Shown: positions 1-64,000 of the stretch, piece by piece
How positions within the stretch are numbered: position 1 is the stretch's first letter
Layout of the letters: the number at the start of each line of letters is the position of its first letter
Source of the DNA: Escherichia phage 04086
Strand: one strand, 5' to 3'
Length of the DNA: 64,000 nucleotides
Sequence record: OR842557
Position numbers and translations under genes: made by a program
Notes under the pieces: model-generated
The model's database searches: none
The model's input: the letters and a program-made list of their open reading frames with translations, nothing else
Told to the model about the DNA's origin: nothing

Positions 1-662
1 ATCTTCAACAACAGCAGGAACTTTAGGAGTTTCGGCCTTAGGTTCTTCTGGAATAGAGTCTTCAATAACCTTTAATGAACTCCCTTCCGGTGGAATAGAA
101 ATACCAGAAAATTTAGCCTCCAACATATTAGAAAGCTTATTAATCTTTTCGTTTAATGCATCCGAAAGAGCTTTAGATTGTTGAGTTTGTTCTGATATAG
201 CTTCAGCTGTTAATTCTGTCCCGGCAACAACATCTTGGACGCTTTTATCTACTCGGTCTACAGAACTAATAATCTGATTAGACTTTGTCTCAACCACTTC
301 AGAGAGCAATTCAGACGCCGCCTGGGAATCGGATAAAACATCTGATATATTTCCTAATTCGTCGTTCTGAGTTTNNNTTGTTGAGTTTGTTCTGATATAG
401 CTTCAGCTGTTAATTCTGTCCCGGCAACAACATCTTGGACGCTTTTATCTACTCGGTCTACAGAACTAATAATCTGATTAGACTTTGTCTCAACCACTTC
501 AGAGAGCAATTCAGACGCCGCCTGGGAATCGGATAAAACATCTGATATATTTCCTAATTCGTCGTTCTGAGTTTGGGCTAGCGCCTCAGCACGACGCTGA
601 GGAGCCATTTCTTCAATCAGTTTATTGCGACGAAAACTATTCTGATTAGATTCGTTCTTCAT
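1..662 (-). CDS. 29: Baseplate hub / tail-length protein gp29, N-terminal part; gene continues past window start; interrupted by N-bounded duplicate
   Basis: ORF 354..662 ([30 protein letters not shown]) lies directly downstream of gp28 on the minus strand, as in T4 order 51-27-28-29; reading frame continues to position 1. Confidence 0.5.
178..574. repeat. N-bounded direct duplication (copy 178-374, NNN 375-377, copy 378-574); probable assembly-join artifact
   Basis: About 197 nt repeated in tandem, separated only by NNN, inside the gp29 coding region. Confidence 0.6.
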
Positions 663-1215
663 TTAAGATATCCATGATTTTAAGCAATCCTTTGATAGGA
701 CCATTAGGACCAGGGATAGCTATAGTAGAAGTTATATCGTCGGCCCATGTAGCAACAAAGGCAGGCATATCCAGAAAATCTGGTACATCATCACCAAGGT
801 AAAGGGACTGTAATACACTATCAACAGGCCCAAATGTTTGAAATGGTTCATGTGATTTAAATTTAAATGTTTTACCTTGGAATTGGAATTCAAGTCGTTG
901 GCAGATATAAAGGTCATTTAAGTTATAAGTAAACCCGTCTTTGGTTACTTTACTTTTTAATCTTCCATTGAATTCTAAAAGGTGAAGAGCGGCAAAATCA
1001 GTCTCTGCCGCGGATAAATCTTTATAAATGGAATTCATTAATATGTGAAGAGCCTTGTAAGGGTCTTTTTCATCTTTAACCAATTTCTGGTGTTTAAGAC
1101 CCAATTTAGGAATAGAAATCTCTTTATCACCCAGCGTTATTTTCTTGATCGGGAGTATCAGTTTTAAGTTCATTTTTAACCTTCGGTGGTTCTTCAATCT
1201 TAATAGGCTTACCAT
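646..1215 (-). CDS. 28: Baseplate hub distal subunit gp28
   Basis: 189 aa ORF between gp27 and gp29 positions; size close to T4 gp28 (177 aa); synteny. Confidence 0.55.
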
Positions 1216-2487
1216 TAGTAAACATATAAAGGTTTGTAATTGATGTATTGTTACTCACTTCATGAATAACTTCGTCTACATAAAAATCGTATTGGAATTG
1301 GTTTTTAGGGTCGTAGAAATTAATCTTATCACCTGGAGTTAGTTCAAAGTTACCGTATACCTTACAATGCGCGTAGCCGTCGTATTGGGCCATTGTAACT
1401 AATCTATCAGCTTCTTCATATCCATTTCGATAGGTATAATCGGAATATCCGCCAGAGCGAGAAACCAATATACTGTTTTGCCCATCGCCAAAAGTAATTC
1501 GTGTGGCGTTTTTGTCTAAGAAAGAGTGGGCGTATATAGTAGCGTTTTCATATGGCTTTCTGGAATGCTGGTTGGCTTTAGTTAACCATTCAAAATCAAA
1601 TGCGATAGGAGTATCCATATCTTGAACGTATTGGCCTATTAAACGCGGCTCACCTACCACAAAATTAATTGGCTCTTGATTAACCATAAATTCGTAGTCC
1701 ATAATAGAAATACCATCTATATCTTCCCAGACAAATACAAATTTATCAGATTCAACAGCCATACCTACTTCTCGTACAAATTCCATATAACGGTCCATTG
1801 AATCACACCAAGGAACATTAGGAACGTAAACGTTTATCCCGTTCAATGGAGGTGCAAGAAGTGGGCGGTCTTGATAAATAACACCAATCATTTCGGTTAA
1901 TGTTTCTTGAACACTTGGGAAGAACATACGTCCGAATTTAAGATTTTCTAAAAAGTGGATTGGGGCGAGTTGTATTGTTATGATATTATCACCCTTCGAA
2001 TCCACTCCTACAGCAAAGTGTTTACTTCCATAAATTCTTGATTGGGTACGTTCAGAGTTAGCATTCTTAACAGAAATTTGAATAATCTGCTCACCATCCA
2101 TTTTAGTATGAAGGTTCTTTGCATCATAAAACTGAAGCAACCCTTCATTACTACCGTAAAGNGTATTGTTATGATATTATCACCCTTCGAATCCACTCCT
2201 ACAGCAAAGTGCTTACTTCCATAAATTCTTGATTGGGTACGCTCAGAGTTGGCGTTCTTAACGGAAACTTGAATAATCTGTTCGCCGTCCATTTTAGTAT
2301 GAAGGTTCTTTGCATCATAAAACTGGAGCAATCCTTCATTACTACCGTAAAGTCCATCTCGCATTGTTAGAGTAGTAAATGTCGCGCCTAGTTCAACAAA
2401 ACGATGCTCTAACCAGGCGTCATAATCTTCGTAAAGGCGTATACTGATATTAGGAAAGCCTTCACGTTGCATAGTTTTTGAACTCAT
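1127..2487 (-). CDS. 27: Baseplate hub subunit gp27, frame broken by duplicated segment at N 2162
   Basis: ORFs 1127..2140 and 2008..2487 share the duplicated peptide [21 protein letters not shown]; removing the ~191 nt duplicate gives ~390 codons, matching T4 gp27 (391 aa); synteny. Confidence 0.6.
1971..2352. repeat. N-bounded near-identical direct duplication (N at 2162); probable assembly-join artifact
   Basis: Two ~191 nt copies with a few mostly silent substitutions flank a single N inside gp27. Confidence 0.6.
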
Positions 2488-3236
2488 TTCTTAAGGTCCT
2501 TTTCAACCAAAGACAAAGCAATACCGCGTTCGATTGGAATCATCTGCATAATGCTTTCTAATGAATAATTGTTCTTTACCAATAAATGGTTTATTTGGTA
2601 AAATAAAAATATCTCATCCGGATTGACTATAAGCTTAAACACCTCTAAAATATCGGTATACGTAATTGTTCTACGATTACAGCACCCATATTTGAGTTCG
2701 AAATGAATAGGGCTAGTTTGTTTAACTATATCCTCTAAAGTGGATAAGTCTATAGCATCTATTACGGCTAATTGGTCTTCTTCAGAAAGGTCAGTCCAAT
2801 TATATTTCCCGTTTTCATCTTCTACTGTTTGGAGGGTGTTCAAAATCAATTCGGATTTGTCGTGATATTCTATTTCCGGAAATTTGAATGTTAGCTTCAA
2901 GCCTGCCACTTCAATTGTGGGGTTATCTAACTTGGCCTGTTTCAAATTGAATAAGACTTGTCTATCCTTTTCACACTTACTGCAAGTGTATCGGATAGGA
3001 ATTTTGGTCTTGCCGAGTGATGACGTGTAAAGTTCAATGAACATATACGGGCGCCATGACATAGGATATTCACCGAAGTATTCTTCCAGTAACTCATCTA
3101 AAATTTGTTTTTGCTCTTCAGGTGATTTATTATTCATGTCATTTCGAATCAAAATAAAATCACGATAATCAGCTACTGTAAAAGGTTTAAATCGGTGGAC
3201 TCCATCGGGCATTTCACAACGTACTATATTAGCCAT
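2484..3236 (-). CDS. 51: Baseplate hub assembly catalyst gp51
   Basis: ORF 2484..3287; internal Met (MANIVRCEM) at 3236 gives ~250 aa, as T4 gp51 (249 aa); late promoter 21 nt upstream; synteny. Confidence 0.55.
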
Positions 3237-3256
3237 AGGGTGTCCTCTTATTGATG

Positions 3257-3268
3257 TATTTATAAATA
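3257..3268. promoter_or_regulatory. Overlapping divergent T4-type late promoters (TATTTATAAATA) for gene 51 (minus) and gene 26 (plus)
   Basis: TATTTATA at 3257-3264 and TATAAATA at 3261-3268, each ~20-28 nt upstream of its start codon. Confidence 0.55.
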
Positions 3269-3286
3269 AGCTTAAAGGAGAAGACA

Positions 3287-3910
3287 ATGAATTATACTTT
3301 TGACGTAAAAATTAAAAACAAAACCATAAAATGCAGAGCATTTACCCTCAGAGAGTATAAGGACTTGCTCCAAGCTAAATTAGAAGGCAGAATAGAGTCC
3401 TTTATCAATGAACTCATTTCGAATTGCACAGATGCTCGTGATTTAAACAAGCAAGAATCTGAGCTCCTGGTGATAAACCTGTGGGCCCATTCATTAGCCG
3501 AAGTGAATATAGAACGTGAGTGGGTTTGTAGTTGTGGTCGCTCACAGGTTGTCCCTATGACACTAACTCGCGCAACATTAGGTAAAGAGCCTGATGTTAT
3601 TAAAGACTTTGGCAACTTTAAAATTGTTTTCAGATATCCTAAACTCTTTGAAGATAAAAATAGAGCTATGATGGTCGCAGGGTGTATCGATTATATTTTA
3701 ACTTCTGCAGGCGAAAAGCTTTTTCTTTCCGATTTAAGCGATGCGGAACTTGATGACCTTTATTCTGTGATATCAGAAAAAGACATAAAAGAAGTTTATG
3801 ATGCACTAGTTGCCCCTAAGCCTATTTTGGCCATACCTATTTCTTGTGAATGTGGTGAACATACCGTCCACGTTATTGAGGGACTTAAAGAGTTCTTTAA
3901 GGTGATGTAA
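3287..3910 (+). CDS. 26: Baseplate hub subunit gp26
   Basis: 207 aa (T4 gp26 208 aa), immediately upstream of gp25 with ATGA-type overlap; synteny. Confidence 0.55.
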   Translation: MNYTFDVKIKNKTIKCRAFTLREYKDLLQAKLEGRIESFINELISNCTDARDLNKQESELLVINLWAHSLAEVNIEREWVCSCGRSQVVPMTLTRATLGKEPDVIKDFGNFKIVFRYPKLFEDKNRAMMVAGCIDYILTSAGEKLFLSDLSDAELDDLYSVISEKDIKEVYDALVAPKPILAIPISCECGEHTVHVIEGLKEFFKVM

Positions 3911-4299
3911 TGAATATCAATAAAATGTATTCAGATTTAGACCCTGAAATGAGGACGTCTTGGAATAGAGACGTCGCTAAAGCTACGGGTGCACGTGCAG
4001 TTAAAAATAGTTTGTTAGGCATTATTACTACTCGCAAAGGTTCACGCCCTTTTATGCCTGAATTTGGGTGTGACATCAGTAACCAATTGTTTGAGAATAT
4101 TACTCCACTAATCACGGATACCATTAAGCGTAATATAGTTTCCGCTGTGCGGAACTTCGAACCCAGAATTTCTACCCTGGCTGTAGGTGTGACACCTGTG
4201 TACGATGATAACTCGATTATAGTGACCGTTCAGTTTAGTATAGTTGATGACCCGGATACATTAGAGCAAATTAGAATCCAGCTCTCACAGAGTGGTTAA
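3910..4299 (+). CDS. 25: Baseplate wedge protein gp25 (gpW / lysozyme-like fold)
   Basis: 129 aa; near-identical to remembered T4 gp25 segments (LLGIITTRKGSRPF, PEFGCD, SAVRNFEPRI). Confidence 0.85.
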   Translation: MNINKMYSDLDPEMRTSWNRDVAKATGARAVKNSLLGIITTRKGSRPFMPEFGCDISNQLFENITPLITDTIKRNIVSAVRNFEPRISTLAVGVTPVYDDNSIIVTVQFSIVDDPDTLEQIRIQLSQSG

Positions 4300-4326
4300 T
4301 TGCTGTTCAAATGAATAGTGTATAAT
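4296..4326 (+). promoter_or_regulatory. Candidate T4 middle promoter (MotA-box-like TTGCTGTTCA plus TATAAT) for uvsY
   Basis: aattgctgttcaa then ~12 nt then tataat at 4321-4326, ~32 nt upstream of the uvsY ATG. Confidence 0.4.
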
Positions 4327-4357
4327 GGTCCTATGGTTATTACACAGGAAACATGCG

Positions 4358-4792
4358 ATGAGTAAAGAGATTGAATATAAATTAGAATCATTTCAGGACG
4401 CATTAGACGAGGATTTAAAGATTGATGGAACTCGTTTACAATATGAAGTACAGAACAACGTTTTGCTGCACAGCAAATGGCTAAGGCTGTATACGAATTG
4501 TAAGAAAGAAATAATGAGATTAGAAATCCAGAAAAAGACCTCACTTAAGAAGCGATTAGATTTCTACACGGGACGTGGAGAGCCTGGTGATGAGGTTTGT
4601 ATGGACCAGTATGAGAAGTCTGAATTAAAGACCGTTATGGCTGCGGATTCTAGTGTAATTAAAATCGACACATCAATCCAGTATTGGGCTTTATTACAGG
4701 ACTTTTGTAGTTCAGCACTTGATGCTATTAAGGCGCGTGGTTTTAACCTTAAGACCATGCATGAGATGAGACAATTTGAGGCAGGTAAATAA
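4358..4792 (+). CDS. uvsY: Recombination mediator UvsY
   Basis: Strong match to remembered T4 UvsY (TRLQYE..NNV.L.SKWL, YEKSE.KTV, IDTSIQYW, MRQFEAGK); ORF track start 4325, ATG at 4358 preferred. Confidence 0.85.
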   Translation: MSKEIEYKLESFQDALDEDLKIDGTRLQYEVQNNVLLHSKWLRLYTNCKKEIMRLEIQKKTSLKKRLDFYTGRGEPGDEVCMDQYEKSELKTVMAADSSVIKIDTSIQYWALLQDFCSSALDAIKARGFNLKTMHEMRQFEAGK

Positions 4793-4918
4793 TGAGACGT
4801 ACTAAAAATACCAAACCCATTAAAGTAGATGCCGATAAAATGAAACTTCTCCAAGAATTCATTAATGCTGCTTTAGCAAGTAATAAATAGATATGTAAGT
4901 TAAACTAAGGAGACAATC

Positions 4919-5086
4919 ATGTCAGATAAGATTTGCGTTGTCTGTAAAACTCCAATCGATGCTGCATTGGTTGTTGAAACAGAAAAAGGTCCGGTTCATC
5001 CGGGCTCATGTTATAATTACGTTCAAAGCCTGCCTGTTACGGAAAACACTGAAGAACAGCTGAACGAAACCCAATTACTACTTTAG
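4919..5086 (+). CDS. Small Cys-containing ORF (55 aa), position of T4 uvsY.-2-type ORFs
   Basis: ATG with AGGAG RBS (ctaaggagacaatcATG); CxxC...C pattern; below the 60 aa cutoff of the ORF track. Confidence 0.3.
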   Translation: MSDKICVVCKTPIDAALVVETEKGPVHPGSCYNYVQSLPVTENTEEQLNETQLLL

Positions 5087-5115
5087 TCTAGTGTGTATAG
5101 CCATTTATGGTTATT

Positions 5116-5143
5116 GGCCCTTCCGAAAGGTTGGGCCTTTTTT
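5116..5143 (+). terminator. Intrinsic terminator (GGCCC-ttccgaaaggtt-GGGCC + T6)
   Basis: GC stem with GAAA-centred loop followed by tttttt, after the uvsY operon. Confidence 0.7.
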
Positions 5144-5145
5144 GT

Positions 5146-5373
5146 TTAGAAATCTTCCTCTTCCTCGTCGTCCATCGACTCCAATTCAGCTCTCTTACCA
5201 GCCAATGCATCACGCACGCTAATATCATCCGAATCACGAAGTTCAGCTTCCTTACTACGAGTTTTGTAATACTTTTCCAATTCCTTCAGACCATCCATAG
5301 TCTGACAAGAACCAATTTTAGCCATGAAGCTTTCAATAGATGCTTCTTGAATAACTTCTTTAAAGGTTTTCAT
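5146..5373 (-). CDS. uvsW.1: UvsW.1 (small acidic protein downstream of uvsW)
   Basis: 75 aa ORF overlapping the uvsW stop; acidic C-terminus; synteny with T4. Confidence 0.65.
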   Translation of the reverse strand: MKTFKEVIQEASIESFMAKIGSCQTMDGLKELEKYYKTRSKEAELRDSDDISVRDALAGKRAELESMDDEEEEDF

Positions 5374-6866
5374 AAATCCACCTGTTTCATTACGTAATTA
5401 AATTTCTCATCAGCATAACGTTGAATACGTTCTAAAGCGTGTTTGAGGGCGTAGTTCAAATGAACATATTTCTTTTTAGCCGTAGCTGATTTAGGCTTAA
5501 CACCCATGTCGTCGATGATATCCCACACCTGTGCTGTTGATTTAGAGGCATGTTTACGGAGTACACGACCAATTGTCTGGAGTACAATGATTTTAGATTT
5601 TACTGGATGAGCAAATACAACGTGGTGAAGGTTCTTAACGGAAATACCAGTAGAGAACACACCATAACTTGCCACAACAATAATACCCTTACCATTTTCC
5701 GCCATTACTTTCAGAGCATTACGCGTTTCAGTATTAACTTCACCTGATACATAATAAACTTCTTTATGTTGCTCTTTAACCATTTCAAAAAGAGTTTTAC
5801 CGTGTTCGATGTTTTTAAACATCAGGAATACGTTCTCTTCTTTCTTAGCGAGTTTAACAGCTAAATTAGCAACCCATTTATTACGACGAGTAGCCTTAGT
5901 AATGACTTTAATTTCTGATTGGTAATCTTTACCTTTCATCTTAACAGTGAATTCGTCTGGGTATCGAAGGAAAATACTGTTGATTTTAAGGTCAGTAACC
6001 TGTCCTTCTTCCATTAATTGGGAAGTGGATACCGGCTTAAACACATCACCAAACAAACCCATATATTGCATTAAATTAGCTTTACCATCTTTTAAAGAAC
6101 CAGACAAACCGAATTTAAACATACAGTTGGTTAGGCCTTCGATGATAGTAGAAATAGATTTACCTGTAGCCAAGTGGCATTCGTCGTTCATAAACATACC
6201 GAACTGAGCAAACCATTCTTTAGGTTGCTTGATAGCAGTTTGATAAGTTGAAACATAAATCATTGCATCGGAATCACGAGCAGTACCTGAACGAATACCA
6301 AGCATTGCTGCTTTAGGGAACAATCGATAATCGATGAAGTCATTAATCATCTGGTCGACGAGTGCAGTAGTAGGAACCAGAATAAGGATTTTACCTTCGT
6401 AGTTCTCAACGTAATATCGACTCAAGAGCGCCTGAATCAATGATTTACCTGCGGATGTAGGTAAATTCAGAATTGCACGACGTTTTGTCAGGCCGTTGTA
6501 TACGGCTTCATTCTGATACCAATGAGGCTCAATCTTGGTAGACCCTGAATAAATTTCTTGAGAAGCTACCCATGAATCGAAATCTTCACGAGAAATATCT
6601 TCCTGTTCAAGAATACGTGGGTCAATCCACAGAGAGTATTCAAATTGTTCGGCGAACTTTTTAATTTGAGGGACCAGTCCATAAGGCAGTTTACGGTTAT
6701 AATCTAGAAGACGAATACGACCATCCCATTGTCCATAACGAAATTTAGGGTTGAATTTATATCCATCAGCTTCAAAGCTAAAATAGTCTCTGAGTTCGTA
6801 GAATGTGGATTCATCACACTCGATACGGACATGACTAAAATTATCAAAATGTACTTGAATTTGCAT
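5370..6866 (-). CDS. uvsW: UvsW RNA-DNA and DNA-DNA helicase
   Basis: 498 aa; matches remembered T4 UvsW, with helicase motifs (LNLPTSAGKS Walker A, MNDECH DExH box). Confidence 0.92.
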   Translation of the reverse strand: MQIQVHFDNFSHVRIECDESTFYELRDYFSFEADGYKFNPKFRYGQWDGRIRLLDYNRKLPYGLVPQIKKFAEQFEYSLWIDPRILEQEDISREDFDSWVASQEIYSGSTKIEPHWYQNEAVYNGLTKRRAILNLPTSAGKSLIQALLSRYYVENYEGKILILVPTTALVDQMINDFIDYRLFPKAAMLGIRSGTARDSDAMIYVSTYQTAIKQPKEWFAQFGMFMNDECHLATGKSISTIIEGLTNCMFKFGLSGSLKDGKANLMQYMGLFGDVFKPVSTSQLMEEGQVTDLKINSIFLRYPDEFTVKMKGKDYQSEIKVITKATRRNKWVANLAVKLAKKEENVFLMFKNIEHGKTLFEMVKEQHKEVYYVSGEVNTETRNALKVMAENGKGIIVVASYGVFSTGISVKNLHHVVFAHPVKSKIIVLQTIGRVLRKHASKSTAQVWDIIDDMGVKPKSATAKKKYVHLNYALKHALERIQRYADEKFNYVMKQVDL

Positions 6867-7247
6867 AAGTAATTCTCAGTTATAAATATAGTTATATTTA
6901 TACACCAACAAGAGACTAATTATGGATACTCAATATATTGAAGAGCTTCGTGCACTCGAAGATAAAAAAGAAGCTAAAGCTAAGTTAATCGAATACGGCG
7001 AACAGTTTGGTTTAAAACTTAAGAANAGATTCATCGCATTCAATACGGACATGACTAAAATTATCAAAATGTACTTGAATTTGCATAAGTAATTCTCAGT
7101 TATAAATATAGTTATATTTATACACCAACAAGAGACTAATTATGGATACTCAATATATTGAAGAGCTTCGTGCACTCGAAGATAAAAAAGAAGCTAAAGC
7201 TAAGTTAATCGAATACGGCGAACAGTTTGGTTTAAAACTTAAGAAAA
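6808..7247. repeat. N-bounded direct duplication (N at 7026) covering uvsW start, late promoters and inh start; probable assembly artifact
   Basis: ~218 nt present twice with minor substitutions, joined at a single N. Confidence 0.6.
6881..6902. promoter_or_regulatory. Divergent late promoters: TATAAATA (plus, inh) and TATTTATA (minus, uvsW)
   Basis: tataaata 6881-6888 and tatttata 6895-6902 in the uvsW-inh intergenic region. Confidence 0.55.
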
Positions 7248-7813
7248 CCCGTTCGTTTGATAATTTGATTATCGATATCTCTGAAGGCCTTAAAGCCTTG
7301 GCTGACGAACCACTCCCAGAAACCGACGGGTTGTCTATTTCTGATTTGATTGATGCTGCTGACGAACTCACCGGTGATAACGATTTTATCGAAGGTGTAG
7401 AACCAGCTAAAGAAGAAGCAACCCTGTTGTTCGATGCTCCTGAGGCGGTTGTTGAAGTAATAGAGGTAGCCGAACTTCCTAAGGTAGAGATTATCGAAGA
7501 GGATGTTCCATTTGACGAAGAGAAATTCAAAGAGGCTATAGCCAAGGTTGTTGAATCTGAAAAACCTGTATTCTCTTTACCTGAAAACTTCAGTCCTAAT
7601 CTTTTGCTTATCGGTAAGAACCCAGGTTATTGCACTGTTCCTTGGTGGATTTACCAATGGATTTCTGAGACTCCGGATTGGAAAGAACGTCCAACCAGTT
7701 TCCAACATCCTACCGCACACCAAACACTATTCAGCTTGATTTATTACATCAATCGTAATGGGTCTGTTCTAGTACGAGAAACTCGTAACTCATCTTTTGT
7801 CACTTTAAAATAA
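7142..7813 (+). CDS. inh: Inh-like acidic protein (inhibitor of prohead protease), start lies in duplicated copy
   Basis: 223 aa acidic protein between uvsW and hoc as in T4; equivalent ATG in first copy at 6922. Confidence 0.5.
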   Translation: MDTQYIEELRALEDKKEAKAKLIEYGEQFGLKLKKTRSFDNLIIDISEGLKALADEPLPETDGLSISDLIDAADELTGDNDFIEGVEPAKEEATLLFDAPEAVVEVIEVAELPKVEIIEEDVPFDEEKFKEAIAKVVESEKPVFSLPENFSPNLLLIGKNPGYCTVPWWIYQWISETPDWKERPTSFQHPTAHQTLFSLIYYINRNGSVLVRETRNSSFVTLK

Positions 7814-7823
7814 GGGTTTTATT

Positions 7824-8672
7824 ATGGCTTATACCGTAGATATTGCTCCTTTGGCGGCTACGGCCGTTATTGGAGCAACAACCAATTTCACTGCGACCGG
7901 TTCCGGTGCTGCAGCTGAAGGTACCGAATCATTTGTCTGGACCGTTGATGGCGTTCCTCAATCTTCTGTGACTGCTGCAATGGATTATGTTGCTGTTGGC
8001 CCGGCAGGCAGCAAGACTATTAAAGTTGTTGCAACAACTACACCGGCGGACGGCGAACCAGAAACAGCTGAAGCCGAAACAACTTTAACTATCCAGAATA
8101 AAACCATTTCCGGTGTTTCTGTGACATTAACCCCAGCTTCGATTAATGTTCCGGAAGGCACTCCAGCTTCTTTTAAAGCGGATGTGGTCGGCGCTCCTGC
8201 TGGTGCTACTTTTGCCTATTCTTGGAAGAAAGACGGTTCTCCTGTAGTTGGCACCACGGATACTCTAGCAATCGATACAAGCACTGAAGGTTCACAGGTT
8301 ATTGAAGTTTCTGTTGTGGTTTCGGCGACTGATTATAACCCGGCGACTGTCACAAAAACCGGTAATGTAACAGTCACGGCTAAAGTCGCACCGGTTCCGG
8401 ATGGCGAATTACCTTACGTTCATCCACTCCCTGTTCGTAATTCAGCATATATTTGGGTTGGTTGGTGGGTTATGGATGAAATCCAGAAAATGACTCTTGA
8501 AGGCAAAGACTGGAAAACAGATGACCCGGATAGCCCGTATTATTTGCACCGATATACACTTCAAAAAATGATTACCGACTATTCAGAGGTTGATGTACAA
8601 GAATCTCGTAATGGTCGAATTATTCATCGCACCGCTTTAGAAGCTGGTATTATATACGATTACATTTATTAA
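7824..8672 (+). CDS. hoc: Hoc, highly immunogenic outer capsid protein (short form with fewer Ig-like domains)
   Basis: Ig-like repeats and a C-terminal capsid-binding domain matching remembered T4 Hoc (LPYVHPLP, WVMDEIQKMT, GKDWKTDDPDS, YYLHRYTLQKM). Confidence 0.85.
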   Translation: MAYTVDIAPLAATAVIGATTNFTATGSGAAAEGTESFVWTVDGVPQSSVTAAMDYVAVGPAGSKTIKVVATTTPADGEPETAEAETTLTIQNKTISGVSVTLTPASINVPEGTPASFKADVVGAPAGATFAYSWKKDGSPVVGTTDTLAIDTSTEGSQVIEVSVVVSATDYNPATVTKTGNVTVTAKVAPVPDGELPYVHPLPVRNSAYIWVGWWVMDEIQKMTLEGKDWKTDDPDSPYYLHRYTLQKMITDYSEVDVQESRNGRIIHRTALEAGIIYDYIY

Positions 8673-8676
8673 TAAT

Positions 8677-8696
8677 GGGCCGCAAGGCCCATTTTG
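8677..8696 (+). terminator. Intrinsic terminator (GGGCC-gcaa-GGCCC + attttg)
   Basis: GNRA tetraloop hairpin followed by T-run directly after the hoc stop. Confidence 0.65.
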
Positions 8697-8716
8697 CATT
8701 AAAGTACAAAATTCCT

Positions 8717-8746
8717 GTTTACAAGTTAAAAATTCTATGTTAAGAT
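8717..8746 (+). promoter_or_regulatory. T4 early-type promoter (GTTTAC -35, 17-18 nt spacer, TAAGAT -10)
   Basis: gtttacaagttaaaaattctatgttaagat upstream of ORF 8776. Confidence 0.45.
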
Positions 8747-8775
8747 GGGTTTACCAACTCAACGAGAGAATTGTT

Positions 8776-8976
8776 ATGGATAAGGTTAAAGTACATTTTT
8801 TACACGAATCTGGGTTGAATTTTATAGAAATTGCTAAAAAAATGGGCGGGACCGCTAAGGACATGGCCAAAGCATGGGTTGATGTAGAACAAGCCAAGGC
8901 CAAATTTAAAGCGAAAGAAAAGGTTGTTTATCGTAAGAGATTGAACAATAAGGTTCGGCGCAAAGCGCATTCTTAG
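8776..8976 (+). CDS. Small basic protein with helix-turn-helix-like segment
   Basis: ORF 8737..8976; ATG at 8776 follows the early promoter; segment LNFIEIAKKMGGTAKDMAKAW resembles an HTH; basic C-terminus. Confidence 0.4.
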   Translation: MDKVKVHFLHESGLNFIEIAKKMGGTAKDMAKAWVDVEQAKAKFKAKEKVVYRKRLNNKVRRKAHS

Positions 8977-8987
8977 TCTAAAGTAAT

Positions 8988-9014
8988 ATGCTTTAAATTT
9001 AGATGTGTTATAAT
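8988..9014 (+). promoter_or_regulatory. T4 middle promoter (MotA box ATGCTTTA plus TATAAT)
   Basis: tatgctttaa 8988-8996, 13 nt spacer, tataat 9009-9014, upstream of rnlB. Confidence 0.45.
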
Positions 9015-9100
9015 GGGTCTAGGTCCTTCCGTTCAACCATTTGGTTTGGTGACAGAAGACTACTAGCTCTTCTATTTAATTATATTTATTATGGTGATTT

Positions 9101-10105
9101 ATGTTCAAGAAATATAGCAGTCTCGAAAACCACTACAACAATAAGTTTATCGAAAAACTCCGTACTAACGGTTTGACCACTGGTGAATGGGTAGCACGTG
9201 AGAAGATTCATGGAACCAACTTTAGTTTAATCATAGAACGTGACGCAGTCACATGCGCCAAGCGCACTGGCCCTATCCTCCCTGCTGAAGATTTCTATGG
9301 CTATGAAATTGTACTTAAGAACTATGCTGATTCTATTAAATCTGTTCAACATCTAATTGAATCGATTAATTACCAGTCATACCAGATTTATGGCGAATTC
9401 GCTGGGACAGGTATCCAGAAGAATGTGGACTACGGTGATAAAGACTTTTATGTGTTCGATATCCGAGTTACTAAGGAAGATGGTACTGAATCTGTTCTAA
9501 CCGATACATTGATGGAAGCATTCTGTATTATCCATAAGTTCAAGGTTGCCCCATGTCTGGCCACTGGTAGCTTTGAAGACCTTATTAAACTTCCTAATGA
9601 TTTTGATTCAGTTGTTCCTGATTATAATTTTGCAGTGGATAACGCAGGCTTAACTATTGCAAACTCAACTGATTTTATTCCTAAGGTTGAAGGTAAAGTA
9701 TTCACGGCCGAAGGCTTTGTACTGAAACCTGATGTTCCTACCTGGCTTCCAAACGGAAATCGTGTAGCGATTAAATGTAAGAACTCTAAATTCAGTGAAA
9801 AGAAAAAGTCTGATAAACCTATTAAGGCTGCAGTGGTATTGTCCCAAGACGATATGGATTTGATGTGGCAATTCACCGATTATGTGACTGTTAACCGCAT
9901 TAACAATGTCATCAGTAAGATTGGCGAAGTATCTAAAAAGGATTTTGGAAAGGTAATGGGCTTGACAGTCCAAGATATCTTAGAAGAAGCTGCCCGTGAA
10001 GAATTAGAATTAACCGATGCAGAAAATCCTGTTGAAGTTAAAAAGCAACTTGTTGAGTGTGTAAAAGATACCCTACGAGCCGTATGGATTGAATTAGTGT
10101 CGTAA
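9101..10105 (+). CDS. rnlB: RNA ligase 2 (Rnl2)
   Basis: 334 aa; N-terminus [13 protein letters not shown] and [15 protein letters not shown] (ligase lysine motif) match remembered T4 Rnl2. Confidence 0.92.
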
Positions 10106-10114
10106 GACGACAAA

Positions 10115-10135
10115 GGGACCTCACGGTCCCTTTTT
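10115..10135. terminator. Bidirectional intrinsic terminator between convergent rnlB and gene 24
   Basis: gggacc-tcac-ggtccc followed by ttttt on plus and T-rich run on minus. Confidence 0.65.
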
Positions 10136-10136
10136 G

Positions 10137-11417
10137 TTAGTTTAATTCAGTCAAAACTTTAGGAAGTTTCACACCAAGCAATACAGACATATCAGAACGT
10201 CCAGCCATCAAATCCATATTAGTCGCATCAATAATACGGGCTTGTTTATCATCAGCAGTAACCGTATAAGGGTTAGCAGCCAGTGCATAACGAACCATTA
10301 ATGCAATAGATGGTTGCAGGCTTTCAGGGTCAACGACCACTTTAAATGTACCTACATGTTCAGGGTCAGCCAAATCAAGGCCTTCTGTATACGGCGCATA
10401 GAACAAAGAACCTACTGCTTCTTTCCCACCAAATTCCTCTTTAACACCTACAGTAACATAATCAATTGGCGTGTTGGTATCACAATACAGAGGCAAACCA
10501 TTTTCCAGGAATCCGTATGCACTTGCAGAAAGATATTTGTCATTCTGTGGGGTATGTCTCAACCATCCGGAACCAGCCAGAACAGCAGCTACACGAGTAC
10601 TCGCTACTACATAAGTTGCCGTATAAGAGGTTGCGCGCTGGATATGAGAAACCATTTCACACACCAATTCATAAAGCTTGCGAGAAGCTTCCGGTGAGTT
10701 AGCATAACTCAGGTCAATTAAGCCATCATCACACAAACCTTCAACTTTATAACGCTTGGAAACCGTAACCAGGGACTGAAGAATATCTTTGTTGATTTCA
10801 TCAGCCATTTCAGTAGCCAGGAGGTCTTCCAAGAAATTAGGGGCATCGAAACCATTTGCTTCTAGGTCTTGAGCCAGTTCTACAGTAACAGTACTCTTCA
10901 ACTTACGGGATTTAACCGGAGCGTTCCATTTATTAACGATGAATCTGGCTTCAGAGATATCTACTTCTTGAGGACCTTCAAAACGCTCAGTCAGTGCGGC
11001 TTCGGACATAATACGGATAGTCAACTTAACAATAGCTTCTTGAAGTTGTTCGTATTCATCACCAGTAGCACCGGCAAATGGTGATGCTACCAAAGCTTTA
11101 TAAACCACGTTTTCAAATTGGAACAAATCATCTTTAGCATAAACAGCACCTGCAGTGAAAACCGGGATAGTGGCACGGTCTTTAGCGGATACTGCGCCTG
11201 AATAAGTAGCACCCGTCTGGAAAGATAATTCGTCTTTTTCTGTAAGATATTTGATACCATATAGAGCAGCCAAAGGTTGGTTAGTACGCTGCTGAGCTAC
11301 AAGGTCGGTATAAACAAGTTTGGTCGTAGCTCTGGTTAAAGCTACTAAATTTGGACGACCAATCGAAGAACTCGAAGTAATGGTCGACTCTTTTAAAAGG
11401 TCGTTAATTTTAGCCAT
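10137..11417 (-). CDS. 24: Head vertex protein gp24
   Basis: 426 aa (T4 gp24 427 aa); gp23-like paralog located next to gene 23. Confidence 0.85.
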   Translation of the reverse strand: MAKINDLLKESTITSSSSIGRPNLVALTRATTKLVYTDLVAQQRTNQPLAALYGIKYLTEKDELSFQTGATYSGAVSAKDRATIPVFTAGAVYAKDDLFQFENVVYKALVASPFAGATGDEYEQLQEAIVKLTIRIMSEAALTERFEGPQEVDISEARFIVNKWNAPVKSRKLKSTVTVELAQDLEANGFDAPNFLEDLLATEMADEINKDILQSLVTVSKRYKVEGLCDDGLIDLSYANSPEASRKLYELVCEMVSHIQRATSYTATYVVASTRVAAVLAGSGWLRHTPQNDKYLSASAYGFLENGLPLYCDTNTPIDYVTVGVKEEFGGKEAVGSLFYAPYTEGLDLADPEHVGTFKVVVDPESLQPSIALMVRYALAANPYTVTADDKQARIIDATNMDLMAGRSDMSVLLGVKLPKVLTELN

Positions 11418-11446
11418 TGCTATTTTCCTTATTGAGAATATAATTT

Positions 11447-11454
11447 TATTTATA
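11447..11454 (-). promoter_or_regulatory. T4 late promoter (TATAAATA on minus) for gene 24
   Basis: tatttata at 11447-11454, 30 nt upstream of the gp24 start. Confidence 0.6.
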
Positions 11455-11460
11455 AAAGTG

Positions 11461-11490
11461 GTTTACACACAAAAAGCGTCGTGTTACTAT
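11461..11490 (+). promoter_or_regulatory. T4 early promoter cassette (GTTTAC-N17-TACTAT with conserved TACTATAGACCTATCAAAAC core)
   Basis: Same architecture as the promoter cassettes at 46235, 49852, 55336, 58812, 61428. Confidence 0.55.
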
Positions 11491-11519
11491 AGACCTATCA
11501 AAACATGAGGAGATTAAAA

Positions 11520-11786
11520 ATGAACAAATTAAACTTTATCCGTACTACACTTTCTAACCTTGACAAAGACATCAAAGCTCTGGTAGAAAAATTCGGTACC
11601 AATCCTAACGGTAATGCAGTTAATGCATTGGTTAAGAAATACGAAGCCCTGGCTTATGAAACCGACTTCTGGTGGAACGGTGAATACTCTACCCATACCA
11701 AAGACAAATCTGGTAACTGGCTGAAAATCCAAGAAAATCGTATTGACTTCCGTGATATCATCAACCGTCGAGTTAAAGCGGAGTAA
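11520..11786 (+). CDS. Hypothetical protein (88 aa) cotranscribed with GIY-YIG endonuclease
   Basis: ORF 11505..11786; ATG at 11520 follows RBS gaggag; plus-strand insert between minus-strand genes 24 and 23. Confidence 0.45.
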   Translation: MNKLNFIRTTLSNLDKDIKALVEKFGTNPNGNAVNALVKKYEALAYETDFWWNGEYSTHTKDKSGNWLKIQENRIDFRDIINRRVKAE

Positions 11787-11789
11787 AAT

Positions 11790-12461
11790 ATGAATTATTT
11801 AATTTACAAAATAACCAATCTCGTTAATAACAAGATTTATGTAGGAGCCCATGCCACTACAGATGTTAATGATTCTTATATGGGCTCCGGAGTTAACATA
11901 GTAAAATCCATAAAGAAATACGGTTTAGAGAATTTTAAAAAGGAAATCCTTTTCAATTTCGAAACATCTGAAGAGATGTATGCTAAGGAAGCCGAACTAG
12001 TTGACGAGGCTTTTGTCATGAGAACGGATACTTATAATGCAGCCTTAGGCGGCAAGGGTAATCCTGTTATAGTAGCTTTACAGGAACCTGGGTATCGTGA
12101 GATGTTATCCGAAAAGACCAAGGCAGGTATGACTGAGAAAGTAAAGGCCCATATTTCAAAAATGAAAAAAGGTGTAAAACAATCACCTGAGCTTATTGAA
12201 AATAAACGAATCGGTAATTTAAAATTTTACAAAGAAAACGGTTCAAGACTTAAAGGTAGAAAATTATCAGAAGAACATAAGGCCCGTATAAAGGCTAATT
12301 CCAATAAAGGCAAAAAATTTGTATTTGTTGATATAATGATTAAAGGCCGTAGATTTGATAGATACGAAAATGCAGCGAACTACTTTGGAGTAAGTGGTAA
12401 AACAATACGTAACTGGATTAAAGAAACCAGGCCACAATTTGCTGATTGTTATAAGTTATAG
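11790..12461 (+). CDS. GIY-YIG homing endonuclease (Seg-like)
   Basis: N-terminal YKITN..KIYVGA...YMGSG matches the GIY-YIG motif; basic C-terminal DNA-binding region; same locus as T4 segD between genes 23 and 24. Confidence 0.75.
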   Translation: MNYLIYKITNLVNNKIYVGAHATTDVNDSYMGSGVNIVKSIKKYGLENFKKEILFNFETSEEMYAKEAELVDEAFVMRTDTYNAALGGKGNPVIVALQEPGYREMLSEKTKAGMTEKVKAHISKMKKGVKQSPELIENKRIGNLKFYKENGSRLKGRKLSEEHKARIKANSNKGKKFVFVDIMIKGRRFDRYENAANYFGVSGKTIRNWIKETRPQFADCYKL

Positions 12462-12471
12462 AAACAAGAAT

Positions 12472-12489
12472 GGGAGACCGAAGTCTCCC
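12472..12489 (-). terminator. Hairpin terminator after gene 23 (GGGAGAC-uucg-GUCUCCC on minus)
   Basis: UUCG tetraloop hairpin downstream of the gp23 stop, followed by T-rich sequence on minus. Confidence 0.6.
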
Positions 12490-12520
12490 AAATAATTTTA
12501 AGAATTAATAACTTATGTTA

Positions 12521-14080
12521 TCAAATTCCTTTGACATAAACCCGACGAAAATAACCATTCAGACCAAGGCTGTTAACGATGTCAGGCATACCGCTCTGAA
12601 TACGTTTGGTAGGAGCCTGTGCAGACGGGTCAGCGAACGGGTTGATACCGATACCGTAACGAGTTTTGAAGCCCATTACCGGTTGGAAGTTCTTCGGATC
12701 GGAACCACGCAGCGGGGTCAGTGCAACGTACGGAGCATAGTAGATACCTGCGTCCATTTCGTTAGCGCCTTTATAACCGATGGTGAAGTAATCGGAACGT
12801 GCATACTGGTCGATGTAAACGCGATATTTACCACCAAGAACACCGGCAAATACTGCTTTGGTTGTGTCAACGTTGAAACCTTGACCCAGACCTTGAGCTG
12901 CATAACTTACAGAAGTATCAACTGCAGCCAGTACGTTAACTACGTTACGGGAAGCGATGATGAAGTTACCAGCACCACGACCGGTCTGACGAGCGATTTC
13001 GGCTGCTTCTTTATCAATCTGGAACAGAAGGGCTTTAAAGCTCTCACCGGCCCAACGAGCACCACGGATATCAATCGGGTCCTGGAAGTCAAACACACCA
13101 GCTTTAGCGCCAACGGTGTTGGTCATACCAGATTTACCAACCTGTGCAGAGTAGTTAATCCAATCGATAACTTCACGGTTGATTTCGAGCATAATTTCGG
13201 TAGCAAGGATACCGGACAGTTCAGCATCTGCATCCATACCGTGTACTGCACGAAGGTCCTGTGCCAGTTCGATAGAGTAGCTTGCTTTCAGCTGACGGGA
13301 TTTAGCTTCGATAACTTGTTTGTCGATGCGGAAGCCCATTTCGTTCCACGGGTTATCCTGGGAACCGTTAAAACCTTCCTGAAGTTCGGCGATAGAAGTA
13401 GCCATACCTTCAGCCAATTCAGCCAACTTACCAGCTTCAATCAAAGCGGTAACAGCAGCATCCAGTTTAGCGGCATCGGTAGCAGCAGAATCAACGGTTA
13501 CAGCTTCAACAGCCTGGAAGTGTGCAGCACCGGTAGCTTCGAAGAAGTGGGAATAAATTTTACCAACTTCCAGAACTTTGCTTGCAGCCAGTGCTTCGAA
13601 AGATTTAGCAGCACCCTGACCAGAGAACATAGCGTCCGGAGAATACATCGGATGGAAAGCTTCTTTAGCGCCAGCAGCGATAGGGTCTTTACCATAAACT
13701 GCGCGCAGGGCAAATACCTGGCCGGTAGGGTTATTCAGAGGCTGAACACCACAAATATCAAAAGCAATCAGATGAGGAATAGCACGACGAACCATACCCA
13801 TTACTGCCGGCCCAATCTGAGTTACAGCACCAGAAGTCTGGCCGGCTGCGATATTGGTAGCATCATAACCGTGGTCACCACCAATTTCAGCTTCGGTCAA
13901 GAAAGAACCAAATGCTTCGGAGATTTTTTCATCACGGTATTCCGGGGCAGTCAGGATGTCTTGTTCCTGGTTTTCGAAAATTTTAGCGATGATAGCTTGT
14001 TTAGAAGCACCCACGATTTCAGGAAGGGCTTCGTTTTCCAGCAGAGCGGACCATTTTTGAACTAATGCATTCTTTTTCAT
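12521..14080 (-). CDS. 23: Major capsid protein gp23
   Basis: 519 aa; very high identity to remembered T4 gp23 over most of its length (AIIAKIFENQE, GGDHGY, IAFDICGVQP, YRVYIDQYA, FRRVYVKGI). Confidence 0.97.
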   Translation of the reverse strand: MKKNALVQKWSALLENEALPEIVGASKQAIIAKIFENQEQDILTAPEYRDEKISEAFGSFLTEAEIGGDHGYDATNIAAGQTSGAVTQIGPAVMGMVRRAIPHLIAFDICGVQPLNNPTGQVFALRAVYGKDPIAAGAKEAFHPMYSPDAMFSGQGAAKSFEALAASKVLEVGKIYSHFFEATGAAHFQAVEAVTVDSAATDAAKLDAAVTALIEAGKLAELAEGMATSIAELQEGFNGSQDNPWNEMGFRIDKQVIEAKSRQLKASYSIELAQDLRAVHGMDADAELSGILATEIMLEINREVIDWINYSAQVGKSGMTNTVGAKAGVFDFQDPIDIRGARWAGESFKALLFQIDKEAAEIARQTGRGAGNFIIASRNVVNVLAAVDTSVSYAAQGLGQGFNVDTTKAVFAGVLGGKYRVYIDQYARSDYFTIGYKGANEMDAGIYYAPYVALTPLRGSDPKNFQPVMGFKTRYGIGINPFADPSAQAPTKRIQSGMPDIVNSLGLNGYFRRVYVKGI

Positions 14081-14101
14081 GTGTTGTATAACCTTATTAA
14101 A

Positions 14102-14917
14102 TTAAGAAATTCGTGATGCTGCGATTGCAGACAGGTCCGCGAAGGACAGGGTAGGCTTAGAGCCTTTTTCTTCAACTGCTTCTGAAATGTAATTCAGGGC
14201 CGCAGCATCGTCTACATTTTTATTTATAGCGGCTTCGGTGATTGGGTTTTCAACGTCAGACTGACCTTTAACCATTTCAACAATAGCGCCAATTTTTTTA
14301 CCGAATGCATCGGAATAATCCATGCCTTCTACCAGAGAACTAACTTTTTCTTTTTGGGATTCAGTCAGGTCTTTAGTTGCTTCTGTAACAGCAACTTCAC
14401 GCTGTACGTAATTAATATACGCATCGCGCTTACCAACTTCTTCGAACAGACGAGCGGTTTCATCTTTCTGCTCTTGGAGCTCTTCTTCCATTTCAGCGAC
14501 AACATCTACTGCTTCTTCTGGAACAACCACATTGTGTTCAACAAACAGTTCTTTCATACCCATCAACATGGATTCGAACAGTTCGGCTTTAATACCTTTA
14601 TCAACAGCCAGCTGGTTTTCAGCCATCCATTCTTTAGCAACGTGGTCAAGGAAACGACCGGCAGCTTCTTGGATTTTCTTATCGGCTTTTTCTTCAGCTT
14701 CTTCTTTATTTTTCTCGACTTCTTCTTCCGCTTTTTCAGCGATTTTAGCGATGTGAGATTCAGCCAGTTTCACGGCGTGTTGCTTGACGGTAGCTTCGAA
14801 TACAGTGCCGAAAGTTTCTTTTGCTTCCGGAGAAATATTAACTGATTCGAAAATACTGTCAAGAGCAACGGAAGCATCAATATTCTGTGCTTCGGCGATC
14901 AGTTGTTCTTTAAGCAT
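14102..14917 (-). CDS. 22: Prohead core scaffolding protein gp22
   Basis: 271 aa acidic coiled-coil protein (T4 gp22 269 aa) between genes 21 and 23. Confidence 0.8.
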   Translation of the reverse strand: MLKEQLIAEAQNIDASVALDSIFESVNISPEAKETFGTVFEATVKQHAVKLAESHIAKIAEKAEEEVEKNKEEAEEKADKKIQEAAGRFLDHVAKEWMAENQLAVDKGIKAELFESMLMGMKELFVEHNVVVPEEAVDVVAEMEEELQEQKDETARLFEEVGKRDAYINYVQREVAVTEATKDLTESQKEKVSSLVEGMDYSDAFGKKIGAIVEMVKGQSDVENPITEAAINKNVDDAAALNYISEAVEEKGSKPTLSFADLSAIAASRIS

Positions 14918-14944
14918 TTTGTAGTCCTGTTGTTTAGATAATAA

Positions 14945-14952
14945 TATTTATA
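14945..14952 (-). promoter_or_regulatory. T4 late promoter (TATAAATA on minus) for gene 22
   Basis: tatttata at 14945-14952, 28 nt upstream of the gp22 start, overlapping the gp21 stop. Confidence 0.55.
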
Positions 14953-15583
14953 ACGCTTTTTTCATGGCCTCTGCGAGAGCCATAAAGGCGTCATCGGCAC
15001 TGGTATCGGTTTCTACCGTTTGTGATTCTGTAATTTGCTTTGGAGTTACATAAGCATCAGGAGCAGATGGTCCCCATACTGCATCAACACCGACGGTTAA
15101 TTTATAACCTTCATTTACACGCTTATATCCTTTGTTGGTTTCGGTTAAAGAACCAAGACCACGAGAACTAACACCAGGAACCCAACCCGCTCGAATATTT
15201 GCGGCTAGTTTATCACCCGGGCCATGGTCACCTTCGATGATACGTGCACGTCCATAAACATCATTACCTTTCCACCACATATCTTCAATAATGATAGCAG
15301 CTTGCATAGGGTCAACGTTAGCACGAGGTGGATGGTTTAATTCTCCTAAAGCTTGTTTAGTAGCAACCTGTTCTGCCATATAATCAGAAACGGCTTTTTC
15401 CAAAATAGGTTTTGGGTAAAGGCGTTTATTACGGTTAACTACCTCTGCTTGCATGAAAATGCCTTCTATATAAAGGCCGGGAGCAAGCCCAGAATTTTTT
15501 CCATCATGAGATTCCAACATAGGAACCCCATCGATAATTTCACCTGGTTGTCCCCAATGTTCGATGAGCAATTCAGGTTTCAT
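14948..15583 (-). CDS. 21: Prohead protease gp21
   Basis: 211 aa (T4 gp21 212 aa); position between gp68 and gp22. Confidence 0.85.
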   Translation of the reverse strand: MKPELLIEHWGQPGEIIDGVPMLESHDGKNSGLAPGLYIEGIFMQAEVVNRNKRLYPKPILEKAVSDYMAEQVATKQALGELNHPPRANVDPMQAAIIIEDMWWKGNDVYGRARIIEGDHGPGDKLAANIRAGWVPGVSSRGLGSLTETNKGYKRVNEGYKLTVGVDAVWGPSAPDAYVTPKQITESQTVETDTSADDAFMALAEAMKKAL

Positions 15584-16011
15584 TAGTTAAGTCCAAAAGC
15601 TTTACGTTTAGAACGGGCTTTCTTACGCTTACGTTCGGCACGTACTTGAGTAGACGGGTTAGCACGTTTGGTTTTAGATGCTTTACGAGCAATCTGACGG
15701 CGTTTTGCTTTAGATAAACCTGTCGTTTGGAATGCGTTACGTTGACGGGTTTTAATATCTTTAGTACGAGTAAGCACACCTTTAGAGGAAACGTGTTTAA
15801 CGATAAATTCGTTAAGAGCCATTGATTCATTTAAAGAACCAAGAGCGATAGCACATTCGATATCGCCTTCAGCAATCATGTTCTCTACAAGATTATTTAT
15901 ATCGCTTTTCTCGAGCGCTTCAGAAAGAGCAGCAAAACGTCCCTGTGCTTCTGGAATTTTGGCCTCTACGCTTTCTAGAGTTAATTCGTAATCATCAGGG
16001 ATAAGGAACAT
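15583..16011 (-). CDS. 68: Prohead core protein gp68
   Basis: 142 aa (T4 141 aa), basic C-terminus; synteny 20-67-68-21. Confidence 0.6.
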
Positions 16012-16256
16012 TATTCGTCGTCCTCGTCGTCATCCGCATCGTCAGATTCTTTTTTGTCTTTCTTATCTGCTTTATCGGATTTTTCGTCGTCTTCGTCATC
16101 TTCGTCAGCTTCTTCGCCTTCAATCATAACGGAGCGAGCAATTTCTGCTTTACGGGCTTCAATCAAAGCGGTTACTCGAGATTCGATAAGCGGGGCTGCT
16201 GCTTTACGAACTGCTACGAGGTCGTTTGATTTAATAGCTTCGATTAAATCTTCCAT
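16011..16256 (-). CDS. 67: Prohead core protein gp67
   Basis: 81 aa with highly acidic C-terminus (T4 gp67 80 aa); synteny. Confidence 0.6.
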
Positions 16257-17830
16257 TAGAAATCCTCTTCTTCTTCATCTGGGTTTTGGAAACGAGCCTC
16301 TTTAGACTCTTCTTCAATTTGCTTAGCTTCTTGATTAATTTCTTCGTCGGTCATTTGGAGGAAATCTTTCATAGCCGTTTGATGTGAAATGTACTTACCA
16401 ATAAATGGTTCAGCCATCGTTAGCATATTGATTCTGCGTTCCATGATTTCAGCATCTTTCATTTCACTGAAATAGCTATCACGGTTAAACGTAACTTTAA
16501 TATTATTTATTTCCTTTTCCCACTCATCTTCTGTAATAATCTTTTTAAGAATGAGGTTTGTTTTTAACGGGTCTAGGAAAATTTCTTCAAATTTGTTTTG
16601 TAGTTGACGAATCCATTTAGAGAATTTTAATTCGTCACGAGTGATTGCTGTACCGGCATCAAACATAACACCAGAATTAGACTCGCTAGGGATACGTGAT
16701 TCAGGAACACGCAACGCACGGTAAAGTGCTGTGCGGAAATAAAGAACGTCATCCATATCACTCATACCAGTAGCACCTGGCATTGTATCAACTTCTGTTA
16801 CCGCTTTACCATCACGACGTTGCAACCAATAGTCTTCAGTCATGGACATATTGTGTTGTTGGTTTTTAATTTTACCCGTCGAAGCATCATACACCACACG
16901 GTTTTTCATCGTGTTCATGATATGTTGCATTTGTGCTGCAGCCTTACGTGAAGGCATATTACCTGTATCGATATAAAACACACGACGGTCAGGAGCACGT
17001 GTAATACGGTAGATGACCATTGCGTCTTCCATCAATTTAAGCTGGTTTGCAGGCTTAATAGCACGTTGCAAATAGCCAATGATGTTTTTACCACAACAAT
17101 CTAATAATCCTGAATGGGCATAAACCACAGCAGCACGAGGAATTTTAACTTTAGTCCCGGCTGAATAAATGCGTCCATCTGCGCAATAGCTTTCATGACC
17201 TGTGTCGTAAACGAAAAACTCGCGATATCCGTCTACAACTTTAACACCATCTTCCATACGTGTAACGATTTCACGAATATATTGGACTTGGCGTGGGTCT
17301 AAGCGACGAAGCTCTTGTACGCCATCTTTCATTTTTTTAGGGTTTATAATTTTATGAAAGAAAATTCTTGAGTCTACATACCAGCGTTGGAAATGGTCAG
17401 TGCCTTTACGTTGGAAATTTAAAAGGTTTAAAACTTCACTGAATTCGGCCAAGATTTTATCTTTAATTGCTTGACTAAATTCTGTCCCGTCTAAGTTCAA
17501 TGCAACTACTTCTTTATCATCCTCATAGACAATAGCGTCAGACACAATTTCCTGTACGGCGTTGTCGACTTCATAGTTGTTCATTAAATTACGGTAGGTA
17601 TCAATAAGTTCCCTGGTATTTTTAACTTCAGGCTCATTACTACCAAACATCTGTTGCATAAGAGCATTATAAGGAATATTTTGCTCTTGTGTCTCAATTT
17701 CGCGAGCGCCATCATCAAGCTTAGGTGCGGTGACAGACTCTAAATTGTTATTAATTTGTTGTTTATATTCTTTTTCGTCTTCATTAGCCCATGGCTTAAG
17801 AAAACTTAATATTGTATTAAAGTTTGCCAT
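16256..17830 (-). CDS. 20: Portal vertex protein gp20
   Basis: 524 aa, identical in length to T4 gp20; synteny. Confidence 0.9.
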
Positions 17831-17878
17831 TAGAGTCTCCGATGAATGGGATAAGGAGCCGAAGCTCCTTGATAATTC

Positions 17879-17886
17879 TATTTATA
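17879..17886 (-). promoter_or_regulatory. Candidate late promoter (TATAAATA on minus) upstream of gene 20
   Basis: tatttata 17879-17886; a hairpin (ggagc-cgaa-gctcc, 17855-17868) lies between it and the start. Confidence 0.5.
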
Positions 17887-17887
17887 C

Positions 17888-18379
17888 TCATTCCCACCAA
17901 TCGATAGCGAACGTACTTTCAAACGTTTCAACTTCGTTGTTCGAATCCCAATCCATCTGGACTTCACCAACGTTAGTAGGCCATAAGCCGTAAATTGTAA
18001 CTTCTTTGGTCACAGTCTTGCCGTCACGATGGAACTGGCGAACTACTGCTTGTTTCTTATATTCTGCAGGTGCTGCACCGGTAATTTCATTGGTCATACC
18101 ATGACAGAGATTCTGCCAATCAACAATTGCTTGACGAGTGTCATGTGCATCATCGTTATAAATGGTAATGGTCCAATCATCAAACGTACGGTCACCAGCT
18201 ACGTTAATTTTACGGTTCATGTAGCCAACCGGTACTTTTTCTACAATGCCTGCTGGCATAGGTGCTGCTTTACATTTAAAGCTAAAGTTTTTACCAAGAA
18301 ATGGAATTTCCACTTCGAAAAGGTTAGGGCGTGCAAAGTCACCTGACTCAAATGCACGAGTGATATCTGTCAACTCCAT
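17888..18379 (-). CDS. 19: Tail tube protein gp19
   Basis: ORF 17888..18409; start at MELTDITRAFESGDFARPNLF (18379) gives 163 aa as in T4; high identity to remembered T4 gp19. Confidence 0.88.
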   Translation of the reverse strand: MELTDITRAFESGDFARPNLFEVEIPFLGKNFSFKCKAAPMPAGIVEKVPVGYMNRKINVAGDRTFDDWTITIYNDDAHDTRQAIVDWQNLCHGMTNEITGAAPAEYKKQAVVRQFHRDGKTVTKEVTIYGLWPTNVGEVQMDWDSNNEVETFESTFAIDWWE

Positions 18380-18431
18380 GGGATGCCTCATAAGCCAGTT
18401 CCTGGACACACCAGGAACGTTCTGATTAATT

Positions 18432-18439
18432 TATTTATA
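18432..18439 (-). promoter_or_regulatory. T4 late promoter for gene 19
   Basis: tatttata 18432-18439; 5-prime UTR hairpin 18398-18418 between promoter and start. Confidence 0.6.
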
Positions 18440-18564
18440 ACAGTTGATAAATCATATTCCTAAAGAATAATCAATCCCAGGCGCAATTCTACGTGATGTA
18501 CGCTGTAACCAAACTCATGGTATAATGGTTTTAGGTTCTTTATATTACAGCCTGGGATAATAGA

Positions 18565-20941
18565 TTATACTAAAGGTCCAATCAATTCATCAAAATCAGC
18601 ACCAGTGCTCGTTGCAACGAAGTTCAACGTGATGTAGTTAATAGAACGAGAAGGTTTAACATAGATATTAGCAATAAACTCATTACGGTCGATAACCGCA
18701 GGGGTGTTCACTGTAGTATCACAAACCACACGTCCTTCATAAATCCCACCAAGTGCCTTAATACCATCTAAGTACTGAGAAACTTCCATACGGAAGCTTG
18801 AACGAGTGAAGTTATCGTTCAATTCAAACAGTTTGTATTTAGAGGCATCACCGATATTTTTCTTAAGCATGTTGAACAGACGGCGAACGTTAATATGGTC
18901 CATCGGAGATGGAACTTTAGTTGCAGTCTTATCACCAAACAATACGAAACCATCGCCACCAGCAAAACCAACAACCGGGTTAATAGCTTCTTGGTACATG
19001 CGGTCACGTTGAGCTTGGCGTGGTTCAATTGCCAATTTCAGAACGTTAAGAATCTGACCACGGTTATAACCAGCCGGAGACATCCAAGGCTGAGAAACAT
19101 CATCTGTACGCGCACACAAACCAGCCATATCAGCGGCCAGAGGCACCCAACGGTTTACGTCATTATATTTGTCATACTGATATTTATAGTTACCATCAAT
19201 AGCAGCATAAGTGGTGCTAATGTTCATGTTGTTGGTATCGAAAGTACCTGCACCTGTACGCCAGTCAATAAGGTTATCTACTGCACGAGTCAATGGAACG
19301 TTAACCAACAGTCCTTTAGGAGGAGAAATAAAGGCTAAGCAATCTTGACGTTCATCAGCAATGCTCACCACGTGTTTCTGAACGGTAGAAGCAACTTCAT
19401 CGCCTTCACCAGCAACAGCACCAGCAATCAAAAGGTTAATATGGAGTGCTTCACGGTCGGCAAACAAATCCCAACCCTGCATCAAATCACTTGCAGTAAC
19501 CTGATCGTTAGCAGATACACCACCCATTAGATTAATGATACCACTGAAGCCTTTAGGCCAGTTCAAAGAGGTAGCAAAAATATAGTTAGAAGTACCTTTA
19601 GCGAAATAGTCGTCAAGATAAATGTTATTACCGTAAACGTCTTTTTCACCTTCTTTGGTAGAAAGTACGACAGATTCTACGATAGCGCCGTCACGACGAA
19701 CAATAATCGCGTATTGGTCATCTGTTTGTGGGCCGTAATTAAATACCGCCTTGGCAATAGAAGCACGGGTACCACCGCCAGGATAAATATCCAGCATTTT
19801 AGAAGAACCAACATCATAAGCTGCTTTGGAAACGATTTCTACTTCTAAGGTGGAACCAATTTCGCCTGGATAAAGAGCAACTACGCCTGGCATAGCAAAT
19901 TTCTTAAGAGATGCTTGGAATTCCAGGGAAGTAATAGCTTCTTCACTGTTCTCTGCTTCAGTTAAAAGAATACCTGAATCCGTAACAATTTTACCTACGG
20001 TAATAGTACCGGAAACACCAGAAGAAGCGGAAGTAACTTCAGCCGTCCAAGCCGGGCCCAGGGTAGGANCACGCCAGGCATACCAAACTGTTTAAGAGAC
20101 GCTTGGAATTCTAGGGAAGTAATAGCTTCTTCACTGTTCTCTGCTTCGGTCAAAAGAATACCGGAATCGGTTACGATTTTACCAACGGTAATAGTACCAG
20201 AAACACCTGAAGAGGCAGAAGTTACTTCAGCAGTCCATGCCGGGCCGAGGTTCGGATACTGGTTTAAAGAACGTGCATAAGCAATAATTTTTGCTGATGG
20301 GATAAACACGGAAAGAATTTTACCATCCGTATCTACAGAAGTCACACGNCTTCAGTTAAAAGAATACCTGAATCCGTAACAATTTTACCTACGGTAATAG
20401 TACCGGAAACACCAGAAGAAGCGGAAGTAACTTCAGCCGTCCAAGCCGGGCCCAGGGTAGGATACTGGTTTAAAGAACGTGCATAAGCAATAATTTTTGC
20501 TGATGGGATAAACACGGAAAGAATTTTACCATCCGTATCTACAGAAGTCACACGACCTTCAGATTCAACAACAGTTTGGTTGTGCTTGATATTAATTTTA
20601 TCGCCTACTGCATAGTTAGAACCAGCCGTAGTAATAGTGGTTTCGATATTGCCTGCAACAGGAGATGCGTTTTTAGCGAATTCACGGTTAACAACACGAA
20701 CAGTACGAAGGTCGTTACCATATTGGAGGAAGTTCATACCAGACATAAAATAATCTGCCACTTCGTTGTTAGGACCTCCAAACAAATCCACCAGTTCAAC
20801 TTCGTTAGTAATTTGAGTTACCTGGAAAGCAGGGCCCCACTGGAATTTACCAACCAGCGCTGCACGACCCGTTGCGTTACGAACGACAGTACTCTGTACG
20901 GACGTTTCTTTGAGCTCAATGCCCGGTGATAATAAAGACAT
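18565..20941 (-). CDS. 18: Contractile tail sheath protein gp18, interrupted by two N-bounded duplicated segments
   Basis: ORFs 20342..20941 (N-terminus MSLLSPGIELKETSVQSTVV) and 18565..19893 (C-terminal two thirds) match remembered T4 gp18; intervening N-joined repeats break the frame. Confidence 0.88.
19895..20530. repeat. Triplicated N-bounded segment (N at 20069 and 20349) inside gene 18; probable assembly artifact or mixed variants
   Basis: Three overlapping copies of ~180-280 nt; the middle copy differs at many third-codon positions. Confidence 0.6.
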
Positions 20942-20970
20942 TTTGAATCCTCTTGGTTATGCTTTATTGT

Positions 20971-23280
<2,310 letters not shown>

Positions 23281-23284
<4 letters not shown>

Positions 23285-24171
23285 GGGTTTCTCCTTGGTG
23301 CTGGAGGCGCTGGCTCGACAGGCACTGGAATATCTTGTGAATATGTTTGAACGGAACTTCCATCCCATTCTTTTTCTTCTATACCTCTAGGAACCACTTC
23401 GCTATCAACCGATTCGAAATTACCTTCAGGAGCGAGTTCCTTTGAGTTAGCAAAGAAATCAAGATAAATGGTTTTAATTTCGCCTTCCATTTCTTTAACT
23501 GGAGGATATAACCACCCGTTAACCTCAAACATCATAGACCATTCTAAGCGACGACGCGAAGTGGTATCACCTTCTAATTGTTCGTCCATTGCAATAGACT
23601 GGAACACAATACGAATATCACGGTCAAATTTAATCTCGTTTGTATAGAGTTCGGTAATTGTAGTATTAAAATGAGGTTGGAAATAAGGCATAATCTGTTC
23701 CACAATTTGGAACATATCATCTTGGGTTCTAGTGTAAATACCCAGTTCGAAAATCATTTTTACTGGAGTAGGAGAATATTGGCTAACTCGTTTTCTCGGG
23801 TCACCATTCTCAAATTGAATTTGTGTTCTGTTCTGAAGAGCCGTTTTGTATTGTGAGTTATAAAGCATATCAACCATTTGAAGGTTCATACGTGGAAGAA
23901 CTGTTTCCACTTTAGCTTTTTGTTCAGCTCGTTCTTTAGGAGACATATTAGGGTTTGGAATATTCTGTACTGCCGTCCATTTACCCAAATTTGCCATAAA
24001 TCTTTCTTTAGAAGCATACGTAATAGGAACTTTAATAAATTTAAGCCCCGTATCTTCTCTTTGACGTGCTACTTGAACATGGGAAAATAAATCACCCATC
24101 AAAACAATATAGCGACGTAGCGAACTATTATACCAATGTCCAAACATCAAACCTCCTAAATGGCGCACCAT
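23281..24171 (-). CDS. 15: Tail sheath stabilizer / tail terminator gp15
   Basis: 296 aa (T4 272 aa); synteny 14-15-16. Confidence 0.75.
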
Positions 24172-24185
24172 GCGCCATGTATTAT

Positions 24186-24959
24186 TTAATCATCTAAAAA
24201 AGCATCATCAAATGCTGTAGGAGGAGCATCCTCTCCTCGTCCATTAATTACAACATAAGGATGTACGAATTCAGCCGCTTCAGCATTAATCTCATTGACC
24301 TCTTCGTATTGAATGTCAGAGATATCAGCCAACCCGTCGATATTCTTAACAGGCATTAAATCAAGCTCACTAAATTCAGGAATATTAATACCTTCATTTC
24401 TCTGTAATTCAGGACGAAGTTCTTCACCATTATAAATGAACTTGGTAGCAGTGATTCGACGCTGGACGTTAGCTCCTACTTGATAGAATGGGTCGTAAGG
24501 TTGAACCCAGTTAATTTCGAATAGGCTGTTGTCCATTGGGAAATAAATCAAGTCGCCTGAAACAGGTTCAGTGCCATTGCATTGATGTTTAAAAAGGTTA
24601 GGGTTAATTGTGATTGTTACTTCATCATTAACCATCATACCGAACTTACTGAAATAAGTATTGTCACCGGAATAACCTTCAAAGGAATCCAAATAACCTG
24701 CAAATTTCCAGGCTTTAGTAAATTTGTTCTGAAGGTCTTCGCCAAATAGCTGGTCTGGTTTAACGTATTCACGTGGTATATAATAAAGCTCAATACCACG
24801 CATTTGAATAGACTCAGCAACTAAAGCATCAGCCAATGTTTGGGTATTCTCATGCTTGTAGAAGTTGACGAACGGGTTCATTATTTCAGTTTCGTTCGTA
24901 TTAGCATAGCCAGTATTATCTTCTAGCTTGGCGAATAAACTCGAATCGAAAGTAGCCAT
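24186..24959 (-). CDS. 14: Neck protein gp14
   Basis: 257 aa (T4 256 aa); synteny. Confidence 0.75.
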
Positions 24960-24961
24960 AA

Positions 24962-25894
24962 TTATCCAATTAAAATAGGTGTTGGTGGGTCGAGCAAATC
25001 CAATTCTTCGCGAAGTCGTTCTTTTTCTAAACGAGCTTCTTCAATCAATCGAATGCCATCTACAGTGGTTCCACCCGCAAGTTGCATGCCTTGATGTTTG
25101 GCCAAAATATTACCATTGACTTCTTTAACCAATGCAGTAGCATAATCTTTAACCCAACGGTTATTATATGCACCATCTTGAAGCCCAAGGTCCTCACCCA
25201 CACGCATACCAGAAATACGACGCGCAGGGTTATCCCAAATAGCACCAGGACTCCATGCATCTTCACCACAAGCTGAAGCATAACCATATCCTACAGTATT
25301 TCCTACCATAGAATCGACCCCATTAAAAGAGCGAGTATAAACTTCAATTACAATAAAATCGCCTTTAACAAAGTTACCCATTACCTTCAACTGTTCAGTG
25401 GCATCGTTATACCAATAATCAGGTAGTGGAACCAAAAGGTCCTGCATCATAGAACGATATTGCATTAGTTGGGTAAAATAACCAAGGTCGGCGCCGAAGG
25501 CATTAGGTCCAAAACTGTTACATGAAGACCCTAACCCACCGTTAATACCTGCTAAGCCTAATACAAAATCAGTAAACCATGGATAAGTTGCTTGCCCGTC
25601 CATAGAAGTCAAAGAACCTACATTGGTTCTCAAAATTTGTGTCACCGCAAATATATTACGTCCTTTAAGGTCAAATACACCATTACGGAATTTTTCTTCA
25701 TCGTCATGACCTATATAAAAAGCCTGATAACCTTTGTTATACCCGTTATAATGATACTCACCATAGAGCTCTAGGGCTCGCTGGATGCAATCGTATACTT
25801 GGTCTGTAGTTACTTCAATATTTGTAATCGGCGCACCCAGGCGGCGCAGAATAGCGTCCTTGAGTTGCTTAGGGTTAAATGATTCACTTGCCAT
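24962..25894 (-). CDS. 13: Neck protein gp13
   Basis: 310 aa (T4 309 aa); synteny. Confidence 0.75.
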
Positions 25895-25915
25895 GTTTTA
25901 TTCCTCTAATAACCG

Positions 25916-25923
25916 TATTTATA
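25916..25923 (-). promoter_or_regulatory. T4 late promoter for gene 13
   Basis: tatttata 25916-25923, 21 nt upstream of the gp13 start. Confidence 0.6.
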
Positions 25924-25924
25924 G

Positions 25925-25947
25925 CAAAAAAGGGCCGAAGCCCTTTT
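25925..25947 (-). terminator. Intrinsic terminator after wac (GGGC-uucg-GCCC + U6 on minus)
   Basis: Tetraloop hairpin followed by a six-T run on the minus strand, right after the wac stop. Confidence 0.7.
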
Positions 25948-25948
25948 A

Positions 25949-27493
25949 TTATGGCGCCGGGTTTAAAGTCACAAAATCCGACAATAGAACCCATGCATTA
26001 TCAACCAGAACATACGGAAGTCCGTCAGCCGCAGGAGCAACAGGAGGGCGTTTAGCCAACTCGGTTTCTAGCGCAGTGATTTTACCTTCAGCCTCCAATA
26101 AAGAAGCTTTGACTGTATCAATTTCTGTAGTGCCAAGGATTTCAGCCCAAGCCGCATCTTTACGTCCGTATAATTTACCATCAGCAGGAGCATCACCCAA
26201 TTTAGTAGGCATTTGAGCTTCAAGGCCTTTAACAGAGTTTATTAACCCTCGTTCTTCTACAGTGCCACCGTTAGGGTTTGTTCCTTCAATTTGGTTGGTA
26301 ATTTTAAGAATAGAACCTTTAATACCCGTTTGGTTATTACCAATTTCAGCCTGTAAATCCTGAATGGTTGAGGCTGAAGTATTACCTTGAGTCGTAAGGT
26401 CATTCAAACGTTTATTAATTGTTCCTGCAGCCGGACTTACATCAGCACCAATTTTACGGTCTATATCGGAAACCTGGAAACGAAGCCCTTCAGACGAACT
26501 AGCACCTACTATAGTTTTTAGTTCATTAACATCGGTACGTAAGCCACCTAATCTACCATTAATAGAAGTAGGGGTGCCTGCCTCGCCGATAGCGGTTTCC
26601 ACTGCAGTAACTCTAGGGGTCAAACCGTTATTAACAGTGTTTTCTAAAGTGGAAGTTTTAGTTTCCAGCGTGGTTACTCTTGTATCAATAGGGCCTTTAT
26701 TAAAACCTATACTGGTTTTGATAGAATCTATTGATTCGTTAAAGCTTACAGCAGCAGTTTCAAGAGTGGAAATCCTGGTATACGCCGGTTGTTTACCTAT
26801 GGTATCGATATGAGGGCCGAGTTCTTCACGAATTTCGTTAATCTTAAGCCCAAGTTGCCCTACATCAGAATCTTCGTAATTCTTTTCAAGGGTATCTATA
26901 CGTTGTGAATGGTCGACAATAACACTGGTATTATCCATAATGCGACGTTTCATGCCGGTGGCTTCAGAAGTTTCACCTGGAGGAAGCGGTTGGCTGTTTA
27001 TATCCTGGTTCGCATAATGACCAATTTCAGATTTAAGAAGATTTATATTTTCTCTGACGGTTAGATAAGTCCCGTCTAAAGCCGGGTCATAATAACCTAC
27101 ATCTTCTTCTAAAAAATTAAAATTAACGGTTAAGTCACCTAATTCTTGTTTAGTTTCGGAAGCCTTTTCATCCACAGCCAGTATATCGACACGGTTCTTT
27201 TCAATTTGCTGAATAACCGCCGTATCAGTAGAAATATCTAGGGCTTCATTAATCAAATTAACGTTATCCACAAGCTCGTTAATTTTGTCTTTAGAAGCTA
27301 TACTGTTTTCTTCTAATCTAACTACGTTGGTTTGTACTCCTAAAGCAGGGGCATTCAAATTACCGTCGTGACCGTATTTAGTCGTGGCTCCTTCAATACA
27401 TTCTCCATTGCGTATCCAACGGATACGCTCTTGGGATGCATCGGGTACACCATCGACAAACGGAAGTTCTTTAATACTCAGTTTGTCAATCAT
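25949..27493 (-). CDS. wac: Fibritin (whisker antigen control protein)
   Basis: 514 aa, largely predicted coiled-coil, between genes 12 and 13 (T4 wac 487 aa). Confidence 0.8.
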   Translation of the reverse strand: MIDKLSIKELPFVDGVPDASQERIRWIRNGECIEGATTKYGHDGNLNAPALGVQTNVVRLEENSIASKDKINELVDNVNLINEALDISTDTAVIQQIEKNRVDILAVDEKASETKQELGDLTVNFNFLEEDVGYYDPALDGTYLTVRENINLLKSEIGHYANQDINSQPLPPGETSEATGMKRRIMDNTSVIVDHSQRIDTLEKNYEDSDVGQLGLKINEIREELGPHIDTIGKQPAYTRISTLETAAVSFNESIDSIKTSIGFNKGPIDTRVTTLETKTSTLENTVNNGLTPRVTAVETAIGEAGTPTSINGRLGGLRTDVNELKTIVGASSSEGLRFQVSDIDRKIGADVSPAAGTINKRLNDLTTQGNTSASTIQDLQAEIGNNQTGIKGSILKITNQIEGTNPNGGTVEERGLINSVKGLEAQMPTKLGDAPADGKLYGRKDAAWAEILGTTEIDTVKASLLEAEGKITALETELAKRPPVAPAADGLPYVLVDNAWVLLSDFVTLNPAP

Positions 27494-27502
27494 TTTATTT
27501 CC

Positions 27503-29035
27503 TTAAGCAACTTTAATAATGAATAGGATGGACATAGTCCAAGGACGGTTTTCGTTACCAACCAACCCTTCGCTGTTTAGAGTAGTTCTTGAATCTCGTG
27601 AACCTGAACCGTCAATTTCATATCCTTCGTTTGTAAAGTAAGAACGGTTATCCCAGTCCAGCCCTTTACGAGTACCTGCAAAGTTGGAACGAACGGTATT
27701 ACCAAATGCACCTGCGTTGTCGTGTTCGCCAAAACCACCAGCGTGTTTATGGAAACGAAGCTGCTGGGCTTGTACAGTGCCATGGCCATATGAGCCGCAA
27801 CCCACGCCTAATTTAGGTTTACCTTTGGCATCATTACCTTTGGCATCTCTAATTCTAACGTTGGCATCCCATTCTCTTAATCCACCGTCGTTAGTCTGGT
27901 TTGCACCTCTAGGATATAATCCACGGAAATCAGGACGAGCGCCAGTTGAACCCCATTTACTACCAACTACATTTCGGAATCCTTGTTCACCAGAGTTACC
28001 ACCATCACAAACAGCCCAACCTGCAGGGATATTATTAATCTGGCCTCCCCACATAACAATAGTACCGATAGGGACAGAATCTTTTAATTGGTCGATAGTA
28101 ACAACATCACGCCCATTGCGACGTAAAGTACCGTTAACGTTTAAAGTACCATTAATGGTGCCGCCTGTGGTAGAAATAACGTTAGCATTATATGCCAATG
28201 CAGTATTCCCATCACCAGAACCAACCGTAGTCGATAATTTAACAACACCCAACCTTCCAGTAGTACCAGTACGAGAAAGAAGAGTTGAAGGAGATAAAGC
28301 TATATTAGAATCACTGCCAGCAGAAGCTTCTTGCGGGGTGGCCAATCTAATAATACCTGCTCGTCCTTGGGTAGAAGTTAAAGATTTTAGCCCAGAAGGA
28401 GAAATTGCCACACCATTAGTCAATGTACCATTTGCCACTTCAGCATTTGTTGCAATTCTAACAATACCTTCAGTAGTTTGAGTAGCACTTGAATAAGTTG
28501 GTAATGCCGATGTAGCAGCGCCAATTGCCTGGGCGGTTTTCAGAGGTGTCATTGCCGTTGTATCATCTGTACCTGCTAGAGCAGCCGGCAGGGTTGAAAT
28601 CTTGAGTACGCCTGTAGTGTTCTCTGTGGCTAAACGATTGGTGAATGTATAATCTATAGTAGCTTTCAAAGACGATGCTACGATTGCAGCCTGGGTTTCT
28701 GTTCCGGCAATGGCTTCACCATTAGTGGCATAACGGGTGATACCTACATAAGTTTCTGTTGCTTGAGTAGGAATATCTAAACGGCCTTTTAAAGTGGCCG
28801 GAGTTACTGCAGAGAAAGTATCGGTGCCATCAATAACTTCTTGTTGGGTCGCTAATCTAATAATACCCTGTTCTGTTTCAGAAGCTGAAGGTATATTACC
28901 TGTAACACCTATAGCGGAAATAGACGCCAATGCATCCTGGACATTAGTAATAGAGGGGTCAAAATTCGACCCAGTAGGGTCGAATGTTTTAAATTCTGAT
29001 TTATCACTTATGTGTTTTAGTGTATTTGTAGACAT
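27503..29035 (-). CDS. 12: Short tail fiber protein gp12
   Basis: 510 aa with repetitive Thr/Gly-rich beta-structure; synteny 11-12-wac. Confidence 0.8.
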   Translation of the reverse strand: MSTNTLKHISDKSEFKTFDPTGSNFDPSITNVQDALASISAIGVTGNIPSASETEQGIIRLATQQEVIDGTDTFSAVTPATLKGRLDIPTQATETYVGITRYATNGEAIAGTETQAAIVASSLKATIDYTFTNRLATENTTGVLKISTLPAALAGTDDTTAMTPLKTAQAIGAATSALPTYSSATQTTEGIVRIATNAEVANGTLTNGVAISPSGLKSLTSTQGRAGIIRLATPQEASAGSDSNIALSPSTLLSRTGTTGRLGVVKLSTTVGSGDGNTALAYNANVISTTGGTINGTLNVNGTLRRNGRDVVTIDQLKDSVPIGTIVMWGGQINNIPAGWAVCDGGNSGEQGFRNVVGSKWGSTGARPDFRGLYPRGANQTNDGGLREWDANVRIRDAKGNDAKGKPKLGVGCGSYGHGTVQAQQLRFHKHAGGFGEHDNAGAFGNTVRSNFAGTRKGLDWDNRSYFTNEGYEIDGSGSRDSRTTLNSEGLVGNENRPWTMSILFIIKVA

Positions 29036-29700
29036 TAACTTACTCGCTTATAGTGATATAAGGTTGTTGTTCCATTTACGGTTCCACCTGTCATAGATTC
29101 TGTAGTAGAACCTAAATATTCCCAGTATCCATAACCTGCACGAGGCTGTTGAACTATAGTCTGAGAAATGGTGCATCCTGCTTGTTTAAATGGCTCAAAA
29201 ATATGGTTTTGGTAGTCGTTATATTTAATGTTTAAAGTAGACTGGTCTAGAGGGTCGATAGACGTTTCTGCCAAAATATAACTATCGGCAATAGCGCTTA
29301 TAAAAGCATCGTTAACTTTAGAAGCAACCAGGACCGAAGAATCACCCACAATAACTTCAACAGGCAAACCGAATACCTTAATAATAACCGTATCGCCTAA
29401 TTCGCCGCCAGAAGAAATGGAGCCGGAGAAAGTTAATTTATCTGATTGTTGAATAAAGCCAGGTGCCCTGTTTTCAGTAGTAGTTACCACTGCATTGACA
29501 GGAAGTTCTGCACGGAAAGCAATATCATCAATAGCACTTTGGACCGTAGGGTAATAAACACCTTTTTGGGTTTGGTTTGCCGATGGACCACCAATAGGGC
29601 GTTGACCTGCCACTGCGGCAGGCTGATTAGTTGTAAAAGAAAATTCTAAAAAGTCGGCAAGGCGGGATTTTAACCCGCTTTTCATTTCTGTTAAAGTCAT
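29035..29700 (-). CDS. 11: Baseplate wedge protein gp11 (short tail fiber attachment)
   Basis: 221 aa (T4 219 aa); synteny. Confidence 0.75.
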   Translation of the reverse strand: MTLTEMKSGLKSRLADFLEFSFTTNQPAAVAGQRPIGGPSANQTQKGVYYPTVQSAIDDIAFRAELPVNAVVTTTENRAPGFIQQSDKLTFSGSISSGGELGDTVIIKVFGLPVEVIVGDSSVLVASKVNDAFISAIADSYILAETSIDPLDQSTLNIKYNDYQNHIFEPFKQAGCTISQTIVQQPRAGYGYWEYLGSTTESMTGGTVNGTTTLYHYKRVS

Positions 29701-31511
29701 TACGCAATCCTCACCCAGCGATAAACGGTTGTATATGGAGGCAAAGTGCCAATAGGAATAGGCGTTGTAGATTGCTGTTTGTTTATCGTAGCTTTATCTT
29801 CACGATATTTTGTATAAGCCGGGCCTTGGGCATCCGGGTCTACCAAACATCCGCCAATAACAATAGGGCCGTTATCATCGGCAACTAATACCTTGTCGTC
29901 TGTATTAAGTTCAGGAACGTTTTCATATTTAATGGAAATATTATGAGAACCACCCGTACCACCTGCAGTAGATTTAGGAGCACCACCAGAATCTAAATCA
30001 TTATTGTTTGCATTGAACAACGAGTCAGCATCCGGAGACCAACCTACAAGGAAACTATCAGACAGACGTTTCCAACTACCCATACCCATATAAGTTGCAG
30101 GGTTATTAGGGTTCACGGTGTTCTCATAAATCGTTCCAATAGGGTGGAACAAATCAAACATCACTGCTGCCGTATTAATAGAAACTTCAGATTCTGCTAC
30201 AGGTTCAAAGTTAGGAGAAAATGGATTATCCACATCAGTAATACGAACCTGACCGGTTAAAGATACTGAAGGACCTTGAGAAATATAGATATCATTTGTG
30301 GTATCTAAAATCTCATCAATAGTCATAGTGGTACCAATATCATTGTTATACCAAATTACAGTAAGGATATCACCATGTTCCAGTTTACGTCCAAATTCAA
30401 ATGACTCGATTTTATCGTCATCTGCAATATTCAAAATATAATCGGATTTAGATTGGGTCCATACACCACCTGAATCTGCACAAAGGCCTGCATCATCCGT
30501 ATCAACACCTTCACAATAGAAAGCAGGGAATCCGGCAGTACCAGCTTGATGCAATAAAGTACTATTAAGCATTACCTGACAAGCATTAGGGTTAATAGGG
30601 CTTGTAGGAGAAACATTTAATTCTGCTGATGTAATAGTCTGTACGGTAGAAAGGTCTAATACTACTTTAGAACCGTTAACTGTGGTTTCATGGGTAAGGG
30701 TCGTATCTAAAATAGTAATATCGCGACGATTATAAGAACTGCGCCATTGAGCCAATCCATCGTTATACGATTTAATAATTACCGTATCGCCAGCTTCACA
30801 AGGATATTTCAAACGGATATCTTTACCGTTCAATTCAACCAATTCGCCTGGGTTTGCACCTGGGCTACCAAACTCAGAAGTGGCTTCATCAAATATATCA
30901 TCCACACCGTAGAACAAGTTGTTACCACGTTGGATAACGCTAAGACTTGAAATATTATAGGTTAGACCTGGGAAAATATCCAAGAAATCGGTTTGACCTT
31001 CGGTGGCAATAAACTGTTTAGTTGCTACAGTAGCGAGGTCGTTATTTGGAATACGGTTAACTTGTTTGTTCTCAACATATTCCCAACGTCCTGGGGCACA
31101 GTAAACAAGTTCAAGGTCAGCAAAATTACGAGCTATTTCAACCTGTACAGCGGAACCTTTAATTGTATCGCCTGGGGCCGGTATAATAGTCACAGGGTTA
31201 GCTTGCCAAGAGGAATAAACGTCACGTAAACGAATTACAAAGTTATATTCTGATGGGGTGCCTTTAGGAAGTTGAACGTTAATCCTTCCACCTTGAGTAT
31301 TCAATGTATAGCTATGACCCATAACAGCATTAAGTAAAGGACCATCTGCAGTAGAATATTGTTTCCAGGCACCAGCAGCGTGTGGATTATCTCCATCACC
31401 TAATTGATAATATAACTCATTAAAGTTATTATTGATTTTTAGACCACCTGCTCGCAGGTAATCTCCGGAGCCATCGTCAACGGCCTGGCCGATTTTTAAT
31501 TCTTGTTTCAT
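29700..31511 (-). CDS. 10: Baseplate wedge protein gp10
   Basis: 603 aa (T4 602 aa); synteny. Confidence 0.8.
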   Translation of the reverse strand: MKQELKIGQAVDDGSGDYLRAGGLKINNNFNELYYQLGDGDNPHAAGAWKQYSTADGPLLNAVMGHSYTLNTQGGRINVQLPKGTPSEYNFVIRLRDVYSSWQANPVTIIPAPGDTIKGSAVQVEIARNFADLELVYCAPGRWEYVENKQVNRIPNNDLATVATKQFIATEGQTDFLDIFPGLTYNISSLSVIQRGNNLFYGVDDIFDEATSEFGSPGANPGELVELNGKDIRLKYPCEAGDTVIIKSYNDGLAQWRSSYNRRDITILDTTLTHETTVNGSKVVLDLSTVQTITSAELNVSPTSPINPNACQVMLNSTLLHQAGTAGFPAFYCEGVDTDDAGLCADSGGVWTQSKSDYILNIADDDKIESFEFGRKLEHGDILTVIWYNNDIGTTMTIDEILDTTNDIYISQGPSVSLTGQVRITDVDNPFSPNFEPVAESEVSINTAAVMFDLFHPIGTIYENTVNPNNPATYMGMGSWKRLSDSFLVGWSPDADSLFNANNNDLDSGGAPKSTAGGTGGSHNISIKYENVPELNTDDKVLVADDNGPIVIGGCLVDPDAQGPAYTKYREDKATINKQQSTTPIPIGTLPPYTTVYRWVRIA

Positions 31512-32371
31512 TATACTGGGACTCCAATAGTTTGGGTATCTACGACTTTAATTGCTAATCTCATAGGGGTTTCAGATGATGCCGTAGCCACTATATAGTT
31601 GGATGTATCAAATTTAAAATCGAGATTGTAAATTTCGTCTTCATCAGTGGCTTGTCCACGACGGATAACAGCATATTCCGTGGAATATATTTTTTTAGCT
31701 TGGTTATCCATAAACAAAAGATATTCAGAAGCTTTATAAACAGTCTCATTGGCATTTACTGCCGTAACCAAAAGCTTAACTAAAGAATATTGACCTGAAT
31801 AAACCACCTGGACATCTCTAGGTACGTTGGAAATATTATATGTTCTATTTAATGGTACTCGTTTGTCACCAAACATGCTCTCAATAGAATAATCCCATAC
31901 AGCTACACCGTTTATATCGCTTACACACCATAAAAGAACTCGAGTATAAGGAGTTACTATTCTTAAGGCTGATGTAGGATGGTTCAAAAACGAATCCAAT
32001 ATACGGATTTCAAGATAGTTAGTAGCTGAAATACTTCCATTAGAGTTAATTATTTCAATACCTTCACCTACAGCTCCTTTTACGGTTGTTAAAACTATAG
32101 AACCGGTAGAAGCATCGACATCCACCAAAGAGCCAAGGTCAACAGAACCTGCTTGGTCGGTATCGCCGAATTTTTGATAGTATCCAGTGGCATGTAATTT
32201 TTGACCGGTAGTTTCGCCTGTAAGGGCTGCTTTACGTTGGTCACCAAAAGTATTATAGATGTTGTTTAAGTCGGTGTTCAGTTTAACACCACCGTCATAT
32301 AAGATGTCGCCGGTGCTGGCATTACCAATCTCACCGACGTCAATTAGTAACTTACCAGTTTGCTTAATCAT
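31511..32371 (-). CDS. 9: Baseplate wedge protein gp9 (long tail fiber socket)
   Basis: 286 aa (T4 288 aa); synteny. Confidence 0.75.
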   Translation of the reverse strand: MIKQTGKLLIDVGEIGNASTGDILYDGGVKLNTDLNNIYNTFGDQRKAALTGETTGQKLHATGYYQKFGDTDQAGSVDLGSLVDVDASTGSIVLTTVKGAVGEGIEIINSNGSISATNYLEIRILDSFLNHPTSALRIVTPYTRVLLWCVSDINGVAVWDYSIESMFGDKRVPLNRTYNISNVPRDVQVVYSGQYSLVKLLVTAVNANETVYKASEYLLFMDNQAKKIYSTEYAVIRRGQATDEDEIYNLDFKFDTSNYIVATASSETPMRLAIKVVDTQTIGVPV

Positions 32372-32415
32372 AGGTATGCCTCATTATTGATATAATGTAT
32401 TTATACCCCCGAAAG

Positions 32416-32429
32416 GGCCTTGCGGCCCT
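32416..32429 (-). terminator. Hairpin (gggcc-ttgc-ggccc) after gene 8, weak terminator
   Basis: GC hairpin immediately downstream of the gp8 stop with short T-run on minus. Confidence 0.4.
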
Positions 32430-32431
32430 TA

Positions 32432-33439
32432 TTAGAATTCGAAGATAATGTTAATTTCTTCTGTTTGGTCCATGGAACGAATAACCGGAGGACGGTTTTC
32501 CATATAAATCATTTCACCTGAATGGCGGGAGAGGTCTATAACATCATAGTACTCTTTTTCAGCTTTAATGATTGGATCGGATGGGTGAGCTTTAGCTTCT
32601 AACGGGTTAGAAATTATCGAAAGCTGTCTAAACCCTTTGTTACCAGGCAGACTAAATTCAGGGAAGTAAACTGAATCTAAGAATGCTTTAAAACGAATAG
32701 TATTGGCTTTAATACGATAAATTAGACCATAATCATCTTGCTGCCAAGTTAGGTTATTCTCGTATCCCCAACGTTCAGGGTCTTCAGCAATTTCTTCTGG
32801 CCATGGAACCACAATATATTCATTAGTGCAACGGTTGATACTTACATCAGGTGGAATCTCATAAAGGTATTCCCATAGATATCCATCACCTGTATCAACC
32901 ATACCTTCCGTATCACCTTGTCCTGCAGGAGCTTTAACAGAAGGAACGTTAGCGGTCCATTTACCACCAAGTTTAATACACTCGGTTTTATTATCAAGAG
33001 ATAAAATAGAACATGCTCCTGATTCAGGCACGTCTACACAACGATAAACCATCCAACCTGCACCAACATCAGTACGGTTTTGAGGTTGACTGTTAGCCAC
33101 TACAATTTCACCAATTTGGAAAGTGAAAGGATTAGGATAAGAGGTATCGCCCCAGTCTTTGCGAGGAACAACACAATCCAACATGCTCTTATAAACCTTA
33201 ACACAACCCATCATGTTTGTCCAGACGTCTTCTACGCCCTCAGAATCATCTACAGGATAAGGTGGAGCAAAGCCTGGGTCGTTTTCGTTAGGAGCCCATG
33301 GTTGGGCTCTCCCGAAAGATACATACATCGTGTTCTGGTCTTCACCATCACCAATTGTTCTGTAAAAGTTGTACATCTTTTCCGTTCTAAATTTAGAAGT
33401 AACAATAGAACGGTATATTACTGTTGAATTAATCATCAA
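32432..33439 (-). CDS. 8: Baseplate wedge protein gp8
   Basis: 335 aa (T4 334 aa); synteny. Confidence 0.75.
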   Translation of the reverse strand: MMINSTVIYRSIVTSKFRTEKMYNFYRTIGDGEDQNTMYVSFGRAQPWAPNENDPGFAPPYPVDDSEGVEDVWTNMMGCVKVYKSMLDCVVPRKDWGDTSYPNPFTFQIGEIVVANSQPQNRTDVGAGWMVYRCVDVPESGACSILSLDNKTECIKLGGKWTANVPSVKAPAGQGDTEGMVDTGDGYLWEYLYEIPPDVSINRCTNEYIVVPWPEEIAEDPERWGYENNLTWQQDDYGLIYRIKANTIRFKAFLDSVYFPEFSLPGNKGFRQLSIISNPLEAKAHPSDPIIKAEKEYYDVIDLSRHSGEMIYMENRPPVIRSMDQTEEINIIFEF

Positions 33440-36400
33440 TTTTTACCTGAGTTGGGTCTTGCGGGTCTCTAGGGTTTCCAATATCAGCTTTAAGTCTGTC
33501 ATCAACTAAAGCACGCCATTTTGAAAATGTTACTGCACTTTGGTCAAATAAAGGACTATGCTTTTTAATACGTTCATGAGGTAATTGACCTTGGAATACA
33601 GAGAAATCATTTTCTGCATCATAATCAACAGGAATAGGGAACGGTTCGCCTGCTTTAGGCCCAACGTTATAAACCGGAAGTCCTGTTCTAGGGTCTCTTT
33701 CTATATTACCATCAAATCCGATTACAGCAACTCTATCGTACCACTCGGACGGAAGACCTGAGTCCCACTTATAGTTCTTAAGTATATTAATAATGGTTTC
33801 CGTGTGCTTTAATGTCAATCCGACGTTAACAAACATAGAAAGCAACGTAATCCCTATAAAACCAAATCCTACAGGATGGACAAATCTCAACACGTCATTA
33901 CGATATCGAGAAGTAGGGAGGTTGGATTTAATAGTCATAACATAATAAGAACGGTTACGGTTAATATAATCGATATTGTTACTTAACAATTCTTTACCGC
34001 GTACACCCTGCACTATCATACCTTTAAATGAGGTGCGTTCAGATTTAATCTCTTGTCCAACTATAAAACGGCCTAAAAGATTGTGAATGGTTAAACGCCA
34101 TTGCAATTTACCTTCTTTGTAATTTCGTTCTATATAAGTAACATTACTTCTTCCTGTAGGGGTATAAATCGTTTGGCCTACGATATCTTCACTGATATTG
34201 TCGGATTCTACGATGATATCATATTCAATCGAGTTCTTGGACTCGATGTCAATTTCAACATCTTCGTTATAAAGCAATTTAAACAGGAATTTATATGAAG
34301 CTTCAGTACCTTTTGTAGACCAGAAATCTGATTGTCTTGCTTGGAAGAAACGAACTACTTCGTCGCGTTTTTCTTTAGACAAATAGATATTGCGTTTATA
34401 GATTTCAGACCATAAGTATTCCCAGGCATCTTCTTCTCTAGGATATTGGTTACGAATAAGATTTAATAGATTATTATAATGGGTGCCGGAGCCATCACTA
34501 ATAAACTGGAGATAATATTCGCAGAATTTTTCAAAGTTGGAATCTTGAAGCAAATAACTATCAGGAACCATTTTAACCAATAAAGGACGCAAATCAGGGT
34601 CTTGTTCACCGGTTTCCTCTTTAGGGGTCCATGGAATTTCATGCTCTTGGTTTTGGAGTTCAGCCGTAAACATTATTTCTTTAGGCTTCCAAATTATTCT
34701 AACTTCATCTCGAACTCGGTAGTCGAACTCGAAATATCCAACCAATTCACCCGATGATTTGTGAATCATTATACCTGAAGAGTATTTTTTAAATCCATTG
34801 AATTCGATGTTAGGACATGTTACAGTACAAAAGCCTTTATCCCAAATTTCACGAATAATACGTTCAGGAGAAGAACCGCTGTTTAAATCAATAATTTTCT
34901 GGTATAAGGCGTCATTATAAACAACCATTGCATGATTACTTGTGGTAATCCAAGAACGGGTCCCATCGCGTCTAGACCAACTAAAGAAAGGTTCAGCATA
35001 ATAAGCCATTCGTCCAGGTTTGAATTCTTTAAAATCTGATTTACTGTTAGCTCTAAAGCTCATCATCAGATAATGTTTATCGTGAATCCACTGTTCATCC
35101 TTAACATATTTTACCGCTGAGGCCACAATAGGGTATTCCAAAGGTAATTCGTTATCAACTTCTACTTCATATTTGAAGTTACTTGAGCTAAAGAATATTT
35201 CTTCGCCATCGGTAGACATGCTAGTATACCCATGCTCAATACGACGTCTCTCTTCTTCAGTATTACCAAATACTCGGGTCCATGTATCAGTTTCTACATC
35301 CAACCAATAAACACCTTTAGATTCAGAATCAACCACGTTTTCTTCTTTAGTAGGGTCCATTCTTTCTTCTTTAACTTCACCCGTAATTAAGGCAAAGGTA
35401 TTTCCTTGGATAGAATCCAATTTATAACAAACTGCTTTAGGGTTGCCGGTTATAGTCGAATATCCGCTTTCAAATATTTTTTCACCGTAAGTAGGAGAGC
35501 CTGGGTCGGTATCAATAGGGGCATCAGTAGTTTTTGCTTTGTAAACTCTGTCTCGGGCTGCAACGTAAATAAAATCATCCGAAGCACACATAGCTTCTGC
35601 GATAGTAGAAATAGCTAATGGTAAACGGGCATAAGAACCGAAAATTTCGATTTCGAAGTCCAGGTCGATATCACTACCAATTTTGGCAAATGTCACGTCT
35701 TGTGAGCTAAAACGTACATCATCGGCAGACCAACGAATATCACTTGATTTACGTCCGTAAAATATGCGGTCGTATCCTAAAATATAAGTTGTTGTGTCTG
35801 TTTGATAATGAGCCGTACGTGAAACCGGATTACCTACTCTATCATTAAACAAACGGATATAATGCCAGTTCTGGGCCTTATCGTTAGATACCTTAGCGGT
35901 GTTCTGGAATCTTTCTAAAAGGTAAAGTACACCACCAAGCTCCATTAAAATAGAACGATTAGGGTCTTTACAAACGGCTTGGATACTTCCTTGAATCTCG
36001 TGGAAGCGGTCGGCCTTTAATACATAATTAGAAATTGAAGAAAGGTGTGAATATGCCGGAGTCCAAGTAAAATCTTCGGACATCATAGAAGCCATAATGG
36101 CATCACTATTAAAATCTACGTAACTCTGGTTATTTTTGGTAAATTTTTCTTCAATGAATTTATTGGATAAAGTGAATTCGCGCATATGCTCGAAGGTATA
36201 CGCGTTAGTAGAAAATGTCTCGAATTCTTCTGTATAAACCCATTCAGATTGTTCAAATCCTTGAGCAGCTACAGCGACACGCATTTTATAAAACGAATTA
36301 GGAGAAATAAATCTTTCTTCGAACCAGTTATTGTTCGGGGTGTAACCTAAATTTCTCCAAAATAACTTATCATCGGGTATAGATTCACCCGCATCCTTGG

Positions 36401-36521
36401 TTTGGGCCAGTTCTACGAAATAATAGAAATTGGCGCCTACGTCATCCCAAAGAATACTTACATGGTTAGCCGAGAGTTTATCAATTCTCAAACTAGTAAC
36501 GGAAGGCGCTTGCACAGACAT
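33429..36521 (-). CDS. 7: Baseplate wedge protein gp7
   Basis: 1030 aa (T4 1032 aa); synteny. Confidence 0.85.
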   Translation of the reverse strand: MSVQAPSVTSLRIDKLSANHVSILWDDVGANFYYFVELAQTKDAGESIPDDKLFWRNLGYTPNNNWFEERFISPNSFYKMRVAVAAQGFEQSEWVYTEEFETFSTNAYTFEHMREFTLSNKFIEEKFTKNNQSYVDFNSDAIMASMMSEDFTWTPAYSHLSSISNYVLKADRFHEIQGSIQAVCKDPNRSILMELGGVLYLLERFQNTAKVSNDKAQNWHYIRLFNDRVGNPVSRTAHYQTDTTTYILGYDRIFYGRKSSDIRWSADDVRFSSQDVTFAKIGSDIDLDFEIEIFGSYARLPLAISTIAEAMCASDDFIYVAARDRVYKAKTTDAPIDTDPGSPTYGEKIFESGYSTITGNPKAVCYKLDSIQGNTFALITGEVKEERMDPTKEENVVDSESKGVYWLDVETDTWTRVFGNTEEERRRIEHGYTSMSTDGEEIFFSSSNFKYEVEVDNELPLEYPIVASAVKYVKDEQWIHDKHYLMMSFRANSKSDFKEFKPGRMAYYAEPFFSWSRRDGTRSWITTSNHAMVVYNDALYQKIIDLNSGSSPERIIREIWDKGFCTVTCPNIEFNGFKKYSSGIMIHKSSGELVGYFEFDYRVRDEVRIIWKPKEIMFTAELQNQEHEIPWTPKEETGEQDPDLRPLLVKMVPDSYLLQDSNFEKFCEYYLQFISDGSGTHYNNLLNLIRNQYPREEDAWEYLWSEIYKRNIYLSKEKRDEVVRFFQARQSDFWSTKGTEASYKFLFKLLYNEDVEIDIESKNSIEYDIIVESDNISEDIVGQTIYTPTGRSNVTYIERNYKEGKLQWRLTIHNLLGRFIVGQEIKSERTSFKGMIVQGVRGKELLSNNIDYINRNRSYYVMTIKSNLPTSRYRNDVLRFVHPVGFGFIGITLLSMFVNVGLTLKHTETIINILKNYKWDSGLPSEWYDRVAVIGFDGNIERDPRTGLPVYNVGPKAGEPFPIPVDYDAENDFSVFQGQLPHERIKKHSPLFDQSAVTFSKWRALVDDRLKADIGNPRDPQDPTQVKIDD

Positions 36522-36549
36522 TAAATCTCCTCAAAGCCTCCTAAGAGGC

Positions 36550-38508
36550 TTATATTGTAATAGGTTCTAATTCAATGGTCGTGTATTGAGGGCGGAGGTC
36601 ATCTTCAAATACGATTAACGAACCGTCTTTTGTAAAGATGTTGTCTTGGTCAGGTCCCGCATAAAGTTCTATAGATTGAACTTCAAAACGATCGGACGTC
36701 AAACCGATAGCCGCAATGTCCCAGAAAATGAAATCTGAATAATAATCAATTTCACCTATAACGTAATAAACGGATTGGTCTGCAGGAGCAGGCATTTTAT
36801 CAAAGTCATTTCCTGTATATGGTTTAATATATTGGTTTTCAATTACATCTCCTGGACGGAAAGGACCAATAACCATTTTACCATCACCACGTTCGTCTTT
36901 ATCTGTAGCTGCAATTCTGACATTATATGCCGGACTGTCTTCAGAAACGATAGTAGGGACAAACTCAAATTCACTAGAAACCACAGAACGGTTAGTGTAT
37001 TGATTATAGTATTTAATACCTGATTCAGGGGTTTTGAAAAAGTTCAATACCTCACGAACCATTGTTATGGTAGCAGAGGAGCCTAAAATACTATGGTCAG
37101 CATTATCAATATAAGTCAGCATTTTTGACTTGGCGAATCCATGGTTAAAAATTTCTACTTCGTTAATATAATAACGGTCTATCTGAGAAAGAATTTGGGC
37201 CGATAACCACTGTTCAGATTCCTGTAATTTATTCAAGGCATATGATACCTTAATTTTATGCTTTAAGAACAAATAATCAGGAGAAATAACAGAAGCGGTA
37301 ATAGGGGCTAAGTTAAATTCTTTTAGATAGCCTTGGATATCTTCACGTTGGACTGCCGTCAAATATAGCCCTGATTTAGGTTTAATGGTGACAAAAGCAT
37401 AACCAGGTTTATTTGGGTCTGTAAAGGTTTGTACTGCTTGTACAATAGAACCAAAACGCTCGGACACGAATGTATCGTAGTCGGTTCCTGTTACAGCACG
37501 CATCTGGGCTTCACGCTTAACTACAGCCAATTCGCGGATTCGTTCGATATCTTCAGGGTCACCACCACCATCAGCACCCACATAATCAGGGTCATCGTTA
37601 TAGTTTTCAGTAATTTTTTCTACAGTAATATAAGCCAAGGAGTCAGCATAACTGAAGTCAACTGCGCCGTTTGCAACTTCACCGTCTGTACGAAGGTATT
37701 CTATAACAATGGTAGAATCTTTAACAGGTTTTAGACCGCCGATATAATTAGCTTCTAATACTCCACCCGCAACAGATTTCTCGGCTTCACCTTCACCAAA
37801 GAAGAATTCGGTATTACCATCTACGGTTTCGCGCATATAGTAAATTGTCGAGGTGCTACCAGCGTGAACCATTGATTTATCGGTCCAGTTAATCCATTCC
37901 GCGCCATCAACATAAAGTTTAACTTCTTGTCTATCAATATCCGGGTCACGAATAAGAATAGGAGTTTTAGGGTCGTATTTAAGTTCGGTACGGATAATAC
38001 GTCCTTGGGCCAGAGAAACAATAGGCCAATACTGGTTATTAACGTCACGAACTGCAATAACGTTATCAGTGGTCACAAAAGAATATGGATCGGCGGATGT
38101 ATCACGGGCATAAGCCAGGAATTTAGTACCTCTTGGAATACGAATATTCTTTTCATTAAGGGCTTGAGTACACGTAAGCATTACGGTGGTTTTTGCCGCG
38201 GATTTGGAACTAGGAAGATATCCATTATCTTGTGCAGCCTGGACAACCGAAGAACGAAGGTTTGCTGTTCCTATAAAAGATTCGTATAAAGCAGTGTTAG
38301 CAAATTGCTGCATATAAAGGGTATTATAAGCAAGCATATCAATAAGGATATTCATTCGAGAACCAACGAAATCATAATCCTTAAATTCGTCCTGGCTAGA
38401 AAGCCAGTCTATAATATTCTTTTTAATTTCTTCAAACGTAGCTCCCACAAATACTTTTGGGATAGCGTTAACGGTTCTTGTTAATTGGTAATTCGTAGGA
38501 GTAGCCAT
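36550..38508 (-). CDS. 6: Baseplate wedge protein gp6
   Basis: ORF 36550..38565; ATG at 38508 (MATPTNYQL) gives ~652 aa (T4 660 aa); synteny. Confidence 0.85.
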   Translation of the reverse strand: MATPTNYQLTRTVNAIPKVFVGATFEEIKKNIIDWLSSQDEFKDYDFVGSRMNILIDMLAYNTLYMQQFANTALYESFIGTANLRSSVVQAAQDNGYLPSSKSAAKTTVMLTCTQALNEKNIRIPRGTKFLAYARDTSADPYSFVTTDNVIAVRDVNNQYWPIVSLAQGRIIRTELKYDPKTPILIRDPDIDRQEVKLYVDGAEWINWTDKSMVHAGSTSTIYYMRETVDGNTEFFFGEGEAEKSVAGGVLEANYIGGLKPVKDSTIVIEYLRTDGEVANGAVDFSYADSLAYITVEKITENYNDDPDYVGADGGGDPEDIERIRELAVVKREAQMRAVTGTDYDTFVSERFGSIVQAVQTFTDPNKPGYAFVTIKPKSGLYLTAVQREDIQGYLKEFNLAPITASVISPDYLFLKHKIKVSYALNKLQESEQWLSAQILSQIDRYYINEVEIFNHGFAKSKMLTYIDNADHSILGSSATITMVREVLNFFKTPESGIKYYNQYTNRSVVSSEFEFVPTIVSEDSPAYNVRIAATDKDERGDGKMVIGPFRPGDVIENQYIKPYTGNDFDKMPAPADQSVYYVIGEIDYYSDFIFWDIAAIGLTSDRFEVQSIELYAGPDQDNIFTKDGSLIVFEDDLRPQYTTIELEPITI

Positions 38509-38516
38509 TTTAATTC

Positions 38517-38810
38517 CTATTTTATGAATACTTTGGATGAGGCTTGTGCGACTGTATCTCCGCATGAAATAGGGTCTGCCATCTGGACAGCCTTTTTGCC
38601 TGTAACATATACCTTTGATGTTCTAGGTTGGGTTACCCCACCGTGGGTTTCATATGGTTTTTTAATTTCTGTGTGTTCTGTAATAGGGTCTCCTGCAACT
38701 AATACAGGAATACCACCCGTAAATACTTTACCTTGGGTGGCATTTATTACTGTAGGAGGCCATGCTTCATGACCTGCCGTTACACATTGGTTATAACTTA
38801 AGCCTGACAT
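38517..38810 (-). CDS. 5.4: PAAR-repeat spike tip protein gp5.4
   Basis: 97 aa, Gly/Thr/Val-rich beta protein located between gene 5 and gene 6, as T4 5.4. Confidence 0.75.
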
Positions 38811-39371
38811 TTATGGCCTCGCATATACGTATTCTCTTAATTGATTTGCCCATTTGCTCCAATTACCCACTATAACCTTGGTATAAACCTTAGTAAGGGT
38901 TTTTCTTACTGGCGCTGGAGGAGGGTCTGTTTCGTTACCGGCTCTAGAATTACTACCTCCTGAGTTCCCTGTGTCACCTCCTGATGACTCTTCTTGAAAG
39001 TCATAGATTAATGTGACCATATAAGAAAAAGTCTTCTGGAGATTGCTAGGGGCTTTCCAGAGGTATAATTGAGTGCTATTGTCCTCTGGTAAATCTTTCC
39101 ATGAGCCTGCAGTTTTAAATTCATCTCCTAATCGGTATTTTAATGCATCCTCAGAGAATCCAAATACCGATTCGTATGTTCCATATAAATGAGCTCCATC
39201 GACAATAATGCCTTCTGTAGGCTCATATTCTGATATATTTATTTCAACTAATGTTTCGTTTGTTTCTAATTGAGCGGTAAACGTAACATCGATTGAGCTT
39301 CCTTCCATGGAATCTCCTAAATCAGTGCTCATTGGTAGGATATTAGCCAATGTCAATCCTCGAACCATCAA
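38811..39371 (-). CDS. Hypothetical protein at the T4 5.1 / 5.3 position
   Basis: 186 aa ORF between gene 5 and 5.4; start uncertain because it overlaps the gene 5 end. Confidence 0.4.
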   Translation of the reverse strand: MMVRGLTLANILPMSTDLGDSMEGSSIDVTFTAQLETNETLVEINISEYEPTEGIIVDGAHLYGTYESVFGFSEDALKYRLGDEFKTAGSWKDLPEDNSTQLYLWKAPSNLQKTFSYMVTLIYDFQEESSGGDTGNSGGSNSRAGNETDPPPAPVRKTLTKVYTKVIVGNWSKWANQLREYVYARP

Positions 39372-41440
39372 TAGTGTATTGACCGGATGCGATAGAACTC
39401 ATAGTCGACATAGTTTCAGACCAATTGCCTGCAACAGTCATATCAACGTTTCCATTTACCGACCATTTAACGTTTCCATTTACTGTATAGTCATGGTTGC
39501 CTTCAACTAATGTTTTTGCATCACCCTCAACAGTTATATCCGCATTGCCCTCAACAAGAATTGTGACGTTTCCTTTAACAATAAGGGTTCCATCACCTTC
39601 TACTGTTTTGATTTCATTACCACGAATATGAATGCTTTCGGACCCATCAGTTTGACGGCGCACGTTTGCCATATTATAATAGGTTTCATCACCGCCTATG
39701 TTGACTTTATTATTACCACCAACATAAGTATTAGAATCGCCTTGGGTCATATAATACCCATCGGCTACCGTCTTAGAAGTTTTACGTCCGTCAGGAGCAA
39801 CTTCTTCATAACTACCGGTTGGATGGATTAAACGATAACGTTCTTGCCCTGGGGTATTATCGAATTCTTGAACATGTCCACCTTCGGTTTGCATTGTCTG
39901 CACATAAGGATATTCGCCTTTGTAACTTGATTCTGGCTCTTTAAAAAGAATCCTTGTGTCTTCTGGAGTCCACGGATCGGCAGGGTCTGAATTTTTAGGG
40001 GCTGCAAAGGTTTGAATCATTCTATACGAACGCCCTTTAAATGACCTTTCTTTAGGGGCCANATCGAATTCTTGGATATGCCCGCCTTCAGTTTGCATGG
40101 TTTGGACATATGGATATTCGCCTTTATAACTAGAATCAGGTTCTTTAAAAAGAATCCTTGTGTCTTCTGGAGTCCACGGGTCGGCAGGGTCTGAATTTTT
40201 AGGGGCTGCAAAGGTTTGAATCATTCTATACGAACGCCCTTTAAATGACCTTTCTTTAGGGGCCATAATACCGTATGATTCCATGTTACCTGTAAGGATA
40301 ATCATTGATACCCTTGATGCACNTCCACGGATCGGCAGGGTCTGAATTTTTAGGGGCTGCAAAGGTTTGAATCATTCTATACGAACGCCCTTTAAATGAC
40401 CTTTCTTTAGGGGCCATAATACCGTATGATTCCATGTTACCTGTAAGGATAATCATTGATACCCTTGATGCACGACCTTTAGTTTGGTTAAACCACACAG
40501 AATCACGAGCGGCATCAAATGCTTTCTTATAATCTCCGGCTAACATTGCAGCGAGCATGGTTCTAAATTTAGCCAGTCCACCCAATCCCATTTGGAAAGC
40601 CATGTTTTCAAGAGCCATTTGTCTTGAACGGTTTTCTTTATTGTAAACAGGACCTACAACACTATGTCGACCTATATCACTTTGGACTTTTTTAAGGTCT
40701 TCTTGGAATAATTTAGAAGCCTCATCCATTGATATTGCACCAGGGTTACCTTTAACTTCTCGACCTATTTGTTTAGACAATATTTTGTTTATTTGGTTCA
40801 TATCTCTAATAGGTTGTGGCGTAATAAGGTGACCTATACCTATAGTAGGGTATCCTTCGGTGTCCCAATATACCTTCAGTCTAAGCCCTTCATCACGGTG
40901 AAGCATGTTTTCTATTGTGAAATTAGGATTATCGTCGGGTTTGACTTGACTTAAATCTAAACCATCAGGATTAATACCTACATCAGTGTTTGCATCTTGT
41001 ATTACGTTAGAAGTGGCATCATATCCAACTTCACCACCTCGGTTTAGTGCAGCAGCATCGTTACCTAAATAAAGTGGATATTGACCTGTTGGGTCACTAA
41101 AGCCTTCATTAGGATTTGCTTTTTGTTTTGAAGCAGAACCGTATGTACCTAGGACAAGTCCGTTTAATTTCCACTTATCAAGAAAGTGGCCATAAACTTG
41201 TGTACCTGGGACCATACCTGTCATAGCGGTTTGTATACCTGAAACAGAGGCCGAAGATGTAGGCATTAATACCGACATCCATGGTAAATCTTCTGTACGA
41301 AGACCTTTTACAGGGCCCTGTACTTTTTCATAGGGATGCATACCCCATACGCGCACGCGTACTCGGCCTTGTTTGAGCGGGTCCATTCGGTCTTCAACTA
41401 CACCGACGAACCAACTTACATTATCAGACATGTTAATCAT
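39343..41440 (-). CDS. 5: Baseplate central spike / tail lysozyme gp5, interrupted by N-bounded duplicated segments
   Basis: ORF 40286..41440 has an OB-fold N-terminus and lysozyme domain (YWDTEGYPTIGIGHLI); ORF 39343..40362 has the C-terminal beta-helix VxGxxxxx repeats; N at 40062 and 40323. Confidence 0.88.
39845..40560. repeat. N-bounded duplicated segments inside gene 5; probable assembly artifact or variant overlap
   Basis: Near-identical ~200-260 nt copies with scattered substitutions joined at N 40062 and N 40323. Confidence 0.6.
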
Positions 41441-42042
41441 TAGAGGGCTTTCTCCATTTCGCGAATAAGGGCAGAAATAAAGGACTCAATATCATTAGGG
41501 TCTATAATCTTTATTTCGCGCTTATATTCATTTTTACGAATAGCATCCTCGTAAATATCTACTGCGGCCAAAGGACCCTCATATTGAGGATAACGTTTTT
41601 CTGTATCGCCTTTATCATACCAAGTATACGGGTTTTCTGGAGTGTTAACAAGATTCCAGAATTTCTCACCCTTTTCATTAACATGATAAAGAACTTGATT
41701 GCCACCTGCAGTAGAATATCTTTGGATTGCTGCTTGATATGCGACTTCTTGGCCTGTAATCCAGCCGTAATAAGGGTCATATACGTTATTACACATCAAT
41801 AAAACCCAGTATAACTGAACGTTACCGTAAAGTTGATTGGCCAATTCTTCTGGACGAGGGGCCCCGTTGATATAATAAGTCTTTAGTGTATAGTTTTTAG
41901 CCACTTTATCAAAATATTCTTTATAATTTCTAAATATATCAGTCATCGGCACGCTCAGTACATCGGCATTTGTTAATGAGCCCGAATCCGGCTTGACTGT
42001 TTTTGATTCGTAATCGATAGGATCGAAAAATGAGAAGAGCAT
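41440..42042 (-). CDS. 53: Baseplate wedge protein gp53
   Basis: 200 aa (T4 196 aa); immediately upstream of gene 5; late promoter 26 nt upstream. Confidence 0.65.
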   Translation of the reverse strand: MLFSFFDPIDYESKTVKPDSGSLTNADVLSVPMTDIFRNYKEYFDKVAKNYTLKTYYINGAPRPEELANQLYGNVQLYWVLLMCNNVYDPYYGWITGQEVAYQAAIQRYSTAGGNQVLYHVNEKGEKFWNLVNTPENPYTWYDKGDTEKRYPQYEGPLAAVDIYEDAIRKNEYKREIKIIDPNDIESFISALIREMEKAL

Positions 42043-42054
42043 AGGGCCTCCGAG

Positions 42055-42077
42055 TATAAATAATATTAATATTTATA
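42055..42077. promoter_or_regulatory. Interleaved divergent late promoters: TATAAATA (plus, gene 4) and TATTTATA (minus, gene 53)
   Basis: tataaata 42055-42062 and tatttata 42070-42077 within the 46 bp intergenic region. Confidence 0.55.
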
Positions 42078-42088
42078 AGGAGGCGACT

Positions 42089-42538
42089 ATGGCTTACTCA
42101 GGGAAATTTAAACCTACAAACTTACAAAAATATAAAGGTGACTGGAAGAAAATCCAATATCGTTCCTCTTGGGAAGCATGGTTTATGCGTTGGCTTGACA
42201 ACCATCCTAATGTAGTCCAGTGGAATTCAGAAGAGGTGGTCATTCCTTACTTTTGCAATGCCGAAGGAAAGAAAAGACGATATTTTATGGACTTCTGGGT
42301 TAAATTTGATACGGGCCAACAATTCTTTTTTGAAGTCAAACCTTTTAAAGAAACCCATGCTCCTGCGGTGCCTGTTAAAATGACTACGGCTGCTAAAAAG
42401 AGATATATCAACGAACACTATACTTGGTCTGTTAATACTGATAAGTGGAAAGCAGCTAAAGCTACAGCAGATAAAATGGGTATCACCTTTAGATTGATTA
42501 CCGAACATTCACTGAAAAAATTAGGATGGAAAGGATGA
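42089..42538 (+). CDS. 4: Head completion protein gp4
   Basis: 149 aa (T4 gp4 150 aa); divergent from gene 53 as in T4. Confidence 0.7.
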
Positions 42539-43362
42539 GTATATTTTCCTACATCAATGAGGCTACTGAAACCACAAAGGGTTCCAAGCCCACCCGTTCA
42601 GAACAACAATGGATAACTTTAGGCGTTGAATATGCCAATGCCAAGGCTAAAGGTGTCTCGGCTAAGAAATTCGCTGAAGATAAAGGCATCAAGTATTCTA
42701 GTTTTACATCTGCGATGTCTCGATACTCGAGTCGAATTAAAACTGCTGTACAGGTTGAAAAACTTCAGAAGAAACCTGGCAATAAATTAACCAAAGCCGA
42801 ACGTCAATTAATTTTGGTGAATAGTTTTAGAAAGAGTATTCGTGATAAGATTGCTAACGAAGGCGCCGCTGTAAACAATAAATCAGCTAAATGGTTTACA
42901 GAAACATTAAAGAAAGGAATTCGTGGACACCAGGTATCTAAACCGTCTCCTGGCAAGCTTTATGCTTATATCTATGATGCCAAACATAAGGATACCCTAC
43001 CATACTGGGACAAATATCCTTTAATCATTTATCTTGGGTTAGGTAAGCATAATTTAATGTATGGGCTGAACTTACACTATATCCCGCCTAAAGCACGCCA
43101 ACAATTTCTGGAAGAATTGCTGAAGCAATACGCGAGTACGCCTACCATTACTAACTCGACTAAATTAAAAATCGATTGGAGCAAGGTAAAAGGATTCGCC
43201 GGCGCAGACGTTATGATTAAGGCTTATATCCCTGGAAATATCAAGGGCCCTTTAGTAGAGATAAAACCTGCTGATTGGGCTAATGTAATAGGATTACCAC
43301 TTCAACAATTTGTATCTAAAGGCAAGCGTTACTCAGCTCAGAAAGTTTGGAAGAAGGCATAA
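42526..43362 (+). CDS. 2: DNA end protector protein gp2
   Basis: 278 aa (T4 gp2 274 aa); synteny 4-2-3-1. Confidence 0.7.
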
Positions 43363-44012
43363 TGAATTACCAGAAAATATATTCTTCATTAATTACACGT
43401 GCTCAAGGACGAGCACTATCCTGTTATACAGAATCTCATCATATTTTACCTAGATGTATGGGTGGAGGCGATGAATCTACAAACTTAGTTGATTTAACTC
43501 CTGAAGAACATTATTTAGCACATCAACTATTAGTTAAAATGCATCCGGGACATCCTGGTCTAACTTTTGCAGCTATGACAATGACTCAAGGCCCTCGTCG
43601 TTCTAATAAGCTTTACGGTTGGCTTAAACGTAAGCACTCTGAGAATATCACAGCAACCCAAACAGGAAAGGTTTATTATAATAATGGCAAGAAGTGTATT
43701 AAGCTGTTTCCGGGTGAACCGATTCCTGAAGGATTTGTAAAGGGACGAGGATGGAGTCCTACAAAAGGAACCACTCATGATAGGAATAATGGCCATTTTG
43801 CCAATAAAGAACTCCAAGCGGAGCTTTCTAAACGGAGATGGGATAAAGCCAGAAAGGAAACTTGTGAACAATTTGGTGTGGATACTATAGAAGAGGCCAA
43901 GGATATGGTTCGGGCATTTAAAGCTACATGCCACGAAAGATACTGGATAAAACCAACTATAGCCAAATGGCCTTTTATGACACCAGTAAGACTACGTGAA
44001 TTTATAAAATAA
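43362..44012 (+). CDS. HNH homing endonuclease inserted between genes 2 and 3
   Basis: ORF 43347..44012; ATG at 43362 overlaps the gp2 stop; motif SHHILPRCMGGGDESTNLVDLTPEEHYLAH; paralog of 57594..58346. Confidence 0.8.
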   Translation: MNYQKIYSSLITRAQGRALSCYTESHHILPRCMGGGDESTNLVDLTPEEHYLAHQLLVKMHPGHPGLTFAAMTMTQGPRRSNKLYGWLKRKHSENITATQTGKVYYNNGKKCIKLFPGEPIPEGFVKGRGWSPTKGTTHDRNNGHFANKELQAELSKRRWDKARKETCEQFGVDTIEEAKDMVRAFKATCHERYWIKPTIAKWPFMTPVRLREFIK

Positions 44013-44094
44013 TCTATTATCCCAGCCAGTTATTGAATGGAACAGACCTAGGACCATTATACACTGTCTGGGACTTAAGCAATATAGGAATCCT

Positions 44095-44685
44095 ATGAAC
44101 GGTTTATTTAACCAAACTAACACCACCAACTTTATCTTAGAGGTTAGTGACGCAGGAATGACCCAGGCATTCAAATTGAACGTACAAGATGTAACACTAC
44201 CTGGTATCCATATTCCGATCTCAGACGTCCCAGGATCGACCCAGGGCATACATCGTGCTAAGCTGCCAGGTTCTACTGTAGAATTCGACCCATTGGTCGT
44301 GAACTTTCTTGTGGACAAAGAATTGAAATCATGGCTTGACGTTTATAAGTGGATGTTGTCATTAAACAACTACGTAACCCATGATTCAGAAGCCTGGCAT
44401 CCTAAAGGCTTACCTGAAGCAATTACGCTCCATATCCTTGATAATAACAAACAGAAAATAGTAATGAGTATTCATTATTACGGTGGTTGGCCATCCGACC
44501 TCTCGGAAATCCAGTATTCGTATAAAGAAGATTCTGACCCTGCGATAATCGCTACAGCAACATTCAACTTCAAATCGTTTGCTGTAGAAATAGATGGTAC
44601 AATAGTTACAGGTCGTCCACAAATTGATTCGTATGCCGAACAACGTGTGGCTCGTATGTCTATGCATCCATCTATGAGAAAATAA
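44095..44685 (+). CDS. 3: Tail completion / sheath stabilizer protein gp3
   Basis: 196 aa (T4 176 aa) between gene 2 and gene 1. Confidence 0.65.
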   Translation: MNGLFNQTNTTNFILEVSDAGMTQAFKLNVQDVTLPGIHIPISDVPGSTQGIHRAKLPGSTVEFDPLVVNFLVDKELKSWLDVYKWMLSLNNYVTHDSEAWHPKGLPEAITLHILDNNKQKIVMSIHYYGGWPSDLSEIQYSYKEDSDPAIIATATFNFKSFAVEIDGTIVTGRPQIDSYAEQRVARMSMHPSMRK

Positions 44686-53255: not shown

Positions 53256-53480
53256 ATGTCTGATATTAATGAATTAGAAAAAGCTGCTCTTGAACTGGCT
53301 GCACTGTATAAGAAAGTAAAAGATATGGCTTCTGCCCAGGATTTCGGTGTTGAGCTCGATGATTATGACGGTGAAGTTCGTCTCGAAGATTGGCTGAATA
53401 GCTCTTGTTATGGTGAAGAAGCTGGTCGCACCTTCGTTGCTCAGGCCGATGGTAAAATCTGGTATCCGAGCTCATGCTAA
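53256..53480 (+). CDS. Small protein, member 5 of tandem paralog family (C-terminal IWYPSSC)
   Basis: ORF track 53106..53480 trimmed to ATG 53256 after tgctaaggaaataaaaATG; 74 aa; degenerate version of the motif. Confidence 0.5.
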   Translation: MSDINELEKAALELAALYKKVKDMASAQDFGVELDDYDGEVRLEDWLNSSCYGEEAGRTFVAQADGKIWYPSSC

Positions 53481-53701
53481 AATTAAAGAAAAGATACATT
53501 CGTAAAATAAATGGTCTTCGCGATTATGCCAAAGGTTGGCCACTAAGTATTATTATGGCTGATAGACACCCACGTTATAATACCGAGATGACTTATTACA
53601 AAAAGTATGATTCGTATTGTCGGTCTAAAGCAGGCCGTTTAGATGGTTCTTACGAAGACTATTTTGGTAAAAAACCTACTCGTGTTTCGTTAGGAAAATA
53701 A
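53474..53701 (+). CDS. Hypothetical basic protein
   Basis: 75 aa ORF overlapping the end of the paralog array. Confidence 0.4.
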   Translation: MLKLKKRYIRKINGLRDYAKGWPLSIIMADRHPRYNTEMTYYKKYDSYCRSKAGRLDGSYEDYFGKKPTRVSLGK

Positions 53702-53731
53702 TTTAACCACATGGATGTGGTAGGAGGACTT

Positions 53732-54061
53732 ATGCATAAAGATTCAGTATTCAAATATCTTTTGAAAACAGATAAAGAATTCTATATGAATGGGCAAGCC
53801 TTCTTGTTCGTTCGTGGTAAACGTGAGATGTTTTACAAATGCGACCTCTCAATGCACCATCATATGTATCACACCCACGGCGAGCCTATACTGGGGTTCT
53901 CTGGTGACGAAACTAGACATATAGCTATGTACTACGACCATTTTAAGCTCAATGATTGTGGTGACAACGCTTTGGTCTGGAATCCATCTTGGCGTCGTTG
54001 GGATACGGTAGACAACGATAAATTATTTTTAGAATATTGCAGAAGTGATGTACAACTCTAA
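53732..54061 (+). CDS. Hypothetical protein
   Basis: ORF track 53711; ATG at 53732 after RBS aggagg; His/Cys-containing. Confidence 0.45.
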   Translation: MHKDSVFKYLLKTDKEFYMNGQAFLFVRGKREMFYKCDLSMHHHMYHTHGEPILGFSGDETRHIAMYYDHFKLNDCGDNALVWNPSWRRWDTVDNDKLFLEYCRSDVQL

Positions 54062-54104
54062 AAATACGTGTTACTATTACCCTACACAAACATGAGGAGA
54101 ACAT

Positions 54105-54344
54105 ATGTGGTATTACGCTCCGATGTCCGATAAGTCTAATGAACCGGTACGCATTACTCGTGCCAAGTTTAAAAAGATTTACGGCTTTGCTTATAAGAAG
54201 TCTGATTACGGTGTTCGTTTTGAAGATGCCCACTGTATCAATGACCCTTATGCAGAAGAAATCTCTAATGAGATAATTCCTATCGTTGAGAGTAATTCCA
54301 ATGATATGTGGGAATTGCATAACACTTACGTTGCCGAAATTTAA
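54105..54344 (+). CDS. Hypothetical protein
   Basis: 79 aa ORF after RBS gaggag. Confidence 0.45.
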   Translation: MWYYAPMSDKSNEPVRITRAKFKKIYGFAYKKSDYGVRFEDAHCINDPYAEEISNEIIPIVESNSNDMWELHNTYVAEI

Positions 54345-54363
54345 GTTTACTGAGGAAAATATT

Positions 54364-55323
54364 ATGATGTTAGTTATTGGTTCTCGTGCACTGCACCAAG
54401 CTGGTTTGATTGAAAGTAAGTATATCGAAAATTCTGATTGGGATTTCATTGCCGACCAAGGCTCATGGAACCACTTTAAAGCACGTATGTTCGGTGCTCA
54501 TGTACACGTTGACAATCCTGATGTTCAGGCTTTCAAATGTATGCATAATGGTAAAGAAACCTATTTCGAAGCTTATATCGTCCGGGCCCTGACTAATGTA
54601 CGAGAAATTACCGGTGAGCTCCAAGATGAAGACTACACCTCAAGCTATCGTCTCCTGAAATATGCTGAAACCCATATTAAAAAGGACCGTCTTACAGGTT
54701 TCTATTGGGCAACGCCTGATATCTGTCTGGCTATCAAAACCTCTCATCGTTTCCTGAAGAATAATCCATTCTTCCTGAAAACTATGTCCCACATCAAATA
54801 CCTTCGTAATAAAGGTATCACCCTGAATGAAGAACTCCAGGAAATTATGCTGCAACGTCAAAAAGAAACGTTGAGCTATTCCCATCCTAAATTGGATGTA
54901 AACAAATCATCGTTCTTTAATGATACCATTTATACCCTAGACCATGACTCTATTCATGAAGCAGTGGCATTGGCAGGGCGCCCTGCATATACCTTTTATA
55001 TGAAGGAAGGTTCTGAAGTCATGACCTCTCGTGAGAAGTTCGAGGCTTTGCCTGAAGCTATTAAACTGGCCGGTGTGTATGAAGAAACTTGTGTCCTGGC
55101 CCTAGAACGTTCACAGGTTCCTAATGACTTCAATATTTCACCATCATTAAGTTTCTATATGGCTCTTGAGAAAGTGTGTACCTCAATCACTTCAGGTTGG
55201 TTCCGCGAGTACGCCTGGGAAAACTACCAAGCTGTGGTTAATATGTATAAGGCTCTAGGTGAAAACGACTACATCAAGCGTTTCCAAGATAACCATCATT
55301 TAATTCGTCCTTTCGAAAAATAA
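54364..55323 (+). CDS. Hypothetical protein, possible nucleotidyltransferase-fold N-terminus
   Basis: ORF track 54286 (TTG); ATG at 54364 after RBS gaggaaaatattATG; N-terminal LVIGSRAL...SDWDF loosely fits the GS...DxD motif; 319 aa. Confidence 0.5.
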   Translation: MMLVIGSRALHQAGLIESKYIENSDWDFIADQGSWNHFKARMFGAHVHVDNPDVQAFKCMHNGKETYFEAYIVRALTNVREITGELQDEDYTSSYRLLKYAETHIKKDRLTGFYWATPDICLAIKTSHRFLKNNPFFLKTMSHIKYLRNKGITLNEELQEIMLQRQKETLSYSHPKLDVNKSSFFNDTIYTLDHDSIHEAVALAGRPAYTFYMKEGSEVMTSREKFEALPEAIKLAGVYEETCVLALERSQVPNDFNISPSLSFYMALEKVCTSITSGWFREYAWENYQAVVNMYKALGENDYIKRFQDNHHLIRPFEK

Positions 55324-55335
55324 TTGCACAAAACA

Positions 55336-55364
55336 GTGTACAAGGTCTATAGGTGTGATACTAT
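55336..55364 (+). promoter_or_regulatory. Early promoter cassette (GTGTAC-N17-TACTATAGACCTATCAAAAC)
   Basis: Near copy of the cassette at 46235 (caaggtctatagg..gatactatagacctatcaaaac). Confidence 0.5.
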
Positions 55365-55401
55365 AGACCTATCAAAACAACAGAGTGAAATGGAGAATAA
55401 A

Positions 55402-55614
55402 ATGAAACTTTCTAACCAAGCAATCAACATGTTAAACGAAGTTCGTGCAGCTGGTGCTAAATGCCTGATGGTTAACACTCGTGACGGTGACCTTCGTCAA
55501 GCATTTGGTGAATTGAAATCTGCTGACCTGGTTAAATGTTCAGTTGGTATTGGTAACGCACTTCGTGTATCCTTATCTCCTAAAGGTAAAATGTACTTTT
55601 TCAACAAAAAGTAA
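55402..55614 (+). CDS. Hypothetical small protein
   Basis: ORF track 55324 overlaps the promoter; ATG at 55402 after RBS ggagaataaaATG; 70 aa. Confidence 0.45.
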   Translation: MKLSNQAINMLNEVRAAGAKCLMVNTRDGDLRQAFGELKSADLVKCSVGIGNALRVSLSPKGKMYFFNKK

Positions 55615-55628
55615 GTGAGGAAAATATT

Positions 55629-56318
55629 ATGAACGGTCCGAAAACTTTTAATTCTCAAGCTCGTGCAGTCGGTGGTTTTGCTCAAGATATCAGTAATGAT
55701 ATGATTAAAAATGAGCCTATGTTCTTTAATTGCGATGCTTATTTTGCTCATAAACACGGTGGTCCTATTACTCGTAGCTTTATTGAAAACCTGCCTGAAG
55801 ATTGGCAATGTGGCCCTGATATTGTATTTGATTCCCGTGTACACATGTTAATGCCTGGCTGGTACCCTGCTATCCCAGGTTATCACCATGATGACGTACC
55901 GCGCCCGGATATTCCAGTTGGCCAACACTTTATTACTGCAGGGCAACCTGATTATGATAATCCTCGATACCATTCTGAACATATTCTTGGTCTTGTTAAC
56001 GCTGGTGTGTGTCCTACCCATTTTGCAACCGGAACTGCACAGTTCAGTCAGATTCCTGAAGGCGAACTTATCTATCGCCAGTGGCATAAAGAAGTTCTGG
56101 AAAAAATTGAGTCCAATGAATTAACCAAGTGGGATGCTCCTGACCGCACGTTGCTCCAGTTTGATTGGCAGACATGGCATACAGGTTCTCGTGCAGTAAG
56201 TAATGGGTGGCGCTGGTTTGGTCGTGTGTCTCGTAATACAGACCGTGTTAAAAAGATTACAAATGAAATCCGCGTTAATGCTCAAGTATATCTGGAATTC
56301 CCTATGGAGGGCTGGTAA
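55629..56318 (+). CDS. Hypothetical His/Asp-rich protein
   Basis: 229 aa; RBS gaggaaaatattATG; clustered His and Asp (YHHDD, YHSEH) suggest a metal site; no confident family. Confidence 0.5.
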   Translation: MNGPKTFNSQARAVGGFAQDISNDMIKNEPMFFNCDAYFAHKHGGPITRSFIENLPEDWQCGPDIVFDSRVHMLMPGWYPAIPGYHHDDVPRPDIPVGQHFITAGQPDYDNPRYHSEHILGLVNAGVCPTHFATGTAQFSQIPEGELIYRQWHKEVLEKIESNELTKWDAPDRTLLQFDWQTWHTGSRAVSNGWRWFGRVSRNTDRVKKITNEIRVNAQVYLEFPMEGW

Positions 56319-56905
56319 TGGCCCTTTATGAACCTGGTTGTATGGGTATTGATACAAACTTCATCCGTCGGTCGGAAAATGCTGGAATTATTATCCCAAG
56401 TGGTGAGACTATGATTATTAAAAAGTCCTGGCGAAATATTGATGATGGTGATGAAGGAATTTCAGCCAGTACAATAGATTGGTCAGGTTGTACTGCCGAA
56501 ATGAAACAGCTTTTAATTGAGGAATATAAAATGGGCTATATCGTAAATGGCTGGCAAGCGGAACCACATAAAGAACAGACTCCAGACCCATTGATTTGTT
56601 ATAGCAAAAAATACGGCTTCCGTGCATGGAGTGATGAATACGACAAATTGGTGAGTTCTAGATTCTATGTTTGGATGGGTATATTATTTTTCCCACTCCT
56701 AGGGTTTTTCCTGACAACAGATAATGACCTGCCTATTTGTGTATTCGCTTCAGCGATGTCTGCTGCTATCTTAGGTCTTATCGCATCATTTTTATGGACA
56801 TCGGTTATCGAAGTACCTTTTCGTATTTCTAAAGTTAAAAAGGTATATGATGATATCACTAAGAAAAATACATTAAACTCTTTTATTAAGGAATGCCGTA
56901 AATGA
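56318..56905 (+). CDS. Membrane protein with C-terminal FIKECRK tail
   Basis: 195 aa; two transmembrane helices near the C-terminus; tail NTLNSFIKECRK parallels 51885..52238. Confidence 0.5.
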   Translation: MALYEPGCMGIDTNFIRRSENAGIIIPSGETMIIKKSWRNIDDGDEGISASTIDWSGCTAEMKQLLIEEYKMGYIVNGWQAEPHKEQTPDPLICYSKKYGFRAWSDEYDKLVSSRFYVWMGILFFPLLGFFLTTDNDLPICVFASAMSAAILGLIASFLWTSVIEVPFRISKVKKVYDDITKKNTLNSFIKECRK

Positions 56906-57138
56906 GCATTGCAATTTATATTAAATCTGAGTCATGTGATTCTTATCTGTATTCCTATGATACCGGAACATCAGAAGAGAAAATCAAAGAAGATTTAGAA
57001 AGCGATATGGATATGTTCTGTCCTATTGGTGACTATATGCTTCAAGTGTCTGATAATGAAAGTCCATCATCAGAAAATAGACTTCAAATTATTATGCAAG
57101 ATATTTTTAAACAATCATGGGAACGAGACGATGGGTAA
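56902..57138 (+). CDS. Hypothetical acidic protein
   Basis: 78 aa ORF with coupled start. Confidence 0.4.
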   Translation: MSIAIYIKSESCDSYLYSYDTGTSEEKIKEDLESDMDMFCPIGDYMLQVSDNESPSSENRLQIIMQDIFKQSWERDDG

Positions 57139-57580
57139 GAAAGCTAAGGAATCATCGGCAGGTATTTTGTTCATGACCGTTGATAAAGAACTGGTCATGG
57201 GTCGTGTAACAGGCTCTCGTAATCCAGAGAACATGCGTCATAAATGGGACATTCCTAAAGGTCATGTCGAACCAGGCGAAGAGCCTATTCAAGCGGCAAT
57301 GCGCGAAACCGAAGAAGAGATTGGATTCACAGCATACGATCCTGCGTTCCTGAAAGACCTAGGTGAGTTCAAATATTCAAGCAATAAGAATCTACATCTG
57401 TTCTTATATACAGTGCCTGTGGAACACGAGCAGTTCAAGGATTGCAAATGTACGGCTTACCATACGTTCCCTGATGGTCGCACGGTTCCTGAATTCGATG
57501 CGTTCGCTTTGATTAAACGTCCGCAATGGGAATATGTCATGGGCCCGTCGATGTATAAAGTTTTGAGTTCGCTCTTTTGA
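57131..57580 (+). CDS. nudE: Nudix hydrolase (NudE-like)
   Basis: Nudix box GHVEPGEEPIQAAMRETEEEIGF; ORF track 57026, ATG at 57131; lies upstream of e as T4 e.1. Confidence 0.8.
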   Translation: MGKKAKESSAGILFMTVDKELVMGRVTGSRNPENMRHKWDIPKGHVEPGEEPIQAAMRETEEEIGFTAYDPAFLKDLGEFKYSSNKNLHLFLYTVPVEHEQFKDCKCTAYHTFPDGRTVPEFDAFALIKRPQWEYVMGPSMYKVLSSLF

Positions 57581-57593
57581 TATAAATACCCGT

Positions 57594-58346
57594 ATGAATT
57601 ATTTAAAAATATATGAATCTTTAATAGAATCCACTATTAAAAGACCTCACATATGTGGGTACACCGAAAAACATCATATTTTACCGAAATCGATGGGTGG
57701 TAGTGATTCTATTGATAACTTAGTCGACCTCACCGCCCGAGAACATTTTATTGCACACCTATTATTGGCACGGATTTTTAAAAATCGCGAAATGTGGTCC
57801 GCTGTATATATGATGGCTTCAACAAGCTTGTCAAACTCTGACAGACATAGATGTTCATCGCATTTGTACGAATTATTGCGAGAACGTGCATCAATATATA
57901 ATTCAGGTGAAAATTCTCCAAATTGGGGAATTAAACGTTCCGAAGAAACACGATTAAAAATGTCAATTTCGAAAATGGGTTCCAAAAATCCAATGTATGG
58001 GATTCCTCAATGCTCGGAACACACCAACAAAATTAGTCTTGGTGTTATTGAAGCTTTTAAAAATCCGGAAATAAAAGAGCGACATAGGCAAAGTGTTTCC
58101 GGGGAACTCAATGGGTTTTATGGAAAGAACCATTCCGAAAAAAGTTTGGAAAAACAACGGAATGCAAAACGGAAAGGATTTCCTTGGGACAATTATTCAG
58201 AATTGTACCCAATTTGGGTTTCATTAAATTGTCCCAAACATCCAACATTCACAAATGAACTTGTTAAATTGGGATATCCTAAAAAGAAACTTGTTCGAAT
58301 AGTGGAAGAATTTAAAAATGAATATCTTCGAAATGTTACGCCTTGA
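57594..58346 (+). CDS. HNH homing endonuclease between nudE and e
   Basis: Motif [31 protein letters not shown]; N-terminus [11 protein letters not shown] paralogous to 43362..44012. Confidence 0.8.
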
Positions 58347-58806
58347 TGAAGGCTGTAAATTGGACTTATATAAGGATACTGAGGGCTACTATACTATTGG
58401 CATTGGCCAATTGATTACTAAGAACCCTTCTAAAGATGTTGCTCGTGCTGAACTTGATAAGCTTATGGGTCGAGTTTGTAATGGTCGTATTACTATGGCT
58501 GAAGCTGAACAACTCTTTAACCGATCGGTTGAAAATGCTCGTAGAGCTATTCTGCGTAATCCTAAATTGAAACCTGTTTATGATGTACTGGACGAAGTTC
58601 GTCGTTGTGCTTTAATTAACATGGTCTTCCAAATGGGTGAAGCAGGCGTAGCAGGGTTCACTAACTCTTTACGTATGCTCCAACAGAAACGTTGGAACGA
58701 TGCGGCAGTTAACCTGGCTCAATCCCGTTGGTATAAACAAACTCCTAATCGTGCTAAGCGTGTTATCGCCACCTTTAAAACCGGCACATGGGCTGCTTAT
58801 AGATAA
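58318..58806 (+). CDS. e: Endolysin (T4 lysozyme, gene e)
   Basis: 162 aa; [11 protein letters not shown], catalytic Glu11/Asp20 context [13 protein letters not shown], and [29 protein letters not shown] match T4 lysozyme. Confidence 0.97.
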
Positions 58807-58811
58807 AAGCA

Positions 58812-58860
58812 GTTTACATCTCCTGTAGTCATGATACTATAGACCTATCAACTACAGGAG
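58812..58860 (+). promoter_or_regulatory. Early promoter stem-loop cassette (GTTTAC-N17-TACTAT inside CTCCTGTAG / CTACAGGAG hairpin)
   Basis: Near-identical copy at 61428-61478; directly upstream of denV. Confidence 0.6.
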
Positions 58861-58868
58861 ATTAAAAA

Positions 58869-59276
58869 ATGACTCGTATCAACCTTACCTTAGTATCTGA
58901 ATTGGCTGACCAACACTTAATGGCTGAATACCGTGAACTCCCACGGATTTTTGGTGCGGTTCGCGAACGTATTGCCAAAGGGCAAGGCTTCTCTGATATC
59001 CCTAAAGACTTCCGCCTTGGTGCAGGGCACGTCAAGTTCTTTTATGTCAAAATTGGATTTTTGTTCTTGCGACAAAATGCAATAATTGAGGAACTTCTGA
59101 AGCGTGGTTACCAGATTCAAAATACCCATGTAGACGTAGCGGATATTCCATTACGGCTCATGAACGATTTCACCCCATCCGAAGCTGATATAGCTTTAAG
59201 CCAAGCTCGATTGGACGAAAAAATTGCACAACGCCCTACCTGGTACAAACATTACGGCAAGGCTATTTACGCTTAA
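58869..59276 (+). CDS. denV: Endonuclease V (pyrimidine dimer DNA glycosylase)
   Basis: 135 aa; [26 protein letters not shown] and C-terminal QRPTWYK.YGKAIYA match T4 DenV. Confidence 0.93.
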
Positions 59277-59318
59277 TTAAACCCGTGATAGAATACTTCT
59301 ATCAACTTAAGGAATAAT

Positions 59319-59678
59319 ATGAAAACTTACCAACAATTTATTACTGAATCTACTCAGCGCATTAACGAAGCTATGTCTCCTGAACAGTTGGCTAAAGCTA
59401 AAGAAGGGCTGAACCCGTCCGAAGTCTTTAAAGTTACAGGTAAAGATTTCTCTTCCATGGCCACTAACCAAAGTCTGGCTAAAGAACTTAAATCTAAATC
59501 TAACTTCATTCATGCTACATGGAATGGTGATTCTCTTACTTCAATAAGTGTGTACAATAAAAAAGGTCTCCTTAAGAGTTCTTATGGCGCGGATGCCATC
59601 CGTGTTTCTAAATCAGATTGGCATAAAAACACTACTAAAGCAGAAAAACCTCATAACCCGGCACTTGACCATCTTTAA
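59319..59678 (+). CDS. Internal-protein-like protein with capsid targeting sequence
   Basis: N-terminus MKTYQQFITE; 119 aa; RBS taaggaataatATG. Confidence 0.6.
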   Translation: MKTYQQFITESTQRINEAMSPEQLAKAKEGLNPSEVFKVTGKDFSSMATNQSLAKELKSKSNFIHATWNGDSLTSISVYNKKGLLKSSYGADAIRVSKSDWHKNTTKAEKPHNPALDHL

Positions 59679-59686
59679 GGAATAAT

Positions 59687-59944
59687 ATGAAAACTTACCA
59701 GCAATTTATCGCAGAATCCACTTTAGTTTCTAAACGTTGGAATATGATTGTAAACGTTAAACCTTCCGGCACTGAAGTTTCTATGGCCGACCCTAATGAT
59801 GACGAACTTGAGCACGCTTTTAGCTCTAAAGAAACTGACGAGAAAGTGGTTAAGCAACTGGTTGCTGATGCAGACCAACTTCGTAAAGTAGCAGATGTTG
59901 TTAAGCTGTTTACTAAGAAAGGTTTTAAACACGAAGAGCGTTAA
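59687..59944 (+). CDS. Internal-protein-like protein with capsid targeting sequence
   Basis: N-terminus MKTYQQFIAE; 85 aa; same RBS context as 59319. Confidence 0.6.
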   Translation: MKTYQQFIAESTLVSKRWNMIVNVKPSGTEVSMADPNDDELEHAFSSKETDEKVVKQLVADADQLRKVADVVKLFTKKGFKHEER

Positions 59945-60101
59945 TTAGCATTTTAAATGGGAGCAAGCTGGACCTCGCAATTCTGTGAGGGACTCCCGCC
60001 AACCTGTAATAAGGTCGAGCCCAAGTGCGGTAATGGGTAAATGCAGAAAGGGACGAATTAATGTGCCAAGGAATGGCCCCTCCACTTAAAAAGAGACAAT
60101 T
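59945..60101 (+). other. GC-rich structured non-coding segment (candidate small RNA or leader)
   Basis: 157 nt without ORF; nested inverted repeats (gggag..ctccc, cctcg..tgagg); GC content well above flanks. Confidence 0.2.
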
Positions 60102-60644
60102 ATGAAATTTTTAACCGGTAGTTATCTATCCCTGATGAATGCTTTTGCAAACCATTCTGATGCTAGAGTAGAACACATTTGTAATAGTGGGTTTTATGTA
60201 CCTGATTCACAAACCCTGTTTAAAGAATGCTGCACCTTAAAACTTGATGGTGGGCGCCAATCCGGTAAAACTAAAGCAGTATCCATTTTTGCCACAGAAT
60301 GGTTAGCTAATGGCGGCTCTATTGTTATTTTATCTAATAACACGGCATATGCCAATGTTTCGGCTAGTGCAATCCGAAAGGAATATTTTAATAACCATAC
60401 AGAAAGTATTAAGTACCGTTTGTACACTGATTCTGTTCGTAGTTTTATTGGTAATACTGCATGCAAATTCCGTGGATTATCGCTTTCACGTGTTCTGTAT
60501 ATAATTGATGAGCCTGTTAAAACACCTAATATGGATAAGATTTATGATGCCCATATAAAGGTGGTGCAACATTGCTGTCATGCATCATGTGTCGAAACCA
60601 ATCAAACTGCTCGTCCTCTGTTCTTTGTGATAGGAATGCAATGA
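60102..60644 (+). CDS. Small P-loop NTPase-like protein
   Basis: 180 aa; Walker A-like GGRQSGKT and Walker B-like VLYIIDEP. Confidence 0.45.
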   Translation: MKFLTGSYLSLMNAFANHSDARVEHICNSGFYVPDSQTLFKECCTLKLDGGRQSGKTKAVSIFATEWLANGGSIVILSNNTAYANVSASAIRKEYFNNHTESIKYRLYTDSVRSFIGNTACKFRGLSLSRVLYIIDEPVKTPNMDKIYDAHIKVVQHCCHASCVETNQTARPLFFVIGMQ

Positions 60645-60937
60645 TGACCGATGAAGAACTTTTTGAGTTCTGTTATTTCTCACGTAAGGTCCGAAGAGAG
60701 GACCTTACTGCAAATTTCGAATATGCTTATTTCTACCCGCTAGAATACGTGTTCATGACAGGGCCCTTTAAGGGCTCTCGTTTTAGATGTCATGCTCCTA
60801 GTATCCGATTAATGAAACAGGTTCCTTACTTCACTCTCGAGTTCATCTCAGGGCCTTGTAAGGGTATTATTACTCGTAGTCTCTTGACTTATGACCAAGA
60901 GATTCATATGATTTCTGACTGGAAAAAATATGTCTAA
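60641..60937 (+). CDS. Hypothetical protein
   Basis: ORF track 60572; ATG at 60641 overlaps the upstream stop (ATGA); 98 aa. Confidence 0.4.
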   Translation: MMTDEELFEFCYFSRKVRREDLTANFEYAYFYPLEYVFMTGPFKGSRFRCHAPSIRLMKQVPYFTLEFISGPCKGIITRSLLTYDQEIHMISDWKKYV

Positions 60938-61148
60938 ATTGACAATTGAAGGTTCTGAAGAAGCTCTGAAAAGATTTGTTGAATGGCTTAATGGACCAGG
61001 TGAACAAGACTTTCTGGAAGTCTGGGATGGCGGTCGGTGGAATGGTAAAGAAATGATTTACCCGACTACCTATATCTCCGTGCAAGGTTGGACTGAAGGC
61101 CTTCGTTTGGTAGAATATGATATCGCAACTGGCGAGGAAGTGAAATGA
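60930..61148 (+). CDS. Hypothetical protein
   Basis: 72 aa coupled ORF. Confidence 0.4.
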   Translation: MSKLTIEGSEEALKRFVEWLNGPGEQDFLEVWDGGRWNGKEMIYPTTYISVQGWTEGLRLVEYDIATGEEVK

Positions 61149-61423
61149 TTGAAGATATCAAGGGTTACAAACCACATACCGACGATAAAATCGGTAAAGT
61201 GAATGCTATTAAAGATGCCGAAATTCGGTTAGGGCTGATGTTTAAAGCTCTAGAAGAAGAACATGTTACCTATTATATGAACTTAGATACCGAAGAGGTT
61301 TCTGAACAAGAACTAGACCAGGCTCATGAACGCATTACCCAGATTCGTAATGCAATTGACCGTCTTAAAGAAGCTAGTATGTGGGCTTGTCGTTCTGTGT
61401 TCCAACCAGAAGAAAAGTACTAA
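61145..61423 (+). CDS. Hypothetical protein
   Basis: 92 aa coupled ORF. Confidence 0.45.
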   Translation: MIEDIKGYKPHTDDKIGKVNAIKDAEIRLGLMFKALEEEHVTYYMNLDTEEVSEQELDQAHERITQIRNAIDRLKEASMWACRSVFQPEEKY

Positions 61424-61427
61424 AGCA

Positions 61428-61478
61428 GTTTACATCTCCTGTAGACGTGGTACTATAGACCTATCAACTACAGGAGAT
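61428..61478 (+). promoter_or_regulatory. Early promoter stem-loop cassette, near-identical to 58812-58860
   Basis: agcagtttacatctcctgtagacgtggtactatagacctatcaactacaggagatta. Confidence 0.6.
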
Positions 61479-61484
61479 TACAAA

Positions 61485-61943
61485 ATGTCAGAAATTAATT
61501 CAGAAGTATTCATCCGCCGCAACAAATTACGTCGTCAGTTCGAAACCGAATTCCGCGAACTGAATGCGTCCATCAAAAAAGCCGCCATTAAGAGCGGAGT
61601 CCCAGCCTTCTTTATTAAGTACTCTAATCACTTGTTAGACCGTGCTATCCAACGTGAAATCGACGAAAAATACGTTTTTGCTTTATTCAAGCAACTCCAT
61701 AACCATGTTAAAGAAATTCATGAATTTTTAATCCAGGAACCTCTGCCTGATGTAGAATCCGAAATTGTCCCTGGTAAAGTGTATCGCCCATTGCGTCTCG
61801 AAATTACCGATAAAACCTTATGGTTGGGTATGACCGTAGACCGTAAACATCCTGATAAAGGATACTCGTTAAAATGTCGTATGGCATTTGTTAACTCTAA
61901 ACGTTTAGAAGGTAAAACCAGCACGAAAGTAATTTACTTGTGA
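61485..61943 (+). CDS. Hypothetical protein
   Basis: ORF track 61326 overlaps the promoter; ATG at 61485 (MSEINSEVF) after RBS caggagatta; 152 aa. Confidence 0.45.
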   Translation: MSEINSEVFIRRNKLRRQFETEFRELNASIKKAAIKSGVPAFFIKYSNHLLDRAIQREIDEKYVFALFKQLHNHVKEIHEFLIQEPLPDVESEIVPGKVYRPLRLEITDKTLWLGMTVDRKHPDKGYSLKCRMAFVNSKRLEGKTSTKVIYL

Positions 61944-61950
61944 GGACAGT

Positions 61951-62685
61951 ATGGAAACTATAAAATATCCATATGACTACTATAAAATAATAAATGACGC
62001 CTTATCTAGGGATACACCTAATGATGCCTATACAGAAAAGCACCATATAATACCGAGTTGCGTTGGTGGTCCTGACACTCAAGACAATTTAGTTGAGCTT
62101 TATGCTGACGAACATTATTTGGCCCATATGTATCTAGCCAAAGCTAATCCAAACCACTATGGGTTGAATTTTGCTTGGCTAAATATGAGCTCTACTTCAA
62201 ATTCAAAACAAAGGTCTTATTTTGTAGATTCTGAAAATTATAAGTTGGCTAAAGAATCATTTTCAAAATTGCAATCTATTAATAAAATTTTATTTTTCTC
62301 TAAAAAGGAAAATAGGGCTGCTCATTCAATGGCTTTAATAAAGTATTTTGAAAAGGAAGGCTCTAAAGAACGGCTCAAAGAAATTTTAAATTCGCCAAAA
62401 GTAAAAGCTAAAATGTCTGAAAAACGGGTTAAGTATTTTGAAAATCCTGAAAATAGACAAAAATTTAAAGCCATACAAAATTCTAAAGAAACTATAGAAA
62501 GGAAAAAAGCCTCTTTGCGGAAATCCCCTATATGGCATGAACCGATGTATTCACAATTATATAAATTATGGGTAGATAATAATAAACTCAAGTGTGGAAG
62601 ATTTAGTAAAATCGCAATTAAGAACGGCTTCCCTAATGTAGATTACCGAGGACTTATTGATTATGATTTTTCTAAAAAAACTTAA
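61951..62685 (+). CDS. HNH homing endonuclease (third copy, more divergent)
   Basis: Motif EKHHIIPSCVGGPDTQDNLVELYADEHYLAH; basic Lys-rich C-terminal half. Confidence 0.7.
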   Translation: METIKYPYDYYKIINDALSRDTPNDAYTEKHHIIPSCVGGPDTQDNLVELYADEHYLAHMYLAKANPNHYGLNFAWLNMSSTSNSKQRSYFVDSENYKLAKESFSKLQSINKILFFSKKENRAAHSMALIKYFEKEGSKERLKEILNSPKVKAKMSEKRVKYFENPENRQKFKAIQNSKETIERKKASLRKSPIWHEPMYSQLYKLWVDNNKLKCGRFSKIAIKNGFPNVDYRGLIDYDFSKKT

Positions 62686-63220
62686 ATATTCTTTAATAGT
62701 GGCTATTATGTGTGGTTCGTTTTCTGTAAGTGCAGCAGAACCCGTATTTACAGAAACCCAGCTTGATAATTTACATTATGCGTATGCTTTCGGTGAACAA
62801 TACCAAAAGTCGGGAAAGTTCAAAGAAACCCCTAATCAAAAAGGATTAGGATATATCATGGCCGGATTACTATGGCAGGAATCATCCGCCGGAATTAATC
62901 AAGGTTTAAATAAAGATAAGCACCATGCTTATGGCATGTTCCAAAATTACTTGCCTACGTTAAGAAGTCGTGTTCAACAGGTAGGTTGGAAGATGTCTGA
63001 TAAAGAAATAATTCGTATGGTCCAAAAACGACAGAACAGTGCCTCTTGGGCCTACATTGAGCTGTCTTATTGGATTGATGTTCACAAAGGTGACCTGAGA
63101 AAAGCGATTGCTTCTTATAATGCGGGCTGGAACGTCAAAGCAGGCAGTAAGTATGCTTCTGAAGTTCTAGAAAAGGCCAATTACCTAAAATCTAAAAAGA
63201 TGTTTGAGGCGGTATATTAA
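62663..63220 (+). CDS. Lytic transglycosylase (SLT domain) with N-terminal signal peptide
   Basis: Signal-like MIFLKKLKYSLIVAIMCGSFSVSA; SLT motifs LWQESSAG (catalytic Glu), YGMFQ, SYNAG; ORF track start 62657 is TTG. Confidence 0.75.
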   Translation: MIFLKKLKYSLIVAIMCGSFSVSAAEPVFTETQLDNLHYAYAFGEQYQKSGKFKETPNQKGLGYIMAGLLWQESSAGINQGLNKDKHHAYGMFQNYLPTLRSRVQQVGWKMSDKEIIRMVQKRQNSASWAYIELSYWIDVHKGDLRKAIASYNAGWNVKAGSKYASEVLEKANYLKSKKMFEAVY

Positions 63221-63577
63221 ATGATTAAGCAGATGACTATAGCGCTTATGTTGATTGCTCCGGGAGTATTAGCGTCACAAGTTGATGATAGTAATAATTC
63301 AATTGTCGAGTATGCTACCCGTACAGCAAAAGATTATTGTCATCCGAGTAATACTGAATGCATTATCGAATTCAGTTCAAAAATCACAGCTGCTTTTAAA
63401 GATGGCCAGAATGACGTAGAGCATCGCCGAATGAAAGAGAAAACTCTTTCTAAAAGATACGAGCAACGTCTAAACGTTACTGAATGTATTCCGTCTGATA
63501 AAAAGTACAAAGAAATGTGCGCGTCTATGGTAGACAGACTCGTTGACTCTTACAACCGAGGATTAAACTCTAAATGA
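63221..63577 (+). CDS. Small secreted / periplasmic Cys-containing protein
   Basis: Signal peptide MIKQMTIALMLIAPGVLAS; four Cys in mature part; coupled to the SLT gene. Confidence 0.5.
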   Translation: MIKQMTIALMLIAPGVLASQVDDSNNSIVEYATRTAKDYCHPSNTECIIEFSSKITAAFKDGQNDVEHRRMKEKTLSKRYEQRLNVTECIPSDKKYKEMCASMVDRLVDSYNRGLNSK

Positions 63578-64000
63578 TTATTGATTATATTAAGGGCGAT
63601 ATTGTCGCCCTGTTTCTTCAAGGTAATAATGTTGCGCACGGGTGCAACTGTTTCCACACAATGGGTTCAGGCGTAGCTGGACAATTAGCTAAGGCTTATC
63701 CGCCTATTCTCGCTATTGATAAAACCACTTATTTAGGCCATTTGGAAAAACTTGGCACGTTTACTCAAGCCACAGGTAATAAGGGCCAAATTTGCTATAA
63801 TTTATACACCCAATACGAACCGGGCCCTAATCTTGATTACGGTGCTTTAGTAAACTGTATGATAGAATTAAACCGTACCGCAAAGGGTCTTTTGTTTAAA
63901 CCAAGAATTTATATCCCTCGCATCGGTTGTGGTATTGCTAGTGGTGATTGGGACAAGGTTTATCAATTGATTAATTTGTTTACTCCTGATATTAATTTAG
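63574..64000 (+). CDS. Macro-domain protein (ADP-ribose binding / hydrolase family), C-terminus beyond window
   Basis: GDIVALFLQGNNVAHGCNCFHTMGSGVAGQLAKAYP parallels the macro motif GDIT..VNAAN..LGGGVAGAI; second motif IPRIGCGIASG; ATGA overlap with upstream stop. Confidence 0.7.
   Translation, partial: MIIDYIKGDIVALFLQGNNVAHGCNCFHTMGSGVAGQLAKAYPPILAIDKTTYLGHLEKLGTFTQATGNKGQICYNLYTQYEPGPNLDYGALVNCMIELNRTAKGLLFKPRIYIPRIGCGIASGDWDKVYQLINLFTPDINL

Follow-up and report, generated by a model that had tools for sequence, protein, structure and literature searches.

A T4 vs.8 ortholog of the large-terminase ATPase type and a candidate structured leader RNA directly upstream of it in Escherichia phage 04086

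The window analysed here is a stretch of 64,000 nucleotides from Escherichia phage 04086 (sequence record OR842557), a Dhakavirus/JS98-like T-even phage that WG01, Bp7, JS98 and vB_EcoM_005 match at 90-97% by megablast. Its plus strand carries, exactly as the initial annotation had described, a small P-loop ORF of 180 aa at 60102-60644 (Table 1). The comparison with T4 ORFs downstream of denV that this annotation had proposed leads, by both homology and synteny, to vs.8. By tblastn the protein is 61% identical to T4 Vs.8 (T4p119, NP_049732; 178 aa, full length), and its residues 1-180 match positions 1-177 of the 177-position profile PHROG 1488 (E 4.9e-70). The corresponding gene is named vs.8 in the annotations of Bp7 and JS98, and the window protein is 99.4% identical to a protein of the sequenced phage vB_EcoM_005. 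Searching with Vs.8 by tblastn, we recovered 1012 phage records, all from T-even-type phages of enterobacteria, 1010 of them at a coverage of at least 80%. The homologs are consistently ~170-185 aa long and share the same GMQ-stop end, so that the ORF is no truncated piece of a larger gene, as had also been considered possible. We regard the window ORF as almost certainly the T4 vs.8 ortholog with a single terminase-like ATP-binding fold. As a gene it brings little that is new, being the routine ortholog of a named T4 gene.

The initial annotation had also placed this ORF at the head of a coupled string of four (60102-61423), located after the internal protein genes, and both statements were borne out. 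All three junctions of the string are start-to-stop overlaps: the vs.7 ATG at 60641 overlaps the vs.8 TGA at 60642-60644 (ATGA), the vs.5-like ORF begins at 60930, before vs.7 ends at 60937 (an 8-nt overlap), and vs.4 begins at 61145, before the vs.5-like ORF ends at 61148. A 61-nt spacer with a promoter-like TTTACA-16-TACTAT at 61429-61456 precedes regB. The vs.7 product has tblastn matches in T4, PG7, PEi20, KPV15 and CF1, the vs.5-like ORF has matches at the corresponding position in seven related phages, and the window vs.4 product, a member of the Acb2 family, is 63% identical to that of T4. On the other side, the two ORFs upstream of vs.8 (59319-59678 and 59687-59944) both begin with MKTYQQFI(T/A)ES, a start that we take to resemble the capsid-targeting sequence of T4 internal proteins, and both are annotated as internal head proteins in related records. 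Further flanking genes were recognised by Pfam as NUDIX (nudE), a NUMOD3 homing-endonuclease-like ORF, phage lysozyme (e) and pyrimidine-dimer glycosylase (denV).

Table 1. Positions of the genes, protein motifs and RNA features discussed in the text.
Feature	Position	Strand	Description
gp17	20974-22809	-	The window's true large terminase, 611 aa; on the other strand from vs.8
Conserved non-coding element, ~120 nt	59962-60081	+	Candidate structured leader RNA, directly upstream of vs.8
Element, 5' hairpin	within 59962-60081		CCUCGCA/UGUGAGG
Element, core stem-loop	within 59962-60081		P3 CC/GG, P4 CUGUA/UGCGG, P5 GGU-CGA-GCC
Element, 3' hairpin	within 59962-60081		GCC-AAGGAAU-GGC
Element, block 1			ACCUGGACCUC...; kept in eight genera
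Element, block 2			ACCUGUAAWAAGGUCNAGCCCAAGYGCGGUAA; kept in eight genera
Element, block 3			GUGCCANGGAAYGGCCC; kept in eight genera
vs.8 ortholog	60102-60644	+	ATG start, 180 aa; single-domain ASCE P-loop ATPase, large-terminase type
Vs.8 Walker A (P-loop)	60249-60272	+	GGRQSGKT, residues 50-57; invariant in 19 orthologs
Vs.8 F-R124-G125 motif	60468-60476	+	Before the Walker B strand; R124 and G125 invariant
Vs.8 Walker B	60492-60515	+	VLYIIDEP, residues 131-138; strand VLYIID, then E137 and P138; L132 and I134 invariant
vs.7 ortholog	60641-60937	+	98 aa; PHROG 2049, E 5e-45; annotated vs.7 in Bp7
vs.5-like ORF	60930-61148	+	72 aa; PHROG 1986, E 1.5e-35; tblastn onto the T4 vs.5 region
vs.4 ortholog, Acb2 family	61145-61423	+	92 aa; Pfam PF24729 Acb2_Tad1_hairpin, E 4.1e-15 (27-bit cutoff); vs.4 in Bp7
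regB endoribonuclease	61485-61943	+	Pfam REGB_T4, E 4.7e-69; downstream boundary of the cluster

This arrangement belongs to the whole family. In Bp7 the order is denV, vs.8, vs.7, a hypothetical protein, vs.4 and regB, and in T4 it is e, ipIII, ipII, denV, vs.8, vs.7, vs.6, vs.5, vs.4, vs.3 and regB. By tblastn, the order vs.8, vs.5-like, vs.4, regB is constant in representatives of Karamvirus, Gelderlandvirus, Jiaodavirus, Kanagawavirus, Tegunavirus and Moonvirus; vs.7 is found in most of the six. The position of vs.8 in the window, after denV and the ip genes and before vs.7, vs.4 and regB on the same strand, is that seen in the relatives that we compared (T4, Bp7, PG7, Melville, KPV15, PEi20, TG1 and CF1).

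An alignment of 19 Vs.8 orthologs, 38-96% identical to the window protein, contains 32 invariant columns. These include M1, L4, Y8, L9, L11, M12 and F15 in the N-terminal helix, D49-G-G-R-Q-S-G-K, A59, R113, R124-G125, L132, I134, E137, K146 and Y148, and a C-terminal V-x-G-x-Q (V176, G178 and Q180), which in the window protein ends as GMQ. All family-invariant residues of PHROG 1488 (DGGRQSGK, R113, RG124-125, E137 and the C-terminal GMQ) are found in the window protein. AlphaFold2 gave a confident model (pLDDT 83.4, pTM 0.83) of a single domain with five helix-flanked strands (45-48, 73-78, 107-111, 131-136 and 173-177) and two N-terminal helices in front, the chain stopping directly after the last core strand at residue 180. 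The claim of a small stand-alone P-loop NTPase with a Walker A motif GGRQSGKT and a Walker B motif therefore holds, with both motifs intact on a single predicted domain and invariant in orthologs; the loss of the motifs among homologs, which the initial annotation had considered, was not seen in these 19 sequences. The sequence prerequisites for an NTPase (K56, T57, D136, E137 and R52) are all invariant in the alignment, and on this sequence evidence we think it likely that Vs.8 binds ATP or another nucleotide. A Cys/His metal site at residues 157-163 was considered and set aside, as it is conserved in close relatives only and lies in the block of lowest pLDDT.

The kinship of this domain was examined by comparing a 23-sequence alignment of the Vs.8 family with an 18-sequence alignment of T4-type TerL ATPases that are 45-100% identical to the window's gp17. 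Aligned by hhalign, the two families match over 120 columns with a probability of 98.0% and an E of 2.9e-13, Vs.8 residues 33-154 facing gp17 residues 143-273, which makes Vs.8 a homolog of the terminase ATPase subdomain. The result is decisive only with the TerL alignment, since the Vs.8 family against the single gp17 sequence gave a marginal match (26%, E 7e-4). Terminase_6N (PF03237) is the best Pfam family for Vs.8 (E 2.4e-4), at 21.2 bits and thus below the 22-bit gathering cutoff, and it matches 13 of the 19 orthologs in the sub-threshold range (best E 6.8e-5); PHROG 2 (TerL) matches Vs.8 at E 4.6e-4. By BLASTP, Vs.8 and the window's gp17 share short motifs only (E 0.07), RQSGKTKAVSIF and RGLSLSRVLYIIDEPVKTPN of Vs.8 being paired with gp17. 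In both the BLASTP and the hhalign alignments, the Walker A motif faces LSRQLGKT of gp17, with R52, K56 and T57 opposite R162, K166 and T167, and E137 is aligned to the Glu that follows the gp17 Walker B. The hhalign alignment starts at the invariant gp17 Q143, where the facing Vs.8 column is unconserved. The last strand of Vs.8 ends in GMQ where gp17 has a conserved TTT block (SSG...TTTPNG), a stretch that lies outside the hhalign alignment. Judged by its motifs (a Walker A of the form RQxGK[ST], (V/F)RG before Walker B, and hhhhDE), the Vs.8 P-loop is of the large-terminase type. Since Vs.8 has no nuclease domain, it is not itself a terminase. The large-terminase type of the P-loop had been missed by the initial annotation. 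PDB sequence searches with the Vs.8 protein and the family profile returned chance matches only (an aminotransferase, a conjugative coupling protein and FtsY), and Vs.8 matched no model of NCBIfam or PADLOC, including no anti-defence model.

Searched against 1.84 billion representative proteins, the Vs.8 family profile gathered 52 clusters at E<=1e-3, all of proteins of 66-259 aa, and reached no terminase or TerL at that threshold. By this profile search, Vs.8 is a compact, separate family forming a narrow clade. Most of its distant relatives, found by HMM, keep GRQxGK[ST]. In one distant branch, GH[ST]T replaces GK[ST], D[VC][AS] replaces DE and the C-terminus is different; with both the Walker lysine and the glutamate gone from this branch, hydrolysis is not universally retained across the wider family. 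Such a pattern of residues fits a binding or scaffold role of Vs.8 at least as well as an enzymatic one.

The gap between the second internal-protein gene and vs.8 measures 157 nt, and ~120 nt of it are conserved. By a count from the alignment, this element (59962-60081) is roughly 93% identical between the window and T4, whereas the Vs.8 proteins are only 61% identical, and its three blocks are nearly invariant in eight Tevenvirinae genera in which Vs.8 is only ~40% identical. The element lies outside the stretch covered by the initial annotation (60102-60644) and was missed there. It is linked to vs.8 and not to denV, and internal-protein genes may precede or follow it, depending on the phage. 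KPV15 has an ip-like ORF between the element and vs.8, and a second, weak copy (27 bits) just before vs.8; in PEi20 and one metagenomic relative the element cores are duplicated in tandem. A covariance model built for the element (R1) found one copy in the 64-kb window, at 59995-60080, with 93 bits, the next best match reaching 13.8 bits. One copy was found outside T-even phages, after the endolysin gene of a 5.7-kb lambdoid-like viral contig (L063); its P3 is a variant of its own (ACGCG/UGCGU), and an intrinsic terminator comes after it. Most of the viral-contig matches to a 16-nt core pattern are chance matches inside unrelated genes.

The T4 RefSeq vs.8 CDS (219 aa) reads through the element. 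A stop closes this peptide-like frame in the window, where a 1-nt indel also shifts it relative to T4. Judged by the conservation of M1 across the family, that residue is the real start and the T4 RefSeq CDS is annotated 40 codons too long. We also considered that the element might encode a leader peptide, namely the 34-aa GTG ORF at 59985-60089 that equals T4's annotated N-terminal extension. This reading was rejected, the indel between T4 and the window changing its frame and, on manual reading, a stop and another indel breaking it in PG7-type phages. Mimicry of a host RNA was likewise discarded: the core occurs in none of 185,579 species genomes, and nothing relevant matched it in 5,426 E. 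coli genomes.

Covariation was inspected on ~30 copies of the element. The closing helix P3 covaries (CG in 19, GC in 10 and AU in 1), and 96.6% of its cells can pair, against 23-46% in controls in which the partners were slid. P5 shows changes from U-G to C-G, and the middle base of its triloop varies. The 5' hairpin differs in a compensatory manner, reading CCUCAU/AUGAGG in T4 against the CCUCGCA/UGUGAGG of the window. Most other pairs are invariant and therefore uninformative on pairing. RNAalifold proposed only 13 pairs, with covariation in two of them, and MFE z-scores of +0.37 and +1.6 are no better than shuffles, so that thermodynamic stability lends the element no support. Taken together, the structural evidence that the element is an RNA, drawn from aligned copies, is moderate. 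Two more pairings, a helix (UACA/UGUG) and a long-range GGAC interaction, are plausible by eye but are misaligned between variants by MAFFT, and we make no claim for them.

Known RNA families do not account for the element. Over 59000-62000, none of 4227 Rfam families matched at E<=1, and over 59930-60110 none did so even at E<=10; the L063 copy drew only terminator-driven chance matches from Rfam, and ARAGORN recognised no tRNA in the element. Promoter search and manual inspection identified no convincing sigma-70 promoter inside the element or just before it. The element is a possible new structured leader RNA; it could form part of a 5' UTR, lie between cistrons or be processed into an sRNA. 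It matters as a sequence that the T4 reference mis-annotates as coding, that has no counterpart in Rfam and that is more conserved than any neighbouring protein. If it were a true regulatory RNA for an operon that encodes an Acb2 sponge, and in T4 also TadIV-1, it would represent a new class of phage leader RNA.

Recent work has brought the T4 ortholog into the context of immunity. [quoted passage not shown] The authors left its role open and suggested that activators of this kind may serve in anti-defence and have come to be recognised by Avs2 (PMC13601566). The toxicity was shown for T4 Vs.8, to which the window protein is 61% identical. Because both the likeness to the terminase ATPase and the link to EcAvs2 were published there, our finding is already known in kind and family. 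A multi-omics study detected T4 vs.8 as early RNA and early protein (PMC9697503 supplement). A third study identified T4 vs.3 as the type IV Thoeris sponge TadIV-1, reported that in uninfected E. coli the region upstream of vs.8 drives expression of a vs.8-vs.3 fragment and, testing the T4 genes vs.3 to vs.8 singly, found type IV Thoeris to be inhibited by vs.3 only (PMC13243611). The gene name, the EcAvs2 toxicity and the early expression in T4 had all escaped the initial annotation.

A model that we consider rather probable as a whole is that the window ORF is a vs.8 ortholog, kin to terminase subdomain I, and that its product is an early ATP-binding accessory protein at the phage-immunity interface and not part of the packaging motor. 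The Vs.8 domain and subdomain I of the T4-type large-terminase (gp17) ATPase have a common ancestry. Vs.8 would bind ATP-Mg through K56/T57 and D136, and would hydrolyse the ATP, probably with E137, R52 acting in the role proposed for gp17 R162. If the window protein follows its T4 ortholog, it would be produced at the early stage, well ahead of the late terminase, and would offer host factors that recognise terminase a terminase-like, ATP-loaded face. Standing outside the packaging motor, it might then serve as a decoy or competitor for some of these factors, or act against defence as an effector that Avs2 has come to detect. For the accessory role at the phage-host immunity interface, taken on its own, our confidence is tentative.

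Other roles for a protein of this build have to be weighed against this model. One of them would make Vs.8 a minimal NTPase that depends on nucleic acid, a RecA1 module of helicase type acting early on host or phage RNA or DNA, possibly together with Vs.7; this seems unlikely to us. Foldseek of Vs.8 against the PDB gave weak generic helicase matches only (best E 7e-4), and the two tandem RecA-like domains that define SF2 helicases are not found in Vs.8.

A place in DNA packaging is another reading, for which the homology to the gp17 ATPase subdomain speaks: Vs.8 as a regulator or auxiliary subunit of packaging or of the terminase nuclease, a truncated TerL paralog that meets gp16, gp17 or the portal and, for example, restrains premature genome cutting or modulates the motor. 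The Walker motifs and (V/F)RG are retained, and the gene is conserved in the 1012 T-even-type records. We nevertheless hold this to be quite unlikely. In T4, terminase and heads are late. The RNA and protein of vs.8, in contrast, are early (PMC9697503 supplement), and the gene sits in a variable early accessory region and not in the packaging module; gp17 is encoded on the other strand (Table 1). Nothing of gp17 beyond residues 143-273 is represented in Vs.8, and the clade is narrow, with only 52 cluster representatives among 1.84 billion proteins.

Vs.8 might also be a nucleotide-binding sponge or hydrolase that depletes a nucleotide pool or clears an immune signal of the host, alongside Acb2 and T4 TadIV-1. 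It shares its coupled cluster with the Acb2 homolog, the T4 cluster holds TadIV-1 as well, and the nucleotide-binding site of Vs.8 is intact in sequence. Against this, known sponges such as Acb2, Tad1, Tad2 and TadIV-1 are not P-loop proteins, a P-loop combined with an acidic pair in Walker B is what one expects of ordinary binding and hydrolysis of NTP, no similarity to anti-defence models was found with PADLOC, and T4 Vs.8 alone does not inhibit type IV Thoeris (PMC13243611). We consider such a role very unlikely. Finally, a decaying, functionless remnant of a terminase duplication, which a Pfam terminase score just below threshold (21.2 vs 22 bits) and the loss of the Walker lysine and acidic pair in some distant relatives (GH[ST]T, hhhhD[VC][AS]) might suggest, is essentially excluded by the conservation of Vs.8, with 32 invariant columns that take in all catalytic-type residues and both termini among orthologs at 38-96% identity, a constant length, a gene kept in more than 1000 genomes, a T4 protein that is detected early (PMC9697503 supplement) and an upstream leader even more conserved than vs.8 itself.

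Why an ATP-binding domain like that of terminase should be produced by T-even phages so early in infection is a question raised explicitly in the EcAvs2 study (PMC13601566). A mimic that is catalytically intact and to which a terminase receptor responds would offer a direct handle on the co-evolution of phages with pattern-recognition immunity, and the invariant residues of Vs.8 provide ready-made mutants for its study. A more ambitious proposal, and one that we hold as doubtful, combines the two findings at this locus: the element as an undescribed structured RNA, be it a cis-acting leader of the riboswitch or protein-binding type or a processed sRNA, that controls or accompanies a counter-defence operon (vs.8-vs.7-vs.5-like-acb2, with tadIV-1 added in T4) in T-even phages, and Vs.8 as an early terminase mimic that engages host terminase sensors. 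Should both the leader RNA and the mimicry prove true, the locus would be a regulated immune-interface module.

Several known systems resemble the locus in part. The closest relative of the Vs.8 domain, gp17 (PF03237; PDB 2O0H), has 611 aa where Vs.8 has 180; its sequence outside 143-273, including the C-terminal RNase H-like nuclease domain, has no counterpart in Vs.8, which unlike gp17 carries its own conserved N-terminal helix (YLSLMNAF) and is encoded by an early gene. Small uncharacterised proteins (~145-175 aa) of other T4-like and jumbo myoviruses in BFVD have a size and fold like those of Vs.8 (Foldseek E 1e-8 to 1e-4). They come from Proteus phiP4-3, Ralstonia phiRSL1, Aeromonas phiAS5 and Aes012, Acinetobacter 133, and Pseudomonas 201phi2-1, PhiPA3 and Phabio, and as they are only 11-24% identical to Vs.8 in sequence, the likeness rests on fold and size. 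Ksap1 and Ksap2, small non-terminase activators of Avs2 (PMC11564622; PMC13601566), are like Vs.8 small phage proteins, although from other phage lineages.

The element, for its part, recalls the PeSL (promoter-early stem-loop) cassettes of T4-type phages, which are likewise intergenic, conserved and hairpin-containing and stand at a boundary of accessory-gene shuffling, here the ip genes. A PeSL is short and recurs many times within one genome, whereas the element is ~120 nt long and single-copy in the window. Like the cis-regulatory RNAs of the riboswitch and leader type, the element lies directly 5' of an operon; it differs from them in having no Rfam match, no terminator and, on inspection, no obvious sequestration of a ribosome-binding site. 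The nearest parallel to the locus as a whole is T4, whose Vs.8 has all the motifs of the window protein and where vs.7, vs.4 and regB follow vs.8 and the conserved element precedes it, as in the window. The two differ in that vs.6 and vs.3 of T4 are absent from the window, and in that two internal-protein genes stand in the window between denV and the unit formed by the leader and vs.8.

Immediately upstream of vs.8, the gene for a 180-aa ATPase-domain protein, we found a non-coding element which, in a comparison over eight Tevenvirinae genera, is more conserved than its flanking genes and shows covariation in one helix. The window contains one copy, for which there is no Rfam match, and we regard it as a candidate new structured leader RNA. 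In T4, the RefSeq vs.8 CDS (219 aa) encloses the counterpart of the element and appears to be about 40 codons too long. The conserved non-coding element accounts for its extra N-terminal stretch (MRDSRQPVIRSSPSAVMGK...). The window's counterpart of this extension is closed by a stop, leaving a spurious ORF (59985-60089), and the reading frame is not kept in other genera.

Features of the leader element, the coupled string and their surroundings; coordinates refer to the window unless a locus is named
Feature	Position	Strand	Remarks
Non-coding element, ~120 nt	59962-60081	+	immediately 5' of vs.8
T4 counterpart of element	L002 (T4 NC_000866) locus 5794-5913	minus	inside RefSeq vs.8 CDS
Core hairpin outside T-even phages	L063:1800-1960	-	IMGVR_UViG_3300005293_000125
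Tandem duplicated cores, PEi20	L006:1282-1482		
Tandem duplicated cores, one metagenomic relative	L043:9021-9221		
Element, inserted ORF, second element copy, KPV15	L005:992-1483		
Distant Vs.8-like branch	P0053, P0060, P0062, P0065		proteins in alignment A6
72-aa ORF, unnamed in Bp7	60930-61148	+	match to T4 vs.5 region
Acb2-family (T4 vs.4) protein	61145-61423	+	last gene of coupled string; Pfam PF24729, E 4e-15
Homing-endonuclease-like ORF	57594-58346	+	Pfam NUMOD3; (E)KHHI(L/I)P
Homing-endonuclease-like ORF	61951-62685	+	(E)KHHI(L/I)P
e-denV-ip region	58869-59944	+	order unlike T4
Promoter-like site TTTACG-17-TAGAAT with TG	59266-59294	+	end of denV, just 5' of ip genes
Promoter-like site TTTACA-16-TACTAT with TG	61429-61456	+	just 5' of regB

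The sole copy of the core hairpin found outside T-even phages lies directly after an endolysin gene of a lambdoid-like contig. Its closing helix (ACGCG/UGCGU) and 3' part differ, and an intrinsic terminator follows. This copy suggests that the core can form a small RNA module in its own right. Tandem cores occur in two loci, those of PEi20 and one metagenomic relative. In KPV15 the element and vs.8 are separated by an inserted internal-protein-like ORF (start MKTYKEFITEAK), and a second, weak copy of the element lies just 5' of vs.8. Exchange of internal protein (ip) cassettes may thus have one of its boundaries at the element.

In the distant branch of the 23-sequence Vs.8 family alignment, GK[ST] is replaced by GH[ST]T and hhhhDE by hhhhD[VC][AS], and the C-terminus is different; these members are probably not hydrolases. 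Matches of our Vs.8 structure model (m9f7d139ffb80) to predicted viral structures (BFVD) include uncharacterised proteins of 145-175 aa from jumbo phages and other T4-like phages (phiRSL1, 201phi2-1, PhiPA3, Phabio, phiAS5, Aes012, Acinetobacter 133). This predicted resemblance hints that stand-alone mini-ATPases form a broader class among large myoviruses. Within the coupled string headed by vs.8, the 72-aa ORF has a tblastn match that continues past the stop annotated for vs.5 in T4. The T4 gene may therefore be a truncated version or use a different reading frame. T4 vs.3 (TadIV-1) and vs.6 have no counterpart in the window.

Of the two homing-endonuclease-like ORFs, which share a motif, one forms an insertion between nudE and e and overlaps the start of e with its 3' end, and the other, for which no Pfam NUMOD3 match was obtained, sits between regB and vs.1; T4 and Bp7 have neither at the corresponding positions. 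Immediately 5' of the leader element there is no promoter-like site comparable to those preceding the ip genes and regB. Finally, the gene order is unlike that of T4 (e, ipIII, ipII, denV): the window carries e, denV and two ip-like genes in that order, so that the ip genes lie between denV and the leader/vs.8 unit.

Follow-up and report, generated by a model that had tools for sequence, protein, structure and literature searches.

Two adjacent open reading frames at positions 62663–63577 of the stretch of DNA analysed here (the window; 64,000 nucleotides of Escherichia phage 04086, sequence record OR842557) correspond, judged by gene order and protein identity, to the T4 early genes vs.1 and vs, of which they are the orthologues in a Dhakavirus. 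We consider it probable that, taken together as one reading, the two genes are these orthologues, Vs.1 is a GH23-fold protein acting on the cell wall, both proteins are exported by Sec, and Vs is a disulfide-bonded protein of the periplasm. The pair consists of known genes and is ordinary for T-even phages, and as a finding about the window itself, a standard T-even vs.1–vs pair matters little. Few uncharacterised early genes of T4-like phages are conserved as widely as vs.1, which has homologues in ~2000 phage records and very probably encodes an exported enzyme of the cell wall that is produced well ahead of lysis. The export-like features of the Vs family present a real puzzle when set against the only role described for it, binding of the cytoplasmic valyl-tRNA synthetase (ValRS), and amount to a conflict with its annotation.

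The vs.1 and vs genes of a Dhakavirus

The window is Dhakavirus DNA (JS98/Bp7-like T-even phages): megablast matched it to Dhakavirus phages at 94–98% identity, with regB, vs.1, vs and tk.4 annotated under the match. The locus contains the following genes.

61951–62685, + strand: HNH homing endonuclease gene (PHROG 655, E = 3e-36)
62663–63220, + strand: vs.1 orthologue, encoding a 185-residue precursor of a predicted exported single-domain GH23 (SLT / goose-lysozyme fold) peptidoglycan glycosidase
63221–63577, + strand: vs orthologue ('valyl-tRNA synthetase modifier' family, Pfam PF26829), encoding a 118-residue precursor of a predicted four-helix protein of ~100 residues
63574–64000, + strand: tk.4 macrodomain gene, running past the window end (Pfam Macro, E = 4.6e-7; synteny with T4 tk.4)

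The gene order regB–(HNH insert)–vs.1–vs–tk.4 corresponds to regB–vs.1–vs–tk.4 in T4 and Bp7, and the position of the vs.1 reading frame between regB and vs is conserved in both phages. Comparison with the T4 genes at 61386–62271 upheld the orthology in gene order and in protein identity, which is 59% for Vs.1 (global alignment) and 45.8% for Vs. A homology search, as proposed in the original prediction, thus found T-even orthologues of both genes, and the statement made there that no such pair occurs in T4 proved wrong, since vs.1 and vs are adjacent in T4, in the same regB–vs.1–vs–tk.4 order and with an 8 nt overlap.

The HNH homing endonuclease gene sits between regB and vs.1, and its 3' end shares 23 nt with the start of vs.1. 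It is missing from Bp7 and from most Dhakaviruses, the whole query being covered in only 4 of the 78 matching records. Downstream, the vs ATG lies directly 3' of the vs.1 TAA, the tk.4 start overlaps the vs stop codon (ATGA at 63574–63577), and overlaps are common to most genes of the vs.1–vs cluster. The translational coupling suggested earlier for the pair is not evidence of a partnership between Vs.1 and Vs, since tight spacing is general in this cluster. The adjacency of vs.1 and vs is conserved synteny and in itself no sign of joint function.

A sigma-70-like site was found upstream of regB, and a search directly upstream of vs.1 found no MotA-type middle promoter. In T4, vs and vs.1 give early RNA and middle-phase protein, and infected cells have been found to contain both the Vs.1 and the Vs protein (PMC9697503 supplement). 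The T4 product Tk.4 has been named AdfM, an anti-DarTG2 factor (10.1101/2025.11.20.689424).

A predicted lysozyme-like fold in Vs.1

The vs.1 reading frame extends from an ATG at 62663 to the stop codon at 63218–63220, and its product carries WQESSAG at residues 71–77, YGMFQ at residues 90–94 and SYNAGW at residues 151–156. These coordinates and motifs confirm the original description of the first reading frame, an SLT signature behind a predicted signal peptide, and its product is supported as an SLT/GH23-fold enzyme with an export signal. The predicted catalytic residue is encoded as follows.

62879–62881, + strand: codon of Glu73, the predicted catalytic acid in the WQESS motif, invariant in 43 homologues and aligning with the SRES region of goose-type lysozyme

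Residues E73, Q94, Y152, N153 and G155 are invariant among the 43 homologues, which reach down to 36% identity. The segments E73-S74-S75, G91-M-F-Q94 and S151-Y-N-A-G155 correspond to the catalytic Glu-Ser, GLMQ-like and AYNAG-like motifs of GH23/SLT proteins, and the predicted structure has their lysozyme-like alpha-helical catalytic fold. Comparison of sequence and structure places Vs.1, as a protein of one domain, in the GH23 lysozyme-like fold, which is that of the family-1 lytic transglycosylases and the goose-type lysozymes; by its sequence it may be either a lytic transglycosylase or a hydrolase.

The window Vs.1 scores 15.9 bits against Pfam SLT (PF01464), under the gathering cut-off of 21.3; 39 of the 43 family members match the same profile at E ≤ 0.01 (best E = 1.3e-7), and several relatives carry a precomputed PF01464 match. 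The vs.1 family HMM scored T4 Vs.1 at 1e-87, and tblastn gave Tequatrovirus matches at ~61% identity and vs.1 homologues in 2009 phage records. Homologues of vs.1 also occur in Ackermannviridae and Felixounavirus. When the family profile was compared with PDB sequences, goose-type lysozymes were matched weakly (E 0.15–0.9), at a level useful only for motif alignment, with WQESS aligned to their catalytic region; a single-sequence search of PDB chains with Vs.1 gave chance matches only. Structure prediction, another step proposed earlier, produced a lysozyme-like Vs.1 model for which MltD, LtgA and Slt were the top Foldseek matches (probability up to 0.99, all E-values >0.01). NCBIfam holds no family for Vs.1 or Vs.

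The SLT similarity of vs.1 has reportedly been in print since 2003 and 2006. With both genes named, this similarity already published (PMC1524935) and vs a classical gene, the pair is largely one of known, characterised T-even genes.

Predicted export signals in both proteins

Vs.1 and Vs each begin with a predicted Sec signal peptide.

62663–62737, + strand: predicted Sec signal peptide of Vs.1, residues 1–25, cleaved after Ala24 or Ala25 (n/h/c architecture; pLDDT about 50)
63221–63274, + strand: predicted Sec signal peptide of Vs, residues 1–18, cleaved between VLA and SQV (n/h/c architecture; pLDDT <50 for residues 1–21)

Signal peptides were called from n/h/c architecture and conservation. 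A heuristic scan covering 43 Vs.1 and 26 Vs homologues showed this architecture, in divergent sequences, for all full-length members of both families. The N-terminus of Vs.1, MIFLKKLKYSLIVAIMCGSFSVSAA followed by EPV, combines a basic n-region with an h-region of 17 uncharged residues, and the -3/-1 residues are small; that of Vs is MIKQMTIALMLIAPGVLA followed by SQV. In Vs, the signal segment is the least sequence-conserved part of the protein, with the architecture kept in all 26 homologues; distant family members also conform, and one of them (P0121) has a lipobox, LSGC. For the window Vs.1, IMC at residues 15–17 prompted the idea of a lipoprotein, which was rejected because Met at -1 is unfit for a lipobox. 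AF2 leaves the N-termini of both proteins unstructured. T4 Vs.1 and T4 Vs also have signal-peptide-like N-termini, the predicted mature N-terminal peptides being SEHTFSNVQLDNMR for T4 Vs.1 and ADTSYTEIR or SADTSYTEIR for T4 Vs.

The sequence of the Vs.1 signal segment has no relationship to its counterpart in Bp7 and JS98 vs.1, and at the DNA level homology to Bp7 sets in again only 3' of it. Read from this comparison, the HNH insertion swapped the signal-peptide coding segment of vs.1 for unrelated sequence that again encodes a predicted signal peptide. With export signals on both, Vs.1 and Vs are predicted to be periplasmic. Full-length T4 Vs carrying an N-terminal His tag was insoluble (PMC8076793), and our literature search found no paper tying Vs to a signal peptide or to the periplasm.

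A four-helix model of Vs with paired cysteines

The second reading frame was originally described as encoding a small signal-peptide protein with four cysteines, which our data bear out, the cysteines being conserved. Vs has exactly four (residues 40, 47, 89 and 100), all within the mature part, and they are invariant in 26 homologues as well as in six more distant ones, with loop lengths in the family varying as CX5-10C and CX8-10C. Their codons are located as follows.

63338–63361, + strand: Cys40 and Cys47 codons, flanking the helix1–helix2 loop (invariant; helix positions from the AF2 model)
63485–63520, + strand: Cys89 and Cys100 codons, flanking the helix3–helix4 loop (invariant; helix positions from the AF2 model)

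The AF2 model (pLDDT 79) has helices at residues 23–39, 45–67, 73–89 and 94–115, and thus depicts Vs as a four-helix protein with two invariant cysteine pairs, one per helical-hairpin loop. These loops are predicted to lie at one end of the bundle, an arrangement in which a cytoplasmic Vs could also hold a metal. Foldseek with the Vs model against the PDB gave no match at E<1, only generic helical bundles at E>2, and a single-sequence search of PDB chains gave chance matches only.

Vs belongs to PHROG 1256 (E = 3.2e-34), and all its homologues carry a precomputed PF26829 match. Homologues of vs were found by tblastn in 795 phage records. A profile search with the Vs alignment, covering 1.84 billion representatives, returned only 8 matches. 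Several candidate relationships were set aside: a POC3_POC4 Pfam match (E 0.077) is noise; P0119, a protein of 3694 residues with perfect tandem repeats, is taken to be spurious, its score summing 17 weak repeat matches; P0118 and P0120 are truncated or chimeric Vs fragments. The conserved residues, the number of homologues and the detection of the T4 proteins indicate that the features of Vs.1 and Vs are not due to chance.

Possible roles of Vs.1 and Vs in the infected cell

In the reading that we prefer, transcription of vs.1 and vs would begin early, at the promoter region that precedes regB, and Sec would export the two products with cleavage of their signal peptides. Mature Vs.1 (~18.5 kDa, pI 9.4) would then cut MurNAc–GlcNAc bonds of the infected cell's own sacculus in early to mid infection, most likely as a lytic transglycosylase, and would serve limited wall remodelling or priming rather than final lysis, for which the enzyme is gp e. 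Mature Vs (~11.6 kDa) would fold in the periplasm with two disulfides, and the ValRS-binding annotation would need a cytoplasmic pool of Vs. Superinfection exclusion, lysis timing, or an enzyme with its inhibitor, as originally proposed for the pair, would be candidate roles.

Classically, the vs product is described as a factor bound to cytoplasmic ValRS. It is conceivable, if somewhat unlikely, that this annotation is sufficient, Vs being a cytoplasmic protein that binds host ValRS, with an N-terminus used inefficiently or not at all for export, and vs.1 an unrelated neighbour. All database annotation agrees on this role (PHROG 1256; Pfam PF26829, 'ValRS_modifier'), host ValRS binding by Vs is cited from Müller & Marchin 1975 and 1977 (PMC8076793), and T4 Δvs is defective in minimal medium only, where the cell makes its own amino acids, with a plaque defect in M9 glucose (10.1101/2025.11.20.689424). 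A defect specific to M9 speaks at least as much for a role in amino-acid supply or tRNA charging as for one in the envelope. Mature T4 Vs is predicted to be 11.1 kDa, near the size of the purified ValRS-modifying factor, which we take to be roughly 10 kDa; a match of this kind fits processed Vs, and processing would imply export. A cytoplasmic Vs does not readily account for the canonical n/h/c signal peptide with AxA-type sites present in every family member in its least conserved segment, for the lipoprotein lipobox of one member, for four cysteines that stay invariant despite variable loop lengths, or for an N-terminus that AF2 does not pack into the fold. The clean phenotype of T4 Δvs makes this conflict over the localisation of Vs directly testable.

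T4 e mutants generally do not lyse, and Vs.1 therefore cannot replace gp e under standard conditions, which argues against Vs.1 being an accessory lysis enzyme, pre-positioned in the periplasm, that speeds holin-triggered lysis or helps when gp e is limiting. A muralytic fold with an export signal, the neighbourhood that vs.1 shares with e and rI in T4-like phages and a published analogue, the secreted, early-transcribed Tgl of staphylococcal Kayviruses (PMC7150955), would suit such an enzyme, whereas expression is early rather than late and the literature searched reports no phenotype for vs.1. Kutter's 2018 review mentions neither vs.1 nor vs. Overall, we regard an accessory role in lysis as unlikely.

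Also quite improbable is the combined reading that Vs, whose label as the modifier of cytoplasmic ValRS is some fifty years old, is in truth or in the main a disulfide-bonded protein exported to the periplasm and works there with Vs.1, for example as an inhibitor or regulator. If so, the function now assigned to the vs reading frame would be mistaken, or Vs would bind ValRS only secondarily or in extracts, and unrestrained Vs.1, acting on the envelope, would be behind the minimal-medium defect of T4 Δvs. In its most specific form, in which Vs would be a dedicated regulator that binds Vs.1 and restrains or targets its muralytic activity, with the ValRS label misassigned, secondary or in-extract, the proposal draws on the prediction that the two proteins coincide in compartment and in timing. 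Additionally, vs is either the next gene after vs.1 or two genes off in every locus examined, namely those of T4, Bp7, RB49, Acj61, KP27 and two metagenomic contigs (Vs-first and vs.1-first searches), and by tblastn Vs is restricted to Straboviridae, vs.1 being more widespread. In transposon profiling of T4, vs was the most strongly depleted gene in M9 and vs.1 went unmentioned (10.1101/2025.11.20.689424), the imbalance that an inhibitor–enzyme pair should show, and T4 annotation offers a precedent for misassigning exactly such a function in gene 40, noted as 'misidentified as spackle gene'. However, vs.1 occurs without vs in an Aeromonas Biquartavirus, in Ackermannviridae and in Felixounavirus, which means that the enzyme can do without Vs; close packing is general in the cluster; a tRNA-charging role would explain an M9 phenotype just as naturally; and Vs resembles no solved inhibitor, a relationship to T4 Spackle having been rejected by hhalign (probability 0.8%). 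We regard a dedicated regulatory pairing as doubtful.

Comparison with known systems

The closest comparison for Vs.1 and Vs is with the T4 proteins. T4 Vs.1 (NP_049725, UniProt P13311) is like the window protein over the whole mature part, the 59% identity including the motifs WQESS, YGMFQNYLPT and SYN[AS]GW, and has the same length and a signal peptide; the first 25 residues, forming the signal peptide, are unrelated between the window Vs.1 and those of T4, Bp7 and JS98. T4 Vs (NP_049724, UniProt P13310) shares with the window Vs the four cysteines, the C-terminal motif SMVDRLVDSYNRGL, the location between vs.1 and tk.4 and a signal-peptide-like N-terminus; the first cysteine loop is one residue longer in the window (CX6C, compared with CX5C in T4).

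Small exported proteins paired with lysozyme-fold enzymes, as in T4 Spackle–gp5, PliG–goose-type lysozyme and the T6SS Tse3–Tsi3 pair, whose genes are adjacent to each other, offer possible analogies for Vs and Vs.1, although Vs resembles neither Spackle nor any solved structure in sequence or fold. Among GH23 proteins (Slt70, MltC, MltE, MltF, EtgA and goose-type lysozymes), the Glu-then-Ser, GxxQ and YNAG-type motifs are shared with Vs.1, as is a periplasmic location, predicted in the case of Vs.1, and MltE and EtgA are likewise small single-domain proteins. Identity to these enzymes is only 12–20% and the window Vs.1 lies below the Pfam SLT cut-off; unlike the Mlt enzymes it lacks a lipobox, and it is phage-encoded and expressed early. 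Kayvirus Tgl (PMC7150955) differs from Vs.1 in its Gram-positive host and in its demonstrated muralytic activity, which for Vs.1 is predicted only; it is secreted by the host machinery and is likened to Vs.1 by its features, being phage-encoded, with a signal peptide, lytic-transglycosylase motifs and early-type transcription.

Orthology to T4 vs.1 and vs

The 62663-63577 stretch contains two ORFs on one strand and in one shared reading frame, and the original prediction described both in agreement with the sequence. They lie within a cluster of early genes, with the following neighbours.

Features around vs.1 and vs in the window
61951-62685, + strand: HNH homing-endonuclease gene between regB and vs.1, 244 aa (PHROG 655, E=3e-36)
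62663-63220, + strand: vs.1 ORF, 185 aa (ATG 62663, stop 63218-63220)
63221-63577, + strand: vs ORF, 118 aa (ATG 63221, directly abutting the vs.1 TAA)
63574-64000, + strand: tk.4 macrodomain gene, cut by the window end (Pfam Macro E=4.6e-7; ATGA overlap on the vs stop codon)

When 61900-64000 was compared with phage genomes by megablast, identity was 94-98% to the Dhakavirus phages PSD2002, IME540, NC-G, Bp7, JS10 and IME08, whose records carry regB, vs.1, vs and tk.4 annotations beneath the match. The order in T4 is likewise regB-vs.1-vs-tk.4, with an 8-nt overlap of vs.1 and vs, and in global alignments the window proteins are 59% (Vs.1) and 45.8% (Vs) identical to their T4 counterparts. 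The two ORFs are orthologues of these named T4 genes. Since T4 carries the same gene order and similar proteins, the earlier view that the pair is absent from T4 was wrong: the pair is real but already known, and the case for its novelty rested on that error about T4.

The 3' end of the HNH gene overlaps the start of vs.1 by 23 nt. This gene is missing from Bp7, and the whole query including it is covered by only 4 of the 78 matching phage records. At the other end of the pair, just within the 5' end of tk.4 and 16 nt past the vs stop codon, we observed a terminator-like GC-rich hairpin (63593-63611, + strand; AGGGCGATATTGTCGCCCT then GTTTCTTC). T4 Tk.4 has been named AdfM, an anti-DarTG2 counter-defence factor (2025 preprint, 10.1101/2025.11.20.689424).

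Vs.1 as a predicted GH23 enzyme

Vs.1 contains the motifs WQESSAG (residues 71-77), YGMFQ (90-94) and SYNAGW (151-156). In a Pfam scan its SLT score was 15.9 bits, below the gathering cut-off of 21.3, and its PHROGs family, 600, is labelled 'unknown function'. Among 43 aligned homologues, down to 36% identity, residues E73, Q94, Y152, N153 and G155 are invariant, and a Pfam SLT hit at E<=0.01 (best 1.3e-7) is present in 39 of them. When the family profile is compared with goose-type lysozymes, WQESS lines up with their catalytic SRES region, and the best Foldseek matches to the AlphaFold2 model (pLDDT 86) are lytic transglycosylases, with probability <=0.99 but E>0.01. Vs.1 is therefore a small single-domain GH23 protein with a conserved catalytic motif, bearing out the SLT-type enzyme first proposed, and its sequence would be compatible with a lytic transglycosylase or a hydrolase alike. 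A marginal SLT likeness of vs.1 was reported by Nolan et al. 2006 (PMC1524935), where PSI-BLAST matches published earlier with the T4 genome are cited as well.

Export signals in both families

Signal peptides were called by a heuristic n/h/c feature scan across all homologues of both families. Every full-length Vs.1 and Vs member has 1-3 Lys/Arg within the first few positions, an uncharged h-region of 11-21 residues and, around positions 17-25, small residues at the -3/-1 sites. In the window, Vs.1 opens with MIFLKKLKYSLIVAIMCGSFSVSAA followed by EPV, and Vs with MIKQMTIALMLIAPGVLA followed by SQV; the T4 proteins also open with signal-peptide-like N-termini (MRKALLAGLLAISMMAHS followed by SEH, and MTKILVLCIGLISFSASAS followed by ADT). 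The signal peptides originally suspected in both proteins are thus an architecture kept family-wide. The segment itself has the lowest sequence conservation in each alignment and is without structure in the AlphaFold2 models. Predicted mature Vs.1 has ~160 aa (18.5 kDa, pI 9.4) and mature Vs ~100 aa (11.6 kDa).

Two cases support real export. At the HNH insertion the signal-peptide-coding segment of vs.1 has been wholly replaced, and the new, unrelated sequence again forms a signal peptide. In the distant Vs relative P0121, a lipoprotein lipobox (LSGC, residues 13-16) stands in place of the AxA site.

Locus of P0121
L004 4401-4727 (Logan SRR27558799 contig): P0121, on a metagenomic T4-like contig, directly after a vs.1 homologue with 1-nt overlap

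A narrow four-cysteine family

Vs belongs to a narrow family. Word-indexed searching yielded 28 proteins, and Pfam PF26829 (ValRS_modifier) is present on all Vs homologues; among 1.84 billion representatives, a family profile gave only 8 matches, two of them fragments and one a repeat protein that we judged spurious. With three divergent members as queries, the tblastn hits all fell in Straboviridae: ~795 records belong to the T4/Dhakavirus type, ~350 to the RB49/Acinetobacter type and 176 to the KP27/RB43 type.

The AlphaFold2 model of Vs (pLDDT 79) has four helices (23-39, 45-67, 73-89 and 94-115), with Cys40/Cys47 flanking the first hairpin loop and Cys89/Cys100 the third. These four cysteines, singled out in the original prediction, are invariant, including in members at ~25% identity, with variable loop lengths (CX5-10C, CX8-10C), a pattern that would be more in keeping with disulfide staples than with a fixed metal site. 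Foldseek of the model against the PDB gave no meaningful structural relative, and we found no relationship of Vs to Spackle, the T4 periplasmic lysozyme inhibitor. An 85-aa Vs variant in Escherichia phage vB_EcoM_005 (P0005) lacks residues 36-68, including the first Cys pair, and is otherwise nearly identical to the window Vs; its origin would be either a genuine deletion, in a gene that the phage can do without, or an error of assembly or annotation.

Location of Vs

The predicted export of the Vs family stands in conflict with its annotated target, valyl-tRNA synthetase (ValRS), which is cytoplasmic. The purified ValRS-binding factor was ~10 kDa, closer to the predicted mature form of T4 Vs (11.1 kDa) than to the precursor (13.1 kDa). 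Genetic interactions with valS(ts) hosts have been reported, which would speak for a true action in the cytoplasm. The annotation, found everywhere for Vs, refers to Müller & Marchin 1975 and 1977, as relayed in PMC8076793, and the role of ValRS modification is 'not known' according to the 2025 preprint, in which vs was depleted in M9 glucose, compared with LB, more strongly than any other T4 gene and a clean T4 Δvs showed a plaque defect in M9 only (10.1101/2025.11.20.689424). This restricted defect fits a role in tRNA charging. All full-length Vs family members bear the export-signal architecture, and we find it doubtful that Vs acts in the cytoplasm only, as annotated. Full-length Vs carrying a His tag proved insoluble when made in E. 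coli (PMC8076793), an outcome to be expected of a blocked signal peptide, though as evidence it is weak. We found no discussion of this signal peptide in the searchable literature; T4 annotation holds a precedent for such a misassignment in gene 40, noted as 'misidentified as spackle gene'.

Relationship between vs.1 and vs

At every examined locus with vs, vs.1 was close by: directly upstream in T4, Bp7, RB49, Acj61 and two metagenomic contigs, and two genes off in KP27. vs.1 homologues are also present, with no vs detectable at all, in an Aeromonas Biquartavirus, in Ackermannviridae (Det7) and in Felixounavirus (wV8).

vs.1 homologues in Det7 and wV8
L010 1495-2112: Salmonella phage Det7 gene 70
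L011 1501-2094: Escherichia phage wV8 gene 3

The Det7 and wV8 proteins have 3-4 Cys in the mature domain, and the window and T4 Vs.1 none. In Aeromonas phage avDM2, with no vs directly after vs.1, a 146-aa ORF two genes 3' of vs.1 (L008 2356-2796) starts with a hydrophobic segment that closes in MYGC, an imperfect lipobox, and has two more Cys; HMM comparison revealed no relation to Vs.

Neighbouring genes of the early cluster as a rule abut or overlap stop to start, vs and tk.4 included (ATGA 63574-63577), so the translational coupling originally noted carries no specific meaning. T4 vs.1 and vs share their timing, with early RNA and middle protein (PMC9697503 supplement). Together, the predicted shared periplasm, this timing and the kept adjacency make a functional link possible. 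The M9-only phenotype of Δvs could also fit lost restraint on a periplasmic wall enzyme, but it fits a tRNA-charging role as well, and Vs as a dedicated regulator of Vs.1 seems improbable, an estimate separate from, and not exclusive of, that for a purely cytoplasmic Vs.

Proposed role

The picture that we consider likely for these orthologues is that both proteins would be exported by Sec and their signal peptides cleaved. From early or mid infection on, Vs.1 would make limited cuts in the infected cell's own peptidoglycan, remodelling or priming the wall rather than performing terminal lysis, which is the step of gp e, the T4 lysozyme; Vs would undergo oxidative folding in the periplasm. What remains of interest is the predicted location of Vs against its classical function, a conflict that is now easily testable. 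Among known enzymes, MltE and EtgA resemble Vs.1 in size and architecture.

Follow-up and report, generated by a model that had tools for sequence, protein, structure and literature searches.

The window analysed here, a stretch of 64,000 nucleotides from Escherichia phage 04086 (record OR842557), is DNA of a Dhakavirus, a JS98/WG01-like T-even coliphage, and its best match is phage PSD2002 (98.4%). On the + strand the genes follow one another in the order vs.8, vs.7, an unnamed ORF, vs.4, regB, an ORF with an HNH endonuclease core (hereafter the HNH ORF), vs.1, vs and tk.4, the last of which encodes a macro domain. The HNH ORF and the genes on either side of it are located as follows.

61485..61943, + strand: regB, encoding a site-specific endoribonuclease; resident left flank (Pfam REGB_T4, E 1.5e-68)
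61951..62685, + strand: HNH ORF, from an ATG at 61951 to a TAA at 62683-62685; 244 aa
62663..63220, + strand: vs.1, resident lytic-transglycosylase-like gene; right flank (PHROG 600, E 3e-64)
63221-63577, + strand: vs, directly after vs.1

The regB gene of the window is 98-100% identical to regB of Bp7 and JS98, and the gene order regB-vs.1-vs is fixed across T4-like phages. In T4 regB is followed, after a 7-nt gap, by vs.1, and in Bp7, E33 and JS98 regB and vs.1 are 12 nt apart, the HNH ORF being absent from all four. The same holds for IMG/VR, where 21 of 21 loci with a vs.1 that is 57-89% identical to that of the window have regB directly upstream without an HNH ORF. As HNH-less relatives keep regB directly before vs.1, these comparisons identify vs.1 as a fixed resident gene and not as cargo. 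The vs.1 product is 185 aa long in the window, as against 179 aa in HNH-less Dhakavirus.

That vs.1 encodes a secreted lytic transglycosylase, as the original prediction had it, is plausible judging from its sequence. In an alignment of 41 sequences the catalytic Glu-Ser pair has an invariant E73 and a nearly invariant S74, the G-x-F-Q motif does not vary at G91 and Q94 and hardly varies at F93, and Y-N-A-G is constant at Y152, N153 and G155 and almost constant at A154. The Pfam SLT profile (PF01464) scores the window protein at 15.9 bits (E 0.01), below its threshold of 21.3; a precomputed PF01464 match exists in 19 of the 89 clusters of vs.1 homologues. A profile search of vs.1 against PDB gave no sequence match and a search of NCBIfam gave no match. 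The AlphaFold2 (AF2) model of vs.1 has a pLDDT of 85, and when it was compared with PDB by Foldseek the top 14 structures were all MltD, Slt or goose-type lysozymes (probability 0.85-0.99, TM 0.38-0.45, E at least 0.025). By inspection, a Sec-type signal peptide is found at the N-terminus of the window protein and of nearly all homologues. A lipoprotein signal was considered as well and rejected on inspection, the sequence AIMC being unlike a lipobox.

An HNH ORF of the MobD family

The 244-aa protein matches PHROG 655, 'homing endonuclease', over residues 9-236 (E 3.2e-36), and BLASTP aligns it with T4 MobD at 37% identity over 217 aa (residues 27-236, E 7e-35), a match that takes in the C-terminal module PIW...LW...G.F...G.P..Y. 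The label 'homing endonuclease' is already carried by the ORF in the GenBank records of IME540, NC-G and Lion_ER11. The family as a whole counts 11,055 representatives at E <=1e-3, of which only five reach E 1e-30; close full-length relatives are therefore few. Three regions can be distinguished in the protein.

62029..62136, + strand: HNH (beta-beta-alpha-metal) catalytic core, residues 27-62, YTEKHHIIPSCVGGPDTQDNLVELYADEHYLAHMYL
62251..62535, + strand: Lys-rich helical middle region, residues 101-195 (20% Lys), presumed DNA-binding linker
62518..62670, + strand: C-terminal MobD-type module, R..PIW..Y..L..LW...K.G.F...A...G.P..Y..L, presumed sequence-specific DNA-binding domain

The core stretch reads YTEKHHIIPSCVGGPDTQDNLVELYADEHYLAH and retains H31/H32, N46, H55 and H59, residues that are invariant or nearly invariant in an alignment of 18 sequences, with which a second alignment agrees. 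In the AF2 model this stretch folds as a strand (29-32), a second strand (47-50) and a helix (52-65) with pLDDT values of 81-92, so that the core has, as modelled, a beta-beta-alpha topology. The HNH motifs of McrA and of a group II intron maturase align with it in a sequence search of PDB, marginally (E about 0.04), and fold searches with the model gave no significant match to any solved HNH nuclease. With the Pfam HNH profile (PF01844) the window protein scores 16.4 bits, the gathering cut-off being 21.4, whereas the Lion_ER11 orthologue, 50% identical to it, lies above the cut-off at 24.2 bits. The middle region aligns with the NUMOD3-repeat region of one of the paralogues in the window (57594-58346) and of the proteins P0003 and P0006; a Pfam profile search of the 244-aa protein itself gave no NUMOD3 match. 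The C-terminal module is common to T4 MobD and five other full-length relatives, and AF2 confidence over it is low, below 50.

I-HmuI of phage SPO1, for which a structure is available, serves as the model of a phage HNH homing enzyme; it is a nickase in which an N-terminal beta-beta-alpha-metal domain is followed by extended DNA-binding modules. It is intron-encoded, whereas the window ORF is free-standing, and PDB and fold searches with the window ORF gave no significant sequence or fold match to solved homing HNH enzymes.

Two further ORFs of the window, 43368-44012 and 57594-58346, have the same HNH core and belong to PHROG 655. The former is placed after the DNA end-protector gene and is 42% identical to the ORF at 61951-62685 over 84 aa; the latter is flanked by a nudix gene and the lysozyme gene e and is 31% identical over 215 aa. 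Both match PHROG 655 more strongly (E 1.5e-53 and 4.8e-56, as against 3e-36) than the ORF studied here. The original prediction had described the ORF at 61951-62685 as a third, more divergent HNH gene with the same core, a Lys-rich C-terminal half and a different N-terminus, and had given its coordinates exactly as we find them. The description agrees with the two other ORFs, with the retained core residues, with the weaker PHROG match and subthreshold Pfam score, and with a Lys content of 20% at residues 101-200 as compared to 6% at residues 1-100. As to the N-terminus it is only partly right, as residues 1-26 still align to the N-terminal helix of the family.

The HNH ORF is compositionally foreign, its GC content being 31.0% as compared to 38-40% in the neighbouring genes. 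Differences among its alleles are predominantly synonymous (synonymous to non-synonymous 9:2, 19:10 and 26:8), and this excess is found along the whole ORF, indicating that the ORF is under purifying selection and has been kept functional.

Signals for independent expression were sought on the DNA. The T4 late promoter consensus, TATAAATA, does not occur in or near the HNH ORF, and sigma-70-like sites are no more numerous than shuffling would give (11 as compared to 7.7 +/- 2.8). A search of the + strand inside the ORF found no terminator, and hairpins sequestering the ribosome binding site, of the kind present in mobE and I-TevI, received no support (z-scores -0.97, +1.71 and +0.23). Given no excess of promoters, no late consensus and no internal terminator or hairpin, the HNH ORF is therefore probably expressed by read-through from regB, by way of a GAGGA that overlaps the regB stop codon.

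Boundaries and distribution of the cassette

To define the extent of the inserted DNA, alleles of five HNH-carrying and nine HNH-less Dhakavirus were aligned over window positions 60700-64000. Outside 61934-62761 not a single column of this region separates the two groups. By this alignment, the mobile unit is the sharply bounded segment 61934-62761, comprising the HNH ORF and a substitute 5' end of vs.1, and the cassette amounts to about 828 bp in place of about 110 bp. Its landmarks are the following.

61934..61950, + strand: left cassette edge; regB ends in ATTTACTTG TGA, in HNH-less alleles in ATCTATCTT TAA
61942..61946, + strand: Shine-Dalgarno GAGGA of the HNH ORF, overlapping the regB stop TGA (61941-61943), 4 nt before the ATG
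62648..62652, + strand: Shine-Dalgarno GAGGA of vs.1, within the HNH coding sequence, 10 nt before the ATG at 62663
62663..62761, + strand: cassette-borne 5' end of vs.1, with the start codon, the signal peptide MIFLKKLKYSLIVAIMCGSFSVSA and the first mature residues AEPVFTETQ
62674..62680, + strand: run of seven A (A7) in the 23-nt overlap of the HNH ORF and vs.1; A8 in PSD2002 shifts both frames
62738..62761, + strand: right cassette edge; GAACCCGTATTTACAGAAACCCAG is a recoded form of the candidate homing site, GAGCCTACTTTCAGTAATGAACAA in HNH-less alleles

On the left side the first discriminating columns are 61934, 61937 and 61938; the last three regB codons are synonymously recoded, the stop codon is changed from TAA to TGA and the spacer is shortened from 12 to 7 nt. 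On the right side homology picks up again inside vs.1 at CTTGATAATTTACAT, the last fixed difference being at 62761. The vs.1 ATG at 62663 lies inside the HNH ORF, the two reading frames overlapping by 23 nt, in keeping with the earlier observation that the HNH stop overlaps the start of the SLT gene, and both the Shine-Dalgarno and the ATG of vs.1 are within the last 38 nt of the HNH ORF. The vs.1 product begins with MIFLKKLKYSLIVAIMCGSFSVSAAEPVFTETQ in the cassette and with MKKVLATLLLTVSMSAYSVEPTFSNEQ in HNH-less alleles. A replacement 5' end of similar type is found in the HNH-carrying alleles of Jiaodavirus and of the metagenome contig L034, so that it is cassette-specific in three lineages, and the cassette-type N-terminus occurs in only three of the 89 clusters of vs.1 homologues. 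In Jiaodavirus the vs.1 Shine-Dalgarno is AAGGGA, at the same spacing as in the window. In Jiaodavirus and L034 the HNH ORF begins at the Shine-Dalgarno and ATG that serve vs.1 in the empty alleles; from these sequences, the insertion point is effectively the vs.1 start codon, so that the cassette occupies the ribosome-binding position of vs.1 and brings along a second start for it.

Empty alleles have an uninterrupted spacer of 7-12 nt between regB and vs.1. An intron- or intein-encoded endonuclease was rejected on this basis, the empty alleles showing an intact intergenic spacer and no split gene.

The overlap of the two ORFs by 23 nt, together with the finding that all copies found of this HNH lineage adjoin vs.1, could be taken to mean that the HNH gene and the whole of vs.1 moved in as one mobile module of two genes, and the original prediction had suggested such joint mobilisation, with synteny across T-even genomes as its check. 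We consider this highly improbable, as T4 and all HNH-less relatives examined have vs.1 flanked by regB and vs, from 62762 on vs.1 is the usual Dhakavirus allele and shows no base that goes with the cassette, and the GC content of vs.1 past the boundary is 38.9% whereas that of the HNH ORF is 31.0%. The synteny comparison refutes the suggestion for the gene as a whole: the HNH and SLT genes do not travel together, vs.1 following regB without an HNH gene in T4, Bp7, E33 and JS98, in the 36 other Dhakavirus-type and the 27 other Jiaodavirus records listed, and in the 21 IMG/VR loci. What the suggestion had right is confined to the first ~100 bp of vs.1 (62663-62761), which do belong to the mobile unit. 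The linkage of the HNH ORF to vs.1 is physical, but it is a linkage to a gene fragment, brought about by site-specific insertion, and not that of a two-gene module.

The insertion is rare, at most a few per cent of otherwise collinear genomes having it, with the boundaries always the same. In a tblastn search of 50,697 phage records the protein was found at 95% identity or above in four, namely PSD2002, NC-G, IME540 and vB_EcoM_FB, and at about 52% in three Klebsiella Jiaodavirus phages, every other match being at most 36%. Among 97 records that match the flanks, four span the ORF, and 36 others among those listed match both flanks across a gap of ~725 bp. In Jiaodavirus an orthologue, about 50-52% identical, is carried by Merci, Lion_ER11 and KLB8, three of 231 matching records, and 27 others among those listed are 728 bp shorter at this place. 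A third lineage (P0016, on the Logan contig L034) is 59% identical and sits in a T4-like backbone that is ~75-78% identical to Dhakavirus. The three HNH lineages, with mutual identities of 50-59%, are thus all found at the same regB/vs.1 junction and with the same 23-nt overlap. The Dhakavirus-type cassette is present on two further metagenome contigs; scans of IMG/VR and of JGI metagenomes yielded no further relatives of the HNH protein, the extra copies having come from exact-protein look-ups.

The cassettes of IME540 and NC-G are identical and yet their left flanks are clearly divergent, which suggests, as far as these sequences go, recent spread. The flanks vary also in an extra ORF of 209 bp upstream of regB, which is present in IME540, FB and NC-G as well as in HNH-less E33 and missing in the window and in PSD2002. 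Full-length copies of the HNH ORF are found in the window and in three of the four GenBank Dhakavirus genomes that carry it. Broken copies are those of Merci (at an A8 run), L034 (near the 5' end) and PSD2002 (at the A7/A8 run in the overlap); these frameshifts may represent the decay expected of selfish endonuclease genes, and they may also be homopolymer sequencing errors.

One could ask whether the HNH ORF is a decaying or inactive relic that is kept only for the vs.1 start codon and signal peptide embedded in it. The broken relatives Merci, L034 and PSD2002 would agree with this, as would the Pfam HNH score below threshold, the rarity of the allele, as expected late in a homing cycle, and the fact that MobD activity has never been demonstrated (PMC2988022). 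Nevertheless, the window copy and three of four GenBank Dhakavirus copies are full length, the catalytic residues are all retained, the synonymous excess extends across the whole ORF and is not confined to its 3' end, and identical cassettes in different flanks suggest recent spread. On balance we regard a relic as improbable and favour an endonuclease gene that has been kept functional.

HNH domains have terminase-associated or other non-homing roles elsewhere, and the HNH ORF might perform a task for the phage itself, either in the manner of a terminase-associated HNH protein (HK97-like) or as a nuclease directed against host or competitor DNA. Marker exclusion driven by an endonuclease does benefit the carrier phage (PMC2988022), which fits a role of this kind. 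Against it, the great majority of viable sister genomes are without the gene, the locus belongs to the early regB-tk region, away from the packaging genes, the protein is built along its whole length like a T4 Mob protein, and the insertion is site-specific in three lineages. We hold such a non-homing role to be scarcely credible, and the reading as a homing endonuclease is followed below.

Probable homing, candidate target and possible retention of the cassette

Based on these comparisons it is very likely that the segment 61934-62761 is, or recently was, a MobD-like HNH homing endonuclease cassette. The free-standing endonucleases of T4, which spread by 'intronless homing', are intergenic, co-oriented with their neighbours and often promoterless, being read from the upstream gene; their target is in a conserved gene next to them, and double-strand-break repair with co-conversion accounts for their spread (PMC2988022). 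The cassette gene would likewise be promoterless and transcribed along with regB. On co-infection with an endonuclease-less relative the enzyme would then nick or cut the DNA of that relative somewhere in the ~110 bp displaced by the cassette, the likeliest cut site being the conserved vs.1 stretch GAGCC-ACTTTCAGTAATG, and recombinational repair off the cassette-bearing genome would copy in the cassette and, with it, the recoded flanks, which would resist cleavage. The changes at the two edges, in the 3' end of regB and the 5' end of vs.1, would agree with co-conversion in the past. As T-even genomes are mosaic, the insertion could also spread by ordinary recombination.

The position of the target can be narrowed by considering which bases distinguish carriers from empty alleles. 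A carrier must be immune to its own enzyme, and within +/-1.2 kb fixed differences between carrier and empty alleles are found only in the replaced segment; if the target is nearby, it should therefore lie inside the ~110 bp. The columns discriminating occupied from empty alleles cluster at the right edge, which reads ACTTTCAGT in empty alleles and GTATTTACA or TTATTTACT in occupied ones. The candidate core ACTTTCAGTAATG is invariant in endonuclease-less alleles and recoded in every endonuclease-carrying one, and TTCAGTAATG is invariant across 16 HNH-less haplotypes, T4 included. In addition, the peak of DNA conservation in vs.1, at +49 to +124 from the ATG in ten empty-allele lineages, spans the candidate site, and a search of the window for the empty-site sequence found no copy of it. 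We tentatively propose the ACTTTCAGTAATG stretch in vs.1 as the target, an assignment to which we give somewhat less than even weight. The cut made by a free-standing endonuclease can lie hundreds to thousands of bp away from its gene (PMC2988022), and therefore the target may fall outside the replaced segment; also, the clustering of the discriminating bases may just reflect shared ancestry of the cassettes.

The window protein is built like T4 MobD throughout, the HNH core coming first, a basic helical region next and the PIW...LW...G.F...G.P..Y module last, and both are members of PHROG 655; both genes are free-standing, co-oriented with their neighbours and without a dedicated late promoter. 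They differ in location, as mobD sits between nrdC.11 and mobD.1 whereas the window ORF is at regB/vs.1, and the window protein is 15 aa shorter, the 3' end of its gene providing the start of the downstream gene. The functional analogy to MobD is one of family membership alone, the activity and target of MobD being given as 'not determined' in a review of 2010 (PMC2988022).

T4 mobE, located between nrdA and nrdB, is likewise a promoterless HNH cassette between conserved genes that is read on the upstream transcript, and its initiation region touches the upstream stop codon; as in the window, one would look for the target in the conserved gene alongside and expect the flanks to be co-converted (PMC2988022). 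Unlike the window ORF, MobE has an experimentally established activity and a mapped target: it cuts nrdB of T2 and drives trans-homing. The mobE gene also has an internal terminator and a hairpin sequestering the ribosome binding site, neither of which was found in the window ORF, and between mobE and the downstream gene there is a middle promoter and not a start codon.

Signals of the downstream gene are sometimes embedded in a T4 endonuclease ORF (PMC2988022). With segG/segA, segE, mobB and mobC the window ORF shares the arrangement in which the endonuclease ORF holds expression signals of the downstream gene, disfavouring deletion (PMC2988022). In the T4 seg and mob genes the embedded signals are promoters, whereas the window ORF contains the Shine-Dalgarno and start codon of vs.1, and the cassette supplies its whole signal-peptide segment, which gives the resident protein a different N-terminus; SegG, moreover, is a GIY-YIG enzyme and the window ORF encodes an HNH enzyme. 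As vs.1 has its start inside the endonuclease ORF, a precise deletion of the cassette would leave vs.1 without its beginning, which would favour retention. To replace the beginning of a resident secreted enzyme, start codon and signal peptide included, would be a variation on the 'embedded promoter' means of retention that is already known.

A more far-reaching proposal is that the cassette captured the vs.1 initiation site in three lineages for its own use and returned a substitute Shine-Dalgarno, start codon and signal peptide to the resident periplasmic transglycosylase. A single recoded segment of ~100 bp would then provide self-immunity, expression and export of vs.1, and a cost to losing the endonuclease, amounting to an addiction-like 'start-codon capture' across genera. 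We think this rather unlikely as it stands; if true, it would assign the MobD family, as yet uncharacterised, a target of known position.

The T4 insertion sites that have been tabulated (PMC2988022) do not include regB/vs.1, and a literature search of limited coverage found no paper on this junction as an insertion site. The junction represents a homing site not listed for T4, at which three diverged MobD-like lineages are found in different genera, and the sharp bounds of the cassette together with the recoded ACTTTCAGTAATG make for a directly testable target candidate for an enzyme of the MobD family. The main value of the analysis is a clean annotation, namely that of a typical selfish free-standing T-even homing endonuclease beside a resident transglycosylase-like gene. 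Since phages of the Dhakavirus type are used in therapy cocktails, marker exclusion by the endonuclease between co-applied Dhakavirus strains would be of some practical interest.

Homopolymer runs at the ends of the HNH cassette

The overlap between the MobD-like HNH gene (61951-62685) and the resident lytic-transglycosylase-like gene vs.1 contains a run of seven adenines in the window (62674-62680), which in Dhakavirus PSD2002 is A8 (about 2877-2884 of locus L001), and the extra A shifts the reading frame of both ORFs. The PSD2002 annotation accordingly gives the HNH gene as 747 bp and begins vs.1 at a downstream ATG. The eighth A is either genuine, in which case the slip is inactivating, or an artefact of sequencing through a homopolymer. 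Near their 5' ends, two other HNH orthologues are frameshifted, that of Jiaodavirus Merci at an A8 run (L004 2921-2990) and that of the metagenomic T4-like contig L034 (2800-2830), and the vs.1 start carries A5 in KPV15 (L011/L031) versus A6 in L032. Indels seem to be favoured by homopolymer runs at both ends of the cassette.

The 5' region of vs.1 and a signal-peptide-like segment in Vs

Among the HNH-less loci L002 and L018-L029, the first ~80 nt of vs.1, which encode the signal peptide, are almost identical in DNA between lineages whose vs.1 proteins are just 63-89% identical overall. Such sameness at the DNA level is unusual for a signal peptide. One possible cause is gene conversion in the surroundings of the candidate homing site, another a constraint at the RNA or DNA level.

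The product of the next gene, Vs (63221-63577), annotated as 'valyl-tRNA synthetase modifier', has an N-terminal signal-peptide-like segment, MIKQMTIALMLIAPGVLAS, and the annotators of KLB8 flag a signal peptide as well. A signal peptide is odd here, since the enzyme that Vs is said to modify is cytoplasmic.

Other HNH genes and variable loci

Further features of the window are:
43368-44012, first HNH ORF, PHROG 655 (E 1.5e-53)
57594-58346, second HNH ORF, flanked by the nudix and lysozyme e genes
60102-60644, ORF of PHROG 1488 with weak P-loop/terminase-N similarity
about 61145-61423, vs.4, upstream of regB

An exact T4 late-promoter consensus, TATAAATA, lies at 57581-57588 and ends 5 nt 5' of the ATG of the second HNH ORF, which contains three NUMOD3 repeats; unlike it, the HNH ORF at 61951-62685 has neither this consensus nor NUMOD3 repeats. 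The first HNH ORF is probably another free-standing endonuclease. Directly 5' of it is the DNA end-protector gene (42526-43362), its end overlapped by that ORF.

The ORF at 60102-60644 occurs in Dhakavirus as two very divergent allele types (36-50 differing positions per 100 nt), whereas its flanking genes are nearly identical. The adjacent ORFs 59319-59678 and 59687-59944 share the N-terminal peptide MKTYQQFI(T/A)EST and are apparently tandem paralogues.

The vs.4-regB interval

Homologues of vs.4 (L034 1782-2063; L035 1002-1265) carry the Pfam family Acb2_Tad1_hairpin in precomputed annotations, and by this family assignment vs.4 is a predicted homologue of the anti-CBASS sponge Acb2.

Between vs.4 and regB some genomes have an extra 209-bp ORF of 69 aa with no annotation (L003 and L005 1624-1833, L006 1621-1830, L007 237-446). 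The ORF is present in E33, QL01, IME540, FB and NC-G and missing from the window (about 61423), PSD2002, Bp7 and JS98; after the HNH cassette it forms the second presence/absence polymorphism, and the two are independent.

Follow-up and report, generated by a model that had tools for sequence, protein, structure and literature searches.

The window analyzed here comprises 64,000 nucleotides of one strand of Escherichia phage 04086 (sequence record OR842557), and a plus-strand open reading frame (ORF) occupies its 3' end. Starting with an ATG at 63574, this frame stays open up to position 64000, giving 142 codons, as the preliminary description of the DNA had reported. At the matching locus of the near-identical phages PSD2002 and Bp7 the ORF has 155 codons; therefore, only the last 13 codons fall outside the window, which ends inside the last beta-strand of the product. 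We assume that the gene is intact in the 04086 genome, given these relatives with 97 to 99% identity, in which case the protein should end in ...VVVDYESPLP(A/T)SV. The ORF call, full-length orthologues, Pfam, PHROG and an AlphaFold2 model identify the feature at 63574..64000 (+) as the 5' part (codons 1 to 142 of 155) of a tk.4 (adfM) orthologue, encoding a single-domain macrodomain protein. The gene directly upstream, vs, lies at 63221-63577 (+), and its TGA stop (63575-63577) and the tk.4 ATG (63574-63576) share the tetranucleotide ATGA (63574..63577, +). The previously described overlap with a gene for a secreted protein is thus confirmed but is limited to 4 nt, with vs as the partner. The same ATGA overlap is present in T4 (...ctagATGAttgta), and this arrangement suggests that vs and tk.4 are co-transcribed and translationally coupled. 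A promoter and terminator scan of positions 61300 to 64000 gave no excess over shuffled sequence (11 promoter-like matches against 8.5, and 4 terminator-like matches against 1.9). No promoter could be assigned to tk.4; judging by the overlap of the two genes, tk.4 appears to be read from the vs transcript.

To place the locus, positions 62600 to 64000 were compared with phage genomes by megablast, and 78 records matched. The best records all belong to Dhakavirus (PSD2002, 97.6%; IME540, 97.4%; Bp7, WG01 and MX01, approximately 97%). In Bp7, the matched region is annotated as vs.1, vs and tk.4, the RefSeq name of the last being "phosphatase"; the labels already attached to the gene in GenBank are Tk.4, "phosphatase" and "macro domain-containing protein". 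In BLASTP, the encoded protein aligned with T4 Tk.4 over residues 1 to 142 with 53% identity (E 3e-58), and tblastn also matched T4 at 53% identity, with 97% query coverage. T4 tk.4 sits between vs and tk.3, and the gene order regB-vs.1-vs-tk.4-tk.3-tk.2-tk is common to T4 and the Dhakaviruses; regB, vs.1 and vs are seen in the window, and tk.3, tk.2 and tk were read from the 97%-identical Dhakaviruses and from T4. Like the window protein, T4 Tk.4 (AdfM) has 155 residues, 53% identity over the whole length, the position between vs and tk.3, the ATGA overlap and identical active-site residues. The two differ in genus (Tequatrovirus for T4, Dhakavirus for 04086) and in the second glycine-rich loop, which reads IGKGNW in T4 and IASGDW in the window protein. 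By sequence and synteny, the ORF is the Dhakavirus orthologue of T4 Tk.4, a gene that is already known and annotated, in agreement with the T4-type origin proposed in the preliminary description. Among 50,697 phage records, tblastn detected homologues of the protein in 2,736 (about 5%), which span Straboviridae, Felixounavirus, Pakpunavirus, rV5-like phages, Ackermannviridae and others.

The surrounding genes were also inspected. The vs product is annotated "valyl-tRNA synthetase modifier" and matches PHROG 1256 (E 3e-34), and a Pfam search of Vs gave no match. Its N-terminus resembles a signal peptide both here (MIKQMTIALMLIAPGVLASQ) and in T4 (MTKILVLCIGLISFSASASA), and it has conserved cysteines; going by its sequence, such an N-terminus seems unexpected if the protein binds a cytoplasmic synthetase, as is claimed for it. 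The product of the preceding gene, vs.1 (62657-63220, +; PHROG 600), also has a signal-like N-terminus, together with a weak, sub-threshold match to the Pfam SLT transglycosylase family. Between regB and vs.1 lies a 244-amino-acid ORF (61951-62685, +) with an HNH-like motif (EKHHIIPSCVGG...DNLVELYADEHYLAH), for which neither Pfam nor NCBIfam gave a match at the thresholds used. PSD2002, IME540 and NC-G also carry this ORF, with a homing endonuclease as its annotated product; it is absent from most other Dhakaviruses, including Bp7, where the match begins only at query base 160 to 169. The ORF probably entered as a mobile homing-endonuclease insertion. Further upstream, the vs.4 orthologue (61145-61423, +) matches the Pfam family Acb2_Tad1_hairpin (E 4e-15, 56 bits; cut-off, 27), which identifies its predicted product as the anti-CBASS cyclic-nucleotide sponge Acb2. 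As this gene is located about 2 kb upstream of tk.4, the early-gene block would harbor at least two counter-defence genes. Finally, a vs.8-like ORF of 180 amino acids (60102-60644, +) has a borderline match to Pfam Terminase_6N (E 2.4e-4, 21.2 bits; cut-off, 22), a family that corresponds to the P-loop ATPase region of the T4-type large terminase, and it may encode a small P-loop NTPase.

Next, the assignment of the tk.4 product to the macrodomains was evaluated. The protein clipped by the window end matched Pfam Macro (PF01661) with an E value of 4.6e-7 and 30.2 bits, and the full-length orthologue scored 33.8 bits (cut-off, 22 in both cases); the match to PHROG 335 had an E value of 2.3e-61. 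In NCBIfam, no specific curated family was found for the protein, just a far-sub-threshold match to DarG. A single tk.4 sequence already matches macrodomains in the PDB, and a family profile built from 50 sequences recovered BT1257 (4e-21), TARG1 (3e-18), SCO6735 (8e-18) and Poa1p (5e-15), as well as the DarG macrodomains of M. tuberculosis (5e-11) and T. aquaticus (2e-10). An AlphaFold2 model, built on a full-length protein 99% identical to the window ORF, had a mean pLDDT of 93.4 and a pTM of 0.88. As seen in a Foldseek search of the PDB, the top matches of this model are all macrodomains (probability 1.0, TM 0.7 to 0.8), among them TARG1, Poa1p, BT1257 and DarG, and the model shows the three-layer alpha/beta/alpha macro fold. 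The glycine-rich ADP-ribose-binding loops MGSGVAG (residues 30 to 36) and GCGIASG (residues 118 to 124), together with N25, show no or almost no variation among 120 homologues. Overall, sequence profiles and the predicted structure place the protein in the ALC1-like/TARG1 class of macrodomains. The macro-domain assignment of the preliminary description is therefore borne out by Pfam, PHROG 335, PDB profile matches and structure prediction, and the motifs on which it was based are all present: GDI (residues 8 to 10), HGCNCFHTMGSGVAGQ and IPRIGCGIASG (residues 114 to 124).

To refine the comparison at the level of the active site, the DarG sequences, TARG1 and BT1257 were aligned to the Tk.4 family HMM; the M. 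tuberculosis DarG sequence was confirmed against 5m3i (100% match), and that of T. aquaticus was read from 5m31. A plain MAFFT alignment of Tk.4, SCO6735, BT1257, TARG1, DarG and PhiKZ gp104 was set aside, as it misaligned the central NMIGQ/NLYTQ segment of SCO6735 and BT1257, and profile-HMM and pairwise alignments were used instead. The first loop and active-site segment, HGCNCFHTMGSGVAGQ, delimited by homologue and profile-HMM alignments, spans residues 22 to 37 (63637..63684, +), and its H22, G23 and N25 are invariant in all 119 ungapped homologues. N25 corresponds to the Asn that was mutated in PhiKZ AdfM (N23A). Gln80, located in an NLYTQ motif by profile-HMM alignments and encoded by the codon CAA at 63811..63813 (+), does not vary in any of the 120 ungapped homologues. 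In the HMM alignment this residue falls opposite Lys80 of DarG (FPTK) and Lys84 of TARG1 (LITK); it aligns with the Q of BT1257 NMIGQ, which is Gln85 of SCO6735 in the pairwise alignment of the latter two. Similarly, His22 and Asn25 (HGCN) lie opposite His24 and Asn27 of SCO6735, and Gly23 lies opposite its Val25. The second, diphosphate-binding loop, PRIGCGIASGDW, covers residues 115 to 126 (63916..63951, +) according to the homologue and profile-HMM alignments, and its Ala122 occupies the position of the catalytic Asp125 of TARG1. The adjacent Ser123 (IASGDW) is uncommon, with Gly in 111 of 121 homologues and Lys in T4; since the functional T4 protein tolerates Lys there, no loss of function is expected from this residue.

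By these alignments, the Tk.4 family is a Gln-type macrodomain (H22, N25, Q80) and not a Lys-type one such as DarG or TARG1. The authors of the SCO6735 study pointed out that this Gln sets SCO6735/ALC1 homologues apart from TARG1/DarG homologues (PMC9411070), and since the Tk.4 family is of the Gln type, SCO6735 is a better mechanistic model for Tk.4 than DarG. The analogy of Tk.4 to M. tuberculosis DarG in the preprint on the T4 gene (see below) is therefore to be read, on the alignments used here, as structural rather than mechanistic. The preliminary description had held that loss of the conserved macro catalytic residues would speak against the assignment. The lysine of TARG1 and DarG is indeed absent, but Gln80 in its place gives an SCO6735-type active site, which is catalytically competent in SCO6735 (PMC9411070). 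In the same study, Val/Ile25 was described as SCO6735-specific, its backbone positioning the catalytic water (PMC9411070); the Tk.4 family has an invariant Gly23 at that position. As the role proposed for Val25 goes through the backbone, Gly23 is weak evidence against a shared mechanism with SCO6735. The catalytic mechanism of the window protein is thus an extrapolation, since it lacks both the DarG Lys and the SCO6735 Val25.

The known macrodomains resemble Tk.4 to different degrees. SCO6735 of Streptomyces coelicolor (5e3b) and BT1257 of Bacteroides (2fg1), which are Gln-type and ALC1-like, share its fold, and BT1257 is the best sequence match of the family (E 4e-21). They share with Tk.4 the Gln in place of the catalytic Lys, the His and Asn of the HxCN motif and a second loop of the form PRIGCG(L/I)AGG. 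However, the identity is only about 23%, the motif around the Gln is NLYTQ in the Tk.4 family and NMIGQHG in SCO6735 and BT1257, and the longer mobile loop of SCO6735 with its Lys89 and Lys94 is not evidently conserved in Tk.4. In addition, SCO6735 has a housekeeping role in its bacterium, whereas the role of Tk.4 is in phage counter-defence. Human TARG1/OARD1 (4j5r) is the top structural match (Foldseek E 5.6e-9, TM 0.75 to 0.83) and, like Tk.4, is a small single-domain macrodomain with a PRIGCG motif, but neither residue of its Lys84/Asp125 dyad is found in Tk.4, which has Gln80 and Ala122 instead.

The DarG macrodomain (5m3i; 5m31/5m3e) and Tk.4 belong to a common fold class (Foldseek probability 1.0, TM about 0.7), and thymidine-ADP-ribosylated single-stranded DNA is the presumed substrate of both. 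Nevertheless, the catalytic Lys80 of DarG (FPTK) is replaced by Gln80, and the C-terminal DarT-binding domain and the adjacent darT gene are absent in the case of Tk.4, a 155-amino-acid single domain with vs and tk.3 as neighbors. The PADLOC DarG model gave 23.6 bits for the window orthologue, 36 for T4 Tk.4, 133 for PhiKZ gp104 and 263 for M. tuberculosis DarG, and the NCBIfam DarG equivalog NF048014 gave 20.1 bits for Tk.4 (cut-off, 250). An origin of Tk.4 as a captured DarG is therefore ruled out by score, catalytic residue and architecture. PhiKZ gp104 was also named AdfM in a separate 2026 paper in Cell Rep (PMC13309987), and, like Tk.4, it is a phage-encoded orphan macrodomain that counters DarTG2. 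In contrast to Tk.4, PhiKZ gp104 is a Lys-type protein (FPTK) close to DarG, is about 18% identical to the window protein and is imported into the phage nucleus (PMC13309987). As judged by these sequence differences, the T4-type and PhiKZ AdfMs are members of different macrodomain subfamilies that were probably recruited independently. Going one step further, Tk.4/AdfM may be an independently recruited, Gln-type, SCO6735/BT1257-like enzyme for the lysine-independent removal of thymidine-linked ADP-ribose, rather than a captured DarG, and may also erase protein- or RNA-linked ADP-ribose; we propose this tentatively, its chances being somewhat short of even.

The function of the family has been approached genetically in T4. 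In a HIDEN-SEQ preprint of November 2025, tk.4 was the sole T4 gene significantly depleted on a DarTG2-expressing host, a clean knockout made T4 sensitive to DarTG2, and the gene was renamed adfM, for anti-DarT factor Macrodomain (bioRxiv 10.1101/2025.11.20.689424). T4 lacking both adfA and adfN had been found to be still resistant to DarTG2 (PMC11825919), implying a further factor, and the tk.4 result fits this. The idea of the preliminary description that the protein could reverse ADP-ribosylation-based host immunity matches these published genetics. Our literature search on Tk.4 and macrodomain returned that preprint alone and no biochemical study of Tk.4. The chemistry is known from other macrodomains. 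SCO6735, with its Gln-type active site, is more efficient than DarG or TARG1 at cleaving thymidine-linked ADP-ribose from DNA, and it rescues cells from DarT; this hydrolysis is abolished by Q85A and nearly abolished by N27S (PMC9411070). In addition, PhiKZ gp104 frees DNA in vitro from the ADP-ribose added by DarT2 (PMC13309987), so the use of a phage macrodomain against DarT2 has precedent. The wide spread of the family, in 2,736 of 50,697 records, is as expected of a widely useful counter-defence gene.

Taken together, the best explanation is that the Tk.4/AdfM orthologue is an ADP-ribosyl glycohydrolase that erases the thymidine marks of DarT2 and thereby defeats DarTG2, to which we assign a probability of roughly 0.8. 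For this reading, fold, orthology, synteny and active-site residues come from the present analysis, and the phenotype (genetic, in T4, from a preprint) and the chemistry (SCO6735 and PhiKZ AdfM) come from the literature. In the proposed mechanism, the protein would be expressed early from the vs.1-vs-tk.4-tk operon, probably sharing the vs transcript. The host toxin DarT2 attaches ADP-ribose to thymidines in TNTC motifs of single-stranded phage DNA, and the AdfM orthologue would hydrolyze the N-glycosidic bond that links this ADP-ribose to thymine. Catalysis would be substrate- and water-assisted, with Gln80, held by Asn25, positioning the distal ribose. Removal of the mark would make the phage DNA a replicable template again, and the abortive defence by DarTG2 would be defeated. 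We infer that the 04086 orthologue has the same activity and mechanism as its homologues; the anti-DarTG2 phenotype was seen for T4 Tk.4 and would extend to the window orthologue by analogy, at only 53% identity and with the unusual Ser123 in its second loop.

Other roles for the protein were weighed against the removal of DarT2 marks. Annotation points to a metabolite-processing macrodomain, that is, a Poa1p-like ADP-ribose-1''-phosphate phosphatase or an O-acetyl-ADP-ribose deacetylase: PHROG 335 and RefSeq carry the label "phosphatase", some records read "Poa1p-like family protein", and JGI labels homologues as O-acetyl-ADP-ribose deacetylases. Yeast Poa1p is also second in the Foldseek ranking and matches the N-terminal HxCNC...G motif (6lfu, E 2e-6, residues 3 to 44 of tk.4 to 7 to 48 of Poa1p; profile E 5e-15), the family profile spanning the whole chain. 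At the Poa1p active-site residues H23, S30 and F152, which are mutated in the PDB entries 6lfs, 6lft and 6lfu, the residue-level alignment was read at the N-terminus only, where H22 and T29 of tk.4 may correspond to H23 and S30 of Poa1p. However, the labels are homology transfers, and the sole functional data for the Tk.4 family come from T4, where the fitness loss of tk.4 mutants was specific to DarTG2. In vitro, promiscuity towards metabolites of the Appr-1''-p/OAADPr type is common among ALC1-like macrodomains, and such promiscuity could coexist without being the selected function, which makes a primary metabolite role very unlikely. Slightly less probable still is that DarT2 is neutralized mainly by binding and inhibition of the toxin, or by sequestration of ADP-ribosylated DNA, and not by hydrolysis. 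In vitro, DarT is inhibited by each of the catalytically dead variants SCO6735 Q85A, DarG K80A and TARG1 K84A, most strongly by that of SCO6735 (PMC9411070), and by analogy non-catalytic inhibition is possible as a side activity of Tk.4. Nevertheless, the strict invariance of H22, N25, Q80 and both glycine loops across 120 diverse homologues argues for selection on catalysis, with hydrolysis as the main activity, and the protein is without the C-terminal DarT-binding domain of DarG (NCBIfam DarG, 20 bits versus a cut-off of 250).

Two further alternatives concern the linkage that is cleaved. ALC1-like/TARG1-class macrodomains are known for the removal of ester-linked (Glu/Asp) and thymidine-linked ADP-ribose, not of Arg-ADP-ribose, and to our knowledge the latter is removed by ARH/DraG-type hydrolases and not by TARG1-class macrodomains. 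This bears on the suggestion in the preliminary description that the protein regulates the ADP-ribosylation which T4-type phages impose on host proteins through Alt, ModA and ModB. These enzymes are arginine-specific R-S-E transferases (PMC8120803), and the sole point in favor of such reversal or tuning is the co-occurrence of the transferases and a macrodomain in T-even genomes. The family is also common beyond the T-even group (Felixounavirus, Pakpunavirus, rV5-like phages and Ackermannviridae, in a comparison of tk.4 homologues rather than of Alt/Mod content), and no defect is reported for the T4 tk.4 mutant on a plain K-12 host (bioRxiv 10.1101/2025.11.20.689424). We consider this role, which is unsupported, exceedingly improbable and reject it on linkage chemistry and phylogenetic distribution. 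A different possibility is a broad-spectrum eraser whose main targets would be other RNA- or protein-ADP-ribosylating defences, with DarT2 marks as just one substrate. SCO6735 and TARG1 do act on protein substrates too (PMC9411070), and the family is very widespread in phages, but CmdTAC, an mRNA ADP-ribosyltransferase system, still defends robustly against tk.4-carrying T-even phages (PMC11618068), and in the T4 screens tk.4 was reported for DarTG2 only (bioRxiv 10.1101/2025.11.20.689424). We regard such a broad main role as unlikely, and the removal of DarT2 thymidine marks remains our preferred reading.

As a member of a very common counter-defence family, found in about 5% of sequenced phage genomes, tk.4 predicts that phage 04086 resists abortive defences of the DarTG2 type, which is of use for host-range prediction and the choice of therapeutic phages. 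The absence of the catalytic Lys and the presence of Gln80 in the Tk.4 family appear to be new relative to the literature; the contrast between the Gln of T4-type AdfM and the catalytic Lys of DarG, TARG1 and PhiKZ AdfM is a refinement and not a discovery. If Gln-type recruitment was indeed independent, T4-like phages and PhiKZ-type jumbo phages would have reached anti-DarT2 activity through two macrodomain subfamilies, and if the Tk.4 type, like SCO6735, also erases protein- or RNA-linked ADP-ribose, its counter-defence range would be wider.

We also observed a GC-rich hairpin near the 5' end of the gene, AGGGCGAT-ATT-GTCGCCCT, at 63593-63611 (+), covering tk.4 codons 7 to 13, with 8 bp and about -13 kcal/mol. 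A T-rich tail comes after the hairpin, which the scan marked as terminator-like. T4, RPN226 and Bp7 share the same 20 nt without a change, and Esco_phi_B-01 differs in the loop only. The hairpin is absent in five other genera. In the distant, rV5-like phage YN3, codons 7 to 13 instead form another hairpin, of 10 bp (GGGAGAT-TTA-ATCTCCC), in which A-U replaces C-G as a compensatory change and Ala12 has become Ser. Going by sequence and position, the tk.4 hairpin could be an attenuator, an mRNA-stabilizing element or a coincidence.
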